This document shows, in pieces, positions 1 to 62,027 of a stretch of 62,027 bases of DNA. Every line of letters begins with the position of its first letter. Positions within the stretch are counted from its first letter, which is position 1. The DNA comes from Litorimonas sp. (GTDB lineage: Bacteria; Pseudomonadota; Alphaproteobacteria; Caulobacterales; Maricaulaceae): positions 1-62,027 of the forward strand of contig JBDVGI010000022.1 in the NCBI GenBank assembly GCA_039962885.1. Reading direction: 5' to 3'. The notes under the pieces are model-generated. The model had not been told where the DNA came from, searched no databases, and saw only the letters and a list, made by a program, of their open reading frames with translations. A program made the translations under genes and the position numbers.

Positions 1-1
1 C

Positions 2-478
2 GTGATTAAAATTGAGGATATGAGCGAGACCCAGCGGCAAGCGTGGGTAACGCTTTTGGCGGATGGAGCTGTCTTTGCTTATTTTTGGTCTAAGACGACA
101 ATCGGACTGTCACCGAAACTTATTCATACGAATATGGATGAGTTTGGAGCCATTATCATTGGCGTCGTGATTGCGACAATTATCACCCATGCCGTGATTG
201 CTTCAATCTTTGATATGCGTAGCCGCAAAGAGGCACATGAAAAGGATGAACGCGATATCGCCATTGAGCGCAAAGGCGCGCAGTGGGGTTATCATATTAT
301 GCAATGGGGTGTTGGCGGCGTCATTCTAACGATGCTGATGCATCACGGCATTGGGATAGATTATAAACCGCCTATCTCTATTCAAAAACCTGCCGAGATT
401 ATCTTTGCCCTCTTGGTGGTGAGTTATATCGCCGATTTGGCCAAGCAAGCTGTCATGATCACGGCCTATCAGGAGTAG
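2..478 (+). CDS. Small multi-pass membrane protein, DUF2178-like
   Basis: Four hydrophobic stretches. DERD..I..K motif before a TM helix, typical of membrane proteins encoded beside XRE regulators. Starts at the window edge. Confidence 0.6.
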   Translation: MIKIEDMSETQRQAWVTLLADGAVFAYFWSKTTIGLSPKLIHTNMDEFGAIIIGVVIATIITHAVIASIFDMRSRKEAHEKDERDIAIERKGAQWGYHIMQWGVGGVILTMLMHHGIGIDYKPPISIQKPAEIIFALLVVSYIADLAKQAVMITAYQE

Positions 479-482
479 CCTT

Positions 483-980
483 ATGAGTATTATGCCTGAA
501 TTAAAAAAAGACCTTATTGAGATTTTAAACAAACTCTCACTTCGAACGGTTATATCCTTATTAACGGCCGCATTATCAGGTGCTTTAATCTGGATATTAA
601 TTGACTTAAACCGCGAAGAAATGGCTGAAACGGGTCAATGGCTACCTCCCGAAAACGGCATTGGCCTATTAGCTCTTTGGTTTATTACTTATATGCTTTT
701 TATATTTTTACCTCTCATCATACTTTACCGCAAAACAGGAAATGGCGGGATTGATGAGCGGGATGCCGATCTCTATCGTCAGACAGGGGCGAATGGATTT
801 TGTATTTTACAGGTCCTGACATTCTTAGCCTTATTTTGGTATATGCGTCATGATGATGGGCTGCTTCTTTTTAATTCTATACTTGTGGCTCTATTGGTTT
901 CCGTCGCCGTTTCTTCATTCATTCTATATGTGCGTTACCGCGCGATTAGCGCACCTTTGTTATCAACGGATGATGAATAA
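483..980 (+). CDS. Membrane protein, DUF2178-like (probable distant paralogue of upstream gene)
   Basis: Four TM segments and an IDERD motif. Its stop overlaps the next ATG. Confidence 0.55.
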   Translation: MSIMPELKKDLIEILNKLSLRTVISLLTAALSGALIWILIDLNREEMAETGQWLPPENGIGLLALWFITYMLFIFLPLIILYRKTGNGGIDERDADLYRQTGANGFCILQVLTFLALFWYMRHDDGLLLFNSILVALLVSVAVSSFILYVRYRAISAPLLSTDDE

Positions 981-1210
981 TGGGCGGTAAAAAAACCAGT
1001 ATTACGAACCAGATTAAACGCATCCGTTTGGCCCGCACAGAGCTGACTCAAGCGGGACTGGCTGAGCGCGTGGGCGCAACGCGGCAAACGATTATCGCGA
1101 TTGAAGCGCAGAAATATGCGCCTTCCCTAGAGCTCGCCTTTCGTATAGCCCACGTCCTCGGCGAATCCGTAGAAGAAGTCTTCCAATTTGATTCAAGTCT
1201 TTGGGATTAA
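980..1210 (+). CDS. XRE/Cro-family HTH transcriptional regulator
   Basis: LTQAGLAERVGATRQTIIAIE..KYAPSLELAFRIA..VEEVF signature. Confidence 0.9.
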   Translation: MGGKKTSITNQIKRIRLARTELTQAGLAERVGATRQTIIAIEAQKYAPSLELAFRIAHVLGESVEEVFQFDSSLWD

Positions 1211-1348
1211 GCTTGGAAAAATTAATTTACGTGATTTACGGACACCACTCCTAGCGCCCTCTGTTCTTAAAGTAGTAGTGTAGTGTTTACTTATTAGTTG
1301 TATTGAGCGCCCTTTATTGGCGAGTTTAGATCGCTCAGAAATTGATTC

Positions 1349-1368
1349 AGATAATAAGCAGATTATCT
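1349..1368. promoter_or_regulatory. Inverted repeat AGATAAT-N6-ATTATCT, probable auto-operator of the downstream XRE gene
   Basis: Perfect 7-bp inverted repeat just before ATG 1370, with TTGATT at 1342. Confidence 0.45.
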
Positions 1369-1369
1369 A

Positions 1370-1606
1370 ATGGGTGAAATCATAGTGACACTAGACGTGA
1401 TGCTGGCGCGCCGAAAAGTGAGGTCTAAGGACTTGGCTGCCCATGTGGGAATCACCGAAGCCAACATTAGCCAGCTCAAATCTGGTAAAGTTAAAGGCGT
1501 GCGGTTTGAAACGCTTGCTGCTATTTGCGAATTTTTAGAGTGTAAACCCGCAGATATTCTCGATTACAAGCCTGACCCTGAGGAAGGGTCCAAACGCTTT
1601 GAATAG
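1370..1606 (+). CDS. YozG/HTH_26-type XRE regulator
   Basis: LDVMLARRK..LAAHVGITEANISQLKSGKVKGVRFETL..ICEFLECKPADIL signature. Confidence 0.9.
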   Translation: MGEIIVTLDVMLARRKVRSKDLAAHVGITEANISQLKSGKVKGVRFETLAAICEFLECKPADILDYKPDPEEGSKRFE

Positions 1607-1732
1607 AAAGGGCGCTTAAGTGCTTTCGGAGATATTTAAGGTAAGGCTGGATTGAAGGTGAACGCCCTTTATTGGACGAGTTTACGACGCCCTTTTAAAT
1701 TTTCCTACGCCAGCATAGGATGAATATTGTAT

Positions 1733-2470
1733 TCAAGAAGATTGGCTATTAATACGTTTAATCACTCTATCCGCAGCTCTTAAAATTATTTGAGGCATTT
1801 GCATTTCTAAATAATGAGTTCCTCCAACAATTTCTTCATAGTGAGCATTTTCCCCGATTGCATTGACAAGGGTTTGAGCATCTTCTTTTGCAACCAATGT
1901 GTCTAGTGTCCCATGAAGCACTTCGATTGGAATATTTAAGTTTTTTAATTCTTCTAATAAAGGACCGATTTGTACTCTCCGCCCTTTAATTTCGGCTCGC
2001 ATATGCTGTAATCGCCGAGGGGTAATTGGTTTTAAGAAGTCGAACTTATCGAAATCGACAATTGCTTTAGCATAATTACGAGGTTCACTAATAAGTGCGG
2101 CTCCCGTTACAACGCCTTCTATATCATCTGGGTAATTTAAAGCAGCTTTAAGAGAAATTGCTCCTCCATAGGACATTCCTAATAAAAGAGTCCGTTTATC
2201 GCTTAGAAAAGGCTCTACTATTTTGACTTGTTCATTAAAGTTTAAAACAGGGGTATCATGCGGTTTTCCATACCCTAAACGATTTACAACCACAGTTTCC
2301 AAACTATTCGGGGTTAATTGCAATAACCTTTTAAAGAGAAACGTCTGGCTTGGTGCGCCAGGTATACAAATTAACCTCCATTTTGCATGTTTTTGCCTAG
2401 AGATAATTGCATCACCCTCAAAATTCATATTTGGGATTGAAAATGTAATATGGTTATAATCTGAAGACAT
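1733..2470 (-). CDS. Alpha/beta-fold hydrolase
   Basis: GMSYGG nucleophile elbow, NRLGYG, HGTLD and GTH catalytic His. Visibly AT-richer than its neighbours. Confidence 0.85.
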   Translation of the reverse strand: MSSDYNHITFSIPNMNFEGDAIISRQKHAKWRLICIPGAPSQTFLFKRLLQLTPNSLETVVVNRLGYGKPHDTPVLNFNEQVKIVEPFLSDKRTLLLGMSYGGAISLKAALNYPDDIEGVVTGAALISEPRNYAKAIVDFDKFDFLKPITPRRLQHMRAEIKGRRVQIGPLLEELKNLNIPIEVLHGTLDTLVAKEDAQTLVNAIGENAHYEEIVGGTHYLEMQMPQIILRAADRVIKRINSQSS

Positions 2471-2609
2471 AATGTTAGCACTATAACAAGGAAACTGTTT
2501 CTTCAGCTAGAAATTCTTTTGTTCATTTTTGGAGGGACGCGGCAATTAGCGAGCGCCCTTTATTGGACAAACATCACCTCTAGTTTTTGCCCAAGCAAAC
2601 CAATTTCTT

Positions 2610-3710
2610 CTAACGTTCGCTACCCCCTGCATCATGATCTTGCCAGGCATATGGCATGGGGTTTGGCCATTCTAGGTGTTGCGCGATTATATGGGGCAGG
2701 GTGGCCTGTCCGATTATGGCGCCGACTTCGCGGTTGAAAGTTCTAGATTTATTTGAGAACTGTCCGAGCTTGGGCAAGCCGTGCGTTTCGACGGCAACCC
2801 AAACGCGGCCTTGGGTGATAAGAAACGATATAGCTGCGCGTTTTGTATCCAAAGCTTGCTGTAAATCGGCGTATAAATTATTAAACCGCATGACGCGTTC
2901 TGGGTCTAAGAATAAATGGGCCAAAGTATGATCATCTGTACTGACTTTGAAATGCTTATTAAACTTCAGGCTGGCGGTTTTAATTTTTTCTAATTTTTGA
3001 GGCGCTCCGTGTTTGATGCGTTCAAACGGCCCAGAAAAGCGGTACGTGCGGCGCGAGGTGATAAGGATACGGTTGTCTGAATCAAAATTCTCAATGTCAA
3101 ATTCCAACATCAAACCCTCAAAGACTTGGACAGTGTGTGTACGTGTGCGTGTGCGGCCTTTATTGTCGGTATAGGTTTCTGTTTCCGTACGCGTGAGGCG
3201 GGTGCCAATGGATTGCAGATTAATGGTCTGGTTGGTTACAGGGCCAAGGCCAGACAGATAATGTATATCTTCATAACGGCCCAGCAAGCCCGCTTGGCGA
3301 AAACTCTGCAAGCTCGCTGCATGGGTATGGCTGACATCATAGATATTTAAACCAATCGCTTTTTGCATGTAATCGCCAAGTTCAGATTTGGCCGCTCGCA
3401 GGGTTTTGTTTTTTTTGCGTGCCACAGAATTTGCCGCTAGAAACCCAATTGCGCTTGCGGCAAGAGCGGGAAATAACGTCTGCTGCGATACAGTATATAA
3501 TCCGAACGCCGCGCATCCCCCGCCAATAAGCACAAGGGTTTGGATGATGTTCCAAGGGTGTTTCTTCGCGCCAATTTTTGTTTGCAAGGGCGTGATTTCG
3601 GTTTCAAGCTTTGAGCCAAGTTGAGCCTGAAACGCTTGGGTTTGCGCGGCGAATATCTCTGTTGGCCAATCCCCCTCAAGCCGCTTATGTGTGGTGCGTT
3701 TACTGGGCAT
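2610..3710 (-). CDS. DUF3137-like membrane-anchored protein
   Basis: Two N-terminal TMs, T(x)n TYTDNKGRTRTRT..VFEGL hairpin, and FNKHFKVSTDD..AHLFLDP motif. Confidence 0.7.
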   Translation of the reverse strand: MPSKRTTHKRLEGDWPTEIFAAQTQAFQAQLGSKLETEITPLQTKIGAKKHPWNIIQTLVLIGGGCAAFGLYTVSQQTLFPALAASAIGFLAANSVARKKNKTLRAAKSELGDYMQKAIGLNIYDVSHTHAASLQSFRQAGLLGRYEDIHYLSGLGPVTNQTINLQSIGTRLTRTETETYTDNKGRTRTRTHTVQVFEGLMLEFDIENFDSDNRILITSRRTYRFSGPFERIKHGAPQKLEKIKTASLKFNKHFKVSTDDHTLAHLFLDPERVMRFNNLYADLQQALDTKRAAISFLITQGRVWVAVETHGLPKLGQFSNKSRTFNREVGAIIGQATLPHIIAQHLEWPNPMPYAWQDHDAGGSER

Positions 3711-4197
3711 TCGAAAGGCTTGTTAAGTTGCAAGACATAAAGCGGCTATCCATTGGGCTGTCATAATATTTATCAATGTCTTGAAAGCCCAAGGCCTGGT
3801 AAACTGTGTTGGCGTGATACAGGCCGTGATCTGTGTCCAGATACATGTCTTTGTAACCAAATGCCTTGGCAAATTGCATGGCCTTTTGTGTGAGTTTAAG
3901 TCCAAGACCATTTCCGCGACCATCAGGGCGGCAATAGAGCCGTTTTAATTCACAAACTTCAGTGTCAAAAGGTTTTACCCCGCAAGCTGCCACAGGTTTG
4001 CCATCTATTTTTGCGAGATATAACGCATCATAGGTGTGCGGGAAGTCAGCAAATTCTGTCTGAGTGCCTTGAAAACTTAAAGACTGTCCTAAATAGGCTT
4101 CGATGAATGTAAGGTATTCGGTGAAGATAGATTTTACAGCCTGAATGTCCTCAGGTGAGTTGGCTAGCGTAATTTGGACATTTGGATGCAGGCTCAT
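3700..4197 (-). CDS. GNAT-family N-acetyltransferase
   Basis: CELKRLYCRPDGRGNGLG acetyl-CoA motif, MYLDT, and Y..LGF. Confidence 0.9.
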   Translation of the reverse strand: MSLHPNVQITLANSPEDIQAVKSIFTEYLTFIEAYLGQSLSFQGTQTEFADFPHTYDALYLAKIDGKPVAACGVKPFDTEVCELKRLYCRPDGRGNGLGLKLTQKAMQFAKAFGYKDMYLDTDHGLYHANTVYQALGFQDIDKYYDSPMDSRFMSCNLTSLSNAQ

Positions 4198-4260
4198 AGG
4201 CTTTGCTAGCGCGTCATTGACGTTGGGGCAAGCTTTGCCGCTAATATGTTAAACTCCCAA

Positions 4261-4305
4261 GACGGGGTTGCTAAAGACGGGACCACTAAAGACGGGGCGA
4301 CTAAT
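4261..4305. repeat. 15-bp imperfect tandem repeat x3 (GACGGGNNNRCTAAW)
   Basis: gacggggttgctaaa / gacgggaccactaaa / gacggggcgactaat. Confidence 0.75.
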
Positions 4306-4311
4306 ATAAAA

Positions 4312-7098
4312 TTAGGCTCCGACGACGAGTTCAAGACGGTCGAGTAATGCATCATTAACATCTCCCGTTTCAGGCAAATCGTTGGCCTTCTCAAATGCGG
4401 TAATGGCTGCGCGTGTGTTTGGTCCAATAGCTCCGTCTGCTGTTCCGACTTCATAACCAAGCTCGGCTAGGTAGCTTTGCACTTGGCGCACACGTTCTAT
4501 CTCAACGCTTTTTATGGCGGGGGTCCACGGGACATTTCGGAAGATACCATTAACCTCGGAATTTACAGGCCGAGGGGTAAAGGCCGCTATGCGAGCATCT
4601 GCGGCGCTAATTTGTTCAACACTTAATCCCTTTGTAATCAAGCTTGCGCGTTGCTGTGCAATTTGATCACCTTGATTTGCGGCGATGTTGTACCAAAAAT
4701 AAGCTGTCTCTAAATCTCTGTCGACGGGATTTCCTGACTCGGCTAATACAGCAAGATTAAATTGAGAGTCGACAACCCCGTGCTGGGCGGCTTGTTCAAA
4801 CCATCCTCGTGCAGTGGTCACATTTATATCTACGCCGCCGCGGCCATCTGTATAATATAGGGCAAGGTCATGCATGGCCACGCGGTGTCCGCTTTTGGCG
4901 GCGCGCTCTGTGAGCTGGCGGGCTTGAACTTCATCGCGTGTTACACCTTTACCGATCTCATATAGCTTCGCCAAACGATATTGGGCGGCAGGTAAGTTTT
5001 GTGCAGCTGATGCACGAATGAGTTTGACCGCCTCATCAACATTGTTTGATTTTAGATAGGCCGTACCGAGTTGATGTTGTGCAATCGGATTGCCAGCTGC
5101 CGCTGCGGTTTCAAGAGTTGCGGCCTGATTATTCGTGATGTTAGGGACAGCATTTTCAGCATATTGCCCGATTGGATTTTCCGTGGGGCCGCCAAGTTTG
5201 TGGCTGGCTTCATTGGCTTGACCGAAGACTGTATCGTCGGCGTCCTCGCTAGAGCTTTGCGCTTCACTTTGGGCCACTTTGTTTGGAATCGCAGAATATT
5301 GCCCGCCTAAGATTATTTTTCCAGCAAAGAGGGTTAAAAGAGCAATCGCGCTACCGACCAATAAGAACCGTAAATTACGACCCGACAAAGGCGTTTTTGG
5401 TAAGGCGGTTTTATGGCGTTTGCCGTTTGTATTCGTGGGTGTGCCGATACGTTCTGCACGAAGCTCATTATCTGCATAAGCTGGATCAGAATATGGCAAG
5501 GATGGTTCCACATAACCATCATCTACATAACTATCATCTTTGACATCTATGTTATGCGTGGGCAAGGCATCACGCAGTGACTGGTGGGACGATACCTGCG
5601 GCGCAGAGGTTTGTTGGTTTTGCCCCTGTGTGGCCATAGGAGGTAAATCGGGCACGGCTGGCAGATGCTCAGTTGCAACAGCTTGCGCGGAAATAGGTGC
5701 GTAGGGTTGGTTAGATGTGTCAGGCTTGACATCTATATTGGGTTGGGTGTGGGCTATGTGGTTTGGCTGAACCATAGCTGCAAGATTTTGTTGAGCGGCG
5801 ACTTGATACGCTGCGGGGTCAAATTCTGGCGGAATATGGCTGTCGATTACGGGCGCTGGCTCTTCGGCAGGTGTAACCGCTTTGCTGTAAGGGTTCAAAT
5901 CCGTCACGGCAGGCGTAAAAGCGTCATTAATAGGAACAACATTTGTTGGATTAGCAACAGAAGGCTCCGTAGGCACGGTTTGCGCCGTTGTGATATTCGT
6001 TGATGTCGGTAGTGGCGGCGCGAGATTGGTAATCGGGAGACGACTATCGTATAATGGGTTGCCGCCTGAGGCTGCATTTTGCATATCCGCTAGATGTTGC
6101 TCAAGATTACTTAAGCGGCTTTGCAGTGTTTGAATATGCTCTCCGAGCTGTTCATGATCGTCATTGGAGCTATTATTTGCAGGTGTGCGGCTAGATATAT
6201 CCACGATGCGTTGATCTACATCATTGCGGAATGCTTCAAATTCGGCTTGCGTGTCTAGCGCGATTTCAGAGATTTTTTCACCCATATGGGTGTCTATACG
6301 GCTTTGGCGTTGGTCTAACTCACCCGCAAAATTTTCAATTTTTTCGCCTAATACCTCAAGAGCGGCAGCAGTGTCGTCCTCTATGGTTTTAATATTTTCG
6401 GCCAACTGTGTTGTTTTATCATCTACAGTCTTTTCAAGCTTTGTCTCAACCGCTGTAATGGCCGCGGTTCTGTCGGCTTTATCTGCGGTAAACCGAGCTT
6501 CAAGCGCTGTTGCAAGGTTAGCTAAGTGGCGATTGACTTTGCTCAGAGCCTCGGATTGCGCAACGTTTGCGAGCGTTAGGCGCTCATCAGCGCGGCTTAA
6601 GGCAGCCTGAATTTCATTCATATCAGATGATGATACAGCCTGTGATAAATCTTTGGTGATTTCCGCTTGGCTCTGACCCATCATCCCAGAAAGCTTTTTA
6701 TTCAATGCGGTGATTTGGCGGGTAAAAGCGGCCTTTTGCTTTGTCTGACTAGCTTTAGATTGAGATTGTAGAGTGTTAACGAGCAGTTCTAAGGCTTTGA
6801 CGTTTTTGCGGGTGGTCGCATTAACGCGCTTAAGCCGTGTTTCCACTTGGATGAGCTGCTGTTGGAGTGTCTGCTTTTTAGGAGCTGTTTTGACTGTGTT
6901 TTTAACGGCTATGTTTTTAGAGGCAGAGCTCTTTGAGACAGGGCCTTTAGGGCTGGGGGCTTTTTTAACCACGCCTTTTTTAACCACGCCTTTTTTAGCC
7001 GCGCCTTTTTTTGCACCCTGCTTTTTTACGGCCTGTTTTTTGACAGTCGGTTTTATGGCTTTAGGTTTGGATTTTAAAGATGTGGAAGCAGCAGCCAT
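4312..7098 (-). CDS. podJ: PodJ-like polar localisation factor
   Basis: Architecture: long coiled coil, Pro/Gln-rich disordered region, one TM, Sel1-like repeats (AQYRLAKLYEIG, AMHDLALYY, SQFNLAVLAE), and a C-terminal PG-binding domain (ADGAIGPNTRAAITAFE). CtrA box upstream. Confidence 0.75.
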   Translation of the reverse strand: MAAASTSLKSKPKAIKPTVKKQAVKKQGAKKGAAKKGVVKKGVVKKAPSPKGPVSKSSASKNIAVKNTVKTAPKKQTLQQQLIQVETRLKRVNATTRKNVKALELLVNTLQSQSKASQTKQKAAFTRQITALNKKLSGMMGQSQAEITKDLSQAVSSSDMNEIQAALSRADERLTLANVAQSEALSKVNRHLANLATALEARFTADKADRTAAITAVETKLEKTVDDKTTQLAENIKTIEDDTAAALEVLGEKIENFAGELDQRQSRIDTHMGEKISEIALDTQAEFEAFRNDVDQRIVDISSRTPANNSSNDDHEQLGEHIQTLQSRLSNLEQHLADMQNAASGGNPLYDSRLPITNLAPPLPTSTNITTAQTVPTEPSVANPTNVVPINDAFTPAVTDLNPYSKAVTPAEEPAPVIDSHIPPEFDPAAYQVAAQQNLAAMVQPNHIAHTQPNIDVKPDTSNQPYAPISAQAVATEHLPAVPDLPPMATQGQNQQTSAPQVSSHQSLRDALPTHNIDVKDDSYVDDGYVEPSLPYSDPAYADNELRAERIGTPTNTNGKRHKTALPKTPLSGRNLRFLLVGSAIALLTLFAGKIILGGQYSAIPNKVAQSEAQSSSEDADDTVFGQANEASHKLGGPTENPIGQYAENAVPNITNNQAATLETAAAAGNPIAQHQLGTAYLKSNNVDEAVKLIRASAAQNLPAAQYRLAKLYEIGKGVTRDEVQARQLTERAAKSGHRVAMHDLALYYTDGRGGVDINVTTARGWFEQAAQHGVVDSQFNLAVLAESGNPVDRDLETAYFWYNIAANQGDQIAQQRASLITKGLSVEQISAADARIAAFTPRPVNSEVNGIFRNVPWTPAIKSVEIERVRQVQSYLAELGYEVGTADGAIGPNTRAAITAFEKANDLPETGDVNDALLDRLELVVGA

Positions 7099-7188
7099 AT
7101 GACAGTAGTTTTCCCAAATACAAATGCGAACCGTACGTACGACTCACACATCCTCTGCAGAATGCTTCTCTAGATAAGCCTGAACGTA

Positions 7189-7204
7189 GTTAATACGGAG
7201 TTAA
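7189..7204 (-). promoter_or_regulatory. CtrA binding box TTAA-N7-TTAAC upstream of podJ
   Basis: Minus strand TTAActccgtaTTAAC, plus an extra GTTAAC at 7208. podJ is a known CtrA target in Caulobacter. Confidence 0.7.
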
Positions 7205-7291
7205 AGTGTTAACCTTTTTAGTAAAATTCTAGCTCTTTATAGCTTTAAGGGCATGAGAACGGAGTATTTGAATGAATTTAACAAGCTTTTC

Positions 7292-7307
7292 TTGACGTTA
7301 ACGTCAA
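7292..7307. promoter_or_regulatory. LiuR-type palindromic operator TTGACGTTAACGTCAA
   Basis: Perfect 16-bp palindrome overlapping a TTGACG -35 just before a MerR gene and acyl-CoA dehydrogenases. Confidence 0.7.
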
Positions 7308-7326
7308 CGTAAGGGTATGAGATGCT

Positions 7327-7902
7327 ATGAAATTTTCTCTGACTGAAACATTCGACTACAGCGACCAAGACAGCCCGTCAGACGCCAGTCAAAATAACCC
7401 GCCTGAGGCATTTTGGGGTATTCGTGATTTTGCCAATATGTTCGAAGTCACCCCGCGGACAATCCGTTTTTACGAAGATAAAGGCTTGCTGAGCCCTAAA
7501 CGCGATAAGAATGCTCGAATTTTTGACCGCCTTGACTATGCGCGCTTTGAAAAAATTATGTGCGCAAAGCGTCTTGGGTTTACACTGGATGATATCAAGG
7601 AAGTTCTTGATGTCACGGATGGTCGTATAAGTTCCAGCAGTGAGCTTTTGCGCCGCAAGCGTAATTTTGAGACCGTTATTCGTGGTCTGCAACGCCGCCG
7701 CGAGGATATTGATAATCTGTCGCGTGATATGGCTGAGATTTGTAAAGTGATTAGCCGCCATGTCGAATCTGTGACATCTGTAGCAGATGATATTGAAGTG
7801 GCGGATTTAGCCGCCGCATACGACGCTCAATTCCGCCGAAGTCTTGCTGATGATTTTGGATTGGACACGCCAGTTCCCACGACAGAATACCCCGTTACGT
7901 AA
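7327..7902 (+). CDS. MerR-family regulator (LiuR-like)
   Basis: IRDFANMFEVTPRTIRFYEDKGLLSPKR..KRLGFTLDDIKE. Confidence 0.85.
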   Translation: MKFSLTETFDYSDQDSPSDASQNNPPEAFWGIRDFANMFEVTPRTIRFYEDKGLLSPKRDKNARIFDRLDYARFEKIMCAKRLGFTLDDIKEVLDVTDGRISSSSELLRRKRNFETVIRGLQRRREDIDNLSRDMAEICKVISRHVESVTSVADDIEVADLAAAYDAQFRRSLADDFGLDTPVPTTEYPVT

Positions 7903-7929
7903 TAATTATTAAAGCCATAAGGACAAACT

Positions 7930-9720
7930 ATGCCAATTTATAACGCTCCCATCCGTGACATGAAATTTGTTATGCAGGAAATGCTCGATGTTGAATCTTT
8001 GACTAAATATGAGCAATTTGCTGAAGCTGACACAGATACGCTTGATGCTATTCTTGAACAAAGCGCAAAATTTGCTAGCGAAGTTCTCGCGCCGCTCAAT
8101 GTTGTTGGGGATCATGAAGGCTGTAAGCGCCATGAAGATGGCTCCGTTACAACGCCAACGGGCTTTAAGGAGGCTTATAAGCAAGTTGTTGAAAACGGTA
8201 TGATGGGTTTGTCTGAGTCTCCTGAATTTGGCGGCATGGGTATGCCAAGCCTTTGGAGCACGGCAACTGGTGAAATGCAATCAGCCGCAAATATGGCATT
8301 TGCTATGTATCCAGGCCTGACAGGCGGCGCGGTGAAAGCCATTAAGATTGGCGGCTCACCTGAGCAAAAAGCAACATATTTACCTAAAATGATATCGGGT
8401 GAATGGACGGGGACAATGAACCTTACGGAACCGCATTGCGGAACGGATTTAGGGCTTTTGAAAACCAAAGCTGTTCCCAATGGCGACGGTACTTATAAAA
8501 TTTCAGGTCAGAAAATCTTCATCTCCGCAGGCGAGCATGACATGTCTGAAAATATCATTCATTTGGTGATTGCCCGTATCGACGGCGCGCCCGCAGGCGT
8601 GAAGGGCATTTCGCTATTTATTGTTCCAAAGTTTAAATTGGACGCGGATGAAAACCCTGGTGAGCGTAACCCTGTGACGTGCGGCTCTATTGAAGAAAAA
8701 ATGGGCATTCATGGTAATTCGACATGTGTGATGAATTATGATGAGGCTGAAGGCTATCTTATTGGTGAAGAAAACCGCGGCCTATCCGTTATGTTTGTTA
8801 TGATGAACGAAGCGCGCATGGGCGTTGGCATGCAAGGTCTTGCACAATCTGAAGTCGCCTATCAAAATGCAGCCGTCTATGCCAAAGATCGTCTTCAGGG
8901 CCGCTCGCTAACTGGCGCAAAAAATGAAGGCGGCCCCGCTGATCCGCTAATCGTACATCCTGATGTGCGCCGTATGTTGATGGAAACACGCGCCTTTAAT
9001 GAGGGCGGGCGCGCGTTAATCTATTGGGCGACATTGTTAGAAGACTTAGAGCATCTTCATGAAGATGAAAGCGTGCGGGAAAAATGTGATGACTTACTAG
9101 GTTTGCTCACGCCTGTGATTAAAGGTTATTTGACAGATAAAGCCATGGCAACGACAATCGATTGCCAGCAAATCTTTGGCGGCCACGGCTTCATCGAAGA
9201 ATGGGGCATGAGCCAATTTGTACGCGATACACGGATTGCTTTAATCTATGAAGGCGCAAATGGCGTCCAAGCGCTCGACCTTGTTGGTCGTAAGCTCGCT
9301 CGTAAAGGTGGTCGCGCGTTGATGTCGCTCAATGCTGAGATGGATGAGTTTTTGGCTGAACATAAAGGCAATGATAGTGTTGCTGAATTTATGAGCGGTC
9401 TTGATGAGGCGAAAAAACAGCTCACCGAAGGCACTATGTGGCTCATGCAAAACGGAATGACCAATCCTGATAATGCCGGTGCAGGCTCTGTGGATTACAT
9501 GCACATGATGGGCCTAACAGCATTGGCCTATATGTGGGCGAAGATGGCAGTCGTTGCACAGGCGGCAATTGACGGTGGATCAAATGATGAGTTTTATAAA
9601 AATAAGCTGATTACAGGCCGGTATTTTGTTCTGCGTATGCTTCCACAAATAGGCGCGCATTTAGCGAAAATGAAAACAGGCGCAGAGCCGCTTATGGCGC
9701 TTGATGCAGCCGCGTTTTAA
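7930..9720 (+). CDS. Long acyl-CoA dehydrogenase with C-terminal domain (DmdC/FadE5-like)
   Basis: GTMNLTEPHCGTDLG, KIFISAGEHD, EEKMGIHG, GGHGF..E.GM.Q, IYEGANGVQALDL. Confidence 0.92.
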   Translation: MPIYNAPIRDMKFVMQEMLDVESLTKYEQFAEADTDTLDAILEQSAKFASEVLAPLNVVGDHEGCKRHEDGSVTTPTGFKEAYKQVVENGMMGLSESPEFGGMGMPSLWSTATGEMQSAANMAFAMYPGLTGGAVKAIKIGGSPEQKATYLPKMISGEWTGTMNLTEPHCGTDLGLLKTKAVPNGDGTYKISGQKIFISAGEHDMSENIIHLVIARIDGAPAGVKGISLFIVPKFKLDADENPGERNPVTCGSIEEKMGIHGNSTCVMNYDEAEGYLIGEENRGLSVMFVMMNEARMGVGMQGLAQSEVAYQNAAVYAKDRLQGRSLTGAKNEGGPADPLIVHPDVRRMLMETRAFNEGGRALIYWATLLEDLEHLHEDESVREKCDDLLGLLTPVIKGYLTDKAMATTIDCQQIFGGHGFIEEWGMSQFVRDTRIALIYEGANGVQALDLVGRKLARKGGRALMSLNAEMDEFLAEHKGNDSVAEFMSGLDEAKKQLTEGTMWLMQNGMTNPDNAGAGSVDYMHMMGLTALAYMWAKMAVVAQAAIDGGSNDEFYKNKLITGRYFVLRMLPQIGAHLAKMKTGAEPLMALDAAAF

Positions 9721-9732
9721 AACTAATTATTT

Positions 9733-9764
9733 AAACCCGCGCGTATGTGTGCGGGTTTTGTTTT
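9733..9764 (+). terminator. Intrinsic terminator-like hairpin between the two acyl-CoA dehydrogenases
   Basis: aaacccgcgc-gtat-gtgtgcgggttt followed by tgtttt. Confidence 0.6.
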
Positions 9765-9799
9765 ATTTAAAAGAATAAACTTTTTGGATATATGCATTT

Positions 9800-10957
9800 A
9801 TGCCCGCATTAGATTTTAAAAACCCAGACTGGTATGACGAGGAAGACATCAATATTTTCCGCGAAGCTGTGCATGGGTTTTATGCCCGCGAAATGGCACC
9901 TCATAGTGAGAGCTTTCGCAAGAATAAAATGGTCGATCGCAAGTTCTGGAATATGGCAGGCGAGATGGGTTTGCTAAATTGTGCGATCCCCGAAGAATAT
10001 GGCGGGGGCGGGGGCGATTACCGCCACGAAATGATTGTGATGGAAGAACTTGTCAAAGCCAATGTCGACGGCTTTGGGCTCTCGCTTCATAACGCGATTG
10101 TTGCGCCCTATATCTTGCATTACGGCAGCGAAGAACAAAAGCAAAAGTGGCTCCCAAAAATGGCTAGCGGCGAACTTGTCGGCGCAATTGCTATGAGTGA
10201 GCCAGGAACAGGTTCAGATTTACAAAATGTAAAAACCAATGCCAAAAAAGATGGTAATGGTTGGGTCATTAATGGGTCTAAGACTTTCATCACCAATGGC
10301 GGAACGGCGAATATAATAATCGTTGTGGCCGATACGGGCGGTGAGGGTAAGCACTCTAAATCCTTATTCGTCATTGAAACAGACGGGCTTGAAGGTTTCC
10401 GCCGCGGGCGTATCCTCGATAAGCTTGGTATGGACGCACAGGACACAGCCGAGCTGTTCTTCGATAATATGAAAGTCCCTGCCGATAGCTTGCTTGGCTC
10501 TGAAACGGGTCACGGTTTTATTCAGCTTATGAAAGAGCTCCCGCAAGAACGCCTGAACATTGCTGTGCAAGGGACGGCACAAATGGAAGCTGCGCTGAAT
10601 ATGACAATTGAATATGTCAAAGAACGCCGCGCATTTGGCAAGTCAATTATGTCTTTCCAAAACACACAATTTGAATTGGCGGAATGTAAGACGATTGTAC
10701 AAATCGCTAAGACTTTCACCTATGATTGCGCGGCTAAACACCTTCGTGGAGAGCTAGATACGGTCACGGCGTCTATGGCAAAATATTGGGTGACAGATAA
10801 AGAATGCGAAGTCATTGACCGATGCTTGCAATTGCATGGCGGCTACGGGTTTATGAATGAATACCGCATCTCTCGTATGTACCGCGATAGCCGCGTGCAG
10901 AAAATATATGGCGGCACAAATGAGATCATGAAAATGGTTATTGCGCGATCACTCTAA
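9800..10957 (+). CDS. Acyl-CoA dehydrogenase (long-chain type)
   Basis: AMSEPGTGSDL, GSKTFITNG, LQLHGGYG, IYGGTNEIMK. Confidence 0.93.
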   Translation: MPALDFKNPDWYDEEDINIFREAVHGFYAREMAPHSESFRKNKMVDRKFWNMAGEMGLLNCAIPEEYGGGGGDYRHEMIVMEELVKANVDGFGLSLHNAIVAPYILHYGSEEQKQKWLPKMASGELVGAIAMSEPGTGSDLQNVKTNAKKDGNGWVINGSKTFITNGGTANIIIVVADTGGEGKHSKSLFVIETDGLEGFRRGRILDKLGMDAQDTAELFFDNMKVPADSLLGSETGHGFIQLMKELPQERLNIAVQGTAQMEAALNMTIEYVKERRAFGKSIMSFQNTQFELAECKTIVQIAKTFTYDCAAKHLRGELDTVTASMAKYWVTDKECEVIDRCLQLHGGYGFMNEYRISRMYRDSRVQKIYGGTNEIMKMVIARSL

Positions 10958-10966
10958 GGATATAAA

Positions 10967-11668
10967 ATGACAGACCTTGTAACCTACACGCTGGCTAATG
11001 GCGTTGCCACAATCGCTATGGATGACGGGAAGGCCAATGTGCTCTCGACCGACATGATTGCGCAACTTAACGCGGCTTTTGATAAGGCCGAAGCGGATAA
11101 GGCTATTGTCATTCTGACGGGGCGCGAGGGTATGTTTTCTGGCGGGTTTAACCTTAAAGAAATGCAGGCCGGACCCAATGAAGCTATGGCACTCACATCT
11201 AAAGGCTCAAAACTCGCGCGCAGAATTTTAGCCTTTCCGAGGCCCGTTATTGCGCTGTCTACAGGACACACCATTGCGATGGGCGCGTTTTTAATGCTTG
11301 CCTGTGATTACCGTATGATCGAGGACGGGGATTATAAAATCGGTCTTAATGAGACGATGATTGGCATGACCATGCATAATTTTGGCATAGAGCTAGCTCG
11401 TTATCGTCTGCCGAAACATTACTTTAACCGCTGCGTTTTTAATGCAGAAATTTTCAACCCTAAAGGCGCCATGTATGCAGGATTCTTTGACCGCGTCGTC
11501 CCTGCTGAACAAATGGCTATGGCGGGGCCAATGGCAGGACAGATGTTTGGGCAGTTAAATGCAGATGCGTTTAGAAACACTAAATTACGCGCACGCAAGG
11601 CAGATTTTGCTGTCCTAGATCAAGCCATAGAAGATGACCTTGACCCTATGAAAATTCACGCGGTTTAA
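10967..11668 (+). CDS. Crotonase/enoyl-CoA hydratase family protein
   Basis: MDDGKANVL, FSGGFNL, GHTIAMGAFL, IGLNE. Confidence 0.9.
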   Translation: MTDLVTYTLANGVATIAMDDGKANVLSTDMIAQLNAAFDKAEADKAIVILTGREGMFSGGFNLKEMQAGPNEAMALTSKGSKLARRILAFPRPVIALSTGHTIAMGAFLMLACDYRMIEDGDYKIGLNETMIGMTMHNFGIELARYRLPKHYFNRCVFNAEIFNPKGAMYAGFFDRVVPAEQMAMAGPMAGQMFGQLNADAFRNTKLRARKADFAVLDQAIEDDLDPMKIHAV

Positions 11669-11680
11669 CTGGTTCATTCA

Positions 11681-12580
11681 GTGAGCGCTTACCCAGAGCC
11701 AATCCGCCGTGATTATGCTATGGCTGATGGCACAATGTCAGCTATTCATTTTGGCCGCGTCCAGAACCCGCTTAAGGTCGTATTTTTACATGCCAACGGG
11801 TTTAACGGCTATGTCTATAAAGATATATTTGAAGCCCTTGGCGTGCATGCCTTGGCGCTAGATCTGCGCGGGCACGGCTTCACACATTTGCCGAAAAATA
11901 TCGACAGGCTAACGAATTTTTATATCTTCAGAGATGATGTGGTCGAGTTTTTTAACCGCCATATTGATCGCCCTGTTGTTTTAGGCGGACATAGCCTTGG
12001 CGCAGTTTCAGGCATATTAGCGGCGCCGAAAATTCAAGATAAGCTGAATGGCTATGTCGGTTTTGACCCTGTTAGTTTACCAGGGTCGGCTCGGCTTTTG
12101 CTGAGTGTTCCGGGCGGACGTTCTTATGCAAAAAAACATTTTGCGCTTGCGAGAAATGCAGGCCGTAGAAAATCGGCATTTGAATCCCATGATGAGGCAT
12201 TTGCGCGCTATAAAAATCGCGGCGCGTTTCAGGGTGTTCCTGACCAAATTCTACGGGATTATTTAACGGGCGGCTTGGCGCTTGGGAATGATGGAGCATA
12301 TCATTTATGCTGCGATCCGTCATGGGAGCAAGCCGTTTTTGTCGCGCAAAACCATAACCTCTATAAAGCGGTTCATGCGCTGCCTGACAATTCACATATA
12401 ATATATGCAGGCAAATTTAACGCCGTGAGCACAGCAAGAACGCGCGGGGTTGTTCAGAAAAATCAACCCAATATGACTGTAAGTTTTGATAAAGACCTTG
12501 AACACTTGTTCCCGCTACAAGAGCCTAATTTAGCCGCGCAAATTTTACAGGGAACTTTAGCCCAAGCGAGTTATAAATGA
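11681..12580 (+). CDS. Alpha/beta hydrolase
   Basis: FLHANGF, DLRGHG, GHSLG, HLFPL. Confidence 0.85.
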   Translation: MSAYPEPIRRDYAMADGTMSAIHFGRVQNPLKVVFLHANGFNGYVYKDIFEALGVHALALDLRGHGFTHLPKNIDRLTNFYIFRDDVVEFFNRHIDRPVVLGGHSLGAVSGILAAPKIQDKLNGYVGFDPVSLPGSARLLLSVPGGRSYAKKHFALARNAGRRKSAFESHDEAFARYKNRGAFQGVPDQILRDYLTGGLALGNDGAYHLCCDPSWEQAVFVAQNHNLYKAVHALPDNSHIIYAGKFNAVSTARTRGVVQKNQPNMTVSFDKDLEHLFPLQEPNLAAQILQGTLAQASYK

Positions 12581-12589
12581 TTGGCTAAA

Positions 12590-13540
12590 TTACGGCGTAA
12601 GGTCTTCGCGGATAAAAGGCTGCAAGACTGCGAGCTGTGCCTCATTGGCTTTTGTGAGTTTACGATCTTTTAAATTAAATAAGCATCCATTCACCACAGA
12701 GCTGGACAGACACTCACCTGTAACGGCATCATTAAAGTTATGCAAAAATGTGCGTGTATAGCTGTTCGCGGCTAAGATGGCTGATCGATATTCGTAAGCA
12801 TCGCCTTGGCAAGGGTCTTTATGAAATACAATGTAAATCTCTAATACCGCGGCTGACCCATGCCCTGCTTGATAGCTAGCGTCAAATAGTTCTGGCCAAC
12901 CATGAGAGAACCACCCTGCAGTGGATGTAGAGCGACCAAAGACAGCTTCGGGGGTCGCAAACCCTGCGGCATTCATTTCCGCAGCCGTAAACACACCTGC
13001 CCCTAACGGAGCAAGACCGAGAGTGTCAAATGTGCTGCTATTATGACCTATATGCGGGGTTTGGATATCTATATTTCGGGACATAGCAGGCTGCGGCGGG
13101 CTATCAGGACAGCTTGCAGATACAGAGATGGCATTTTTAAGAAGGCGTTTGGGCCAAGCAAAAGTTTTGTAATTACGAAGGTAAATATGCTCTATTGTTT
13201 CGACTTGTGTGGCCGCGATACGGTCATCAGTATGATACATGATATGGCACAAGGTGATGGTTTGATCTTGCACAGATAAAACGGCGCTCATGATCTTTAA
13301 GGGATCGCCTGGCCGAGCTTCACCAAGGTATTTAATGTGTAGGTTTTTAACGCGCACAGAACTTTGCGCGTGAGGTTTAAAGGCATTCACAAGGCCAAGT
13401 TTGATAAATATGAATTGCCGAGCCTGAGAGAATTTGTTGACATAATGGCGCATATTTAAATGACCGAGTTCATCACATTCCCAAGCGCAACACTCCCCTG
13501 CCCATGTCAGGATAAATCCATCATTTGCAATGTTTGCCAT
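12590..13540 (-). CDS. Double hot-dog thioesterase family protein
   Basis: WECDELGHLNMRHY 4HBT-like motif. Start moved to the ATG at 13540. Confidence 0.75.
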   Translation of the reverse strand: MANIANDGFILTWAGECCAWECDELGHLNMRHYVNKFSQARQFIFIKLGLVNAFKPHAQSSVRVKNLHIKYLGEARPGDPLKIMSAVLSVQDQTITLCHIMYHTDDRIAATQVETIEHIYLRNYKTFAWPKRLLKNAISVSASCPDSPPQPAMSRNIDIQTPHIGHNSSTFDTLGLAPLGAGVFTAAEMNAAGFATPEAVFGRSTSTAGWFSHGWPELFDASYQAGHGSAAVLEIYIVFHKDPCQGDAYEYRSAILAANSYTRTFLHNFNDAVTGECLSSSVVNGCLFNLKDRKLTKANEAQLAVLQPFIREDLTP

Positions 13541-13554
13541 ATATTCGCTTAAGA

Positions 13555-13998
13555 TTAAGCCGCGCAGGACGCGCATGTTCCGTAATGCTCGACTATGCTG
13601 TGTTTAATTGCGAAGCCGTCAGGTTTGCAATTTGCGTGATCATGGGCATGGCGTTCTTCAACTGTACGGCAAGTCTCGCAGATAAAAAATTCAGCGAGAT
13701 GGCCATCATGCGAATGGTCACAGGTAATAAAGGCATTGAGGGCTTCGATACGGTGTATTAATCCCATTTTAGATAAAAAATCTAATGCGCGATAAACTGT
13801 CGGTGGTTTGGGGCTGCCAAGTTCTGGTTTCAGGCGAGCAAGCAAATCATAGGCTTTAACTGCGCCGCCATCTTGCATGATAAGTTCAAACACATGAGCC
13901 CGTAGAGGTGTAAAGCGCTCACCCGCGTCTCGGCATAGTTGGGCGGCGGTTTCAAGACGTAAATTAGCGTCTATGTGAGTGTTGGCCATCATATCCAT
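13555..13998 (-). CDS. zur: Fur-family regulator, Zur-like
   Basis: RFTPLR..V, AYDLL, PPTVYRALDFL, IHRIE, ICETC and GTCASC zinc motifs. Confidence 0.8.
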   Translation of the reverse strand: MDMMANTHIDANLRLETAAQLCRDAGERFTPLRAHVFELIMQDGGAVKAYDLLARLKPELGSPKPPTVYRALDFLSKMGLIHRIEALNAFITCDHSHDGHLAEFFICETCRTVEERHAHDHANCKPDGFAIKHSIVEHYGTCASCAA

Positions 13999-14388
13999 AA
14001 CATACCTTAACTTGCTTCTGCCCAAACGCCTAGAGGTAATTGCATGGGTAAATTTGGTTTTATAGTTTTAATGTTTTACCTTAATTTTTCAAATTACACC
14101 AAATTTGTATTTAAGAAAACGTCAATCGAGATAATTATTATCTGTCATGAAGCTTAGTAATGTTCATAAATTTTCTCCAATTAAAGCGTAGATAATTTAT
14201 AAATTACGGGATAGATGCAAACTTATTCGCTTATGAATTTGTGAATTAAATTCTCGATAATTGCCGAAATTAGACTATGAATTATTTAACTTGCCGTTCT
14301 GTTCCGCGCCAAAATGACGGGCTTTAATTATATAAGCTATTGTTTCTATATGTGTATTTGGAATAAATATTTTTATTTCGATTCCGAC

Positions 14389-14417
14389 TTGACGTAAACT
14401 TTTTGTTAATCTATCAA
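14389..14417 (+). promoter_or_regulatory. Candidate sigma70-type promoter for the csgFG operon
   Basis: TTGACG-N17-TATCAA, preceded by ~350 bp of very AT-rich DNA. Confidence 0.4.
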
Positions 14418-14424
14418 GCTGTGA

Positions 14425-14676
14425 AGAATTGGGGGCGTACCAATCTTTACATTGTCGCTATTAAGCGTTTGCAGAGGATAGATGTATCTATCGGTCTGTC
14501 GCATGATTCTATCTATTTTAGTAAATAGGTAATCGTGATTGTAAGGATAGATGTGCCTGAAGTTCGAATGAACCGCGTGTTCAATTAGGTGTATTTATGT
14601 GCGCTAAGGGGCTCGCATAATCAAATTACGTGAACGTAGCTGTATATCTACGGAGCATGTAAGGAGAGAGGCGCAA
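14425..14676 (+). ncRNA. Candidate highly structured 5' leader of csgF
   Basis: Contiguous stems found by eye: 14428-44 hairpin, a four-way junction closed by 14443-51/14540-48, 14549-60/14585-96, 14595-620, 14626-39 and 14640-53. Many G-U pairs. Confidence 0.5.
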
Positions 14677-15315
14677 ATGAAAAGAAGACTATTAACACTT
14701 ATGTTGCCGATAGGCGCAGCTGTGACGGCTTTAGGATTTTCTATCCCCTCTGCCGCCCAAGATTTAGTGTACACACCGATCAATCCTTCATTTGGCGGCA
14801 ATCCTTTTAATTCGGCACATCTCTTGGCGATTGCTAATGCGCAAAATGATTTTGAACCAGAGAGTGATGAGGACAGCACGCAGTCAGACCTTGATCGCTT
14901 TATTCGGTCTTTACAAAGCCGGCTTCTATCGTCGCTCTCCACGCAAGTCGCCAATGCCATATTCGGCGAAGATGCGCAGGATGAAGGTACGATTGTTTTT
15001 GGCGATCAAACAATTTCTTTTGTTCGTGGTCTTGACGGGATTGAACTGACCATCACCGAGGGAGATGGCTCCCAAACGGTTATTACGGTTCCAACCTTTA
15101 CATCTACAGCAGGCGCAGTGACCGATACTTCGGCGCAACCCAGCACATCTGTTCAGCCGCTTACAGCCCCAGCTACGGCGACAGCTCCGAGTTCGTCGGT
15201 AACAGCATTTGGGCTTCCATCGACAGCAAGCCCGCAGGTTAATCAGACAACAGGATCAACATCTTTATTATCGCTACCGCCATTATCTCAGGGTTTCGGT
15301 CAACCGATTCAATAA
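14677..15315 (+). CDS. csgF: Curli assembly protein CsgF with S/T/P-rich C-terminal extension
   Basis: Signal peptide, then LVYTPINPSFGGNPFN..LL..ANAQN (CsgF signature). AAGGAG RBS. Confidence 0.92.
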   Translation: MKRRLLTLMLPIGAAVTALGFSIPSAAQDLVYTPINPSFGGNPFNSAHLLAIANAQNDFEPESDEDSTQSDLDRFIRSLQSRLLSSLSTQVANAIFGEDAQDEGTIVFGDQTISFVRGLDGIELTITEGDGSQTVITVPTFTSTAGAVTDTSAQPSTSVQPLTAPATATAPSSSVTAFGLPSTASPQVNQTTGSTSLLSLPPLSQGFGQPIQ

Positions 15316-15362
15316 GGCAGCGATTAATATCCATCAATTGCACACATTAACGGAGTGCTATT

Positions 15363-16463
15363 TTGTTAAACAAAGTATTTAAATATAGGCGGCGCAAAAT
15401 CGTCAATTGGCTAATGGCAAGCAGCTGTGCAGTTATGATGAGCGCTTGCACGACTGTTCCAGCTTCACATGATTTTTTGACAAGTGAAGCAAAGGTGACG
15501 AAAATTACGAAGACACAATTGGCTTTAAAGGCTTTGTCGCCACCAGAAAATAAGGTGACCGTGGCGGTTTATAATTTCGAAGATAAAACAGGGCAATTTA
15601 GACCGTCAGAAACAGGTCAAACATTATCACGTGCAGTCAGTCAGGGCGGGGATGAAGTTCTTATCAAAGCGTTGCAAGATACCGGAAACCGAAGTTGGTT
15701 CACGGTAATTGAACGCTCTAATTTGAATAATTTGTTAAAAGAGCGTCAAATCATAACAGAGATGCGAGCTAGATATTTAGGCGAGACAAAACTTAATTCT
15801 AAAGCTCTGCCGCCGCTTTTATTTGCGGGTGTTATTTTTGAAGGCGGTATTGTTGGTTTTGATACAAATACGCTGACAGGTGGTGTGGCTGCGCGCTATC
15901 TTGGCATTGGCGGACAGACTGATTATCGCCAAAGTGTTGTCACCGTGCATCTGCGTGCGGTGAGTGTGAAAACAGGCGAAGTTTTAACGTCTGTCACAAC
16001 GGAAAAAACAATTTCATCTGTTGGCATAGCTGCCAATGCTTTCCGTTTTGTGACGTTTGATAATTTATTAGAGGCAGATGCGGGTGTGACATCCAATGAA
16101 CCGGGTTTACTTGCGCTGCGCCAAGCGGTTGAAAAATCTGTCTACGCGCTTGTCATGGAAGGGTCTGAGATTGGGCTGTGGAATTTCTTTGATAAAGCTG
16201 AAGGATATGCTCTGTTACAAGATTATAAATACGAGCGCGATGGAGTTCGGTTAAAAACAAAGCCGAACCCAAAGCTTGCGCAGGCAAAACCTGCTGGCCT
16301 TAAGGCAGCGGATCAGACCTATAAAAATTCTGTTCAAACATCAATTACAACAGAAGACACGCCGCAAATTAACGGTAATCAAATAAAAGAACCCGCCTCT
16401 AAACAGGCGCAGTTTCAGGGAGCGCCGGATCAAAATATTACCGGTGTGAAACCTGTAAATTAA
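15363..16463 (+). CDS. csgG: Curli secretion channel lipoprotein CsgG
   Basis: Lipobox MSAC, VAVYNFEDKTGQF, SRAVSQG, WFTVIERSNLNNLLKERQII, GGIVGFDTN..GG.AARYLGIG, NEP. Confidence 0.95.
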   Translation: MLNKVFKYRRRKIVNWLMASSCAVMMSACTTVPASHDFLTSEAKVTKITKTQLALKALSPPENKVTVAVYNFEDKTGQFRPSETGQTLSRAVSQGGDEVLIKALQDTGNRSWFTVIERSNLNNLLKERQIITEMRARYLGETKLNSKALPPLLFAGVIFEGGIVGFDTNTLTGGVAARYLGIGGQTDYRQSVVTVHLRAVSVKTGEVLTSVTTEKTISSVGIAANAFRFVTFDNLLEADAGVTSNEPGLLALRQAVEKSVYALVMEGSEIGLWNFFDKAEGYALLQDYKYERDGVRLKTKPNPKLAQAKPAGLKAADQTYKNSVQTSITTEDTPQINGNQIKEPASKQAQFQGAPDQNITGVKPVN

Positions 16464-16464
16464 T

Positions 16465-16800
16465 CACAGACACGTCCTTAGAGACGATGCTGTAATAAGA
16501 GCTCTCAACGCCATCTGGCGATGAGAAAATGGCAGTCACGCATCACGGCAGGTAAATGTTTTGCTATGTTATGAAAGTGGCGGCTTTCGCAGATTAAGAC
16601 CGAATGGCAGTTCGATCTTATCTGTCTTGAAGACAACGGTAATATACCGGGAGACATGGATGCTCATTGGACAACACATGACACGGTGGTACAGACCACC
16701 TGCGAAACCCGCCATATTTGTGTTATCACAAATATACAGGGCTTCACAGACCTATTTACATAGGACTACAGCTGGATTGATCTCTAGCTTTGTAACCCAA
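16465..16800 (+). ncRNA. Candidate large structured RNA in the csgG-curlin spacer
   Basis: 16-bp long-range stem 16577-92/16700-15 (one mismatch) enclosing 4-5 hairpins, flanked by further hairpins. Confidence 0.5.
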
Positions 16801-16869
16801 ATTCTATCCATATTTTTCGTAAACATTAACCAGTGTCTCGACTTAACCGTCAACCCTTAAGCTTGAAGT

Positions 16870-17011
16870 TTAGGTTTGGTGGGGCGTTATCAATAGAGTT
16901 TCGCGTGAAAATATTAGCGCGAAATTTCGATGATTAAAATCTGAACTACGCTTCCGTGGGAGCGTTGTTTTAACGAAACTATTAAAATGAGCAAAGCTCT
17001 TGGAGACAAAT
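16870..17011 (+). ncRNA. Candidate structured leader of the first curlin gene
   Basis: Hairpins at 16876-93, 16896-927, 16944-69 and 16989-99, then GGAGA RBS and ATG 17012. Confidence 0.45.
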
Positions 17012-18997
17012 ATGAAAAAATTATTATTAACCGCATCTATCCTTGCCGTATCGGCGGGTCATGCATACGCTCAGGTCACGCCTGAAGCTCCCGTCACGAA
17101 TTTTGTGCCGCCAAATGTACAATTAAGTGACATTGTTCAACTGGGAACAGACAATAACGCTACTGTTGATCAAACAGGTGGTTCTGAAGGTGTCTCTGAC
17201 ATTAATCAGGCAGGCGACGATAATGTAGCGAGTGTGACACAATCAGAAACGTCTGGTGCGAGTAACACGTTCAATACACCTGCAAATATCGCAGACATTG
17301 ACCAAACTGGTTCAGTCAGCAATGCAGTTGTTACTCAAAATAATGGCGATGCTAGAGGCCCATCAAATACAGCTGTTATCCGCCAAGACGCGTTTCCACT
17401 CGCGACAACCCCGTCTGGTTTTAATTTAGACGCGGCCATCATACAAGATGGTACAGGCAACCAATCTAGCATTGTTCAAACTGGTGCAACATTTGGTGAT
17501 TCATCAGGCTTAAACGCTGTGAACAACCAAACAGGTAATGGAAACCTATCTGCAATTAATCAAGATGGTAATACTGATGCTAGCCCATTTACGGACGCCA
17601 GTGTAACGCAATCAGGTGACAACAACCAATCTGATGTATCACAATTTGGGAGTAACCTTTTAGGTACGGTAAACCAATTTGGTGTCGACAATAGTAGTTT
17701 CTTGACTCAGCAAGGTGATAACCACGTGGCTGATATTTTCCAAGATGGCGTGAATAACTCATCTGAAGTTAATCAGTTCTCTGTTGTGGGCGCTGGCGGT
17801 TCGGATGCTGATGTGGACCAAACAGGAGATGATAACATCTCTACGATTAATCAAAATGCGTTAGGTGATCCATCGGGTCTTATCTTTGCGACAGTTAATC
17901 AAAGCGGCAATGGTAATACTTCTGATGTTGCGCAAACGGCATCTAGTGCAAATTCTGGCGGGTTAATAGCGAATGTAAATCAGGGCGGCGATGGTAATGA
18001 TTTATTACTTACGCAAGAGGCTTCTGGTGATCCATCGGGCGGTCTTGCTGCATTTGTAGATCAATCTGGTAGCGATAACCTATCTGATATTACGCAAAGC
18101 GCATCGGGTTCACCGTCTGGCGCTGTTTTGGCTAATGTTGATCAGTCAGGTTCTGGCGGAACTGCGATTGTGATACAAAATGCTGATGGCGATTGGTCAG
18201 GCGCTTTTGCGGCTAACGTAAGTCAAGGCGGGTCTGATAATACAGCGTTTGTTGATCAAAATGTTGTTCAGGATTCTGTGAATTTTGCAAATGGGTCAGG
18301 CGCTTTTCTGGCAACAGTTACGCAAAACGGAACAAATGGCACAGCCGATATTAGCCAAAGTTCTGATACACGAAACGATAACGTGTTATTAGCCTCTATA
18401 GACCAGATCTCTGGAGACTTGAATTTTGCGTCTATTTCTCAGCAAGATGATGATAACACAGCTATCATCTCGCAGGACGGAGATACCAATAGTTCAACAA
18501 TTTTCCAAGATAGTGATGGCAATCCTGCAAATGGCGGCAATGGTGAAGCCCGCGGTAATACTGCGAGCAACACGCAAGTTGGTAGCGATAACATCTCAGC
18601 TATTAGACAAGGTCAGTTGAACAATTCAGCGACCGTTGAGCAAATTGGCGATGGAAATTCTAGTGATGTCGATCAAGCCTTAGGTTTCGATAATATTGCT
18701 CTAGTGGCACAAAACGGAACGGGCGGAATATCAAATGTTCTGCAACGCGGGAATGGTCAATTTGCTTCGCTTCTACAATCTGGTTTGGATAATGAGAGCA
18801 ATATTTCGCAAGACGATGGCCTTACCGGCACAGGTGGAAACCAAGCTTTCGTAACGCAAAGCTCTGATGATAACCTTAGCAATATCTTGCAAGAAGGCAC
18901 AGGCAATGTTGCGACTGTTAATCAGACTGTGACTAACGGGAATGTGTCAAACATTACGCAAACAGGCAGTGGTAATATTGCGACTGTTAATCAGTAA
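17012..18997 (+). CDS. csgA: Very long curlin-repeat amyloid subunit (CsgA-like 1, ~24 repeats)
   Basis: Sec signal (MKKLLL..AYA), then continuous N-x-A/S-x-I/V-x-Q-x-G repeats ending exactly at ..NIATVNQ. Start moved from TTG 17000 to ATG 17012 because of the RBS. Confidence 0.88.
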   Translation: MKKLLLTASILAVSAGHAYAQVTPEAPVTNFVPPNVQLSDIVQLGTDNNATVDQTGGSEGVSDINQAGDDNVASVTQSETSGASNTFNTPANIADIDQTGSVSNAVVTQNNGDARGPSNTAVIRQDAFPLATTPSGFNLDAAIIQDGTGNQSSIVQTGATFGDSSGLNAVNNQTGNGNLSAINQDGNTDASPFTDASVTQSGDNNQSDVSQFGSNLLGTVNQFGVDNSSFLTQQGDNHVADIFQDGVNNSSEVNQFSVVGAGGSDADVDQTGDDNISTINQNALGDPSGLIFATVNQSGNGNTSDVAQTASSANSGGLIANVNQGGDGNDLLLTQEASGDPSGGLAAFVDQSGSDNLSDITQSASGSPSGAVLANVDQSGSGGTAIVIQNADGDWSGAFAANVSQGGSDNTAFVDQNVVQDSVNFANGSGAFLATVTQNGTNGTADISQSSDTRNDNVLLASIDQISGDLNFASISQQDDDNTAIISQDGDTNSSTIFQDSDGNPANGGNGEARGNTASNTQVGSDNISAIRQGQLNNSATVEQIGDGNSSDVDQALGFDNIALVAQNGTGGISNVLQRGNGQFASLLQSGLDNESNISQDDGLTGTGGNQAFVTQSSDDNLSNILQEGTGNVATVNQTVTNGNVSNITQTGSGNIATVNQ

Positions 18998-19007
18998 ACC
19001 TCATAGA

Positions 19008-19034
19008 ATCGGCAGGCCAATCAGGCCTGCCGAT
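19008..19034 (+). terminator. GC-rich intercistronic hairpin (no U-tract)
   Basis: atcggcaggcc-aatca-ggcctgccgat, 11-bp perfect stem. Confidence 0.6.
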
Positions 19035-19061
19035 AAATCATTAATAATTTAGGAAAACGAT

Positions 19062-20594
19062 ATGAATAAATTACTTATTATATCCACCTCGCTCTTAACA
19101 ATGTCATCTTTTGGTGCTTATGCGCAAACTGTACAAACATCAGACATAGTGCAAACGGGAATAGAAAACTCGGCTACGGTTGATCAAACCTTAGGGCAAG
19201 AAGGTATCTCTGATATCACGCAGAACGGCAGTGAAAATACATCATCTGTGACACAAAGCGAAAACTTGATTGGGAGTGACACCTTCACGATTCCAGCTAA
19301 TGTCGCTACGATTGAACAAGATGGTAATGAACAAAGCGCTACCATCACCCAAGTGAATGAAGTGACTCCGACAACAGGCCCAACAAATTCCTCAACTATC
19401 CTCCAAAGTGATGATGGCTCCGGAGCCTTGACGTCTGATGGATTTACACTTCAAGCAACTTCCACGCAAAATGGGACAGGCAATACGGGTTTAATCATAC
19501 AGACAGGCAGCGACAACTTTGCTCTGACGGAACAAAATGGCCAAACGAATGACAGTTTTGTTACGCAAGAAAACATTAATAACCGTGCATTTCTAAATGA
19601 GCAGGGTTTTGGTTTTAACCTTAATGGAGCAAATAACACCTCTGCCATTACGCAAACAGGTCAAGATAATCTGGCTCGCGTTGATCAAGATGGTGATTTT
19701 TTAAGCAGCGATATTTTGCAAACAGGTGACGGTAACCGCGCGCGTGTTCGTGATCAAAATGCGTCAAATAACAGCTCCATTATTATCCAAGACGGTAATG
19801 ACAATGATGCTGATATTAATGACCAAGGCGCGGAACCTGGAACTGCCAATCTCGGCAGCGGCAATATCAGTACGATCTTGCAAACAGGCGATAGTAACTT
19901 GGCAAGCTTGAACCAAACCGGAAATAACAATTTGAGTGAAACAGTCCAAGATGGCTTCTCTGATGTTACGGGTGTCGTTCAAACCGGCAATGGCAATGAA
20001 AGCTTTGTTCTTCAGCTAGATACTGGGTCTGATAATGAAGCTCAAGTTACGCAAAGCGGCGATGGTGGCACAAGTAATGTGTCACAAGGCGCAGGCTCTA
20101 ACAATATTGCAACCCTTGTGCAAGCAGGCGAAGGCAATGCTTCCGTTATTGTTCAAGATGGTAATGATAATATTGCTTTTGTTGAGCAAGCCTTGGAAAA
20201 TAATAGCTCCGATGTTTTACAAATTGGTGACAATAACGAAGCTAATGTTGATCAAACGGGCGTCATAGGCGAGTCTGTGAGTATCGTACAAATTGGCTCT
20301 GAAAACTACAGCGAACTTGATGACACAGGTAATGATAATGCCTCTGACATTTTGCAAACTGGGACATTAAACTATGCGGATGTTCTTCAAACAGGATTTG
20401 ATAACCTATCTGAAATTTTTCAAGATGGAGCATCAAACCGAGCAGAGGTGACTCAAGGGTCGGATGGTAATTTAAGTTCAATCATCCAAACTGGAACGTC
20501 CAATCTCGCGGTGGTTGATCAATCTGTGACGTCAGGAAATGTGTCGAACATTTTACAAGACGGAACGTCTAACCTCGCAACTGTCCTACAATAA
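19062..20594 (+). CDS. Long curlin-repeat amyloid subunit (CsgA-like 2, ~20 repeats)
   Basis: Signal ..AYA-Q. About 40 Q-terminated beta-strand motifs. Termini clearly homologous to curlin 1. Confidence 0.88.
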   Translation: MNKLLIISTSLLTMSSFGAYAQTVQTSDIVQTGIENSATVDQTLGQEGISDITQNGSENTSSVTQSENLIGSDTFTIPANVATIEQDGNEQSATITQVNEVTPTTGPTNSSTILQSDDGSGALTSDGFTLQATSTQNGTGNTGLIIQTGSDNFALTEQNGQTNDSFVTQENINNRAFLNEQGFGFNLNGANNTSAITQTGQDNLARVDQDGDFLSSDILQTGDGNRARVRDQNASNNSSIIIQDGNDNDADINDQGAEPGTANLGSGNISTILQTGDSNLASLNQTGNNNLSETVQDGFSDVTGVVQTGNGNESFVLQLDTGSDNEAQVTQSGDGGTSNVSQGAGSNNIATLVQAGEGNASVIVQDGNDNIAFVEQALENNSSDVLQIGDNNEANVDQTGVIGESVSIVQIGSENYSELDDTGNDNASDILQTGTLNYADVLQTGFDNLSEIFQDGASNRAEVTQGSDGNLSSIIQTGTSNLAVVDQSVTSGNVSNILQDGTSNLATVLQ

Positions 20595-20613
20595 TATTGA
20601 ATGTATATTCAGG

Positions 20614-20631
20614 GGTGCCCTTAAGGGCACC
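20614..20631. terminator. Intercistronic palindrome/hairpin
   Basis: GGTGCCCTTAAGGGCACC perfect palindrome after curlin 2. Confidence 0.5.
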
Positions 20632-20645
20632 TAACCTTCTAATAT

Positions 20646-21470
20646 ATGAGACATGATATGATACAGCTATTATCAAAACAAATCGCCGGGAAAGGGTTGC
20701 CTTTAGGCCTTATAACGGGCGCAATTCTTGTTGCCCTCGGCCAAGATGTTGTAGCGCAAGATAATATTGCGATTGCGTCTAGTTTGGTTCAAGTTGAACA
20801 AATAGGACAAGCAAATTTAGCTTTGGTCACGGTTGCTGAGCAAAATGTTGTAACGGCAAACCAGAATGGCCAAAACAACACTTTAGTTTTATCAGTTGAC
20901 GGTCAAAATAATGGCATCAATCAATCGCCCTTGAATATAGAACAATCAGGGCAAGGTAATCGTGCCTTGGTGACGATTACAGGGGATGAGAATGATCTTG
21001 TCATCACGCAAAATAGTGACGGCGCGATCAATGATGTTGTTGTCAATCAGGACGGGCAATTTAATTCTGCGAGTATCACCCAAGATGCGACCGGACTTTT
21101 TGACGGGCTTGCGAACCAAGCAGAGCTGAATCAGATTGGTCAAAATAATTTTGCAAATATTACGCAAACCGCTTTTGCATCTGGAACAACGCTTTTCAAT
21201 AACGACGTTCTTATAAATCAAACAGGTAATGATAATATAGCAAACTCTACACAGTCAGGTGTGAATAATAGATCTGAACAAGAACAGGTTGGGGATAGAA
21301 ATCAATCTGAAATTATTCAAACAGGCAATGATAATGTTGCGGTTCATCGACAATTTGGAAATGACTTAACCGTTCCTTCGGACCTTGGCGGTCTTGTTAT
21401 CGAACAAACAGGCGGAGCAACTATTTTAGTTGAGCAATATAGCGCAGACTTCGCGCCTTTGCCGCAATAA
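20646..21470 (+). CDS. csgB: Minor curlin / nucleator (CsgB-like)
   Basis: Signal peptide and curlin repeats, with a degenerate C-terminal repeat (IEQTGGATILVEQY) resembling CsgB ends. Confidence 0.65.
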   Translation: MRHDMIQLLSKQIAGKGLPLGLITGAILVALGQDVVAQDNIAIASSLVQVEQIGQANLALVTVAEQNVVTANQNGQNNTLVLSVDGQNNGINQSPLNIEQSGQGNRALVTITGDENDLVITQNSDGAINDVVVNQDGQFNSASITQDATGLFDGLANQAELNQIGQNNFANITQTAFASGTTLFNNDVLINQTGNDNIANSTQSGVNNRSEQEQVGDRNQSEIIQTGNDNVAVHRQFGNDLTVPSDLGGLVIEQTGGATILVEQYSADFAPLPQ

Positions 21471-21484
21471 TAATTAGATAAATA

Positions 21485-22165
21485 ATGTTTGGATTGGGAT
21501 ATTTTATGAGCAGCGCCAAATTGCATCAAGGCACATCTTTGCTAAGCCTTACGCGAATATTGGCTTTATGTTGTATTATTTCTACCTATTTTCTAACGGC
21601 ATGCTCACATAGTGCTCAGTTAGACAATCCTCCATTAAATAAAGCTGGCATAAAAAATGACACAGGCCAGCAGGGTGATTTATCCCATCAAAGCTCCCAG
21701 CTTGCTCCGTCTGTCAGCGTGTCGCAAATTGGTGATAAATCACAAACTTTAACCACTCCGCAAATAGATGCACCATCCCAGACGAAACCGCAATTATCCG
21801 TAGAACAGCTTCGTATATTTGCGGATCGTTGCGAGAAGGATAGCCCGACACCTCCGCCAGAAGGCCTAGATTGTTCTGAAATAGATTTGCGTATGCAACG
21901 CCTTCTGAGCGCTGATGATAATATTATTGATGCTTTAATAACATTGGGACAATTGGGCCGAAATGATAATTTGGCACGAACAATAGATGATTTAAATGTT
22001 GGGACGTCGCGGCAGACATTGATAGGCGGAGCTATTGGTGGCGGGTTCGTAAATCCTCCTCCGCCGCCAGAAACCGCAACGCCTGAACCTAGTCCAGAGC
22101 TTGAACAGTTTTTGCAAGACAATGGATTAATTCTTAATCAATTTATTATCCCGCAAGGGCCGTGA
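21485..22165 (+). CDS. Hypothetical lipoprotein in the curli operon
   Basis: Lipobox FLTAC, Cys pair DRCEK..LDCSE, Pro-rich tail. Starts 14 bp after the csgB-like stop. Confidence 0.65.
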   Translation: MFGLGYFMSSAKLHQGTSLLSLTRILALCCIISTYFLTACSHSAQLDNPPLNKAGIKNDTGQQGDLSHQSSQLAPSVSVSQIGDKSQTLTTPQIDAPSQTKPQLSVEQLRIFADRCEKDSPTPPPEGLDCSEIDLRMQRLLSADDNIIDALITLGQLGRNDNLARTIDDLNVGTSRQTLIGGAIGGGFVNPPPPPETATPEPSPELEQFLQDNGLILNQFIIPQGP

Positions 22166-22243
22166 TGGGGAAACAGGTAAGTAAATTTGAATTCATTAGA
22201 CTACATAAAACACAATGTTTGATTATTGATTACATACCCAAAA

Positions 22244-22335
22244 TCCAGATTTAAATTTCCAGATTTAAATCTCGATCGTCGGACATGCCCCCCGGCCGAC
22301 GTGAGGGCCTGATGCAAGATTGTATCAGGCCTTCA
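22244..22335 (+). other. Tandem repeat plus two hairpins downstream of the curli operon
   Basis: tccagatttaaat x2 (14-bp period), cgtcgg..ccgacg, and a 16-bp stem at 22302-22335. Confidence 0.55.
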
Positions 22336-22401
22336 ACTTGAAAGTGACGTAAATGCGACTTGAAATATGAGATAATAATTTCACGAAAGATTGGGAGATA
22401 T

Positions 22402-23016
22402 ATGCAAGTTCTACATAAAAATTCATACCATCAAATATTGATCAAACCTGCTCTGTGCGCAGCCGTAATTTTACTCGCCTCATCATGCCATGCGGCGGAT
22501 CAAACGAAAGCTCCGCAAGATTCAGCCGTGCTTTCTACACCGCCAAACGAAGAACCTATCTCTCAAATCCATGAAGGGCCATCTGTGACAGATCAACACA
22601 ACAATGCTAGAGTCCGCGCGCAAAAATTAAGAGATCAATCACGCGCACGTATAGAAAAGCGTAAAGCCGAGGCATATACGCGCCGCGCGGCTCAACAAAC
22701 GACCCGCGATGAGGCCCGCAAACTTCACAATGATTTTAAATCTGACTTATTGGCGATGTTATTGGAAGACGGCCTTATAGATAAGCAAGACTATCCATCA
22801 GAGTATGATGTGAAATTCACATATATATCCGCAGATATAATAATGAATGACACCAATCTATCCAAACGGTTTGAACAACGCTATGAGATGTTGTGGAAGA
22901 GATATAACCGTGTAATTTCAGACCCATCATATATTGTGATTACGCCAAATAGCTATGAAATACGAGAGAGCCCCCCGTCTGGCGGAAATTATCATTACAA
23001 GGCACAGTTCAATTAA
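22402..23016 (+). CDS. Hypothetical exported/lipoprotein
   Basis: GGGAGA RBS before ATG 22402, LLASSC lipobox-like, R/A/Q-rich helix and a DGLI motif. Confidence 0.6.
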   Translation: MQVLHKNSYHQILIKPALCAAVILLASSCHAADQTKAPQDSAVLSTPPNEEPISQIHEGPSVTDQHNNARVRAQKLRDQSRARIEKRKAEAYTRRAAQQTTRDEARKLHNDFKSDLLAMLLEDGLIDKQDYPSEYDVKFTYISADIIMNDTNLSKRFEQRYEMLWKRYNRVISDPSYIVITPNSYEIRESPPSGGNYHYKAQFN

Positions 23017-23180
23017 CGTGACAGGCTTGTTTGAGCCCAAATAACTTTTCTATGAATAGAGTGTTGTATGGTTGGCGTTTTTTCGCTATTGCGCCCTTTA
23101 GTAACTTTAAATCAGGTATATACTGCCCATATTAGGCATAGCTTGAATAAATCTACGTGAATTAAGTTTAAGAGGACCCA

Positions 23181-23963
23181 ATGGCTAAAAAAGAAAATCC
23201 TGTATCCGTTAGCGGAAATGTCATGTTTTACACAAAACCTGTGCCGCTGACCAAAGATGCTCATGCTAAATTCGGTGTGCAGCAAGTCACAAAGCCTTAT
23301 ACCTTTATGGAAAAGCAACATTTTATGCCTTTGACGGCAAATGAATTTGGGGCTGCATCTGCGTCTTTCCCGATTATATTTGCAGGCGAAGAGCGCTCTC
23401 CCTTGGGTGTTATGGGCATTCGGACTAACGAAAACCTTTTCGTGAATGACGGTCAATTTGCATTAGATTTTTATATGCCGTCATTTGCACGCCGCTACCC
23501 ATTTGTTCTGGCGGGCGATACAAAAAATGATCGTTTTGTTGTATGCGTTGATGAAGATGCGGAATGCGTCACCAATAAAAACCCACAACAACCTTTCTTT
23601 GACAAAGATGACACGACGAGCTTCACAAAAGAAGCTTTCCAATTTTTACAAAATTACGAGCGTGACCGCCAAGCGACAGAAGTTTTAATCAATAGATTTA
23701 AAGAGCTTGATTTATTCGAACCAAAAGAAATGAATTTCCAAGGTCAAAATGCGGATGGCAGTCCTGCGGAACGTCAAAAAATTGCTGATTATTTCGCTGT
23801 CTCTGAAGAAAAACTCAAAGCGCTTCCTATCGAGACTCTCAAAGAGTTTAACGAGATGGGGTATTTGGCTGTTGCACATGCGCATTTAGTATCGCTAGGC
23901 AACTGGCAGCGTCTTGTGAACATGACTTTGCGTCTTTCCCAAGTGGAACAAGCAGCTCAATAA
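23181..23963 (+). CDS. SapC family protein
   Basis: PLTANEF..A...FPIIF, G....ENLFV, YMPSFARRYPF, AHAHLVSLGN. Confidence 0.85.
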   Translation: MAKKENPVSVSGNVMFYTKPVPLTKDAHAKFGVQQVTKPYTFMEKQHFMPLTANEFGAASASFPIIFAGEERSPLGVMGIRTNENLFVNDGQFALDFYMPSFARRYPFVLAGDTKNDRFVVCVDEDAECVTNKNPQQPFFDKDDTTSFTKEAFQFLQNYERDRQATEVLINRFKELDLFEPKEMNFQGQNADGSPAERQKIADYFAVSEEKLKALPIETLKEFNEMGYLAVAHAHLVSLGNWQRLVNMTLRLSQVEQAAQ

Positions 23964-23985
23964 GCCGCGCGTCATAGTCTACGAT

Positions 23986-24013
23986 AAAACCTAGCTTATG
24001 GCTGGGTTTTTTT
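23986..24013 (+). terminator. Intrinsic terminator
   Basis: aaaacctagc-ttatg-gctgggttttttt. Confidence 0.75.
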
Positions 24014-24113
24014 ATGCGAGGACCTTTACTGTAGGTTTGCGGCAGATTTCAAATTGACGTGAGTCTCGTATAAGAGAGTCGTATATTTAAGATTTAACGG
24101 CTAAGGGCAGGGC

Positions 24114-26189
24114 ATGATACGATTTCTGACAATAATATTAGCGACCATTTGTCTATGGATAAGCCTCTTAATGCCCGCAGCTGCGCGGCAATCCTTGCCC
24201 GTTGATACTGGGAAGGTAACATCAAGCCTTGTCTCTACGCATGATATGGTTTCGCCGGGGCAGTCTTTTTATGTGGCCTTGCGCACGCAACTTGATGAGG
24301 GTTGGCATATTTATTGGCGAAACCCTGGGGATAGCGGCGAGCCTATGCAAATAGATTGGGACTTGCCGGCAGGCGTTAAGATGGGCCAGATCGACTGGCC
24401 ATTACCGCACAGAATTCCAACAGGCCCGATTGTAAATTATGGATTTGAAGGCACGCCGTTATTTCCTATTGAATTTACCGTACCTACGAGCGCGAAGACA
24501 GGGGATATTGTTACGCTAAGCGCGCAGTTTTACTATCTTGTTTGTAAAGACGTTTGCATTCCTGAAAACGGGGCCGCGAAGATTTTAATCGAAATAGGAC
24601 AGCCCGTAGAAGATGCGCTGTGGCGAACGGAAATCGAAACAGCCCTCATTGCTGTTCCGCGAAAATCTGGAGTGCAGGGCGCCATTCGTAAAGTTGATGG
24701 TAGCCTTGATATGCGCTTTGCGGATCTCCCAAATGGTGATTTTTCAGATGCATATTTCTTCCCTTATGAACAGGGGATTGTACTGCATAGCCAAGCTCAA
24801 ACCGCTCAAAACGGCGCGGACGGAATTTCACTCACAACTGGGGCAGATTACCTCTGGGATGAGGGAGCTACTCCTGAAGCTGTCACAGGCGTTTTAACCT
24901 ATACGGAAGATGGTATTTACCACGGTGTTGAAGTTGATCTCATTGCTAATGCGGATGTGAACATTGGTTTGCCTAACGCGGTAAGGACTGTGGGCGGGGT
25001 CACATTCTGGGGCGCGGTCATAGGGGCATTTTTTGGAGGTTTGGTTTTAAACCTCATGCCATGCGTGTTTCCTATCATTTCTCTCAAGGCGCTAAGCTTA
25101 TCGAAATCCGCCCATAGTGAACGTGCGGCGTCACGCCGCTTGGCTTGGGCCTATACAATCGGTGTTCTTGCAACATTTCTGCTGCTGGCGATTATATTAA
25201 TTATTCTCAAAACGACAGGGTCGCAAATTGGGTGGGGCTTTCAGCTCCAATCGCCCAAAGTTGTGGGGCTGCTGGCGTTATTGCTTTTTGTTATTGGTTT
25301 GAACTTATTAGGCGTGTTTGAATTTGGAGGAGGCCTACAAAATACAGGCGCGGCTCTGACACAAAAAGACGGCTGGTCTGGGTCGTTCTTTACGGGCGCT
25401 TTGGCCGTCATTGTTGCCACGCCTTGCACCGCGCCGTTTATGGCGGGGGCTGTTGGTTATGCCTTGGCGCAATCTGCTGTGATTATGGTGGCTATATTTA
25501 TGGCGTTAGGCTTTGGCTTTGCCTTGCCATTTTTGATATTAGGCTACACGCCCGCGCTTTTGACAAAACTTCCAAAACCTGGCCCTTGGATGGAACGCTT
25601 TAAAGAGTTGTTGGCCTTTCCTATGTTCGCCGCCGCAATATGGCTCGTCTGGGTGTTAAGTCTGCAAACAGGGTCACTGGGTGTGTTAATTGTTCTGACG
25701 GCAGGATTAACGGCGGCTCTTGGAGTTTGGTTGTTCAAATTCTCAGTCAGATGGGTGAAGGGTTTGGCTATTGCCGCGGCTCTGCTGGCTGTGTACCTGC
25801 CATTGATAGTGTCGTCACCGCAAGCGGACGCGCTCCAAACGACCAAAGCCGCGCAAGCTTGGAGCCCAGACGCCATAGCGCAAAACCTATCGGAAGGCCG
25901 TAATGTTTTTGTAGATTTTACAGCGGCATGGTGTGTGACTTGTAAGGTCAATGAAATTTCCGTCCTGAACAAGAAACCTGTTCAAGAGATGTTTGCGCAA
26001 ACAAATACGGTGGTGTTAATTGCGGATTGGACAAATAAAGATGATGTCATCGCTGCTGAACTGGCGAGCTATGGCCGTGCAGGGGTTCCGCTCTATCTTG
26101 TGTTTACGCCCACAACAGGTTATGAAAAAGGGCAAGTTTTGCCTCAGATATTGAGCTATGATGTCATAAAAGAGGCTTTAGACCGCTAA
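24114..26189 (+). CDS. dsbD: Thiol:disulfide interchange protein, DsbD family
   Basis: GWHIYWRNPGDSG, LVCKDVCIP, NLMPCVFP, ATPCTAP, FTAAWCVTC. Confidence 0.9.
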   Translation: MIRFLTIILATICLWISLLMPAAARQSLPVDTGKVTSSLVSTHDMVSPGQSFYVALRTQLDEGWHIYWRNPGDSGEPMQIDWDLPAGVKMGQIDWPLPHRIPTGPIVNYGFEGTPLFPIEFTVPTSAKTGDIVTLSAQFYYLVCKDVCIPENGAAKILIEIGQPVEDALWRTEIETALIAVPRKSGVQGAIRKVDGSLDMRFADLPNGDFSDAYFFPYEQGIVLHSQAQTAQNGADGISLTTGADYLWDEGATPEAVTGVLTYTEDGIYHGVEVDLIANADVNIGLPNAVRTVGGVTFWGAVIGAFFGGLVLNLMPCVFPIISLKALSLSKSAHSERAASRRLAWAYTIGVLATFLLLAIILIILKTTGSQIGWGFQLQSPKVVGLLALLLFVIGLNLLGVFEFGGGLQNTGAALTQKDGWSGSFFTGALAVIVATPCTAPFMAGAVGYALAQSAVIMVAIFMALGFGFALPFLILGYTPALLTKLPKPGPWMERFKELLAFPMFAAAIWLVWVLSLQTGSLGVLIVLTAGLTAALGVWLFKFSVRWVKGLAIAAALLAVYLPLIVSSPQADALQTTKAAQAWSPDAIAQNLSEGRNVFVDFTAAWCVTCKVNEISVLNKKPVQEMFAQTNTVVLIADWTNKDDVIAAELASYGRAGVPLYLVFTPTTGYEKGQVLPQILSYDVIKEALDR

Positions 26190-26210
26190 ATAGACCGATA
26201 GGAGATTTCG

Positions 26211-26858
26211 ATGACCCATGTTTTTAAATCCCGCACTGTAAGCTTTATGATCTCAGCGATACCCTTAGCTTTAGGAACTATGCTTTTATCTGCATCACCA
26301 AGCTTTGCCAAAATTGACACAGGCGCGAATGTGTCTGACATGGTTGTGAAAACGGCCAGTGGTGATGTGCATAACCTATCCGATTTTGCGGGCAAACGGG
26401 TTGTCCTTGAATGGACTAACCACGGCTGCCCCTATGTGCAAAAACACTATACCACAAATAATATGCAGAACTTGCAGAAACTGGCTACCGCTGATGATGA
26501 CACGGTTTGGCTCTCTATTATTTCTAGCGCAGAAGGTCAGCAAGGCCATTTGACTGGCCCCGAAGCTGTACTCAAAAACATAAAACGCGGCGCAGAGCCA
26601 AGCGCTGTTATCCTTGATCCCAAAGGAAATATGGGCCGGGCCTTTGAGGCAAAAACAACACCGCATATGTACATCATCGACGCAGAACAAACTCTTGTTT
26701 ATCAAGGGGCTATTGATGATAATCGTTCAGCGAATCCCAAAACTGTTGCAGGTGCGAAAAATTACGTCACGGCGGCTTTGTCTGATCTAGATGCTGGCCG
26801 TGCCGTGCAAGAGCCGACAACAAGCCCTTATGGCTGTAGCGTGAAATATAAGGGCTAG
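26211..26858 (+). CDS. Periplasmic thioredoxin-like/redoxin protein
   Basis: VVLEWTNHGCPYV, TTPHMYI, YQGAIDD, PYGCSVKY. Confidence 0.88.
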   Translation: MTHVFKSRTVSFMISAIPLALGTMLLSASPSFAKIDTGANVSDMVVKTASGDVHNLSDFAGKRVVLEWTNHGCPYVQKHYTTNNMQNLQKLATADDDTVWLSIISSAEGQQGHLTGPEAVLKNIKRGAEPSAVILDPKGNMGRAFEAKTTPHMYIIDAEQTLVYQGAIDDNRSANPKTVAGAKNYVTAALSDLDAGRAVQEPTTSPYGCSVKYKG

Positions 26859-26871
26859 TTAAATGTGAGGT

Positions 26872-27123
26872 TTATTCGGCTGCGCGCTTAAGCTCGTTGC
26901 CGGTTTCTATCTCGCCTGTATCAGATGCATAAACCAAAATATCTGCAGGCTGGCAATCAAGTTCACGGCATAGAGCATCGAGCGTCGAAAACCGAATAGC
27001 TCGGGCTTTGCCTGTTTTCAAAATAGACAAATTAGCAAGCGTAATTCCAACCCTTTCGGCCAATTGTGTCAGGGACATTTTACGATCGAGTAAGACCCTG
27101 TCCAAATTCACTTTGATAGCCAT
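26872..27123 (-). CDS. YozG/HTH_26-type XRE regulator
   Basis: VGITLANLSILKTGKARAIRFSTL..LC..LDCQPADIL. Confidence 0.92.
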   Translation of the reverse strand: MAIKVNLDRVLLDRKMSLTQLAERVGITLANLSILKTGKARAIRFSTLDALCRELDCQPADILVYASDTGEIETGNELKRAAE

Positions 27124-27659
27124 TAGATTGTCAATTCCTGATCGCGGCGCATTTCAGCACCATATCGAAATGCCTCGGATAATATCGCGAATATAAAGAC
27201 TAAAAACCATGTCTCGAATTTAAATGAAATCGTCATGTCCGTGTTTGTGTGCAATGGAAATGCCAAATTAAAGATTATGCGCAGAATTTCTACGGCTGCA
27301 ATCATTACCCACATACGCCGCAACCGCGAAATATTATCATGAATAAAAGGATCTCCCTTTATGATGGTAACAACAATCTTTCGCAGAATATTTAAAACAT
27401 AAAACCAAACAATAGCTACAAGGCTCGCCATGAAAAACCCAATGGTTATACGGCTTGTTGTTTCGCTCCAATTAGATCCTTCAAGACCGCTCATCAGAGA
27501 GTCTCGTAATCCGTTTGGAAATGCCATGATAAAGGCGCCAAATAATGTTCCAATTACGGCTAAGCCTAACAGGGCTTGCACACCATAAAGCCCGTATAAT
27601 AAATAGCGCATGGAAGAATTCGCGCGGGGCTGGTTTATGTCAGATATTGTCTGTGTCAC
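27123..27659 (-). CDS. DUF2975 membrane protein
   Basis: GDPF...NISRLR and LSEAFRYG.EMR.DQELTI. Coupled to the XRE gene. Start placed at GTG 27659. Confidence 0.85.
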   Translation of the reverse strand: MTQTISDINQPRANSSMRYLLYGLYGVQALLGLAVIGTLFGAFIMAFPNGLRDSLMSGLEGSNWSETTSRITIGFFMASLVAIVWFYVLNILRKIVVTIIKGDPFIHDNISRLRRMWVMIAAVEILRIIFNLAFPLHTNTDMTISFKFETWFLVFIFAILSEAFRYGAEMRRDQELTI

Positions 27660-27661
27660 GA

Positions 27662-27681
27662 TATTATTGATAATCAATAAT
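27662..27681. promoter_or_regulatory. Palindromic operator (A)TTATTGAT-A-ATCAATAA(T) upstream of the DUF2975-XRE pair
   Basis: Perfect inverted repeat directly before the start codon. Confidence 0.55.
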
Positions 27682-27783
27682 TATTTGAATTACAAGTTTT
27701 AAAATATAGCCTTATTCTCATAGTTTTTCTCTAGGCGTTGTTTTTATTTTTGACTGACTCCTAGTAGATGTCTATGCCGCCTT

Positions 27784-28422
27784 ATGGATAAAATCATGAA
27801 ATCTTCTCATTTAACGAAAATCGTTATCGCGTCTCACAATAAAGGCAAATTACGAGAAATAGATGATCTACTGTGCCCTTACGGCATTGAAACGGTGAGC
27901 GCTGGCGACCTTGGTTTACCAGAGCCAGAGGAAACGGAAACAACATTTGCAGGCAATGCACGGCTTAAAGCGCTAGTCTCTGCTAAAGCGAGCGGCTTGC
28001 CTGCTTTATCCGATGATAGCGGCCTTGCTGTAGATGCTCTTGGGGGGGAGCCTGGGATTTACGCGGCGCGCTGGGCCGAGAAACCTAGCCGCGAAGGCGG
28101 CGGACGGGACTTTGATATGGCGATGTGGCATGTGAATGACCGTCTCAAAGATAGTGCTAATCGCCGCGCTCGTTTTATTTGTGCATTATGTCTGGCGTTT
28201 CCTGATGGCCAAACAGAGGTGTTTGAGGGCCGCGTTGAAGGCGAGATTATTTGGCCGCCGCGCGGTGATAAAGGGTTTGGTTATGACCCAATTTTTCAAG
28301 CCTTAGGGGATGATTTGACATTCGCTGAAATCCCACCACAAGAGAAGCATGCAAAAAGTCACCGCGCCGATGCCTTTACAAAATTCTTACAATCAGAGCA
28401 TTTCATCCATAATGCCGAGTGA
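27784..28422 (+). CDS. rdgB: dITP/XTP pyrophosphatase
   Basis: [24 protein letters not shown]. Confidence 0.95.
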
Positions 28423-29563
28423 TAATATTGAGGATTTAGCGGTCTATATTCATTGGCCCTATTGCACACGAATTTGTCCTTATTGCGATTTCAATGTTTA
28501 CAAAGATCGTCAAGATAATGATTTACACCGCGCTATTTGCGCTGACCTTTTGCACTGGCGGCAATGGAGCGGGCCAAGGCGTGTAAGGTCTATTCACTTT
28601 GGCGGGGGGACGCCGTCTTTACTCTCGGGTCCGCAAATAAGCTTGTTTGTAAAACACGTCAGCAGCCTTTGGCAGTTAGCAGATAATTGCGAGGTCGCAT
28701 TAGAGGCCAACCCCAATGATGCCAATGAAGCGCAGTGGCGCGCTTACAACCTCGCAGGGGTTAACCGTGTGTCTTTGGGGGTTCAAACATTTCAAGATAA
28801 GGGTTTAAAATTACTGGGCCGCGACCATGACAGCGCGCAGGCCAAGGCTGCGCTGCGTTTGGCAAAAGATATATTCCCGAAGGTTTCTGCGGATTTAATT
28901 TATGGTTGGGCAGGGCAAGATGAGTTTATGTTGCGTCAAGATTTAGAGGCATTACTGGCCTATGATATAGGCCATATTTCCGCCTATCAGTTGACGATTG
29001 AAGATGGGACATCTTTTGCAAACGCCCAGTCGCGCGGCGATATTAAATCAGTTGATGCGGACATTAGCGCAGATTTTTATGACCTTGTACGCGGCACGCT
29101 TAAGGGGGCTGGATTTTCTCATTATGAAGTCTCGAATTTTACCAAAGAGGGCGGCGCCTCACAACATAATCTCGCCTATTGGCAAGGCCGTGATTATGTT
29201 GGCGTAGGCCCCGGCGCACACGGACGTATGACGTTAGATGCAGATAGATATGCATCGATAGCAGCATTAAAGCCTGCCGATTACATAACCCGCATTGAAA
29301 CGGAAAAAATGGGTATAGAGAGCGAGACAATCTTAACACCGCAAGCGTGGGGTGAGGAATATGTCATTATGGGTTTACGCATCAAAGACGGTATCTCCAT
29401 GTCCAGATATGAAGATATAACAGGCAAAGCCTTACCGCAAAATGTCATAAATATATTGATAGGCGATGGGATGTTAATACAAGATAATGGACGCCTAATG
29501 GCTAGCGCTCAAGGGCGGCTGGTTCTCAATAAAATCACGGAGATGCTCCTCATCTCTGATTGA
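28412..29563 (+). CDS. hemW: Radical SAM heme chaperone HemW
   Basis: [38 protein letters not shown]. Follows rdgB. Confidence 0.9.
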
Positions 29564-29576
29564 TTAAGTCCCCGCT

Positions 29577-31022
29577 TTAGCTATCTCCTAACCCTTCGCC
29601 TTTTGTGCGCGGCGCAGGGTCAATGACTGTGAACTCACCATAATTGATTTTATAAACAGCTAACCCGCGATTAGGGCGGCCATCTCGCCCAAAGCTGACA
29701 AGGCCGTCAACACCATAAAATCCAGCAGGATCTTCGGCACGAACTCGGCGAGTTTTAGGGTCGCCATCGGCAATATAGGCCCCTAACGTCACAGCATCAT
29801 AGGCGAGCGTGGCAAGGCTTGATGGGTTTTCGCCATATGTGCGGTCATAATTATCCATGAAGGGTTGCTGTGCGTCTTTGTCAGGGCCAGCAAATATGCC
29901 GCGGTTCAAAGCGGGTTCGCGGGCTGTATCGCTATTGTTCCATCGACCTGTTCCCATAAATTGCACATCAGCAGGATCAACTTCGTAATACGGAAACAAC
30001 GGAGCAAGAGAGCGCAGAGCATTGCCGCCTTCAGGTAATAATATCGCTTCATAAGATAGCGGCGTAATGCCCCCATTAGCTTTCGCTATTTTCTCGCCCG
30101 TGGCATGAAAAGCTGCCAGACGTTGTGCGGGTTCTTGCATGACGGATATATCGTTGCCTTTATAGCTCTCGCGGGCCGTAATTTCCCCGCCAACGCGGCG
30201 CACGGCTTGTTCATAGGCTTTATTCACACGGCGGCCATAGGTGCTATCTGGGCCCATAACGGCAAAGCGTGTTGTGCCTGTGCTCGCCACATATTCGACG
30301 ATGCGATTGACTTCGGCTTCTGGCGGAAAAGATAATAAATAGGTTCCATTCCCTGCAACGGATTGATCATTGGAAAAGGCCAATAAAGGCGTTCCAGATG
30401 AGGCGGCTATACGGGCTGCGGCTTTGACATTATCAGCGATGATTGGCCCTAATATTATATCCGCGCCAGAGTCTAAGGCGGTTTGTGTGGCCGAACGGGT
30501 TCCGTTCGTCGTACCTTTTGTATCAAGGGCAATTAGCAACACATCAGCATCCTCGCGTTCGAAAATCGCAAGTTCTGCGGCGCGTAGCATAGAGGCAGCT
30601 TGGGCTTTAAGTCCGCTTGAGCGCGCTGAAAATGGAAGTAAAAGCGCGAGGCGCTTGGTGTCGCGGCCTGTCATGTGAGGCGGAGTTAGGCCGCCGCGAT
30701 TATTGAAATATGCGCCAGTTTGAGCGCGCTGCGCAGCAAGTTCGGTCTCTTCTTGTTCACGCTGCCTTTGTTCAGCGCGTCTTTGCGCAGCGGCTTCGGC
30801 GCGGCGACGTTCTGCGCGGGCTTGGCGCTCTTGTTCGGCGGTTGTAGGCTGGGCGGGGGCAGTATCAGGAACGGGCGCGCGCTGCACAACGGGCGCGGGG
30901 GTTTGGTTTGGTAACGGAGTTGTTGTTGCGCAGGCGGTTAATGCAGCTATACTGCTCGCGATGAAGACGTTTTTAAAAAAGCGTCTATAAATATTATAGT
31001 CAAAGCCGCCAAATTTGGGCAT
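29577..31022 (-). CDS. Penicillin-binding protein activator (LpoA/LppC-like) lipoprotein
   Basis: Lipobox LTAC, ALLLP, ILGP, LAYDA, F.GVDG...F...G...RGLAV. Divergent from rsmI-yraN. Confidence 0.8.
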   Translation of the reverse strand: MPKFGGFDYNIYRRFFKNVFIASSIAALTACATTTPLPNQTPAPVVQRAPVPDTAPAQPTTAEQERQARAERRRAEAAAQRRAEQRQREQEETELAAQRAQTGAYFNNRGGLTPPHMTGRDTKRLALLLPFSARSSGLKAQAASMLRAAELAIFEREDADVLLIALDTKGTTNGTRSATQTALDSGADIILGPIIADNVKAAARIAASSGTPLLAFSNDQSVAGNGTYLLSFPPEAEVNRIVEYVASTGTTRFAVMGPDSTYGRRVNKAYEQAVRRVGGEITARESYKGNDISVMQEPAQRLAAFHATGEKIAKANGGITPLSYEAILLPEGGNALRSLAPLFPYYEVDPADVQFMGTGRWNNSDTAREPALNRGIFAGPDKDAQQPFMDNYDRTYGENPSSLATLAYDAVTLGAYIADGDPKTRRVRAEDPAGFYGVDGLVSFGRDGRPNRGLAVYKINYGEFTVIDPAPRTKGEGLGDS

Positions 31023-31065
31023 AGCTATTATTCCTTAATTACGCAAATGTGTCAGGATATGCGAT

Positions 31066-31956
31066 TTGTCTCACCCTAGTTCTATAAGCGGCTCTGTTCA
31101 TCCGCAATACCTAACAGGTGAATTTACGGACAGAATTCCCCCTGCATTATACATCGTGGCCACGCCAATTGGTAATTTACGCGATATTACCTTGCGAGCT
31201 TTAGATGTCTTATCGAGTGCCGACCATATCCTCGCCGAAGATACGCGCGTATCAGCAAAGTTGCTTAATGCTTATAATATTAAAGCCAAGTTAAGCGCCT
31301 ATCATGACCATAATGTGGCGACGCGGATCCCTGAAGCGTTAAAAGAGCTAAAAGCAGGGAAAACTTTAGCCTTAATCAGCGATGCTGGCACGCCGTTAGT
31401 GTCTGACCCAGGTTTTAAACTTGTTCGTGCCGCCATAGAGGCAGGTATTGAAGTTATACCCTTGCCTGGTGCCTCGGCAGTTTTGGCTGGTTTGGTGAAG
31501 TCGGGCCTTCCATCTGATCGTTTTTTATTTGCAGGGTTTTTACCGCCCAAATCTGCGGCGCGGAAAACGGCTTTGCAGGAAATTATAAATCTGCGGGCGA
31601 CCTTAGTTTTTTTTGAGACAGGCAAACGGATAAAATCCGCGCTGACGGACATTCAAACTGTTTTAGGGTCACGTCAAATTGTTATCGCGCGCGAGCTAAC
31701 CAAACATTATGAGGAGGCCCGTCACGGTACAATTGCGCAAATGATGACGTCCGTAGAAGATGACCCGCCGCGCGGTGAGATTGTCTTACTTATCGGCCCC
31801 CCAGAAACAGATCGGCATTGGGACGAGGCGCAAATCATGACCGCCCTTCAAGATGCTGTTGCCGAGCAAGGCGTGAAACGCGCGAGCGCAGATATTGCGC
31901 AAATGTCAGGCTGGCCTAAACGCGATGTTTATCAACTGGCTTTGAAAATCAAATGA
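31066..31956 (+). CDS. rsmI: 16S rRNA C1402 2'-O-methyltransferase
   Basis: LYIVATPIGNLRDITLRA, AEDTR, SDAGTPLVSDPG, RELTK. Confidence 0.95.
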   Translation: MSHPSSISGSVHPQYLTGEFTDRIPPALYIVATPIGNLRDITLRALDVLSSADHILAEDTRVSAKLLNAYNIKAKLSAYHDHNVATRIPEALKELKAGKTLALISDAGTPLVSDPGFKLVRAAIEAGIEVIPLPGASAVLAGLVKSGLPSDRFLFAGFLPPKSAARKTALQEIINLRATLVFFETGKRIKSALTDIQTVLGSRQIVIARELTKHYEEARHGTIAQMMTSVEDDPPRGEIVLLIGPPETDRHWDEAQIMTALQDAVAEQGVKRASADIAQMSGWPKRDVYQLALKIK

Positions 31957-32324
31957 GCAAAGAGCTTCGCCGAAAATTTGAAAGCGAAGGGCGCCGCGCG
32001 GAGTCTTATGCGGCCAGTTGGTTGCGATTTCGCGGGTATAAAATTTTAGAACGGCGCTATAAAACGCGCGAAGGCGAAATCGACCTTATAGCCCGTAAAG
32101 GCGGGGTTTTAGCGTGTATTGAAGTCAAACAACGCAGCCAAGAGGCAGATGCTCAAGAGGCTGTTGGTTACCGCGCAGAGCAGCGTATTATGAATACGGC
32201 TGAAATCTATGTGAATAGCACTCCAGACTTATTGAATGAAGACTTTGAATTGCGCTTTGATATTTTATACGTGATTGGGCGTTGGCGCGTCCGCCATATT
32301 CCCGACGCATTTCGCAATTATTAG
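31953..32324 (+). CDS. yraN: YraN family protein
   Basis: GRRAE, GEIDLIA, EVKQR, RFD, HIPDAF. Confidence 0.92.
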   Translation: MSKELRRKFESEGRRAESYAASWLRFRGYKILERRYKTREGEIDLIARKGGVLACIEVKQRSQEADAQEAVGYRAEQRIMNTAEIYVNSTPDLLNEDFELRFDILYVIGRWRVRHIPDAFRNY

Positions 32325-32380
32325 GGCGGAATGAAGGATTTAGTAACGATTGATTTACCATGTTTGCGTAGGTTCTAGCT

Positions 32381-33364
32381 ATGAAACATGCATTCAAAAT
32401 TTTTACAGCTCTTCTTTTATCGACCTCTTTGTCAGGCTGCGCTCTGACGTCAGCGGGTGTTAAGAAGGGTGATGAGCGTAATTTTGCACGTTCCCTCAAT
32501 GATGTGTCCTCTGGCCGTGTGATTAAAGCGCGGATGACGCGCGCCCATGACTTTAACCTAAAAGGCATTGATGTGGAGGTGGCTCAAGGTGTCGCGCTTT
32601 TGTCAGGAAATGCTCCGACACAACAAGACCGTATTGAAGCTGCCCGTATCGCGTGGTCAGCTCCGAAAATCGACCAAGTTGGCAATGAAATTAAAATCAA
32701 TGGCAAGCAAGGTTTTGTAAGAAACACCAAAGATGGTTTGTTAGAAAAATCAGTACGCACACGTTTGACCGTTGATAAATATGTTAAGGCTCGTAATTTT
32801 AACGTCGAGACACATGATGGCATTGTTTACCTTTTAGGTGTTGCGCGAACGCAAAGTGAACTTGAACGTGCCGCGCGGATTGCTTCGACAACGAGCGGAG
32901 CGCTTGAAGTTGTCTCTTATGTACGGGTTGCTAATTTACCTGCCGCGCAAGGCGCGCCAACACAGCAGCTTAGCCAACAATCAGCTCAACGTGACCTACC
33001 TAACTTTGTCACACCCGCGCCAAGTGGATTACAACCTTCAGCGCCTATCACATCATTGCCGTTATCTTCGCCAATCCCGTTTAATGCGCCTACATCGCAA
33101 TTAGGCGGACTTACGGCGCAAGCGTCGGGTTTGGGTGTTTCAGGCTTGTCTGGCCCAACGGCGCCGCCGCAAATTGATATTGGCAACCGCCTAGGCAAAG
33201 AATTACCGAGCGATGCAGAGCTTGGAGCCTTTAGAACAGGCGCTGCAGGCGAAGCTATCTCGGTCATAGAAAGCCCGCCATATTACATTGACCCTGATAC
33301 GGGCGCAGAAATTCCTGTACGTTTTGATGCCCAAGGGAACGTGATTCCACGTTTGATCAAGTAA
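32381..33364 (+). CDS. Dual BON-domain lipoprotein (DolP/YraP-like) with long C-terminal tail
   Basis: Lipobox LSGC, two BON domains (VEVAQGVALLSG; VETHDGIVYLLG), yraN synteny. Confidence 0.85.
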   Translation: MKHAFKIFTALLLSTSLSGCALTSAGVKKGDERNFARSLNDVSSGRVIKARMTRAHDFNLKGIDVEVAQGVALLSGNAPTQQDRIEAARIAWSAPKIDQVGNEIKINGKQGFVRNTKDGLLEKSVRTRLTVDKYVKARNFNVETHDGIVYLLGVARTQSELERAARIASTTSGALEVVSYVRVANLPAAQGAPTQQLSQQSAQRDLPNFVTPAPSGLQPSAPITSLPLSSPIPFNAPTSQLGGLTAQASGLGVSGLSGPTAPPQIDIGNRLGKELPSDAELGAFRTGAAGEAISVIESPPYYIDPDTGAEIPVRFDAQGNVIPRLIK

Positions 33365-33385
33365 ATTTTAGTCTTACATTTGCGC

Positions 33386-33724
33386 TTATAGCCAAATGTT
33401 TTGCGTCTCTTTCGTCCAGCCTAGCGTGATTTGATCACCTTTTATAATGACTGGTCGCTTCATGAGCGTTGGGTGTTCGGATATTAAGGCAAGGGCTTTG
33501 CTTGCGTCGATATTTTGTTTTTGCGAAGCGTCTAAACCTCGCCATGTTGTACTGCGTGTATTGAGTAATTTCTCATAGCCTACCGCTTGTTCTATTTTGG
33601 CGAGCTGGGCTGCGGGAACGCCGTCTGATCGCACATCAATCAACTCAAGTTCATGTCCTGAATTTCTGAGGGCCTTAATAGCTTTGCGGCAGGTATCGCA
33701 AGTTTTGAGGTGGTAGATTTTCAT
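33386..33724 (-). CDS. ArsC/Spx (YffB-like) family protein
   Basis: CDTCRKA, LLNTRSTTWR, PTLMKRPV. Confidence 0.9.
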   Translation of the reverse strand: MKIYHLKTCDTCRKAIKALRNSGHELELIDVRSDGVPAAQLAKIEQAVGYEKLLNTRSTTWRGLDASQKQNIDASKALALISEHPTLMKRPVIIKGDQITLGWTKETQNIWL

Positions 33725-34551
33725 GATATATGGCGGTCTATAAAGTCACTCATTAGGGCGTATATTTTCACGCGGTGAATGTCATTATGCAGCTCATGCG
33801 CGCTATTATCAAAGCTATGAAATTCAACATTATTAGCCGTTTGCGCAAAGGCTTCGCTTGCAGAAAAATCCGTTAGAACATCATCGCGGCTATGAATGAG
33901 CAATAGCGGCGCGTTCCATTGCGCCGCGCGAGCGGCAATGTCATCTCCCGTTTTGACCATGCCGAGGGCAGTTCCAAAACCGCATTGACCATGATTAAAT
34001 TCGTCTTCTAAATATAGGGATTGCTCTATTTTGAGAGTTGATATTTTTGTTCCATCAATGGGCTGCTTGATTGCGCCTTTGGGGCGAAAAAACCTCAAGA
34101 GTTTAACAATCGGCGTTAAGATGGAGGGCGGTGGTTGGGCTAACTTTATCAAAGGAGCCGAGGCTATGATGGCGTTAATATCCTCATCTTTGGCAAAACC
34201 GTAATCCATAACAACGCCTCCGCCCATGGAATGTCCGTATAAAATATGCGGTAAGTTCGGGTATAGTGAACGGGTCTTGGCAAGTAAGGCCTCTATGTCT
34301 GCGCGAAAGTCATCGTATTTTTTTACAACTCCGCGCGGCCCATCACTACGGCCATGCCCGCGAAGGTCAATTGCAATAACAGCAATTCCATTGGCATTTA
34401 AGTTCGCTGCCATATGGGCGTAACGTCCACTATGTTCCCCAAAACCGTGAACAAGGGACATGACGGCGCGCGGTGCTTTACATGGCCAGATATAGCCAAA
34501 TAACTTTGTATTATCTGAGCTACGGCAATTATATGTACTGCTATCATCCAT
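33721..34551 (-). CDS. Lysophospholipase/monoglyceride lipase-like hydrolase
   Basis: VHGFGEHSGRY, DLRGHGRS, GHSMGG, HELHND. Confidence 0.88.
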   Translation of the reverse strand: MDDSSTYNCRSSDNTKLFGYIWPCKAPRAVMSLVHGFGEHSGRYAHMAANLNANGIAVIAIDLRGHGRSDGPRGVVKKYDDFRADIEALLAKTRSLYPNLPHILYGHSMGGGVVMDYGFAKDEDINAIIASAPLIKLAQPPPSILTPIVKLLRFFRPKGAIKQPIDGTKISTLKIEQSLYLEDEFNHGQCGFGTALGMVKTGDDIAARAAQWNAPLLLIHSRDDVLTDFSASEAFAQTANNVEFHSFDNSAHELHNDIHRVKIYALMSDFIDRHIS

Positions 34552-34553
34552 GA

Positions 34554-35027
34554 TTATACACTGCTGCTTTTAAGCCTAGCGCGGGATTTAACTGCTGTGC
34601 CGTAGGCCATTAATTCCGCGCCGCTTATCTTGGGTTGTTGGCCAATGACAGAAAATTCAATACGAGCGTTGTAAATCTCTGTTGCACCAATTGATGCGGC
34701 GTGTTTTTGCATGCGGATAACGGCTTCGCGGCGCGCGCGTTCAACTAAGCTTTCATAACTGCCAAGTCGGCCGCCAATGAGCATTTTAATTGTCGCAATG
34801 ACGCGTTTAAAATAATCAATGGCAATCACGACATTTCCTGTGACCAATGTGCCGCCATCTTCTAAATCTGCCGCTAGAGAAGGCGGGACAGATTTCAGAT
34901 TATAAACTTTGATATGAGACAATGCCTCTTCATCGGCTTGCAAGCGTTTAAAATGGCGGCGTTCATTTAAGTTGCCAAAAACCATTCCTATGGACAATAG
35001 GATGATAAATATAATTATATTGCTCAT
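34554..35027 (-). CDS. YbjQ-like protein with N-terminal TM
   Basis: IGGRLGSYESLVERARREA..RM, AYGTAV. Confidence 0.85.
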   Translation of the reverse strand: MSNIIIFIILLSIGMVFGNLNERRHFKRLQADEEALSHIKVYNLKSVPPSLAADLEDGGTLVTGNVVIAIDYFKRVIATIKMLIGGRLGSYESLVERARREAVIRMQKHAASIGATEIYNARIEFSVIGQQPKISGAELMAYGTAVKSRARLKSSSV

Positions 35028-35028
35028 C

Positions 35029-35352
35029 TTAACTTACAATAACGGCGGTGCCGTAAACATATAGTTCTGAGGCTCCTGCTGTGATTGCGCTGGTCGAGAA
35101 GCGCACATTTACAACAGCATTTGCGCCTTTTTCGCGGGCCGCATCTATCATTCGGGAGGTCGCCTCGCGGCGTGCGTCTTCGAGAAGTTCAGTATATCCG
35201 CGCAACTCTCCGCCAACGATATTTTTTAGTCCCGCCATAATATCGCGGCCAACATGTTTGGCTCGAACGGTATTGCCTTGAACAAGACCTTTATAGGCCG
35301 TGATCTCTCTGCCCGGCACGGTTTCTAGGTTGGATAAAATGAAATCTGACAT
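35029..35352 (-). CDS. YbjQ family protein
   Basis: GRDIMAGLKNIVGGELRGYTELL..AR, GANAVVNVRF, YGTAV. Start at ATG 35352. Confidence 0.9.
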   Translation of the reverse strand: MSDFILSNLETVPGREITAYKGLVQGNTVRAKHVGRDIMAGLKNIVGGELRGYTELLEDARREATSRMIDAAREKGANAVVNVRFSTSAITAGASELYVYGTAVIVS

Positions 35353-35515
35353 ATGGCCCCTTATTTGATATGAATGCATCATAACAATCTTTCCATAAAT
35401 GATAAGCAAAAAATCGTGATAAAGCCTTCAGCGCCCTAAAGAGGCTTGCCCCGATGCGCTGGTTAGGCCACAAGCGCCTAAATCTAAAGGTGAAAACATC
35501 TAATAAGGCAAGCTG

Positions 35516-36475
35516 ATGACCCAAACTCCCTTACGTGTTGCGTTTCAAATGGACCCAATGGACGGCGTTGATATAGATGCTGATACTACATTTGCGCTGG
35601 CTGAAGTCGCTGCGCAACGCGGGATGAGCCTTTTTGAATATGGGCCGCAGCACTTATCTTATAATGAAGGGCGAGTGATGGCCCGTGCGCGCCCAATGAC
35701 AGTGCGCCGCGAACGGGGCAATCATGTGAGCTTTGAGCCGCGTAAATTAATTGATTTGGAAACAGATATTGATGTGGTTTGGATGCGCCAAGACCCGCCT
35801 TTTGATATGGCTTATATTACGGCGGCCCATATTTTAGAGCGCCTTTCCGGGAAAACTTTGGTCGTGAATGATCCGCAATGGGTGCGTTCATGTCCGGAAA
35901 AAATCCTACCGTTAGATTATCCAGAGCTGATGCCAGAAACATTAATCACGCGCGACAGTCTTGCGATTGATGCCTTTCGCGCCAAGCATAAAGATATTAT
36001 CCTCAAACCGCTCTTTGGGAATGGCGGGGCTGGCGTGTTTTTGGTCAAAGAAATGGATTCCAATTACAGCTCCCTTTTAGAAATGTTTTTTGAATCTAGC
36101 CGTGAGCCGATTATCGCCCAAGCCTTCCTTAAAGATGTCAGTAAAGGCGATAAACGCATTATCATTATTGACGGCGTTGCTGTCGGCGCGATTAACCGCG
36201 TACCACTCAAGGGCGAGACGCGATCTAACATGCATGTTGGCGGAGTGGCTGTGCCGACCGAGCTTAATACAGATGATTTACGCATTTGCGACGCCATTGG
36301 CCCCATGTTGAAATCCCGCGGACAGATTTTAGTGGGGATTGATGTGATTGGCGATAAAATGACAGAAATCAACATTACCTCACCAACAGGCGTTCAAGAA
36401 TTGAAGCGGTTTAGCGGCGTAGATGCGGCGGCGTTATCTTGGGACGCCATAAGCGCGCGGTTGTCCCAAAGCTAG
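35516..36475 (+). CDS. gshB: Glutathione synthetase
   Basis: FQMDP, MRQDPPFD, KPLFGNGG, GDKRI, RSNMHVGG, TEINITSPTG. Confidence 0.96.
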   Translation: MTQTPLRVAFQMDPMDGVDIDADTTFALAEVAAQRGMSLFEYGPQHLSYNEGRVMARARPMTVRRERGNHVSFEPRKLIDLETDIDVVWMRQDPPFDMAYITAAHILERLSGKTLVVNDPQWVRSCPEKILPLDYPELMPETLITRDSLAIDAFRAKHKDIILKPLFGNGGAGVFLVKEMDSNYSSLLEMFFESSREPIIAQAFLKDVSKGDKRIIIIDGVAVGAINRVPLKGETRSNMHVGGVAVPTELNTDDLRICDAIGPMLKSRGQILVGIDVIGDKMTEINITSPTGVQELKRFSGVDAAALSWDAISARLSQS

Positions 36476-36478
36476 ATA

Positions 36479-36505
36479 CAAAAAACCCCGCCATAAAGAC
36501 GGGGT
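36479..36505 (-). terminator. Terminator hairpin with U-tract on the minus strand
   Basis: Minus strand: accccgtc-tttat-ggcggggt-ttttt. Confidence 0.65.
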
Positions 36506-36689
36506 GAAGTTGTAAGGGACAATAAGAGAGAGAAATGACTTACTGTTATCCTCTATTAAGGAAATAAAGCTGTACGTAATATGAACTAACGGACTTAATG
36601 TCTTAAAAACAGTTAACTCTTTAGATGTTTAAGGTGTTCTCATATTTGCATAAATGACGCTTGCTAAGTCTATTTGTATTGTTTTCAGC

Positions 36690-37232
36690 TTAGATTTTTT
36701 CTGTGATTTTAATTGCAGCATGGCAGCCAGTTTTTATGGCGCGTGATAAGAAACCATAGGCTGGTGCCTCTTTGGCCCCGCCTTTAATAGCTATATCGCG
36801 GTGGTGTAACTCATCTTCGCGAAATTGCGCGAAAGTTGCGGCGAGCTCTGGATCTTCGTCTTTAATTTCTTCGACCTGCGCGCCGTAATGTTGTTCAATG
36901 ACAGTTTCGACGGCCTCTGTGCAAGCATGAGCGGCTTTTTCTCCGATTAAAGCTGTGACAACACCAAGGCCATAACCTGCAATATTCCAAATTGGCGTCA
37001 TAGCTGTTGGGCGTACGTTCCGTTCAACTAGTAACGCGTCAAAAGCATCCAAGTGCTTTTGTTCCTCGGCTTCCATTTGTGCAAGCTGCGCTGCAATAGC
37101 TTTGGTTTTAGGGCTGCGTCCAAAGATGGCTTGTTGGCCGCGGTAAATTGCAACGGCTCCATATTCTCCAGCATGGTCGACACGGAGCATTTCCGCGATT
37201 CTTGGGTTTGTCTTTGGGGTTGCTTTTGTCAT
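36690..37232 (-). CDS. coq7: Demethoxyubiquinone hydroxylase (Coq7 family)
   Basis: LRVDHAGEYGA, E..H, ACTEAVE..I..HY, FREDELHH di-iron motifs. Confidence 0.92.
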   Translation of the reverse strand: MTKATPKTNPRIAEMLRVDHAGEYGAVAIYRGQQAIFGRSPKTKAIAAQLAQMEAEEQKHLDAFDALLVERNVRPTAMTPIWNIAGYGLGVVTALIGEKAAHACTEAVETVIEQHYGAQVEEIKDEDPELAATFAQFREDELHHRDIAIKGGAKEAPAYGFLSRAIKTGCHAAIKITEKI

Positions 37233-37245
37233 ATCGCGTCTATCT

Positions 37246-37758
37246 CTAAATATTCGGCTTGCGAGCGAGTGCTATGAGCGCTGCGCCCATTGTAGATAGA
37301 ATAGCGTTCCAAGCCGCCATAGACAATCCGATGAAATGCCACACCGCATCCGAGCATGACGGGCCTTTAATGGGCTTGTTCAGCGCGGCTAAGGGATCAT
37401 TCGGATCAATTTCTGGGAGCGCATATCCGACACCTCCGCTTGAGCAGGTTTTGGGCCCCTCCCACCATTTATATTCGACCCCAGCATGATAAAATGCAAG
37501 AGATGCACTTCCCAACAGGGCTATAACCAAGAGCCAAATGAGCGGCGTTTCAAACTTACTGTTCTTCGTTTTGCGTAAAATTAAGGTCAGGAGGGCAAGG
37601 CCAATAATGAGCTTATGCGCGTGACGTTGCCAGTAACACATTGTGCAGGGCGCATAGCCAAACCCGTATTGGAAGACCCAAGCGCCTATGAGCAATCCAG
37701 AAGATAGGCATAAAGCAATCCAAGGGGCGTATTGGCGTGTAAGAAATTTAGACATCAT
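37246..37758 (-). CDS. dsbB: DsbB-family disulfide bond formation protein
   Basis: PCTMCYWQR, YHAGVE..WW.GP.TC, SCSD..W..GLSMAAWN. Confidence 0.85.
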   Translation of the reverse strand: MMSKFLTRQYAPWIALCLSSGLLIGAWVFQYGFGYAPCTMCYWQRHAHKLIIGLALLTLILRKTKNSKFETPLIWLLVIALLGSASLAFYHAGVEYKWWEGPKTCSSGGVGYALPEIDPNDPLAALNKPIKGPSCSDAVWHFIGLSMAAWNAILSTMGAALIALARKPNI

Positions 37759-37844
37759 AGCAGCTTATAGGTCAGAGCGCCGTCTTTGTCACCTTACGTT
37801 CAACATGTACCGCATATGATTTTTTATCAACTTATGTAAAAGAC

Positions 37845-38633
37845 TTGCGATTTAAAATGGATGCGTTAACTATAAATCAAGGCGTCAAACATAAAAACAA
37901 CATAAATATGACTTCGAATAACTCACACCACACATTAAAGCATATTGGCGTTCGGTTGAAAGACAAGCGGCAGGCTTTAGAACTATCCATAGATGACGTT
38001 GCCAATATGACGCATCTACGTGCAGATTATTTGCGCAATATAGAAACCTTAAATGTCGAAGACCTGCCATCTATTGGATATGTTTTAGGGTTTGTACGAA
38101 CTTACGCAAAGACGTTGGGAATGGACGGCGCTAACGCGGTAACGGATTATAAGCTTGATGTGCAAGTGCCTGAAAATCTTGGCATGCGGGATGAACCGCA
38201 TTTTGTCCCGCAATTTAAACTTCGTCTGCCGCGCGGCTTTGTACCAGCGCTCATGACTTTGGGCTTCGCTGTGATGCTTGGCGCTTGGTATGGTGTTCAG
38301 ACTGAAACGCAGGCGGCAGAACAGGTCGTTGTGGAATATGATTCCGAAGACATAGAAAGCACTGCATCCTCACTAACTCAAGACGATCTTGTAACATTAC
38401 GGGCTAACGCGCCAAGTTGGGTGCAAATCAAAGATGAGAGCGGGACAATCCTTATCTCGCGTATTTTTGTTGCAGGAGAAACATGGCAAGGGCCGAAAGA
38501 TAATAAATATAGCATTTCTGTGCGTGATGCAGGCGCAATAAAAGTCTTTTACGGTGATATTGATCAAGGAGTGTTAGGGTCTCGGGGCGAAGCTAAAAAC
38601 AACATAGAAATCACGTATAAGCTAAGCCATTAA
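37845..38633 (+). CDS. rodZ: RodZ-like protein (HTH-TM-DUF4115)
   Basis: IG..LK..R, Y..GFVRTYAK.LG, TM, SWVQI. Upstream of ispG. Start uncertain. Confidence 0.75.
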   Translation: MRFKMDALTINQGVKHKNNINMTSNNSHHTLKHIGVRLKDKRQALELSIDDVANMTHLRADYLRNIETLNVEDLPSIGYVLGFVRTYAKTLGMDGANAVTDYKLDVQVPENLGMRDEPHFVPQFKLRLPRGFVPALMTLGFAVMLGAWYGVQTETQAAEQVVVEYDSEDIESTASSLTQDDLVTLRANAPSWVQIKDESGTILISRIFVAGETWQGPKDNKYSISVRDAGAIKVFYGDIDQGVLGSRGEAKNNIEITYKLSH

Positions 38634-38756
38634 CTTAGGTTTAACCGCTGCGTCTTTTGCATTTGGTGATGGCTAGTTCTGCATTTTATATTAAAATTGA
38701 TGTGAAAGCGGTTATTTCGTCTTTAAACTGCCATCATCTCGTGGCATTAGTGCGAT

Positions 38757-39899
38757 ATGACAGATCACAAAAATATAAATTCCATTCGTCCTTGGCGAAC
38801 CATTGAGCGCCGAAAATCCCGTCAAATTAATGTTGGTAAGGTCAAAGTTGGCGGGGACGCGCCCATCGCCGTGCAGTCTATGACTAACACGCTAACACAT
38901 GATGTGGCTGCGACGGTCAAGCAAGTTTTGAATTTACAAGAAGCGGGCGCGGATATTGTACGCGTTTCTGTTCCTGATCCTGATAGCTCGGCGGCTCTCA
39001 AAGAGATTGTCAAAGAGATTGACGTTCCGCTCGTGGCAGATATTCATTTCCATTACAAACGCGGTATCGAAGCGGCGCAAAATGGCGCGGCTTGCCTGCG
39101 GATTAACCCTGGTAATATTGGCGGGCAACACCGCGTTAAAGAAGTCGTTGCAGCAGCCCGTGACAATGGCTGCTCCATTCGGATCGGAGTTAACGGCGGT
39201 AGTCTTGAAAAAGAGCTTTTAGAAAAATACGGCGAACCTTGCCCTGATGCGATGGTTGAAAGCGCGCTTATGCATGCGCGAATGCTCGAAGATGAAAATT
39301 TTCAAAATTACAAGATCAGCGTCAAAGCATCTGATCCGTTTTTGACGGTTGCGGCCTATCACCAACTCGCAGATGCGACTGAAGCGCCGCTACATTTGGG
39401 CATTACCGAAGCAGGCGGGCTTCGGATTGGCACCGTTAAGTCTGCAATTGGAATGGGTAATTTACTCTGGGCAGGTATTGGCGACACAATTCGCGTGAGC
39501 CTGTCGGCGGACCCTGTTGAAGAAATTAAGGTTGGATTTGATATGCTCAAATCTTTGGGGCTGCGCACGCGCGGTGTGAATATTATTTCTTGCCCATCTT
39601 GCGCCCGCCAAGGGTTTGACGTGATTAAAACGGTGCAAATTCTTGAAGAACGCCTGTCCCATGTGACCGCTCCGATTAGCCTGTCTATCATTGGCTGCGT
39701 GGTCAATGGCCCGGGCGAGGCGATGTTTACAGATATTGGTTTTACGGGCGGCTCTGCGGGTTACGGAATGATGTATAATGCGGGTATAAAAACGGGTAAA
39801 ACCGATAATAAAGACATGATTGACGACATTGTTGCAAAAGTTGAAGCGCGCGCTGAAGTGTTGCGGGCCCAAGAGGCTGTGACGCAAGCGGCAGAATAA
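38757..39899 (+). CDS. ispG: HMBPP synthase IspG
   Basis: [45 protein letters not shown]. Confidence 0.97.
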
Positions 39900-39958
39900 C
39901 GATCCGCGCAAAGATAAAATGCTACCCTCGTTAAAGCTTGCATGTTAACATAACCGCC

Positions 39959-40546
39959 ATGTTAAAAGACGTTTTCTTCTATCCCTTAGCGGGGATAATT
40001 ATCGCGCTCATAATTGGCGGTGCGCTGTCTTTGGGAAACCATGACGTTTTAACTGTTAATGACATACGTCAGCAAGGCTTCACGGTTGAAGGTCCAGACT
40101 TAGCGGGATTGACCGCTGCGCCTGGCACAAATTACGAGTATATTGCGGCAACGCCTAACGACCCAGCCCTAGCGCGGCTAGTAACGACTTTGGCGCGAGA
40201 TGTTGCCCCGCCGTCTCCGGGGATATTTGCGGCTCTAAACCCAAATTATGAAGCCGCATTTTCGCAACAAACTTTACGGCTGACGATCACCGCGCGCTCG
40301 AGCGCGAAAGAGGGCCTCGCTGAGTTTGATATGGCATATTTTACGGCAGGTTCTGGAGATTCGGGTTGGAAACGCCAGACCTTAACATCAGAATGGGCCG
40401 AGTATAGTTTTGATTTTACGACTGGCGCGGTGAAAGGTGAGGGCGATCTTGACTATTTTTCTATTTGGCCCGGTATAACGGGCGAGCCTTTAATGATGGA
40501 TGTCAAGCGCATGCGGATTGATGTCTTGGAAAATACTGACCCTTAA
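39959..40546 (+). CDS. Hypothetical membrane-anchored protein
   Basis: N-terminal TM followed by a beta-rich domain (GDSGW...L...W..YSF). Start inferred at ATG 39959. Confidence 0.6.
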   Translation: MLKDVFFYPLAGIIIALIIGGALSLGNHDVLTVNDIRQQGFTVEGPDLAGLTAAPGTNYEYIAATPNDPALARLVTTLARDVAPPSPGIFAALNPNYEAAFSQQTLRLTITARSSAKEGLAEFDMAYFTAGSGDSGWKRQTLTSEWAEYSFDFTTGAVKGEGDLDYFSIWPGITGEPLMMDVKRMRIDVLENTDP

Positions 40547-41658
40547 GCAGAAATCGCTCTCGTAGTTTTTTCGGCGGCGACGCCCATGCACAAAATATGA
40601 TAAAATGTACTGACAGGAATTGTCTGCGCGATATTAATTCCGCAGGCATTTAATTGGTCATTCCACAAGCCTTCTGGCGTTAGGTAGGTTTCGAACAAAC
40701 CATCAATGAGCGCAGCGGCCATATCTGCGCTACCAATGCTGCCGCGCTCAGCTTGGGCTAGGTGTGACTTTATAAGTTCTGTTTGCACCCATAAGCGTTT
40801 ACTTTCGCGGCGAACAATCCCGTTTTCATCTTCTTCATCATTGAGAAAATATGCGGCGTTGCGGTGGAGCCGCGTATAAAGGCCATTGGCATATGATGAT
40901 GTATCTATACCAGAGAGCTTTTCATATTGATGTAGAAGCCAAATCCATTCTGCGGCGTGGCCAGGCTCTACCGTTGTTCCTTCGGGCGCGGGCAAGGCTC
41001 GCCAATCATGGGCAAAAAATTCGCAAATAGTTTGCGTGTCTGACTTGAAGAAATGGGCTTTAAATAAACCGAAAACCTTATGAGCATATGATAAATGTTG
41101 AGGGTCTTGTGTGGCCTCATATAAATATAAGCTCGCTTCAAACATATGCATATGCGGGTTTTGGCGACGAGGGCCAGAGATAGCTGCGTCCATATGTTCT
41201 ACCCATCCGCCATTGGGATGCGACATAGAACTATCAAGCCATGTCAAAATTTGCTCAGCTTTGTCTAAATATTCTGGCGCTTGAGTGAGCCTGTATAGAC
41301 TGGTCTGCGCCAGAAGATAAAACGCATGATCATATAAATCTTGCATGGGATTGGTAATGGTCCCGCTCATATCTACGCGGTGAACATAGCCTGTTTGCAT
41401 CATGCGTTTGTGCGTGTCTTTCGCAATGTCATCGCCGCTAAACCATCCTGCTTGTACGGCGTGAGCGTAGACATAAATTTGGCGCGCTAAAACACGCCAT
41501 CTCCGTTCGGCTTGCATGTCTGCCATACCGCCTAAGGTTAGATGTTCTACCCAACTCCCATCAGGCAGCTGCGCGCGCGCGCGCCAAATGGGCAAAGCTT
41601 TCGTTATTGTCCATTGTTTGAGACGATTAGTGCTATGTTTTAAAGCCGTGTTTGGCAT
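40543..41658 (-). CDS. AGE-family epimerase/isomerase
   Basis: ARQIYVY, LYDHAF, QNPHMHMFE, EPGHAAEW, RLWVQTE, STFYH. Confidence 0.9.
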   Translation of the reverse strand: MPNTALKHSTNRLKQWTITKALPIWRARAQLPDGSWVEHLTLGGMADMQAERRWRVLARQIYVYAHAVQAGWFSGDDIAKDTHKRMMQTGYVHRVDMSGTITNPMQDLYDHAFYLLAQTSLYRLTQAPEYLDKAEQILTWLDSSMSHPNGGWVEHMDAAISGPRRQNPHMHMFEASLYLYEATQDPQHLSYAHKVFGLFKAHFFKSDTQTICEFFAHDWRALPAPEGTTVEPGHAAEWIWLLHQYEKLSGIDTSSYANGLYTRLHRNAAYFLNDEEDENGIVRRESKRLWVQTELIKSHLAQAERGSIGSADMAAALIDGLFETYLTPEGLWNDQLNACGINIAQTIPVSTFYHILCMGVAAEKTTRAISA

Positions 41659-41739
41659 AGATAAATATTTTGCCCTTTTGCGGTGTTATGTGCGTGCTGT
41701 TCATTTGCACATGTCGTATCAATAGCTTACAGCGAAGCG

Positions 41740-42696
41740 ATGATTATTCTCTTAACAGGCGCTGCTGGCTTTATCGGTTTTCATGCAGCCAAGATGTGTT
41801 TGTCCCAAGGCCATCATGTTATTGGCGTGGATAGTCTCAATGAATATTACGATATTGGGCTAAAGCGCGCGCGATTGGCACATCTGCAAAGCTTTGAGAA
41901 TTTCGAATTTCATACTTTGGATATAGCCGATGAACGGGCGCTGGACGGTTTTCATGATCGCGGGGTCACGCATATTTTGCATTTGGCGGCACAGGCTGGT
42001 GTGCGCTATTCGATTGAAAATCCGCGCAGTTATGGCCGTAGTAACGTCATTGGGCATTTGGAAGTCTTAGAGTTTGCGCGGCATTGCGATAGCCTTCAGC
42101 ACCTTGTTTATGCCAGTTCATCTTCGGTTTACGGCGAGAGAGACAGTGGTGCATTTACGGAAACTGACCGTGTCCGTAGCCCGTCATCCCTATATGCTGC
42201 GACAAAAATCAGCGGGGAAATATTGGCGCAGTCCTATACTCACCTGTATAATATACCACAGACAGCGTTGCGGTTTTTTACGGTTTACGGGCCTTGGGGC
42301 CGGCCTGATATGGCGTATTTTATATTCACGCAGAAGATTTTGCGCGGCGAGGCTATTACTTTATTTGCCCCGCAGCTCATGCAACGTGATTTTACCTTTA
42401 TTGATGATATAAGTGAGATTATCCCGACAATCTTGCAAACGCCGTCATCCGCTCATGATATTTACAATTTAGGCCGCGCGAATCCTTACCCGCTTATGGA
42501 TTTGGTCAAGGCTGTAGAAAGAGCCTGCGGCAAAACGGCGACTTTGGAAATTAAACCCAAACAAAATGGAGATGTCTCTAGTACATTTGCTGATATTGAT
42601 GCTGCGAAACAGAGTTTTGGATTTAATCCAAAGACGGATTTAGAAACAGGCATTGCCCGCTTTGTCGACTGGTATCGTGCGTTTTATGCGGCCTGA
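41740..42696 (+). CDS. NAD-dependent epimerase (UDP-glucuronate 4-epimerase-like)
   Basis: TGAAGFIG, HLAAQAGVRYS, YAATK, RFFTVYGPWGRPDMA. Confidence 0.92.
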   Translation: MIILLTGAAGFIGFHAAKMCLSQGHHVIGVDSLNEYYDIGLKRARLAHLQSFENFEFHTLDIADERALDGFHDRGVTHILHLAAQAGVRYSIENPRSYGRSNVIGHLEVLEFARHCDSLQHLVYASSSSVYGERDSGAFTETDRVRSPSSLYAATKISGEILAQSYTHLYNIPQTALRFFTVYGPWGRPDMAYFIFTQKILRGEAITLFAPQLMQRDFTFIDDISEIIPTILQTPSSAHDIYNLGRANPYPLMDLVKAVERACGKTATLEIKPKQNGDVSSTFADIDAAKQSFGFNPKTDLETGIARFVDWYRAFYAA

Positions 42697-42706
42697 TATG
42701 GGGCTG

Positions 42707-43585
42707 TTAAGCCATGCGTTTGATTAAGCTTTGCGCCTCTTCGCCAATTTCAGGGTGGTCTTTGGCATAGGCGAGGACGGTTTCCAAGTAGCCTAACTTT
42801 GATCCGCAATCATAATCTTGGCCCTCATAGGCAAAGGCATGAAACGTCTGACTTTGCATCAAGCGGGCCATTGCATCGGTGAGCTGTATTTCTCCGCCCG
42901 CGCCTGCGGCTTGATCGCGTAGAAGTCCCATCAGTTCAGGTTGCAGTATATAACGACCCGTAATTTTCAAATTTGATGGTGCTTTCTCAGGTGATGGTTT
43001 TTCAACCATCCCGTCCATAGCGATTAGTTTTTGTGTTTTATAATCTGTGCCCGATTTAGGCTTGATGACGCCATAATTCGATATGCGAGACTCTGGAACG
43101 GCATCGACAGCGATAATATTTCCGCCAACTTCATTATAAACCTCTACCATTTGCGCGAGGCATGACTTTTCGGATTTCACTAATACATCAGGCAAAAGCA
43201 CGGCAAATGGCTCATCGCCAACAATGTCGCGCGCGCACCATACGGCATGGCCAAGACCTTTGGCGGCTTGTTGACGCACAAAACTCATGGTGCCTTCACG
43301 GGCTTGCTTTTCATGTAAGGCATTTAGGCGTTTAACATTTCCCTTACGCTCTAGCACGTCTTCGAGTTCATAGGCGCGGTCAAAATAATTTTGGATAGCC
43401 GCTTTGCCGCGTCCCGTAATAAAAACAAAATGCTCAATTCCTGCCTCGATAGCCTCGTCGACAACATATTGGAGAGCTGGCCTGTCTACGATAGGCAGCA
43501 TTTCTTTCGGAATAGATTTGGTGGCGGGTAGCACACGCGTTCCAAAACCAGCGACAGGTAAGACGGCTTTTGTGATTTTTTTCAT
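42707..43585 (-). CDS. galU: UTP-glucose-1-phosphate uridylyltransferase
   Basis: PVAGFGTRVLPATKSIPKEMLP, GLGHAV, VEKP, GEIQLTDA. Confidence 0.96.
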   Translation of the reverse strand: MKKITKAVLPVAGFGTRVLPATKSIPKEMLPIVDRPALQYVVDEAIEAGIEHFVFITGRGKAAIQNYFDRAYELEDVLERKGNVKRLNALHEKQAREGTMSFVRQQAAKGLGHAVWCARDIVGDEPFAVLLPDVLVKSEKSCLAQMVEVYNEVGGNIIAVDAVPESRISNYGVIKPKSGTDYKTQKLIAMDGMVEKPSPEKAPSNLKITGRYILQPELMGLLRDQAAGAGGEIQLTDAMARLMQSQTFHAFAYEGQDYDCGSKLGYLETVLAYAKDHPEIGEEAQSLIKRMA

Positions 43586-43684
43586 AAGGCATAGCCTATC
43601 AGAAAACTATGAAAGCTATATGAAGACACTGGGCTTGGCGTTTAAAATTTGACAATTCCTCTGGGATTACGGAAATATGCAGCT

Positions 43685-44668
43685 ATGAGTGACCCGAATA
43701 TAACATTCCCATTGGTTTTACTTTGGGCCGCGCCAGTGTTTGCCCTGACGTTGAGCATCGAATGGGTCTTAGTCTCTGCGGGAATTCTCAAAGGCCGTTA
43801 TGAACGCAAAGATGCAATCAGTTCAATCGCCTTAGGAATTGGAAACTTATTGTCTGACATATTAATGGGGGCAATAAGCTTAGGGGTTTTGATGTGGATG
43901 TGGCAGTTTCGCCTCTTTGATTGGGGCGTAAGCCTACCGATTATTTTCCTATGTTTGATTGCGCAGGACTTTACATATTATTGGAAGCACCGCGCCGCTC
44001 ACCGTATTCGGTGGTTTTGGACGGCCCATGTTGTCCATCATAGCTCTCAGCATTATAATTTAACAACGGCGTTGCGCCAACCTTGGAATAATCATTTCAC
44101 AGGTTTTGTGCTGCTCACATCGCCGTTGATTATATTAGGCTTCCACCCTTTGCTTGTAGGGTTTGTTGGTGGGATAAACTTAATTTACCAATATTGGATA
44201 CATACAGAGGCGATTGACCGTATGCCGAAATGGTTTGAAGCGCTGATGAATACACCGTCTCATCACCGCGCGCATCATGGAACAAACCCGCAATATTTAG
44301 ATGCTAATTATGCAGGTATCTTTATTATTTGGGATAAGATGTTTGGCACATTTGTACCCGAAGATAAGCAGGCACCTGTCACTTACGGGCTTGTGAGCAA
44401 TTACGCGACATTTAATCCCATTAAAATCGCCGTCCTAGAGATCATTGCAGTTTTTCAGGATGTTTTTCAAAGAAAAGACTTAGGCCAAACAGGTCCAAAC
44501 ATCGCGCAACGGCTCAAATATTTATTCGCGCCGCCTGGGTACTCCCATGATGGATCACGGCAAAGTTCGGCAAGCCTTAAACGGCAATATGTCCGAGATA
44601 ATCCGCATATGGCAGGCCGAGCGGGTCTACCTGATATGCCTACTGCATTAACCGAGCCCGCTGAATAA
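43685..44668 (+). CDS. Sterol desaturase/alkylglycerol monooxygenase-like fatty-acid hydroxylase
   Basis: His boxes HRAAH, HVVHH, WIH and HHRAHH; NYAG..IIWDKMFGT. Confidence 0.9.
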   Translation: MSDPNITFPLVLLWAAPVFALTLSIEWVLVSAGILKGRYERKDAISSIALGIGNLLSDILMGAISLGVLMWMWQFRLFDWGVSLPIIFLCLIAQDFTYYWKHRAAHRIRWFWTAHVVHHSSQHYNLTTALRQPWNNHFTGFVLLTSPLIILGFHPLLVGFVGGINLIYQYWIHTEAIDRMPKWFEALMNTPSHHRAHHGTNPQYLDANYAGIFIIWDKMFGTFVPEDKQAPVTYGLVSNYATFNPIKIAVLEIIAVFQDVFQRKDLGQTGPNIAQRLKYLFAPPGYSHDGSRQSSASLKRQYVRDNPHMAGRAGLPDMPTALTEPAE

Positions 44669-46408
44669 AGCTCTCTGTTTGAGGCTAAGGCCTTTGGGCG
44701 CGGAAAATTTTACTGAGCCTTGTGAGGTTGGCCGCACAGTAAATTGTGCCGAAAGTTCAGCCTTATAATTTTTGGATAACCGTGTATCGATATTCATTAA
44801 CCGTGCTGTGCCTGTCTTTTTACCAAGTTCCAGATCAAGATAACCTGAACGCATAGGATTGTAATATCGAACATCTTTGTTGTTTTGTGTCATCAGTAGG
44901 GCGTAGTCTTCGGCGCCCGGACCCATATAATCGGCTAGGGTTTTTGAACAGACTGACGTTGTGCCCAGTTCTACGCCCATTGGCTCGCCCGATTTATCGG
45001 TCAAATCATTGACCCAAAATTCGTGGCTATCACCTGTCACAACAACAACGTCATTGATGCCAGCTTCGGAAAGGCGATCATAAAACTTATCACGAGCCAC
45101 GGGGTAACCGTCCCAACTATCGAGATAGGTCGGCAGGCCATATTGTGAGAACTCTACAAACTCACGCACGCCCGGCCAAAAATTGGCCATATTATCTAGA
45201 GATTGCGGGTCTATATGCGGAGTTAAATCAGGCGAAGACACGCGGCCTATGATGACTTGGTTGGCGAGTATCCGCCAATTTTGTCCAGTGGCCTTGGACG
45301 TTTTAAGCGTTTCGATGATGAAATCTGTTTGCGCCTGTCCGAGCATGTCGCGCTTTTCATCAAACAAAATTTTGTCAAAGCTCTGCGTGCCATTATCTTC
45401 GCGGATTATGTCAAAGTAGTCGTCAATAATCAGCGGTTCGTCACGGGCTAAAAGCCGTGTTTCAACCGTAATTAGGCTAAGTAAATTCCCGTAATTATAA
45501 TGCCGAAAAATAGCCTCTTTCGCCGAACCTGCATTAGGTTCGCGAATTGGCATCCATTCATAATAAGCCCGTAATGCCGCGCGCTTTCTATCTTCCCACA
45601 CACCTTCATTTTCACCGTGATTTTCTGCCCCGCCGCGCCAGCTATCATTGCTGACTTCGTGATCATCCCAAATGGTAATCATCGGCATCTTGGCGCTAAC
45701 AGCCTGTAAACTCGCATCTGTACGATATTGAGCATGGCGGCCGCGATAATCATCTAAGGTAATAATTTCATGAGAGGGTTCATGCAGGCGGTCTATGCCA
45801 CGAGCCTGCTCATCGGCTGAGTCTTGACCATATTCATAATAGTAATCCCCTAAATGCAACAGAGCATCGAAGTGATCTTGGCGGGCAATGTGATCGTATG
45901 TGTTGAAAAAACCATGCTGCCAATTTGCGCAGGACGTAATGGCAAAACGCACAGATTCTAAATCACCCTCGGGTAAAGTTTTGGTTTGTCCAATAGGGGA
46001 TGTATTGCCGTTATAATGAAAGCGGTAATAATATATTTGGCCTGCGCTAAGCCCGTTCGGTTGAGCTTTGACTGTCCAATCGCGCGCTGCATGTGTGACG
46101 ATTTCCCCTGCGGCAGCAATGACGGCGAAATCATCCGTAGCGGAGATTTCCCATGTGACGCGCATGTCGCTTGTAGGCTGAGTAGGCACAGACTTAGCTA
46201 GATCGGCATTATCTTGTGGTGTAATACGCGTCCATAAAACAACGGAGTTTGCCGCAGGATCGCCAGAAGCCACGCCGTGATTAAAGCTTGCTTTCACAAG
46301 CGCGGCTTGGGCGGTTAGGGTCTCGGTTGTTTTAGGACTACAGGCCGCTGCGGTACTGGCTACAGCAACGCTTAAAATACTGCGCCTAGTAAGGTCATTG
46401 GAGGCCAT
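44648..46408 (-). CDS. phoD: Alkaline phosphatase D (Tat lipoprotein)
   Basis: TRRSIL..AAAC, FNHGVASGDP, HLGDYYYE, WDDHE, DSWDGY, TGDSH. Confidence 0.93.
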   Translation of the reverse strand: MASNDLTRRSILSVAVASTAAACSPKTTETLTAQAALVKASFNHGVASGDPAANSVVLWTRITPQDNADLAKSVPTQPTSDMRVTWEISATDDFAVIAAAGEIVTHAARDWTVKAQPNGLSAGQIYYYRFHYNGNTSPIGQTKTLPEGDLESVRFAITSCANWQHGFFNTYDHIARQDHFDALLHLGDYYYEYGQDSADEQARGIDRLHEPSHEIITLDDYRGRHAQYRTDASLQAVSAKMPMITIWDDHEVSNDSWRGGAENHGENEGVWEDRKRAALRAYYEWMPIREPNAGSAKEAIFRHYNYGNLLSLITVETRLLARDEPLIIDDYFDIIREDNGTQSFDKILFDEKRDMLGQAQTDFIIETLKTSKATGQNWRILANQVIIGRVSSPDLTPHIDPQSLDNMANFWPGVREFVEFSQYGLPTYLDSWDGYPVARDKFYDRLSEAGINDVVVVTGDSHEFWVNDLTDKSGEPMGVELGTTSVCSKTLADYMGPGAEDYALLMTQNNKDVRYYNPMRSGYLDLELGKKTGTARLMNIDTRLSKNYKAELSAQFTVRPTSQGSVKFSAPKGLSLKQRALFSGLG

Positions 46409-46480
46409 GCGTGATTCCTATCATTTTAAGCTGATATAATGAGGGAAATGATAGTTCGTCAATTAACGAAAATGCATGGC

Positions 46481-48001
46481 TTATATTTTTTGATCGAACT
46501 CTCCCACTTCACTATATTTTGCGAGCCTTGTTTCTATTTCGCGAAACATCCCGATCATATTGGCCTCGGATGCAGGAGATTCGACAACAACAACAAGGTT
46601 TGGCGTGTTCGAGCTGGCGCGCATTAAGCCCCAAGTGCCGTCTTCAAGGGTCATACGCACGCCATTGACGGTGTTTACATCTACAATTTTCTGACCCAAA
46701 ATAGTGTCTCCCGCATCTGCAGATTTTTGTACGTCAGCAATGATACGCTCGACAACGTCGTATTTGATTTCATCAGCGCAAGCGGGCGACATGGTAGGGC
46801 TTCCCCATGTTTTTGGTAAGGCTTTGCGCAAATCGGCCATAGTTTTATTTGGATTGCGATCAAGCATTTGTAAGATAGCGATAGCGCTAGTTAGCCCGCA
46901 ATCATAACCGCGTCCAATTGGAGCATTAAAGAAATAATGGCCTGATTTTTCAAAGCCGACGAGCGCATTTAACTCTTTGGAACGGCGCTTAATATAGCTA
47001 TGGCCCGTTTTGTAATAATCTGTCTTGGCTCCGTTTTCTAGCAAAACAGGATCTGTGTTAAACAAACCCGTCGATTTCACATCGGCAACAAATTGCGCGT
47101 TTGGATAAATCGCGGATAAATCCCGCGCGAGCATGACACCGACCTTATCAGCAAAAATTTCTTCGCCTTCATTATCAACAACCCCGCATCGGTCCCCGTC
47201 ACCATCAAACCCAAGGGCAACTTCGGCTTTATGCTCAAGACAGGCATCGCGCATTGCGTGGAGCATTTTCATGTCTTCAGGGTTGGGATTGTAATTAGGG
47301 AAAGTGTAATCTAGCTCGCATTCTACAGGCACAACATCTGCGCCAATTTTGCGTAAGGTTTCCTCTGCAAAAGCGCCCGCTGTGCCGTTTCCGCACGCGG
47401 CCACAACACGGATAGGTCGGGACAGTTTTACATCTTTGACAAGGTCATCAATATAAGCCTCTCTGACGCCGTCAACATAGCGATAAGTCCCGCCTGATTT
47501 AGCTTTGGATTGGCCGTTTAAAACAATCTCTTTAAGACGAGCCATTTCATCCGGGCCAAATGTCAACGGCGGCTCTATGCCCATTTTCACACCCGTCCAA
47601 CCGTTTGAATTATGACTGGCTGTGACCATAGCGACGCCGGGGCAATCCAAATGGAATTGCGCAAAATAGGCCATAGGTGACAAGGCCATGCCAATGTCTA
47701 AAACTTCAATACCTGAATTCACAAGGCCAAGCATCAAAGCCTGTTTAATTCCAAGGGAGTAATGACGAAAATCATGACCAACTGCGATTTTAGGCGCAAC
47801 GCCGCTCTCATGCATTAATGTCCCAAGCCCTTCGCCCAAAGCCTGTACGCCGTATAGGTTCAGCTCGGATGGTTTTTCCTCGCCCGGCAGCCCAAACCAC
47901 CAGCGCGCATCATATTCACGAAATCCTGTTGGCTTGACAAGAGCTTGAGTTTCAAACTCAATTGTATTGGCGGCAATGGCAGGTAAGGGTTTACGGGTCA
48001 T
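46481..48001 (-). CDS. Phosphomannomutase/phosphoglucomutase (AlgC-like)
   Basis: FREYDAR, VTASHN, FDGDGDR, FEKSGH, RASSNTP. Confidence 0.93.
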   Translation of the reverse strand: MTRKPLPAIAANTIEFETQALVKPTGFREYDARWWFGLPGEEKPSELNLYGVQALGEGLGTLMHESGVAPKIAVGHDFRHYSLGIKQALMLGLVNSGIEVLDIGMALSPMAYFAQFHLDCPGVAMVTASHNSNGWTGVKMGIEPPLTFGPDEMARLKEIVLNGQSKAKSGGTYRYVDGVREAYIDDLVKDVKLSRPIRVVAACGNGTAGAFAEETLRKIGADVVPVECELDYTFPNYNPNPEDMKMLHAMRDACLEHKAEVALGFDGDGDRCGVVDNEGEEIFADKVGVMLARDLSAIYPNAQFVADVKSTGLFNTDPVLLENGAKTDYYKTGHSYIKRRSKELNALVGFEKSGHYFFNAPIGRGYDCGLTSAIAILQMLDRNPNKTMADLRKALPKTWGSPTMSPACADEIKYDVVERIIADVQKSADAGDTILGQKIVDVNTVNGVRMTLEDGTWGLMRASSNTPNLVVVVESPASEANMIGMFREIETRLAKYSEVGEFDQKI

Positions 48002-48099
48002 CTTCTAGCTTTCAACATGATAATTTCAGTTTTTAAAGTACCTGAAATTTATGTATAAAGCGTAATGACCCGCGACTATTTATTTTGAGGGCGACATTT

Positions 48100-49125
48100 T
48101 TAGTCTTTTTGGACAGAAACCGTGGATTTGAGCGCAATTGACGCATCACTGCGCTTTAGAAATTTGATTGGATTTACGCTCATAACGGTCAGAAGTTTGA
48201 AAAAGCCAATTTTACGTTCCACAAACTTTCGGCTTTTTACGATATTGGGTAAGCCTTTTAAAGCGCTTCCGACCCCTGTCCAAGTTGGTTTGGCGCGCCC
48301 TTTACGCCCTAGCGACCAGATTAAAAAGAGCAAGTTTAGGAGAATATGTGCGGGTATAAGTAAAATTAAGCTCCACAGAGGCATGCATTTTACAAATGTC
48401 CAAATTCGATTGCGCGTTCCATGATATACCGCAAAGGCCGAGGCGCGGCCGGATATCCCGCTACTGACATGGTCGACAATGGCCTCTGCAGATTGAATAC
48501 ATATTCCGCCTGCTAGGCGTAGACGAAAGGCTAAATCTACGTCTTCATGATAGCAGAAAAATCTCTCATCAAAACCGTCAAGACGTAGAAAGCTCTCGCG
48601 CTGATAGAGGGCTGCGGCGGCGCAAGGGCCAAAGACTTCGCGGGTTTGCGGGTGATGCCCCTTGGATGAGTGGCCAAATTTTCCGCGCCACGCAATACCG
48701 CTAATATGGTAAAAATCTCCGACGCCGTCATATATATTGGACTCTAATGCCATATATTGCGTGCTACCTACCATTGTGACATTGGGCGCAAGGTGGGTTG
48801 CCTCTAACAATTTCGCAAGCCATTGGGGCCGTGCAAAGGCATCAGGGTTAAGCAGCGCGAGCCACTCGCCCTTTGCTGTTTTTGCGGCTAAATTATTCCC
48901 GCGCGCAAAGCCTGTGTTCTCGCCCAGCGGCATGATTGTAAATCTCTCATCAAGTTTAGGGAGAGTTTCCAGCGAGCCGTCCGTGGAGCCATTGTCAATA
49001 ATGATACACTCATAATCCGTATAAGTTTGTGCCAAAACTGAGCCAACACAGCGCGCGAGCCAGTCGCCGGCGTTGTAATTAACAATTATGATGGAAATTT
49101 TTGGAATAATTAGGCCTTCATACAT
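48100..49125 (-). CDS. Glycosyltransferase family 2
   Basis: IIIVNYN, IDNGSTDGS, NTGFARGNN, LLNPD, GFDERFFCYHEDVDL. Confidence 0.92.
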   Translation of the reverse strand: MYEGLIIPKISIIIVNYNAGDWLARCVGSVLAQTYTDYECIIIDNGSTDGSLETLPKLDERFTIMPLGENTGFARGNNLAAKTAKGEWLALLNPDAFARPQWLAKLLEATHLAPNVTMVGSTQYMALESNIYDGVGDFYHISGIAWRGKFGHSSKGHHPQTREVFGPCAAAALYQRESFLRLDGFDERFFCYHEDVDLAFRLRLAGGICIQSAEAIVDHVSSGISGRASAFAVYHGTRNRIWTFVKCMPLWSLILLIPAHILLNLLFLIWSLGRKGRAKPTWTGVGSALKGLPNIVKSRKFVERKIGFFKLLTVMSVNPIKFLKRSDASIALKSTVSVQKD

Positions 49126-49213
49126 GTGACATATGCGGTAACATATAATGCGGAGTTTATCGGGCTCTTACAGCTTTGTCACCTGCGTTGCCGAAATTGT
49201 GCGTCAATATGAG

Positions 49214-49235
49214 CATATAACAAAACTATTATATG
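49214..49235. promoter_or_regulatory. SahR-like operator CATATAA-N8-TTATATG upstream of ahcY-metK
   Basis: 7-bp inverted repeat next to TTGACG (49239). Resembles the alphaproteobacterial SahR motif (from recall). Confidence 0.55.
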
Positions 49236-49302
49236 ATGTTGACGCAGCCCCCCTTTACGCTTAATTGGCTCTCAACATTCATTCATAAACATGAGGCCTG
49301 CT

Positions 49303-50712
49303 ATGAGCGCTCAAGACTACATTGTAAAAGACATTTCCCTCGCCGAATTTGGCCGTAAGGAACTCGACATTGCCGAAACCGAAATGCCAGGCCTTATGGC
49401 TCTGCGCGAGGAGTTTGGTCAAAGCAAACCTTTGACAGGTGCGCGCGTTGTTGGTTCGCTTCATATGACAATTCAAACGGCGGTTTTAATTGAAACTTTG
49501 ACAGCTCTTGGCGCGGATGTGCGCTGGGCATCCTGTAATATTTACTCGACCCAAGATCACGCCGCGGCAGCTATCGCACAAACGGGTGTTCCTGTTTTTG
49601 CAATCAAAGGCCAAAGCCTAGAAGAGCATTGGGATTATCTTGATAAATCTTTCTTGTTTGAAGATGGCCCGAATATCATCCTTGATGATGGCGGTGATGC
49701 AACGCTTTATATCCTGATGGGTGCGCGTGTTGAAAACGGCGAGCCTGAATTGGTTGAAGGTGAACCAGGGTCCGAAGAAGAAGAAGCAATTTTTGCGCAA
49801 ATCAAAAAACGTATGGCCGAAAGCCCGGGTTGGTTTACGAAAATGCGCGGCCAAATTGTTGGCGTGTCTGAAGAAACAACAACGGGCGTTCACCGTCTTT
49901 ATGAGCTCGTTGAAAAAGGACAGCTTCCATTCCCTGCGATTAACGTGAACGACTCGGTCACAAAATCTAAGTTCGATAATAAATATGGCTGTAAAGAGTC
50001 GCTTGTCGACGGCATTCGCCGTGCAACAGATACGATGATGGCAGGCAAGACGGCGGTTGTTTTAGGTTACGGTGATGTGGGCAAGGGCTCTGCGGCCTCT
50101 CTGCGCGGCGCGGGTGCGCGCGTAAAGGTTACGGAAATTGACCCGATCTGCGCCCTTCAAGCGGCAATGGACGGCTTTGAAGTAACCACATTGGAAGACA
50201 CTGTTGCCGATGCGGACATTTTTGTGACAACAACTGGCAATAAAGACGTTATCCGTCTCGAGCATATGCGCGAAATGAAAGACATGGCGATTGTTGGCAA
50301 TATCGGTCACTTCGACAATGAAATTCAGGTCGCATCTTTGCAAAACATGGAATGGACAAATATTAAAGATCAAGTCGATATGGTCACATTTCCGAAAGGC
50401 AACCGGATGATCTTGCTCTCTCAAGGGCGTTTGCTCAATCTGGGCAATGCAACAGGCCATCCTTCATTCGTCATGTCGGCCTCATTTACCAACCAAGTTT
50501 TAGCGCAAATTGAACTTTGGGAAGATAGCAAAGCTGCGTCGCGTAAATATGAAAATAAAGTCTATATGTTACCTAAGCATCTGGACGAAAAAGTCGCGCG
50601 TTTGCATCTTGAAAAAATCGGCGTGAAGTTAACGGAAATGAGCAAAGAGCAAGCCGATTATATCGGTGTTGCGCAATCTGGCCCTTATAAGCCAGAGCAT
50701 TACCGTTACTAA
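49303..50712 (+). CDS. ahcY: Adenosylhomocysteinase
   Basis: [47 protein letters not shown]. Confidence 0.97.
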
Positions 50713-50865
50713 GTTTTTGGCTTTAATATTGCGCGTCGCCTGTGGCGGCGCTTTATACCTATTGCAGATTTATAACTCACAAGACTCTCAATAATAATAA
50801 AAAGCCCAATACGCCCCTGACTAAATTGGCATGGCGTCAAAGAGCCTTAAAACTAGGAGCGGCAC

Positions 50866-52059
50866 ATGGCCCGTCAAACTTATTATTTTACATCTGAATC
50901 CGTATCAGAAGGTCATCCTGACAAAGTTTCAGACCGTATTTCCGACGAAATTGTTGATTTATATTTTCGGAAATCTGTCGCAGCAGGCATGTCACCTTGG
51001 GATGTTCGGGTGGCGGCTGAAACGCTAACAACAACAAATAAGGTTGTGATTGCCGGTGAAACGCGCGGCAAAGACGTCTCTAAAGATGAAATCGAAGCCG
51101 TCGCTCGTGCAGCCATCAAAGATATTGGTTATGAGCAATCTGGGTTTCATCATGCCCATGCTGACGTTGATGTTTTATTGCACGCGCAATCTGTTGATAT
51201 TGCCGCTGGCGTGGATGAGGGCACAGGCACTCACAAAGAAGAAGGTGCGGGCGATCAAGGTATTATGTTTGGTTATGCGTCCAATGAAGTGCCAGAGGCG
51301 CTCATGCCAGCTCCGATTTATTACAGTCATAAAATTCTTGAGCGTCTGGCGCAGGTCCGTCATTCGGGCGCGGAAAAAGGCCTAGAGCCTGATGCCAAAT
51401 CGCAAGTCTCTATTCGCTATGAAAATGGCAAACCCGTCGAAGCCTCTGCTATTGTTCTGTCGACACAGCATTTGGAGGGGCTAAGCCCGTCAGATGTTGC
51501 GGATATTGTGAAGCCTTATATCCATGAAACTCTTCCCGAGGGATGGATTACGGATAAAACTGTTTTTCATATTAATCCAACAGGGAATTTCGTCATTGGC
51601 GGGCCTGATGGAGATGCAGGATTGACGGGACGTAAGATTATTGTGGACACTTATGGCGGCATGGCTCCACATGGCGGCGGCGCGTTTTCGGGTAAAGATC
51701 CAACAAAAGTTGACCGTTCTGCGGCTTATGCGTCGCGCTATTTGGCTAAAAATGTTGTCGCGTCTGGACTTGTGGATTGGTGCAATATTCAACTTTCTTA
51801 TGCGATTGGTGTGGCGGAACCGACATCTGTTTATGTTGAACTCGATGAACAACATGCCGCACTAGCTGAGCGTCTTGAGGCCGTTCTACCAAAATTGATG
51901 AGCCTAACGCCGCGCGGCATTCGGTCTCATTTGAATTTAAATCAAGCAATTTATGCGCGTACGGCTGCCTATGGTCATTTTGGCCGCACGCCAGATGCGG
52001 ATGGCGGATTTTCTTGGGAAAAAATAGACCTTGTTGAGGCAATTCGCGCCGCAGTTTGA
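50866..52059 (+). CDS. metK: S-adenosylmethionine synthetase
   Basis: [35 protein letters not shown]. Confidence 0.97.
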
Positions 52060-52121
52060 TAGCCTTCATGTAAGATTTTAACATTTAAAAGTGGTTTTTT
52101 GATGGTTGCTTTATAGAGACG

Positions 52122-52175
52122 AAAAAGGGGCAACCTGATTAAAAACGGGGCACTGTGTTCAATCTGATTGCCCCT
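52122..52175. terminator. Long hairpin, U-tract on the minus strand
   Basis: aaaaaggggcaa...ttgcccct. Confidence 0.5.
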
Positions 52176-52326
52176 AAGCCCGCATCGCCCCGCTACGCGC
52201 TTGGTCGCCCCGCACTGTATTTTTACAGTTAAATAATTGTGAGGAGCGTGACCTTTGTCACGATTTAAGGTTTTTTAGAATTTTTTATTTATGCTATTTG
52301 TTTTTGATGATCATCTCATATAGGCG

Positions 52327-52899
52327 GTGCATGTGATAGATATTGATCCAAAAACTTTGGTTTGCGTGGCTATGTGCGCAGGGGCCTTCGGTGTAAAAGG
52401 CGAAATTAAATTGAAGTCTTTTACGCAAGACCCAAAAGACTGTGTCCTTTATGGGCCGCTCTATAATAACATGGGTAAGATTATCCTGACGCGACAAAGC
52501 CATCGTGTCATGACGCATCATATTGCTCTGAAAGCGGCGGAAATATCGCAGCGAGAAGATGCGCAAGCCTTAAGCGGGACGGAATTGTATGTCCCGCGTC
52601 ATGTTTTACCTGCCCCTGACAATGAAGATGATTTCTACTATTCTGACTTAATTGGCCTAGAGGTAAAAAGTACAAGCGGGCAACGTATGGGTAAAATTAT
52701 TGCCGTGCATGAATTTGGCGCAGGCGATATGCTTGAGATACAACCCAGCGCAAAAACGGCCGAAAAATCAGGTAAGGCTTCAGGAAGTTTTTTTCACCCT
52801 TTTACGAAAGCTGCCGTTCCGAAAATTGATTTGGCAACTCAACGAGTGATTATCCACATTGTCGAAGCGGAAAATGGCAGAGAGCCAAATTCCGTTTAA
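52327..52899 (+). CDS. rimM: Ribosome maturation factor RimM
   Basis: GAFGVKGEIK..SFT, FYYSDLIGL, FGAGDMLEI, PFTK..VP.ID. Confidence 0.92.
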   Translation: MHVIDIDPKTLVCVAMCAGAFGVKGEIKLKSFTQDPKDCVLYGPLYNNMGKIILTRQSHRVMTHHIALKAAEISQREDAQALSGTELYVPRHVLPAPDNEDDFYYSDLIGLEVKSTSGQRMGKIIAVHEFGAGDMLEIQPSAKTAEKSGKASGSFFHPFTKAAVPKIDLATQRVIIHIVEAENGREPNSV

Positions 52900-52993
52900 T
52901 TAACGCATAAATAAAGGTCATGAATAGAATCATACGTATAATATGCGAATTTTTATAGCGGAGGCGGCGATTTATCGGCTATAGAGAAGGCTG

Positions 52994-55279
52994 ATGACCT
53001 CCAACCCTAACATGCATATGCCTGTAAAGCCCCTTATGCCGTCTATCCGAAAGGCTATGGCGGGGACTGAATCCGTACAAGAGCGCCTTGATGGTTTCGT
53101 TCTGGCCATTGTGGAATCCATGCAAGCGGATGTGTCATCGATATATTTATTGCGTAAGGGCGATGAATTAGAGTTATCTGCAACCAAAGGCTTGAAAAAA
53201 TCCGCCGTGCATAAAACGCGTCTTAAACCCGGCGAAGGTTTGGCGGGACATGTGGCCCTAACGGCCAAGCCTTTGAATTTAGCAGACGCGCCCTCTCACC
53301 CCCTTTTTTCTTATCGTAAAGAAACGTGCGAAGATCTTTTGAAGTCTTTTCTGGCTGTTCCTATTTTACGAGGTGGACGGACTTTGGGCGTTTTGATTGT
53401 CCAATCTAAAGATGAGCGTAGTTTTAATGTTACTGAAGTTGAAGACTTGCTCACTGTTGCGATGGTGCTGGCGGAAATTATTATCGACGACGAGCGCATT
53501 GGCGGCAAAAGAGCCAAGTTAAAAGGTATTAGCCTTGCGCCAGTGCGGCCAGAAACTGTTAAAGGCAAAGCTTTTGCGGGAGGGCTGGTTAAGGGCAAGG
53601 CCTATTTGCATGTCCCGCTTGTGGCTCCGTCTAATCTTTTAGCGGATGATGTTGCCGTAGAGCAAAGCCGCCTAGAAGATGGATTGTCGGTTTTGCGGAC
53701 TTCAGTTGACGCAATTGTTGCGGGAGAAACGGCAAAATTATCGCGGGCATCGAAAGACATTTACGAAACTTACCGCATGTTTGCCTATGATAGAAAATGG
53801 AATAATCGTCTGCGCGAAGCTGTGCAATCGGGCCTGACCGCAGAAGCTGCGGTTGAACGTGTCCGAAATGAGCATCGTGCGCGGCTCATGAAAGCTAAAG
53901 ACCCTTATTTGCGGGCACGTTTGCATGATCTTGAGGACTTGGCTAACCGTCTTATACGGGCGCTGGCGGGCCATGCTCTTGGCATTGGAAATAAAAACAT
54001 CTCGGATGATGCCGTCATTTTTGCGCGTGACATTGGCCCAGCGGAATTGCTTGACTATGACCGCGAGAAACTCAAAGCCATTGTTCTTGAAGAAGGGTCG
54101 GCCAGTTCACATACAACTATTATCTGCCGCGCGCTTGGTATACCGATAGTTGGTCTGGCGGACGGGGTTTTGGATTTAATTGAGACGGGCGACCCTGTGC
54201 TTGTTGATGGCGAGGGTGGCTGTGTCCATATTCGCCCGCTAGATAGTCAAGATTCGGGCTTCCAGCTGCGTATTAATATTAAACAAGAGATCGACAAAGC
54301 CTATCAAGCGCAAAAGGACCTGCCTGCAAAAACTGTAGATGGGCGAGTTATATCTTTGCAATTAAATGCTGGATTGTTGATGGACTTACCTCAAATCGAC
54401 CAAGTTGGCGCAAACGGAATTGGACTGTTTCGAACTGAGTTTCAATTCATGGTCAGTGAATTTATGCCCCGTCTTAAACAACAAGCGGACTTATACCGCA
54501 AGGCGATAGAAGCTGCAGGGCCCCGGCCTGTAACTTTCCGAACACTTGATTTAGGTAGTGATAAAATCTTACCTTATATGGACCGTGTGCCCGAAGAAAA
54601 CCCCGCAATAGGTTGGCGCGCTATTCGTATTGCGCTCGATCGACCTGGGCTTATGCGCTATCAAATCCGCGCATTATTAGATGCTGCCGCTGGGTATAAG
54701 TTACGGATTATGTTTCCGATGGTATCGACGATTGACGAAATGATAGAGGCGCGCGCCTTATTTGATCGTGATCTCGTGCGGGCAACGGCCTTAGGAAACG
54801 ACTTACCGCATAAAATTGAAGTGGGTGTTATGCTCGAAACACCATCCTTGGCGTGGCAAGTTCAAGGGGTCTGTCAACATGTAGATTTTGTCAGCGTGGG
54901 CGCGAATGATTTGCTTCAGTTTTTCTTTGCAGCAGACCGAAATAATGCCCGTGTTTCAGATCGTTATGATCCGCTGCACCCTGCGGCTTTGTCGATTTTA
55001 AAATCTATTGCAGATGGGTGTCGCGCTCATGGTACGCCTGTTTCGGTTTGCGGAGAAATGGCAGGACGCCCACTTGAAGCGATTTGTCTCGCCGCTTTAG
55101 GATATGACACATTATCTATGCCAGTAACGGGTATTGGTCCTGTTAAGGCGGCACTGTTAAAGACAAATGCAACGGAGTTGCGTGATAGTCTAATACCGCA
55201 TTTGACCTCCGATTCAGCCAATGTTAGTTTGCGTCAGATTGTTGAAGCGTTCTGTCAATCCAATGGCATTCCTGTATAA
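52994..55279 (+). CDS. ptsP: PEP-protein phosphotransferase EI-Ntr
   Basis: N-terminal GAF, SSHTTI phospho-His, GIGLFRTEF, FRTLDLGSDK, EENPAIGWR, CGEMAG. Confidence 0.95.
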   Translation: MTSNPNMHMPVKPLMPSIRKAMAGTESVQERLDGFVLAIVESMQADVSSIYLLRKGDELELSATKGLKKSAVHKTRLKPGEGLAGHVALTAKPLNLADAPSHPLFSYRKETCEDLLKSFLAVPILRGGRTLGVLIVQSKDERSFNVTEVEDLLTVAMVLAEIIIDDERIGGKRAKLKGISLAPVRPETVKGKAFAGGLVKGKAYLHVPLVAPSNLLADDVAVEQSRLEDGLSVLRTSVDAIVAGETAKLSRASKDIYETYRMFAYDRKWNNRLREAVQSGLTAEAAVERVRNEHRARLMKAKDPYLRARLHDLEDLANRLIRALAGHALGIGNKNISDDAVIFARDIGPAELLDYDREKLKAIVLEEGSASSHTTIICRALGIPIVGLADGVLDLIETGDPVLVDGEGGCVHIRPLDSQDSGFQLRINIKQEIDKAYQAQKDLPAKTVDGRVISLQLNAGLLMDLPQIDQVGANGIGLFRTEFQFMVSEFMPRLKQQADLYRKAIEAAGPRPVTFRTLDLGSDKILPYMDRVPEENPAIGWRAIRIALDRPGLMRYQIRALLDAAAGYKLRIMFPMVSTIDEMIEARALFDRDLVRATALGNDLPHKIEVGVMLETPSLAWQVQGVCQHVDFVSVGANDLLQFFFAADRNNARVSDRYDPLHPAALSILKSIADGCRAHGTPVSVCGEMAGRPLEAICLAALGYDTLSMPVTGIGPVKAALLKTNATELRDSLIPHLTSDSANVSLRQIVEAFCQSNGIPV

Positions 55280-55284
55280 GGCCT

Positions 55285-55779
55285 ATGATGAAGATAGTTT
55301 ATATTTCTTGCTGCGCGGCTTTGATGTTGAGCGCTTGTCAAAACAAGATTGATGACAAAGACATAAATTTGTCTGACCAGACGCCAAAAATAGACCCAAA
55401 TGCGGTTGCGAAACCTGCTCCAATCAAAGTGCCGCTAAACGGCCTTATTACTGTATCTCCCGAAGTTTTAGTCAGTGAAGATGCAGCCTGCATCTTGCCT
55501 TTGCGCGTGTCTAACGGCACTGATAAAACAATTTCTGTGTCGATGTTTGATTTCAAAGTTACGGGATCTGGTCAACCCGATGCGGGTAATATGTTTGCCC
55601 GGCCAACCCCTTCGGGCGAGGCGCGTACGGCCCGAGTGATTTTAATTGGGCAGCCCTGCAACGCATTTAACACTGTAACGATTCCTGAAGTTTTATGTGT
55701 TTCAGAGGACTCTGAATGCTCAGTTGATGTTGGGTTTGAAGATAGCTCAGAAATTAAATTAATAAATCAAACTAATTAA
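55285..55779 (+). CDS. Hypothetical lipoprotein
   Basis: Lipobox LSAC and four further Cys. Confidence 0.65.
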   Translation: MMKIVYISCCAALMLSACQNKIDDKDINLSDQTPKIDPNAVAKPAPIKVPLNGLITVSPEVLVSEDAACILPLRVSNGTDKTISVSMFDFKVTGSGQPDAGNMFARPTPSGEARTARVILIGQPCNAFNTVTIPEVLCVSEDSECSVDVGFEDSSEIKLINQTN

Positions 55780-55820
55780 TTTAACTGGCTGTGTTATAAA
55801 TAATTAATAACCTTGATGGG

Positions 55821-56255
55821 TTAATTCAATTTAGTTTGGATTTTTTCAGCTAACTTTTTTAAATTTCCCATATCTGTCATATTTCCTTCGTCGTGGGCGG
55901 CGAGCGGTTCGTCGCTATAGCGCGGTATGATATGCACATGGGTATGAAACACAGTTTGCCCCGCTGGCGCGCCGTTAAATTGTGTAATAACAATTCCATC
56001 TGGTTTGAGTGCCAAGTCGACAGCTTTAGATATACGCTGAACAGCTCCAAATAAACGGCCAATATCTTTGGGGGCGACATCGAGCATATTGCGCGAAGCG
56101 GCTTTGGGGACAACAAGACAATGACCGCGAGATTGTGGGAAAACATCCATAAAACTGACGATGTGAGCGTCTTCAAAGAGTTTAACGCAAGGCATTTCCC
56201 CGCGTAAGATTTGCGCAAAAATATTATCTGGATCATATGGGGCGTGAAGAGTCAT
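55821..56255 (-). CDS. HIT family protein
   Basis: NIFAQILRGE, GH.LVVPK, GQTVFHTHVHIIPR. Confidence 0.93.
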   Translation of the reverse strand: MTLHAPYDPDNIFAQILRGEMPCVKLFEDAHIVSFMDVFPQSRGHCLVVPKAASRNMLDVAPKDIGRLFGAVQRISKAVDLALKPDGIVITQFNGAPAGQTVFHTHVHIIPRYSDEPLAAHDEGNMTDMGNLKKLAEKIQTKLN

Positions 56256-56730
56256 TCTGTGTCCTTAAAGCAGGTAGGGCGATATATGTGGCGTGAGCGC
56301 GAATAGCAATTACAAAAGGAATCAATAAGCTAGATATAAATATACCGATGAATATATCTCTACCTATCATGAAGATGGCTATCATGGTGACGGCGTAAAT
56401 TAAACTTAATAAGGCTAAGGGTAATAAATATAATCCAAAAAATGGGTTCATTGTTAAAATGCTAGCGTAAATAATGTCTTTCATCAGGCGAGGTCTAATC
56501 GGGTCGTAATCTGATGTAGGCTGCACTGTTTTTAAAAAGGTTTTGGCGGAGTCTATTTCGTGTTCTGGGAGCATAAGCCGAAAACCACCCAGCGCCCCGA
56601 CATAGGCAATCGCGATAAATCCATGGTGAAAGCCGAAAATTTCTGGATGAAATCCGCCTGACTCTAACAGGCTAAATAATGTTACGGCTTGTGCTGGATT
56701 GTCCGTTGCATGCGCGAGTATTAATGCCAT
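56233..56730 (-). CDS. Hypothetical membrane protein (DUF2007-like N-terminus)
   Basis: A....SLLESGG..P N-domain plus C-terminal TMs. Lies within the operon. Confidence 0.55.
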   Translation of the reverse strand: MALILAHATDNPAQAVTLFSLLESGGFHPEIFGFHHGFIAIAYVGALGGFRLMLPEHEIDSAKTFLKTVQPTSDYDPIRPRLMKDIIYASILTMNPFFGLYLLPLALLSLIYAVTMIAIFMIGRDIFIGIFISSLLIPFVIAIRAHATYIALPALRTQNDSSRPI

Positions 56731-56732
56731 GA

Positions 56733-57878
56733 TTAGGAACTTTCCGCCTTAAAGGGTGTGTGCTTTGTTAAAATATTGATATCATTTTTAACCGCATGAC
56801 GCTCATGTACAAGATAATCTTCAATAGCAGCGCGCAAACCCGTATGTGCCAGATAATGAGCGCTATGCGTGGTGACGGGTTCGTAACCGCGCGCGAGTTT
56901 ATGCTCGCCCTGCGCGCCCGCCTCGGCGCGCGGTAAGCCGAGCTCTAGAGCTGCGTCGATAGCTTGGTAGTAACAGAGTTCGAAATGTAAAAATGGCTTA
57001 TGTGTCAGGCAGCCCCAATTTCGGCCATAAAGTGCATCGCTTCCGATAAAGTTCAAGGCGGCAGCAATGGGCGTGCCGTCCATCCATGCCATGATAAGGA
57101 TAATGTCATCTCGCATTGTATCTTGCATCATCGCGAAAAACTGACGGGTTAGATATGGACGCCCCCATTTGCGCTGCCCTGTATCTAGATAGCATTGATA
57201 GAACACATCCCAATGTTCGGATTTAATGTCATCCCCCGTGAGGCGTTTTATAATCACGCCGTCTTGGGCATTTGCGCGTTCCTTGCGGATATTCTTACGT
57301 TTGCGAGAGGCGAGGCTATCTAAAAAATGGTCGAAATTATCATATCCGCGATTCATAAAATGAAATTGTCTGTCTTCGCGCGCCGCAAAGCCAACCTCCT
57401 TCAAAATATTTTTGTCGCCGTCTTGTAGGAAAGTTAGATGCGCCCCTGACATATTCCAGTCGTTGCAGGCTTGTATCATCGTCAAAGCCAGTGCGTGTTT
57501 ATGCTCATCATTTTTGGCTAAGAGACGCGGCCCTGTAGCGGGTGTAAACGGCACAGAACATTGCAGTTTAGGATAATAAGACCCGCCTGCTCGCTCCAAG
57601 GCATCGGCCCAACCATGATCGAAGACATATTCGCCTTGGCTATGGGTTTTAGCATAAAGCGGGGCCGCGCCGATTGCAGTACCGTCTTGGTCTTCAAGCC
57701 AAATATGGCGTGGGTGCCATCCTGTTTCTGGTGTGGCAGCCCCGCTTTGCTCGCAGGCGTGCAAAAACCGCCATGTCAGAAAAGGATGGTTACCATCTGG
57801 AATGAGGGCATCCCAATCAGCCTGAGATACATCACTGATGGAGGTTAAAATACGGGCTTGAAAAAGCGGTTCACTCAT
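56733..57878 (-). CDS. FemAB-like GNAT protein (DUF482 type)
   Basis: HSQGEYVFDHGWA, YYPKL..VPFTP, LYGRNWG, LHFELCYYQ, GAQGEHKLARG. Confidence 0.9.
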   Translation of the reverse strand: MSEPLFQARILTSISDVSQADWDALIPDGNHPFLTWRFLHACEQSGAATPETGWHPRHIWLEDQDGTAIGAAPLYAKTHSQGEYVFDHGWADALERAGGSYYPKLQCSVPFTPATGPRLLAKNDEHKHALALTMIQACNDWNMSGAHLTFLQDGDKNILKEVGFAAREDRQFHFMNRGYDNFDHFLDSLASRKRKNIRKERANAQDGVIIKRLTGDDIKSEHWDVFYQCYLDTGQRKWGRPYLTRQFFAMMQDTMRDDIILIMAWMDGTPIAAALNFIGSDALYGRNWGCLTHKPFLHFELCYYQAIDAALELGLPRAEAGAQGEHKLARGYEPVTTHSAHYLAHTGLRAAIEDYLVHERHAVKNDINILTKHTPFKAESS

Positions 57879-57905
57879 GAGGTTTATGTGCCGCCTTTTT
57901 ACCCG

Positions 57906-58382
57906 TTAATCAATCTCGATAACCGCGTCAATTTCGACAGCGACGTCCAAAGGTAAGCTTGGCGCGGAGACTGCAAAGCGTGCATGACGACCTGCATCAC
58001 CAAAAACAGCGACCATAATATCAGAGCAACCATTAATGATTTTCGGAATATCGGCGGTTGTCACGCTAGGGAGAGCTTGCACAAATCCGCCTAATTTGAC
58101 GACGCGTTTGACGCGCGATAAATCTCCGCCGCAGGCCGCTTTCATTTGCGCGATTAGGTTTAACGCGGAGAGTTTTGCGGCTTTTTGTCCTTGCTCTACG
58201 GTTAGGTCTTCGCCCAATCGTCCGCCAATGGCTACGTCGCCGATTTTTGAAATTTGGCCAGAAATGAAGACCATATTTCCGCAGGTTACATAGGGAACAT
58301 AATTAGCAACAGGCGCAGACGCAGCAGGTAAGGTGAGACCTAAAGCCGCGATACGGGCTTCGGCTGTATTTTCAGATGACAT
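57906..58382 (-). CDS. RidA/YjgF family protein
   Basis: PVANYVP, ISGQI, NGCSD, GRHARFAV..LP....VEID. Confidence 0.9.
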   Translation of the reverse strand: MSSENTAEARIAALGLTLPAASAPVANYVPYVTCGNMVFISGQISKIGDVAIGGRLGEDLTVEQGQKAAKLSALNLIAQMKAACGGDLSRVKRVVKLGGFVQALPSVTTADIPKIINGCSDIMVAVFGDAGRHARFAVSAPSLPLDVAVEIDAVIEID

Positions 58383-58461
58383 ATGGATGGCTCCTGTTTA
58401 CATAGTTAGATAAATCATGTTGGCAGCTTTGCCACAGAATGTGTAAATAGACGAGATAAAT

Positions 58462-59097
58462 ATGCCTGATAAATCCTCGAATATATCTCTGGATATGGAT
58501 CAAAAGCTCTCCTTGCCGCAACATCGTCCGCATGTCACAGAATTTTTGAAATTTCGGCGCTCGAATCTAGCAAAGTTAATGATAGAGCCCGGCCCCGATG
58601 CGGCTCAACTTGATGACATGCTAGAAATTGCGGCCCGCGTGCCAGATCACCGGAAACTCGCGCCGTGGCGATTTATTCTGTTTCAAGGCGATGCCCGCGC
58701 GAAATTTGGCCCGCATTTAGCCTCCGCCTTTACAAAGGCTAATCCTAACTTACCCGTTGACCGTGCTGTTTTTGAATCCGCGCGAATGACCCGTGCCCCG
58801 CTTGTTGTTGCCGTCATCTCGTCAGTCAAAATCTGCGCTCGCGGGACACCAAAGTGGGAGCAAAAACTTTCCGCAGGGGCGGTATGCTTTAACTTGTGTT
58901 TGGCGGCGCAATCCTTTGGATTTGGGGCACAATGGCTCACCGAATGGTATGCTTACAATGATGACATTAATGCGGCTTTAGGCTTAAGCGAGAACGAAAC
59001 TGTCGCGGGCTATATTTATATTGGCAGCGTTGATACAGCCCCTTCTCCTCGCGCTCGCCCAGATATGAGCCAGATTGTTAGCCGCTGGACAGGCTAA
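58462..59097 (+). CDS. Nitroreductase (YdjA-like)
   Basis: RRS, AARVPDHRKLAPWRF, GFGAQWLTEW. Confidence 0.9.
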   Translation: MPDKSSNISLDMDQKLSLPQHRPHVTEFLKFRRSNLAKLMIEPGPDAAQLDDMLEIAARVPDHRKLAPWRFILFQGDARAKFGPHLASAFTKANPNLPVDRAVFESARMTRAPLVVAVISSVKICARGTPKWEQKLSAGAVCFNLCLAAQSFGFGAQWLTEWYAYNDDINAALGLSENETVAGYIYIGSVDTAPSPRARPDMSQIVSRWTG

Positions 59098-59161
59098 TTT
59101 TGCGTGATGCGCGCGTACGGTTAAGTGTTGGCAAGTTCGTGCAAAATGCGTATGGCAAGAT

Positions 59162-60268
59162 ATGAATACACGATCTCATAAACCTGCACCAGATGAGAGC
59201 ATGGCCTTTGTTCCTTCGGATAGTGCGCGCTTGTTAACATTCATCACAGATGAGACACCAGACGAGGGCAGCGTTACAGAAATCGCCGATGGTGTGTTCT
59301 GGCTGCGATTTGTCTTACCAATGAAAGGGCTTAACCATATTAATTTGTGGGCTTTGAAAGATGGTGATGGCTGGGTTGTTGTCGATACAGGTATTGGCAA
59401 TCAAGATAGCCGTGATATTTGGGAAATACATTTCAAGGAACTAATGGGAGGCCGCCCCGTGAACCGTGTGATCTGTACTCATTTACATCCCGATCACACA
59501 GGGCTTGCAGGTTGGATTTGCCGAAAATTTGGCGCGCCGCTTTTAATGACGCGCGGAGAGTATTTTCTTTGCCGTCTTATGGCTGCAGATACTGGCCATA
59601 GCGCGCCCAATGAAGGTGTGCAATTTTATCGTAAGGCAGGATTTACGGAAAGCCAGCTGGAACTTTACAAGGCTCGTTTTGGCGGATTTGGCAAAATGAT
59701 AACGCCGCTGCCGCAAAGCTATGACCGATTAGTGGACGGCGAATTGGGCTCTATTGGCGGACGGCAATGGCGCGTGATTATTGGGTCTGGTCATTCGCCT
59801 GAACATGCGTGTTTATATTGCCCAGAGTTAAATCTATGCCTAACTGGAGATCAACTCTTGCCGAATATTAGCTCGAACGTGTCGGTTTGGCCTACGGAAC
59901 CTGAGTCTAATCCACTTGAAGATTGGATTACATCTTGCCATAAATTAAAAACGCAATTGCCCGAAGATGTGTTAATTGGCCCTGCTCACGGCATTCCGTT
60001 TCGCGGCGCGCATCGCCGTTTGGATAAATTAATAGAACATCACGAAAAAGCCCTTAACCGCCTTGCAGAATTTTGCCGTGAGCCGCGCTTGGCCAATGGT
60101 GTGTATTCTGTTCTATTCCGCCGAGAAATTAATGACCAAAACCGCCTGATGGCCATTGGTGAAAGTGTGGCGCATTTAAATTGCCTAAAGGGACGCGGGA
60201 TTGTCTCACGCCGCAGAAATGATGCAGGGCAATTTACGTATAAAACGAAAAGTCAGTATTCGGGATGA
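59162..60268 (+). CDS. MBL-fold metallo-hydrolase
   Basis: VDTG, THLHPDH, GHSPEH, GDQLL, PAHG. Confidence 0.9.
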   Translation: MNTRSHKPAPDESMAFVPSDSARLLTFITDETPDEGSVTEIADGVFWLRFVLPMKGLNHINLWALKDGDGWVVVDTGIGNQDSRDIWEIHFKELMGGRPVNRVICTHLHPDHTGLAGWICRKFGAPLLMTRGEYFLCRLMAADTGHSAPNEGVQFYRKAGFTESQLELYKARFGGFGKMITPLPQSYDRLVDGELGSIGGRQWRVIIGSGHSPEHACLYCPELNLCLTGDQLLPNISSNVSVWPTEPESNPLEDWITSCHKLKTQLPEDVLIGPAHGIPFRGAHRRLDKLIEHHEKALNRLAEFCREPRLANGVYSVLFRREINDQNRLMAIGESVAHLNCLKGRGIVSRRRNDAGQFTYKTKSQYSG

Positions 60269-60284
60269 TAAAAATTGTAAGTTG

Positions 60285-60707
60285 TTAAGGTAGCCTAAGA
60301 GACGCTTTTCGATACTTATATTCCCCTTGACCAGTCCAGTTTTTTCCATCTGGAAACCGTAATTCAACGCCTGATAACTTATCCATATTGAATAAACGCA
60401 TATTAATACCCATGAGGTTATTTTTTCCTGACGTTGCAATATAACAATCTGTGAGTTTCCAATGGGTTGTAGACCCGCATGTCGCACAGAAATGTATTTG
60501 TATGGCGTGGGAGGGTTTGTCCGTTCTTTTATAATTCTGCGTTAACCCTGTAATTTTGACATTTGACGGTATGTAATATCCCCATAAGGCGCCAGCACTT
60601 GTGCATAATGAGCAATTGCAATCATTTATGAAATTTGGGTTTTCAGCAACTGTGATTTGTACTTTGCCACAATGACATTGCCCTATGATATTAGCATGTT
60701 GGTTCAT
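60285..60707 (-). CDS. GFA family (CENP-V-like) protein
   Basis: GQCHCGKV, CNCSLC, HFCATCG. Confidence 0.9.
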   Translation of the reverse strand: MNQHANIIGQCHCGKVQITVAENPNFINDCNCSLCTSAGALWGYYIPSNVKITGLTQNYKRTDKPSHAIQIHFCATCGSTTHWKLTDCYIATSGKNNLMGINMRLFNMDKLSGVELRFPDGKNWTGQGEYKYRKASLRLP

Positions 60708-60719
60708 TATAACTCATCC

Positions 60720-62027
60720 TCACATCATCGCGTCTGAGACCCCAGATAACGCTGCGGCAAAAACAGGCGCGGAAAAGTTTTCTAGATCTTCTATTCGCTC
60801 GCCAATCCCGATATGATGAATAGGCAAAGCGTATTTATCTGAGAGCGCGACCAACACCCCGCCTTTGGCGGTCCCGTCAAGTTTGGTCATAATCAACCCT
60901 GTAATGCCCGCAGTTTCTTTAAAGGCTTCGGTTTGAATCAGCGCGTTTTGACCGACCGTTGCATCAAGCACTAAGATCGAATGATGCGGCGCGGACGGGT
61001 CCTGTTTTTGGATCACACGAATGATCTTAGAGAGCTCGTCCATAAGCTCTGTACGGTTTTGCAGGCGGCCTGCTGTGTCGATCATTAATATGTCGAAATT
61101 TTCTTCGCGTGCGCGTGTGATGGCGTCATAAACAAGACCAGCCGCGTCTGCTCCAGCTGCGGCGCTCATGACGGGCGCGTTTGAGCGCTCTCCCCAAACG
61201 GTGAGCTGTTCTACTGCGGCGGCGCGGAATGTATCCCCCGCCGCAATAAGAACTTTCTTGCCTTCATCTGTATAACGTTTGGCAATTTTGCCTAATGTCG
61301 TTGTTTTTCCAGACCCGTTGACGCCTACAAAGAGTAAGATTTGAGGTTTGGATAGACCCAAAATAATCGGTTTTTCGAGCGGGGTTAAAATATCGGAAAT
61401 GACATCGGCGAGGGCGATTTTTACTTCCATATCTGTAATGTGTTTGTCGAATTTATCTTTCGCTAACAATGCAGTCACTTTGGAGGCAGGGCCAAGCCCG
61501 AGGTCAGAGGCGATGAGAATATCTTCGAGGTCTTCTATGGCTGCGTCATCGAGTTTGCGTTTGGTAAAAACCGCCGAGACTTGATCGCTCATGTGGCTGG
61601 TGGATTTGCGCAGCCCTGCAGTGATGCGCGATAGGAAATTTCCTTTCGCGAGCGTATCAGATACGGGAGCCGTCTTAGTTTGTTGGTCTGGCTGAGTTTG
61701 TTGATTAGATTGGCGCTGCGCCGCAAGTTCGCGTTCAGCAATCTCGCGCGCAGCTTGTTCTCCGGCGATGCTTGCGCGGCGCTCCGCTTCGCGGGCCTCA
61801 TCACGTAGTCTTTTGGCTTCACGTTTTTCGGCCGCGAGGCGTTCAGCTTCAAGGCGCTGCGTTTCGGCTTGCTCTGTTGCTAATCTCTCGGCCTCTAATT
61901 TTTCGGCGAGCGCTTTTTCTTCGGCTACGCGCTTGGTCTCGGCGTTTATGCGAGCGGCCTCGCGAGCTTGGGCTTGCGCATCTTGTTTGGCTTTAATAGC
62001 TGCGGTTTCGGCCTCGGATTTTGCCTT
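60720..62027 (-). CDS. ftsY: SRP receptor FtsY (5' end outside window) with long charged helical N-terminal extension
   Basis: GVNGSGKTTT, DTFRAAA, DTAGR, TKLDGTAKGG. The frame stays open for 145 codons upstream of the ORF-track Met (61592), up to the window edge. Confidence 0.93.
   Translation of the reverse strand, partial: KAKSEAETAAIKAKQDAQAQAREAARINAETKRVAEEKALAEKLEAERLATEQAETQRLEAERLAAEKREAKRLRDEAREAERRASIAGEQAAREIAERELAAQRQSNQQTQPDQQTKTAPVSDTLAKGNFLSRITAGLRKSTSHMSDQVSAVFTKRKLDDAAIEDLEDILIASDLGLGPASKVTALLAKDKFDKHITDMEVKIALADVISDILTPLEKPIILGLSKPQILLFVGVNGSGKTTTLGKIAKRYTDEGKKVLIAAGDTFRAAAVEQLTVWGERSNAPVMSAAAGADAAGLVYDAITRAREENFDILMIDTAGRLQNRTELMDELSKIIRVIQKQDPSAPHHSILVLDATVGQNALIQTEAFKETAGITGLIMTKLDGTAKGGVLVALSDKYALPIHHIGIGERIEDLENFSAPVFAAALSGVSDAMM

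Follow-up and report, generated by a model that had tools for sequence, protein, structure and literature searches.

Between csgG and the first curlin gene of a Litorimonas curli operon lies an RNA element that, on comparative sequence evidence, is a real structured RNA, uncatalogued as far as searched, with two alternative folds predicted for it. Its conserved unit is, by the same comparison, a six-helix junction (16577–16715 of the window, the whole 62,027-nucleotide stretch of DNA that was analysed), a strand upstream of it (U, 16523–16539) and a downstream hairpin. New here is the upstream strand, which covaries with, and is predicted to compete for, the 5′ strand of P1, the junction-closing helix. 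We consider it rather probable that the element is a two-state cis-regulator of the curlin genes. The initial annotation had proposed an undescribed curli-associated structured RNA in this spacer, and that proposal is upheld by 12 homologous copies in the same spacer, strong covariation, single copy number and the lack of any Rfam match. It had left the role open between ncRNA, processing element and cis-regulator; a cis-acting two-state element is now favoured and a free ncRNA disfavoured, because the conserved upstream strand competes for the core-closing helix.

The operon is arranged as csgF, csgG, two long curlin genes and a csgB-like gene (Table 1). The spacer is bounded by the csgG stop (16463) and the first curlin AUG (17013); three curlin-repeat genes lie on one side of it, csgF and csgG on the other. 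An AT-rich intergenic region of 650 bases (14026–14676) separates csgF from a divergent Fur-family gene and is the likely site of the operon promoter; a sigma-70-like scan returned 7 sites against 7.2 expected, and no conserved promoter or terminator was seen for the element. Behind the csgB-like gene is a gene for a 226-aa putative lipoprotein (21485–22165), with homologs in L013, L015, L017, L019 and L020 and no Pfam, NCBIfam or ESM Atlas assignment; it is a possible accessory curli gene. In a class-wide search, the operon's downstream lipoprotein gene was found in its own genome only, among 401. The genome also encodes rho and an RNase J-like gene that scores below the family cut-off.

Table 1. 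Features of the curli operon and of the csgG–curlin spacer (window positions; pairing values from the homolog comparison).
Feature	Position	Strand	Description
csgF	14677–15315	+	PF10614, E 4e-32
csgG	15363–16463	+	PF03783, E 2.5e-53; gene upstream of the element
Two local hairpins	16466–16525	+	Predicted fold; just 3′ of the csgG stop, outside the conserved core
U strand, purine-rich	16523–16539	+	P1 3′ mimic, complementary to P1 5′; weakest in this genome
P1 5′ strand	16578–16589	+	Pairs with 16703–16714 or the U strand
P2, long hairpin with nearly invariant tip	16590–16624	+	Tip helix 92.9% paired; 5/7 pairs with two-sided change
P3, short variable hairpin	16624–16634	+	58.8% paired; weakest helix
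P4 hairpin	16637–16649	+	86.7% paired; 2/5 pairs with two-sided change
J4/5, purine-rich single strand	16650–16654	+	Shine-Dalgarno-like
P5, irregular helix	16655–16680	+	67–75% paired; contains AUG 16660–62
Candidate leader ORF, 66 codons	16660–16860	+	3′ two thirds of the 99-aa ORF
P6 hairpin	16685–16700	+	86.1% paired; 5/6 pairs with two-sided change
P1 3′ strand	16703–16714	+	Model-fitted alignment
P7 hairpin	16714–16735	+	Conserved UAYCAY word at 16724–29
D strand	16739–16745	+	May pair with the released P1 3′ strand, or with U; tentative
C-rich, G-poor tract	16796–16855	+	18 C against 5 G over 60 bases; possible Rho entry site within the leader ORF
First curlin gene (csgA-like)	17013–18997	+	PF07012, E 7e-41; AUG at 17013
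Second curlin gene (19062–20594) and csgB-like gene (20646–21470)	19062–21470	+	

Folding of 16465–16800 gives −106.9 kcal/mol (z = −5.0), a value matched by none of 100 dinucleotide shuffles, as the initial annotation had anticipated. The minus strand of the same segment reaches z = −5.9, so folding alone cannot assign the strand. The excess is centred on 16575–16717 (z = −5.6); z is −3.0 for 16712–16800, −2.8 for 16800–17012 and only −1.7, no better than chance, for 16465–16576. The helices first read from the spacer are all present and lie where they had been placed, save that the first hairpin starts at 16466, not ~16467. Their long-range stem is likewise real, but the homologs set it at 16578–89 with 16703–14 and make it more likely that 16590–92 opens P2. 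Two wider claims did not hold: a single multi-domain RNA of 336 bases gives way to a conserved core of only ~140 bases, and the second junction is unsupported as a conserved feature, since RNAalifold returned 0 consensus pairs over 16700–16830 in a poor alignment of 6 close homologs. No consensus structure was recovered downstream of P7 in these 6 homologs, poorly aligned as they are. The two hairpins just behind csgG (16466–16525) carry no U-tract, and terminator calling gave none there. Three more hairpins, not evident in homologs, stand ahead of csgA at 16850–16970; the last (16948–65) is terminator-like and lies 47 bases before the csgA AUG. Hairpins of this last kind are not common in the homolog spacers, judged by eye, and no conserved intrinsic terminator was found. 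Strain-level differences in DNA contigs are few in the spacer among those listed, and were not used as evidence.

Homologs were gathered from 38 csgG loci of a genome collection by profile search and reading of the spacers, which gave 10 copies including the window's own. A covariance model of these 10, searched over 61 sources, brought in two extra copies from outside the training set, L075 and L076 (E 1e-19 and 8e-14). The element occurs once in each of the 12 genomes, which belong to two Caulobacterales families, and always on the sense strand of the spacer that separates csgG from the first curlin gene; any two cores are 41–99% identical. Named carrier records include Litorimonas, Algimonas and Parvularculaceae, with cultured Litorimonas represented by L015 and L016. 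A DNA search of 41 related genomes recovers one other copy, in the same spacer, covering only 16575–16828 at 79% identity. Whole-genome model scans yielded a strong single match in 6 of 48 genomes of the genus, together with one weak unrelated match (E 0.006); for the family to which the Parvularculaceae record belongs, the figure was 6 of 151. The element was never found away from csgG–csgA in these 48 and 151 genomes. Within its own family, csgG is detected at E ≤ 1e-85 in 9 of 257 genomes, 6 of which are carriers. A tree of 15 CsgG proteins places the 12 carriers and one short-spacer non-carrier in a single clade (support 100/100). Two Parvularculaceae-family loci, L072 and L073, are without the element, their spacer (after 2493) measuring only ~130 bases; because the CsgG of L072 falls inside the carrier clade, that locus has probably lost it. 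The distance from csgG to the core varies from 56 to 704 bases among carriers. L020 has a 700-base gap there, and in the same locus (362–3029) extra lipoprotein and csgB-like copies, partly inverted, lie upstream of csgF.

Beyond the carriers, 30 Hyphomonadaceae csgG loci (of 45 places) gave no model match, and 18 other loci searched with filters off gave none of significance (best E 0.042). Pattern scans added nothing further. The metagenome scan matched 9 loci, of which at least 4 among the matches listed lie within unrelated coding genes and 7, tested in the model, gave no match; these were counted as chance. The order-wide scan matched 9 places in 8 of 401 genomes, 6 of them known copies, and the remaining 3 had no significant model match. 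Other lineages have other leaders at this spot. In Sphingopyxis and Erythrobacter (L021–L027, ~5970–6200) the leader is different and smaller, with a hairpin bearing a CGGCAA loop and a second hairpin directly ahead of the csgA start; these leaders match none of the element models, and L022 has no Rfam match. In Hyphomonadaceae loci (L088–L117) there are two or three further kinds of conserved leader, 100–280 bases long and rich in hairpins, in which a GGGGAC word often follows a hairpin. A third spacer type is found in L008 (2476–2830) and L009 (2494–2900), which belong to the window's own family and genus, and has the word TGGTGCTCG twice in each. Searching Rfam 15, including c-di-GMP-I (RF01051), with the window spacer returned 0 matches at E ≤ 10; at the gathering score there were 0 matches in 4 loci, and in 8 loci the only two matches were weak, outside the core and far below the gathering score.

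The core is defined by covariation. RNAalifold, given 10 sequences aligned by MAFFT alone, recovered 27 pairs, 18 of them with two-sided changes. In a model-fitted alignment of all 12, pairing holds in 81.4% of 548 cells, and two-sided changes occur in 28 of 46 pairs. None of 500 shuffles equals either figure, and slid alignments are 30–46% paired; this alignment does lean toward structure, and kinship inflates the shuffle test. The covariation sought in homologous loci is strong. Table 1 gives the values helix by helix; P1 itself has 88.9% of cells paired and two-sided change in 7 of 12 pairs, and P3 and P5 are the least supported helices (59–75% paired). We infer the plus strand from the U-G pair that is invariant at the P2 tip and from the many G-U variants. 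UAYCAY, which in most homologs lies in or next to the P7 loop, has no cis pairing partner in the aligned region.

The P2 loop (16606–09, K-G-C-A) forms the 5′ arm of a proposed pseudoknot with 16661–64 in P5, which would cover the U-G of the AUG at 16660–62. Across the homologs pairing is possible in 43 of 48 cells, and one pair covaries, its variable position changing in concert in 4 sequences; L016 and L018 break this pair and L075 has an altered loop. The stem is among the best five-pair stems in an unbiased scan, and since 17–32 of 500 shuffles do equally well, a borderline result, we grade the pseudoknot as probable only.

Strand U consists of six purines followed by Y-G and lies 24–119 bases 5′ of the core in 12/12 copies. 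A motif-free search of the 122 upstream bases returned it as the top partner of P1 5′ in 10/12, and cognate pairing of U with P1 5′ exceeds non-cognate pairing (p = 0.004; 0.010 without the near-duplicates L048 and L013). Kinship among the 12 sequences makes this and every other p-value here look stronger than it is, and U came to light only after tests of other pairings. Four control core strands, compared with shuffles, showed no excess of pairing upstream. With the register fixed, 105 of 132 cells pair (p = 0.004; 0.010–0.036 without close kin), around an invariant purine-purine mismatch in the middle of the helix. Column 10 is U-A in 4 sequences and C-G in 6; in column 12 the 3 sequences that have C pair it with G, and two of these three are mismatched in P1 itself. 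MAFFT by itself aligns the U word in 10/12, where 89 of 100 cells pair against 30–53% when slid and only 5–7 of 500 shuffles do as well. When P1 5′ is forced onto the upstream sequence, U ranks first among 12–25 possible partners in 10/12, and the alternative helix is strong in 7/12; L015 and L016 have a strong one. The window's copy is the weakest: 7 of 10 pairs form in the fixed register, U ranks 4 of 15, the open fold lies 7.8 kcal/mol above the compact one and 58% of random windows score equally, although an alternative, bulged U register offers 11 pairs. L013, L018, L020 and L075 fail the random-window test too (0.25–0.72), making 5 of 12 copies in all. Taken over the homologs, the covariation of U with P1 5′ marks U and P1 3′ as competitors for one partner.

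Because U competes for P1 5′, two folds of similar energy are predicted, compact (P1 formed) and open (U with P1 5′). In short segments they differ by at most 5 kcal/mol in 11/12 copies. When 130 downstream bases are included the open fold is preferred in 10/12, not in the window's genome, so that a conserved compact fold would need extra stabilisation. The probability of P1 is at least 0.97 without upstream sequence in 8 of 12 short constructs, and at most 0.4 with upstream sequence in 8 of 12. Strands released by such an exchange may find partners downstream. The best partner of P1 3′ starts 18–28 bases past the core in 8/12 (D), and a cognate test of D as the specific partner was not significant (p = 0.35); a 32-base strand of P6 plus P1 3′ gave p = 0.016, and U against the downstream leader p = 0.02. 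A four-strand swap, in which D would take the freed P1 3′ strand or U, is a lead from these comparisons.

Inside the core, an AUG follows a GGAG/GGGG-type word in J4/5 by 5–6 bases in 10/12 copies (16660 in the window); for the other two we chose, post hoc, a GUG at the same place (L076) and an AUG 12 bases further on (L018). The frame so opened runs 47–116 codons in 12/12, always above the shuffle median (single-sequence p = 0.014–0.31), and beyond the core the combined p is 0.008–0.024, against 0.2–0.8 for the other two frames, which makes the excess there suggestive. Its stops vary from 157 bases before csgA to overlap with csgA, and the internal AUG is mostly out of frame with csgA. Should this leader ORF be translated, what counts would be translation itself and not the peptide made. 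The ORF crosses a tract in which C minus G is at least 11 per 60 bases in 10/12; the pyrimidine richness of the tract beats shuffles in only 2/12. The csgA AUG itself lies 170–300 bases past the core and has its own purine-rich site. Direct outputs on csgA were tried and set aside: an anti-Shine-Dalgarno switch involving the junction strand, the pyrimidine tract and the csgA start (cognate versus non-cognate p = 0.84 and 0.19), and a specific long helix of J4/5–P5 with the downstream leader (p = 0.29). Duplexes at the csgA start site beat shuffles in 1/12. In nested folding the internal Shine-Dalgarno and AUG are no more accessible in the open fold, where access with long downstream sequence drops to 0.10–0.29 in 7/12; J4/5 is about half unpaired in compact nested folds and more buried in open ones.

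These observations can be assembled into a working scheme for a two-state regulator. The element would be co-transcribed with csgG in the operon mRNA; read-through from csgG is suggested by L075 and L076, whose cores begin 56–57 bases past the csgG stop. U, transcribed first, would keep the junction open by default, and in this state a ribosome could load at the internal Shine-Dalgarno-like J4/5 and AUG. Translation of the leader ORF, through P1 3′ and on over the C-rich tract, would then block Rho, leaving the curlin genes ON. A metabolite or a protein would be the signal that stabilises the compact fold, with the pseudoknot hiding the AUG; with no ribosome loaded, Rho would stop the transcript ahead of csgA (OFF), and csgF and csgG would still be made. 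We hold this full chain, from opening by U through ribosome loading and Rho protection to signal-driven shut-off, to be plausible, if somewhat short of an even bet. As nested folding gives no better access to the start in the open fold, the sign is uncertain and ON and OFF could be reversed. A bolder version is a new riboswitch class in the curli operon of CsgD-less marine Caulobacterales, in which a 5′ strand would hold the aptamer open by default, a small signal would trigger the four-strand swap and the pseudoknot would hide the leader ORF start; this we offer tentatively and think somewhat unlikely. Cyclic di-GMP or an amino acid such as glutamine as the signal are guesses.

An unlikely competitor is a processing or stabilising element, in which a cut between csgG and the core would let the compact fold cap the curlin mRNA at its 5′ end, protect it from decay and give many curlin subunits per secretion channel, the cap staying unfolded until the cut removes U. 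The dependence of P1 on upstream sequence is as this would predict, as are an intercistronic place ahead of abundant curlin subunits, the different structured leaders that other lineages have at the same spot, and the RNase J-like gene, below its family cut-off though it is. Six helices and invariant loop words are, however, more than a 5′ cap requires; such a cap leaves the Shine-Dalgarno–AUG spacing and the open frame unexplained, and no conserved cleavage-like word was seen between U and P1. The competing-helix evidence applies in full to a switch of opposite sign or other output, where the compact state is ON, J4/5 serves csgA as a ribosome loading or standby site and the leader ORF is incidental. 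We judge this fairly unlikely: the exposure of J4/5 in compact nested folds speaks for it, and distant action has a precedent in the S. meliloti metA SAM-II riboswitch (available text of PMC9373788), but the precedent acts over 74 bases, against 170–300 for the csgA AUG, which has a purine-rich site of its own, and the proposed pseudoknot would hide the AUG in the compact state.

Release of an independent ncRNA from the operon transcript, to act in trans or to bind a curli biogenesis protein, would suit the closed, ornate fold, its conserved loop words, a UAYCAY without cis partner and the variable distance to both neighbouring genes. It is improbable given an element confined to csgG–csgA in the genomes scanned, for which no conserved promoter or terminator was seen, and a conserved cis competitor strand would be hard to explain. 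The same spacer might instead hold a small accessory protein gene, csgH-like for example, in the 99-aa ORF or its 66-codon part, with structure secondary. The frame is open in every copy, and a search for CsgH elsewhere in the genome was blank, its control being silent too. Yet the peptide is not conserved, with dN ~ dS in 7 pairs and no third-position bias; L015 and L048, whose cores are 99% identical, are separated by a frameshift in their ORFs; the frame upstream of the internal AUG closes within 3–13 codons in 5/12 and ORF lengths scatter; the 99-aa ORF has no Pfam match and neither ORF an NCBIfam match. The 99-aa ORF, whose translation the initial annotation had named as fatal to its RNA, is accordingly rejected as a conserved protein, and the protein-gene reading, largely refuted, is very improbable. 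That the element is a mobile repeat of MITE or REP-like type, or folds by chance alone, is hardly credible: direct and inverted near-repeats do occur inside the element, U resembling P1 3′, but a single genomic copy, a fixed position across the csgG clade and covariation down to 41% identity refute both. The two-state cis-regulator remains the reading we prefer.

Curlin genes encode the stoichiometrically abundant subunits of curli. Alphaproteobacteria lack csgD, and single-operon curli systems need control during or after translation, as the portion of PMC3521004 available argues; the element is a concrete candidate for such control. Were a ligand to drive the switch, it would be a new riboswitch class tied to a functional amyloid, uncoupling amyloid synthesis from that of the secretion channel. 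Its range is limited: 12 genomes, two families and a small clade of curli operons. The different, unmatched structured leaders at the same spot in other lineages suggest that curlin genes are under a general form of RNA control that has gone undescribed. Titles and abstract beginnings of the open-access curli and csg literature searched describe no such RNA, an entry in a candidate table being possible, and curli or csg terms are absent from the available parts of the PMC11109978 main text, preprint 10.64898/2026.10.21.760802 and the PMC8632094 supplement.

The element would work, on comparative grounds, like a riboswitch or attenuator leader, and belongs to no Rfam 15 family. With riboswitches it shares a covarying structure at a consistent place before a consistent gene and an alternative structure mutually exclusive with the closing helix; no intrinsic terminator or anti-Shine-Dalgarno acting on the main gene was found. 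c-di-GMP-I riboswitches have three helices and a GNRA loop. According to the accessible text of PMC9481103, they (RF01051) occur in tandem with glycine riboswitches before curli genes, the sole curli–riboswitch link in the literature searched. Like these and other competing-strand riboswitches, our element is a covarying cis element ahead of biofilm or curli genes, with a P1 closing helix, a mutually exclusive alternative and a compact fold that is not the ground state in full context; unlike c-di-GMP-I it is an intercistronic six-helix junction, its competing strand lies 5′ of the core and it has no Rfam match. A c-di-GMP-I search of its own genome was blank, with the control silent as well.

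Among leader-ORF attenuators, mgtL/mgtA and tnaC are coupled to Rho. The element resembles such attenuators and uORF motifs in having a Shine-Dalgarno-like word and an AUG within conserved structure, a consistent downstream gene and a C-rich tract within the ORF. It differs in lacking a conserved stop, length, sensing codons, coding-type conservation or intrinsic terminator, and in its ORF of variable length and far more elaborate fold. uORF motif candidates in the part of PMC11109978 available include fthC and ilvB; by the standard set there, the element has the conserved start with Shine-Dalgarno (same place in 10/12), without a conserved in-frame stop or coding-type conservation. In the S. 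meliloti metA SAM-II riboswitch, as the available text of PMC9373788 has it, a Shine-Dalgarno inside the riboswitch acts on translation at a distance; ours is likewise an alphaproteobacterial leader with a Shine-Dalgarno and AUG in a pseudoknotted RNA far upstream of the main start, unrelated in sequence and fold, at 170–300 rather than 74 bases and mostly out of the csgA frame. REP elements and the Rhodobacter puf hairpins are simple intercistronic mRNA stabilisers that mostly protect the upstream gene. As with these, structure here lies between genes needed in unequal amounts; the dispersed copies of MITE or REP families and the conserved, family-matched protein of a CsgH-like gene are both absent, and the element stands apart from REP and puf hairpins as a single-copy, multi-helix RNA with a conserved alternative fold.
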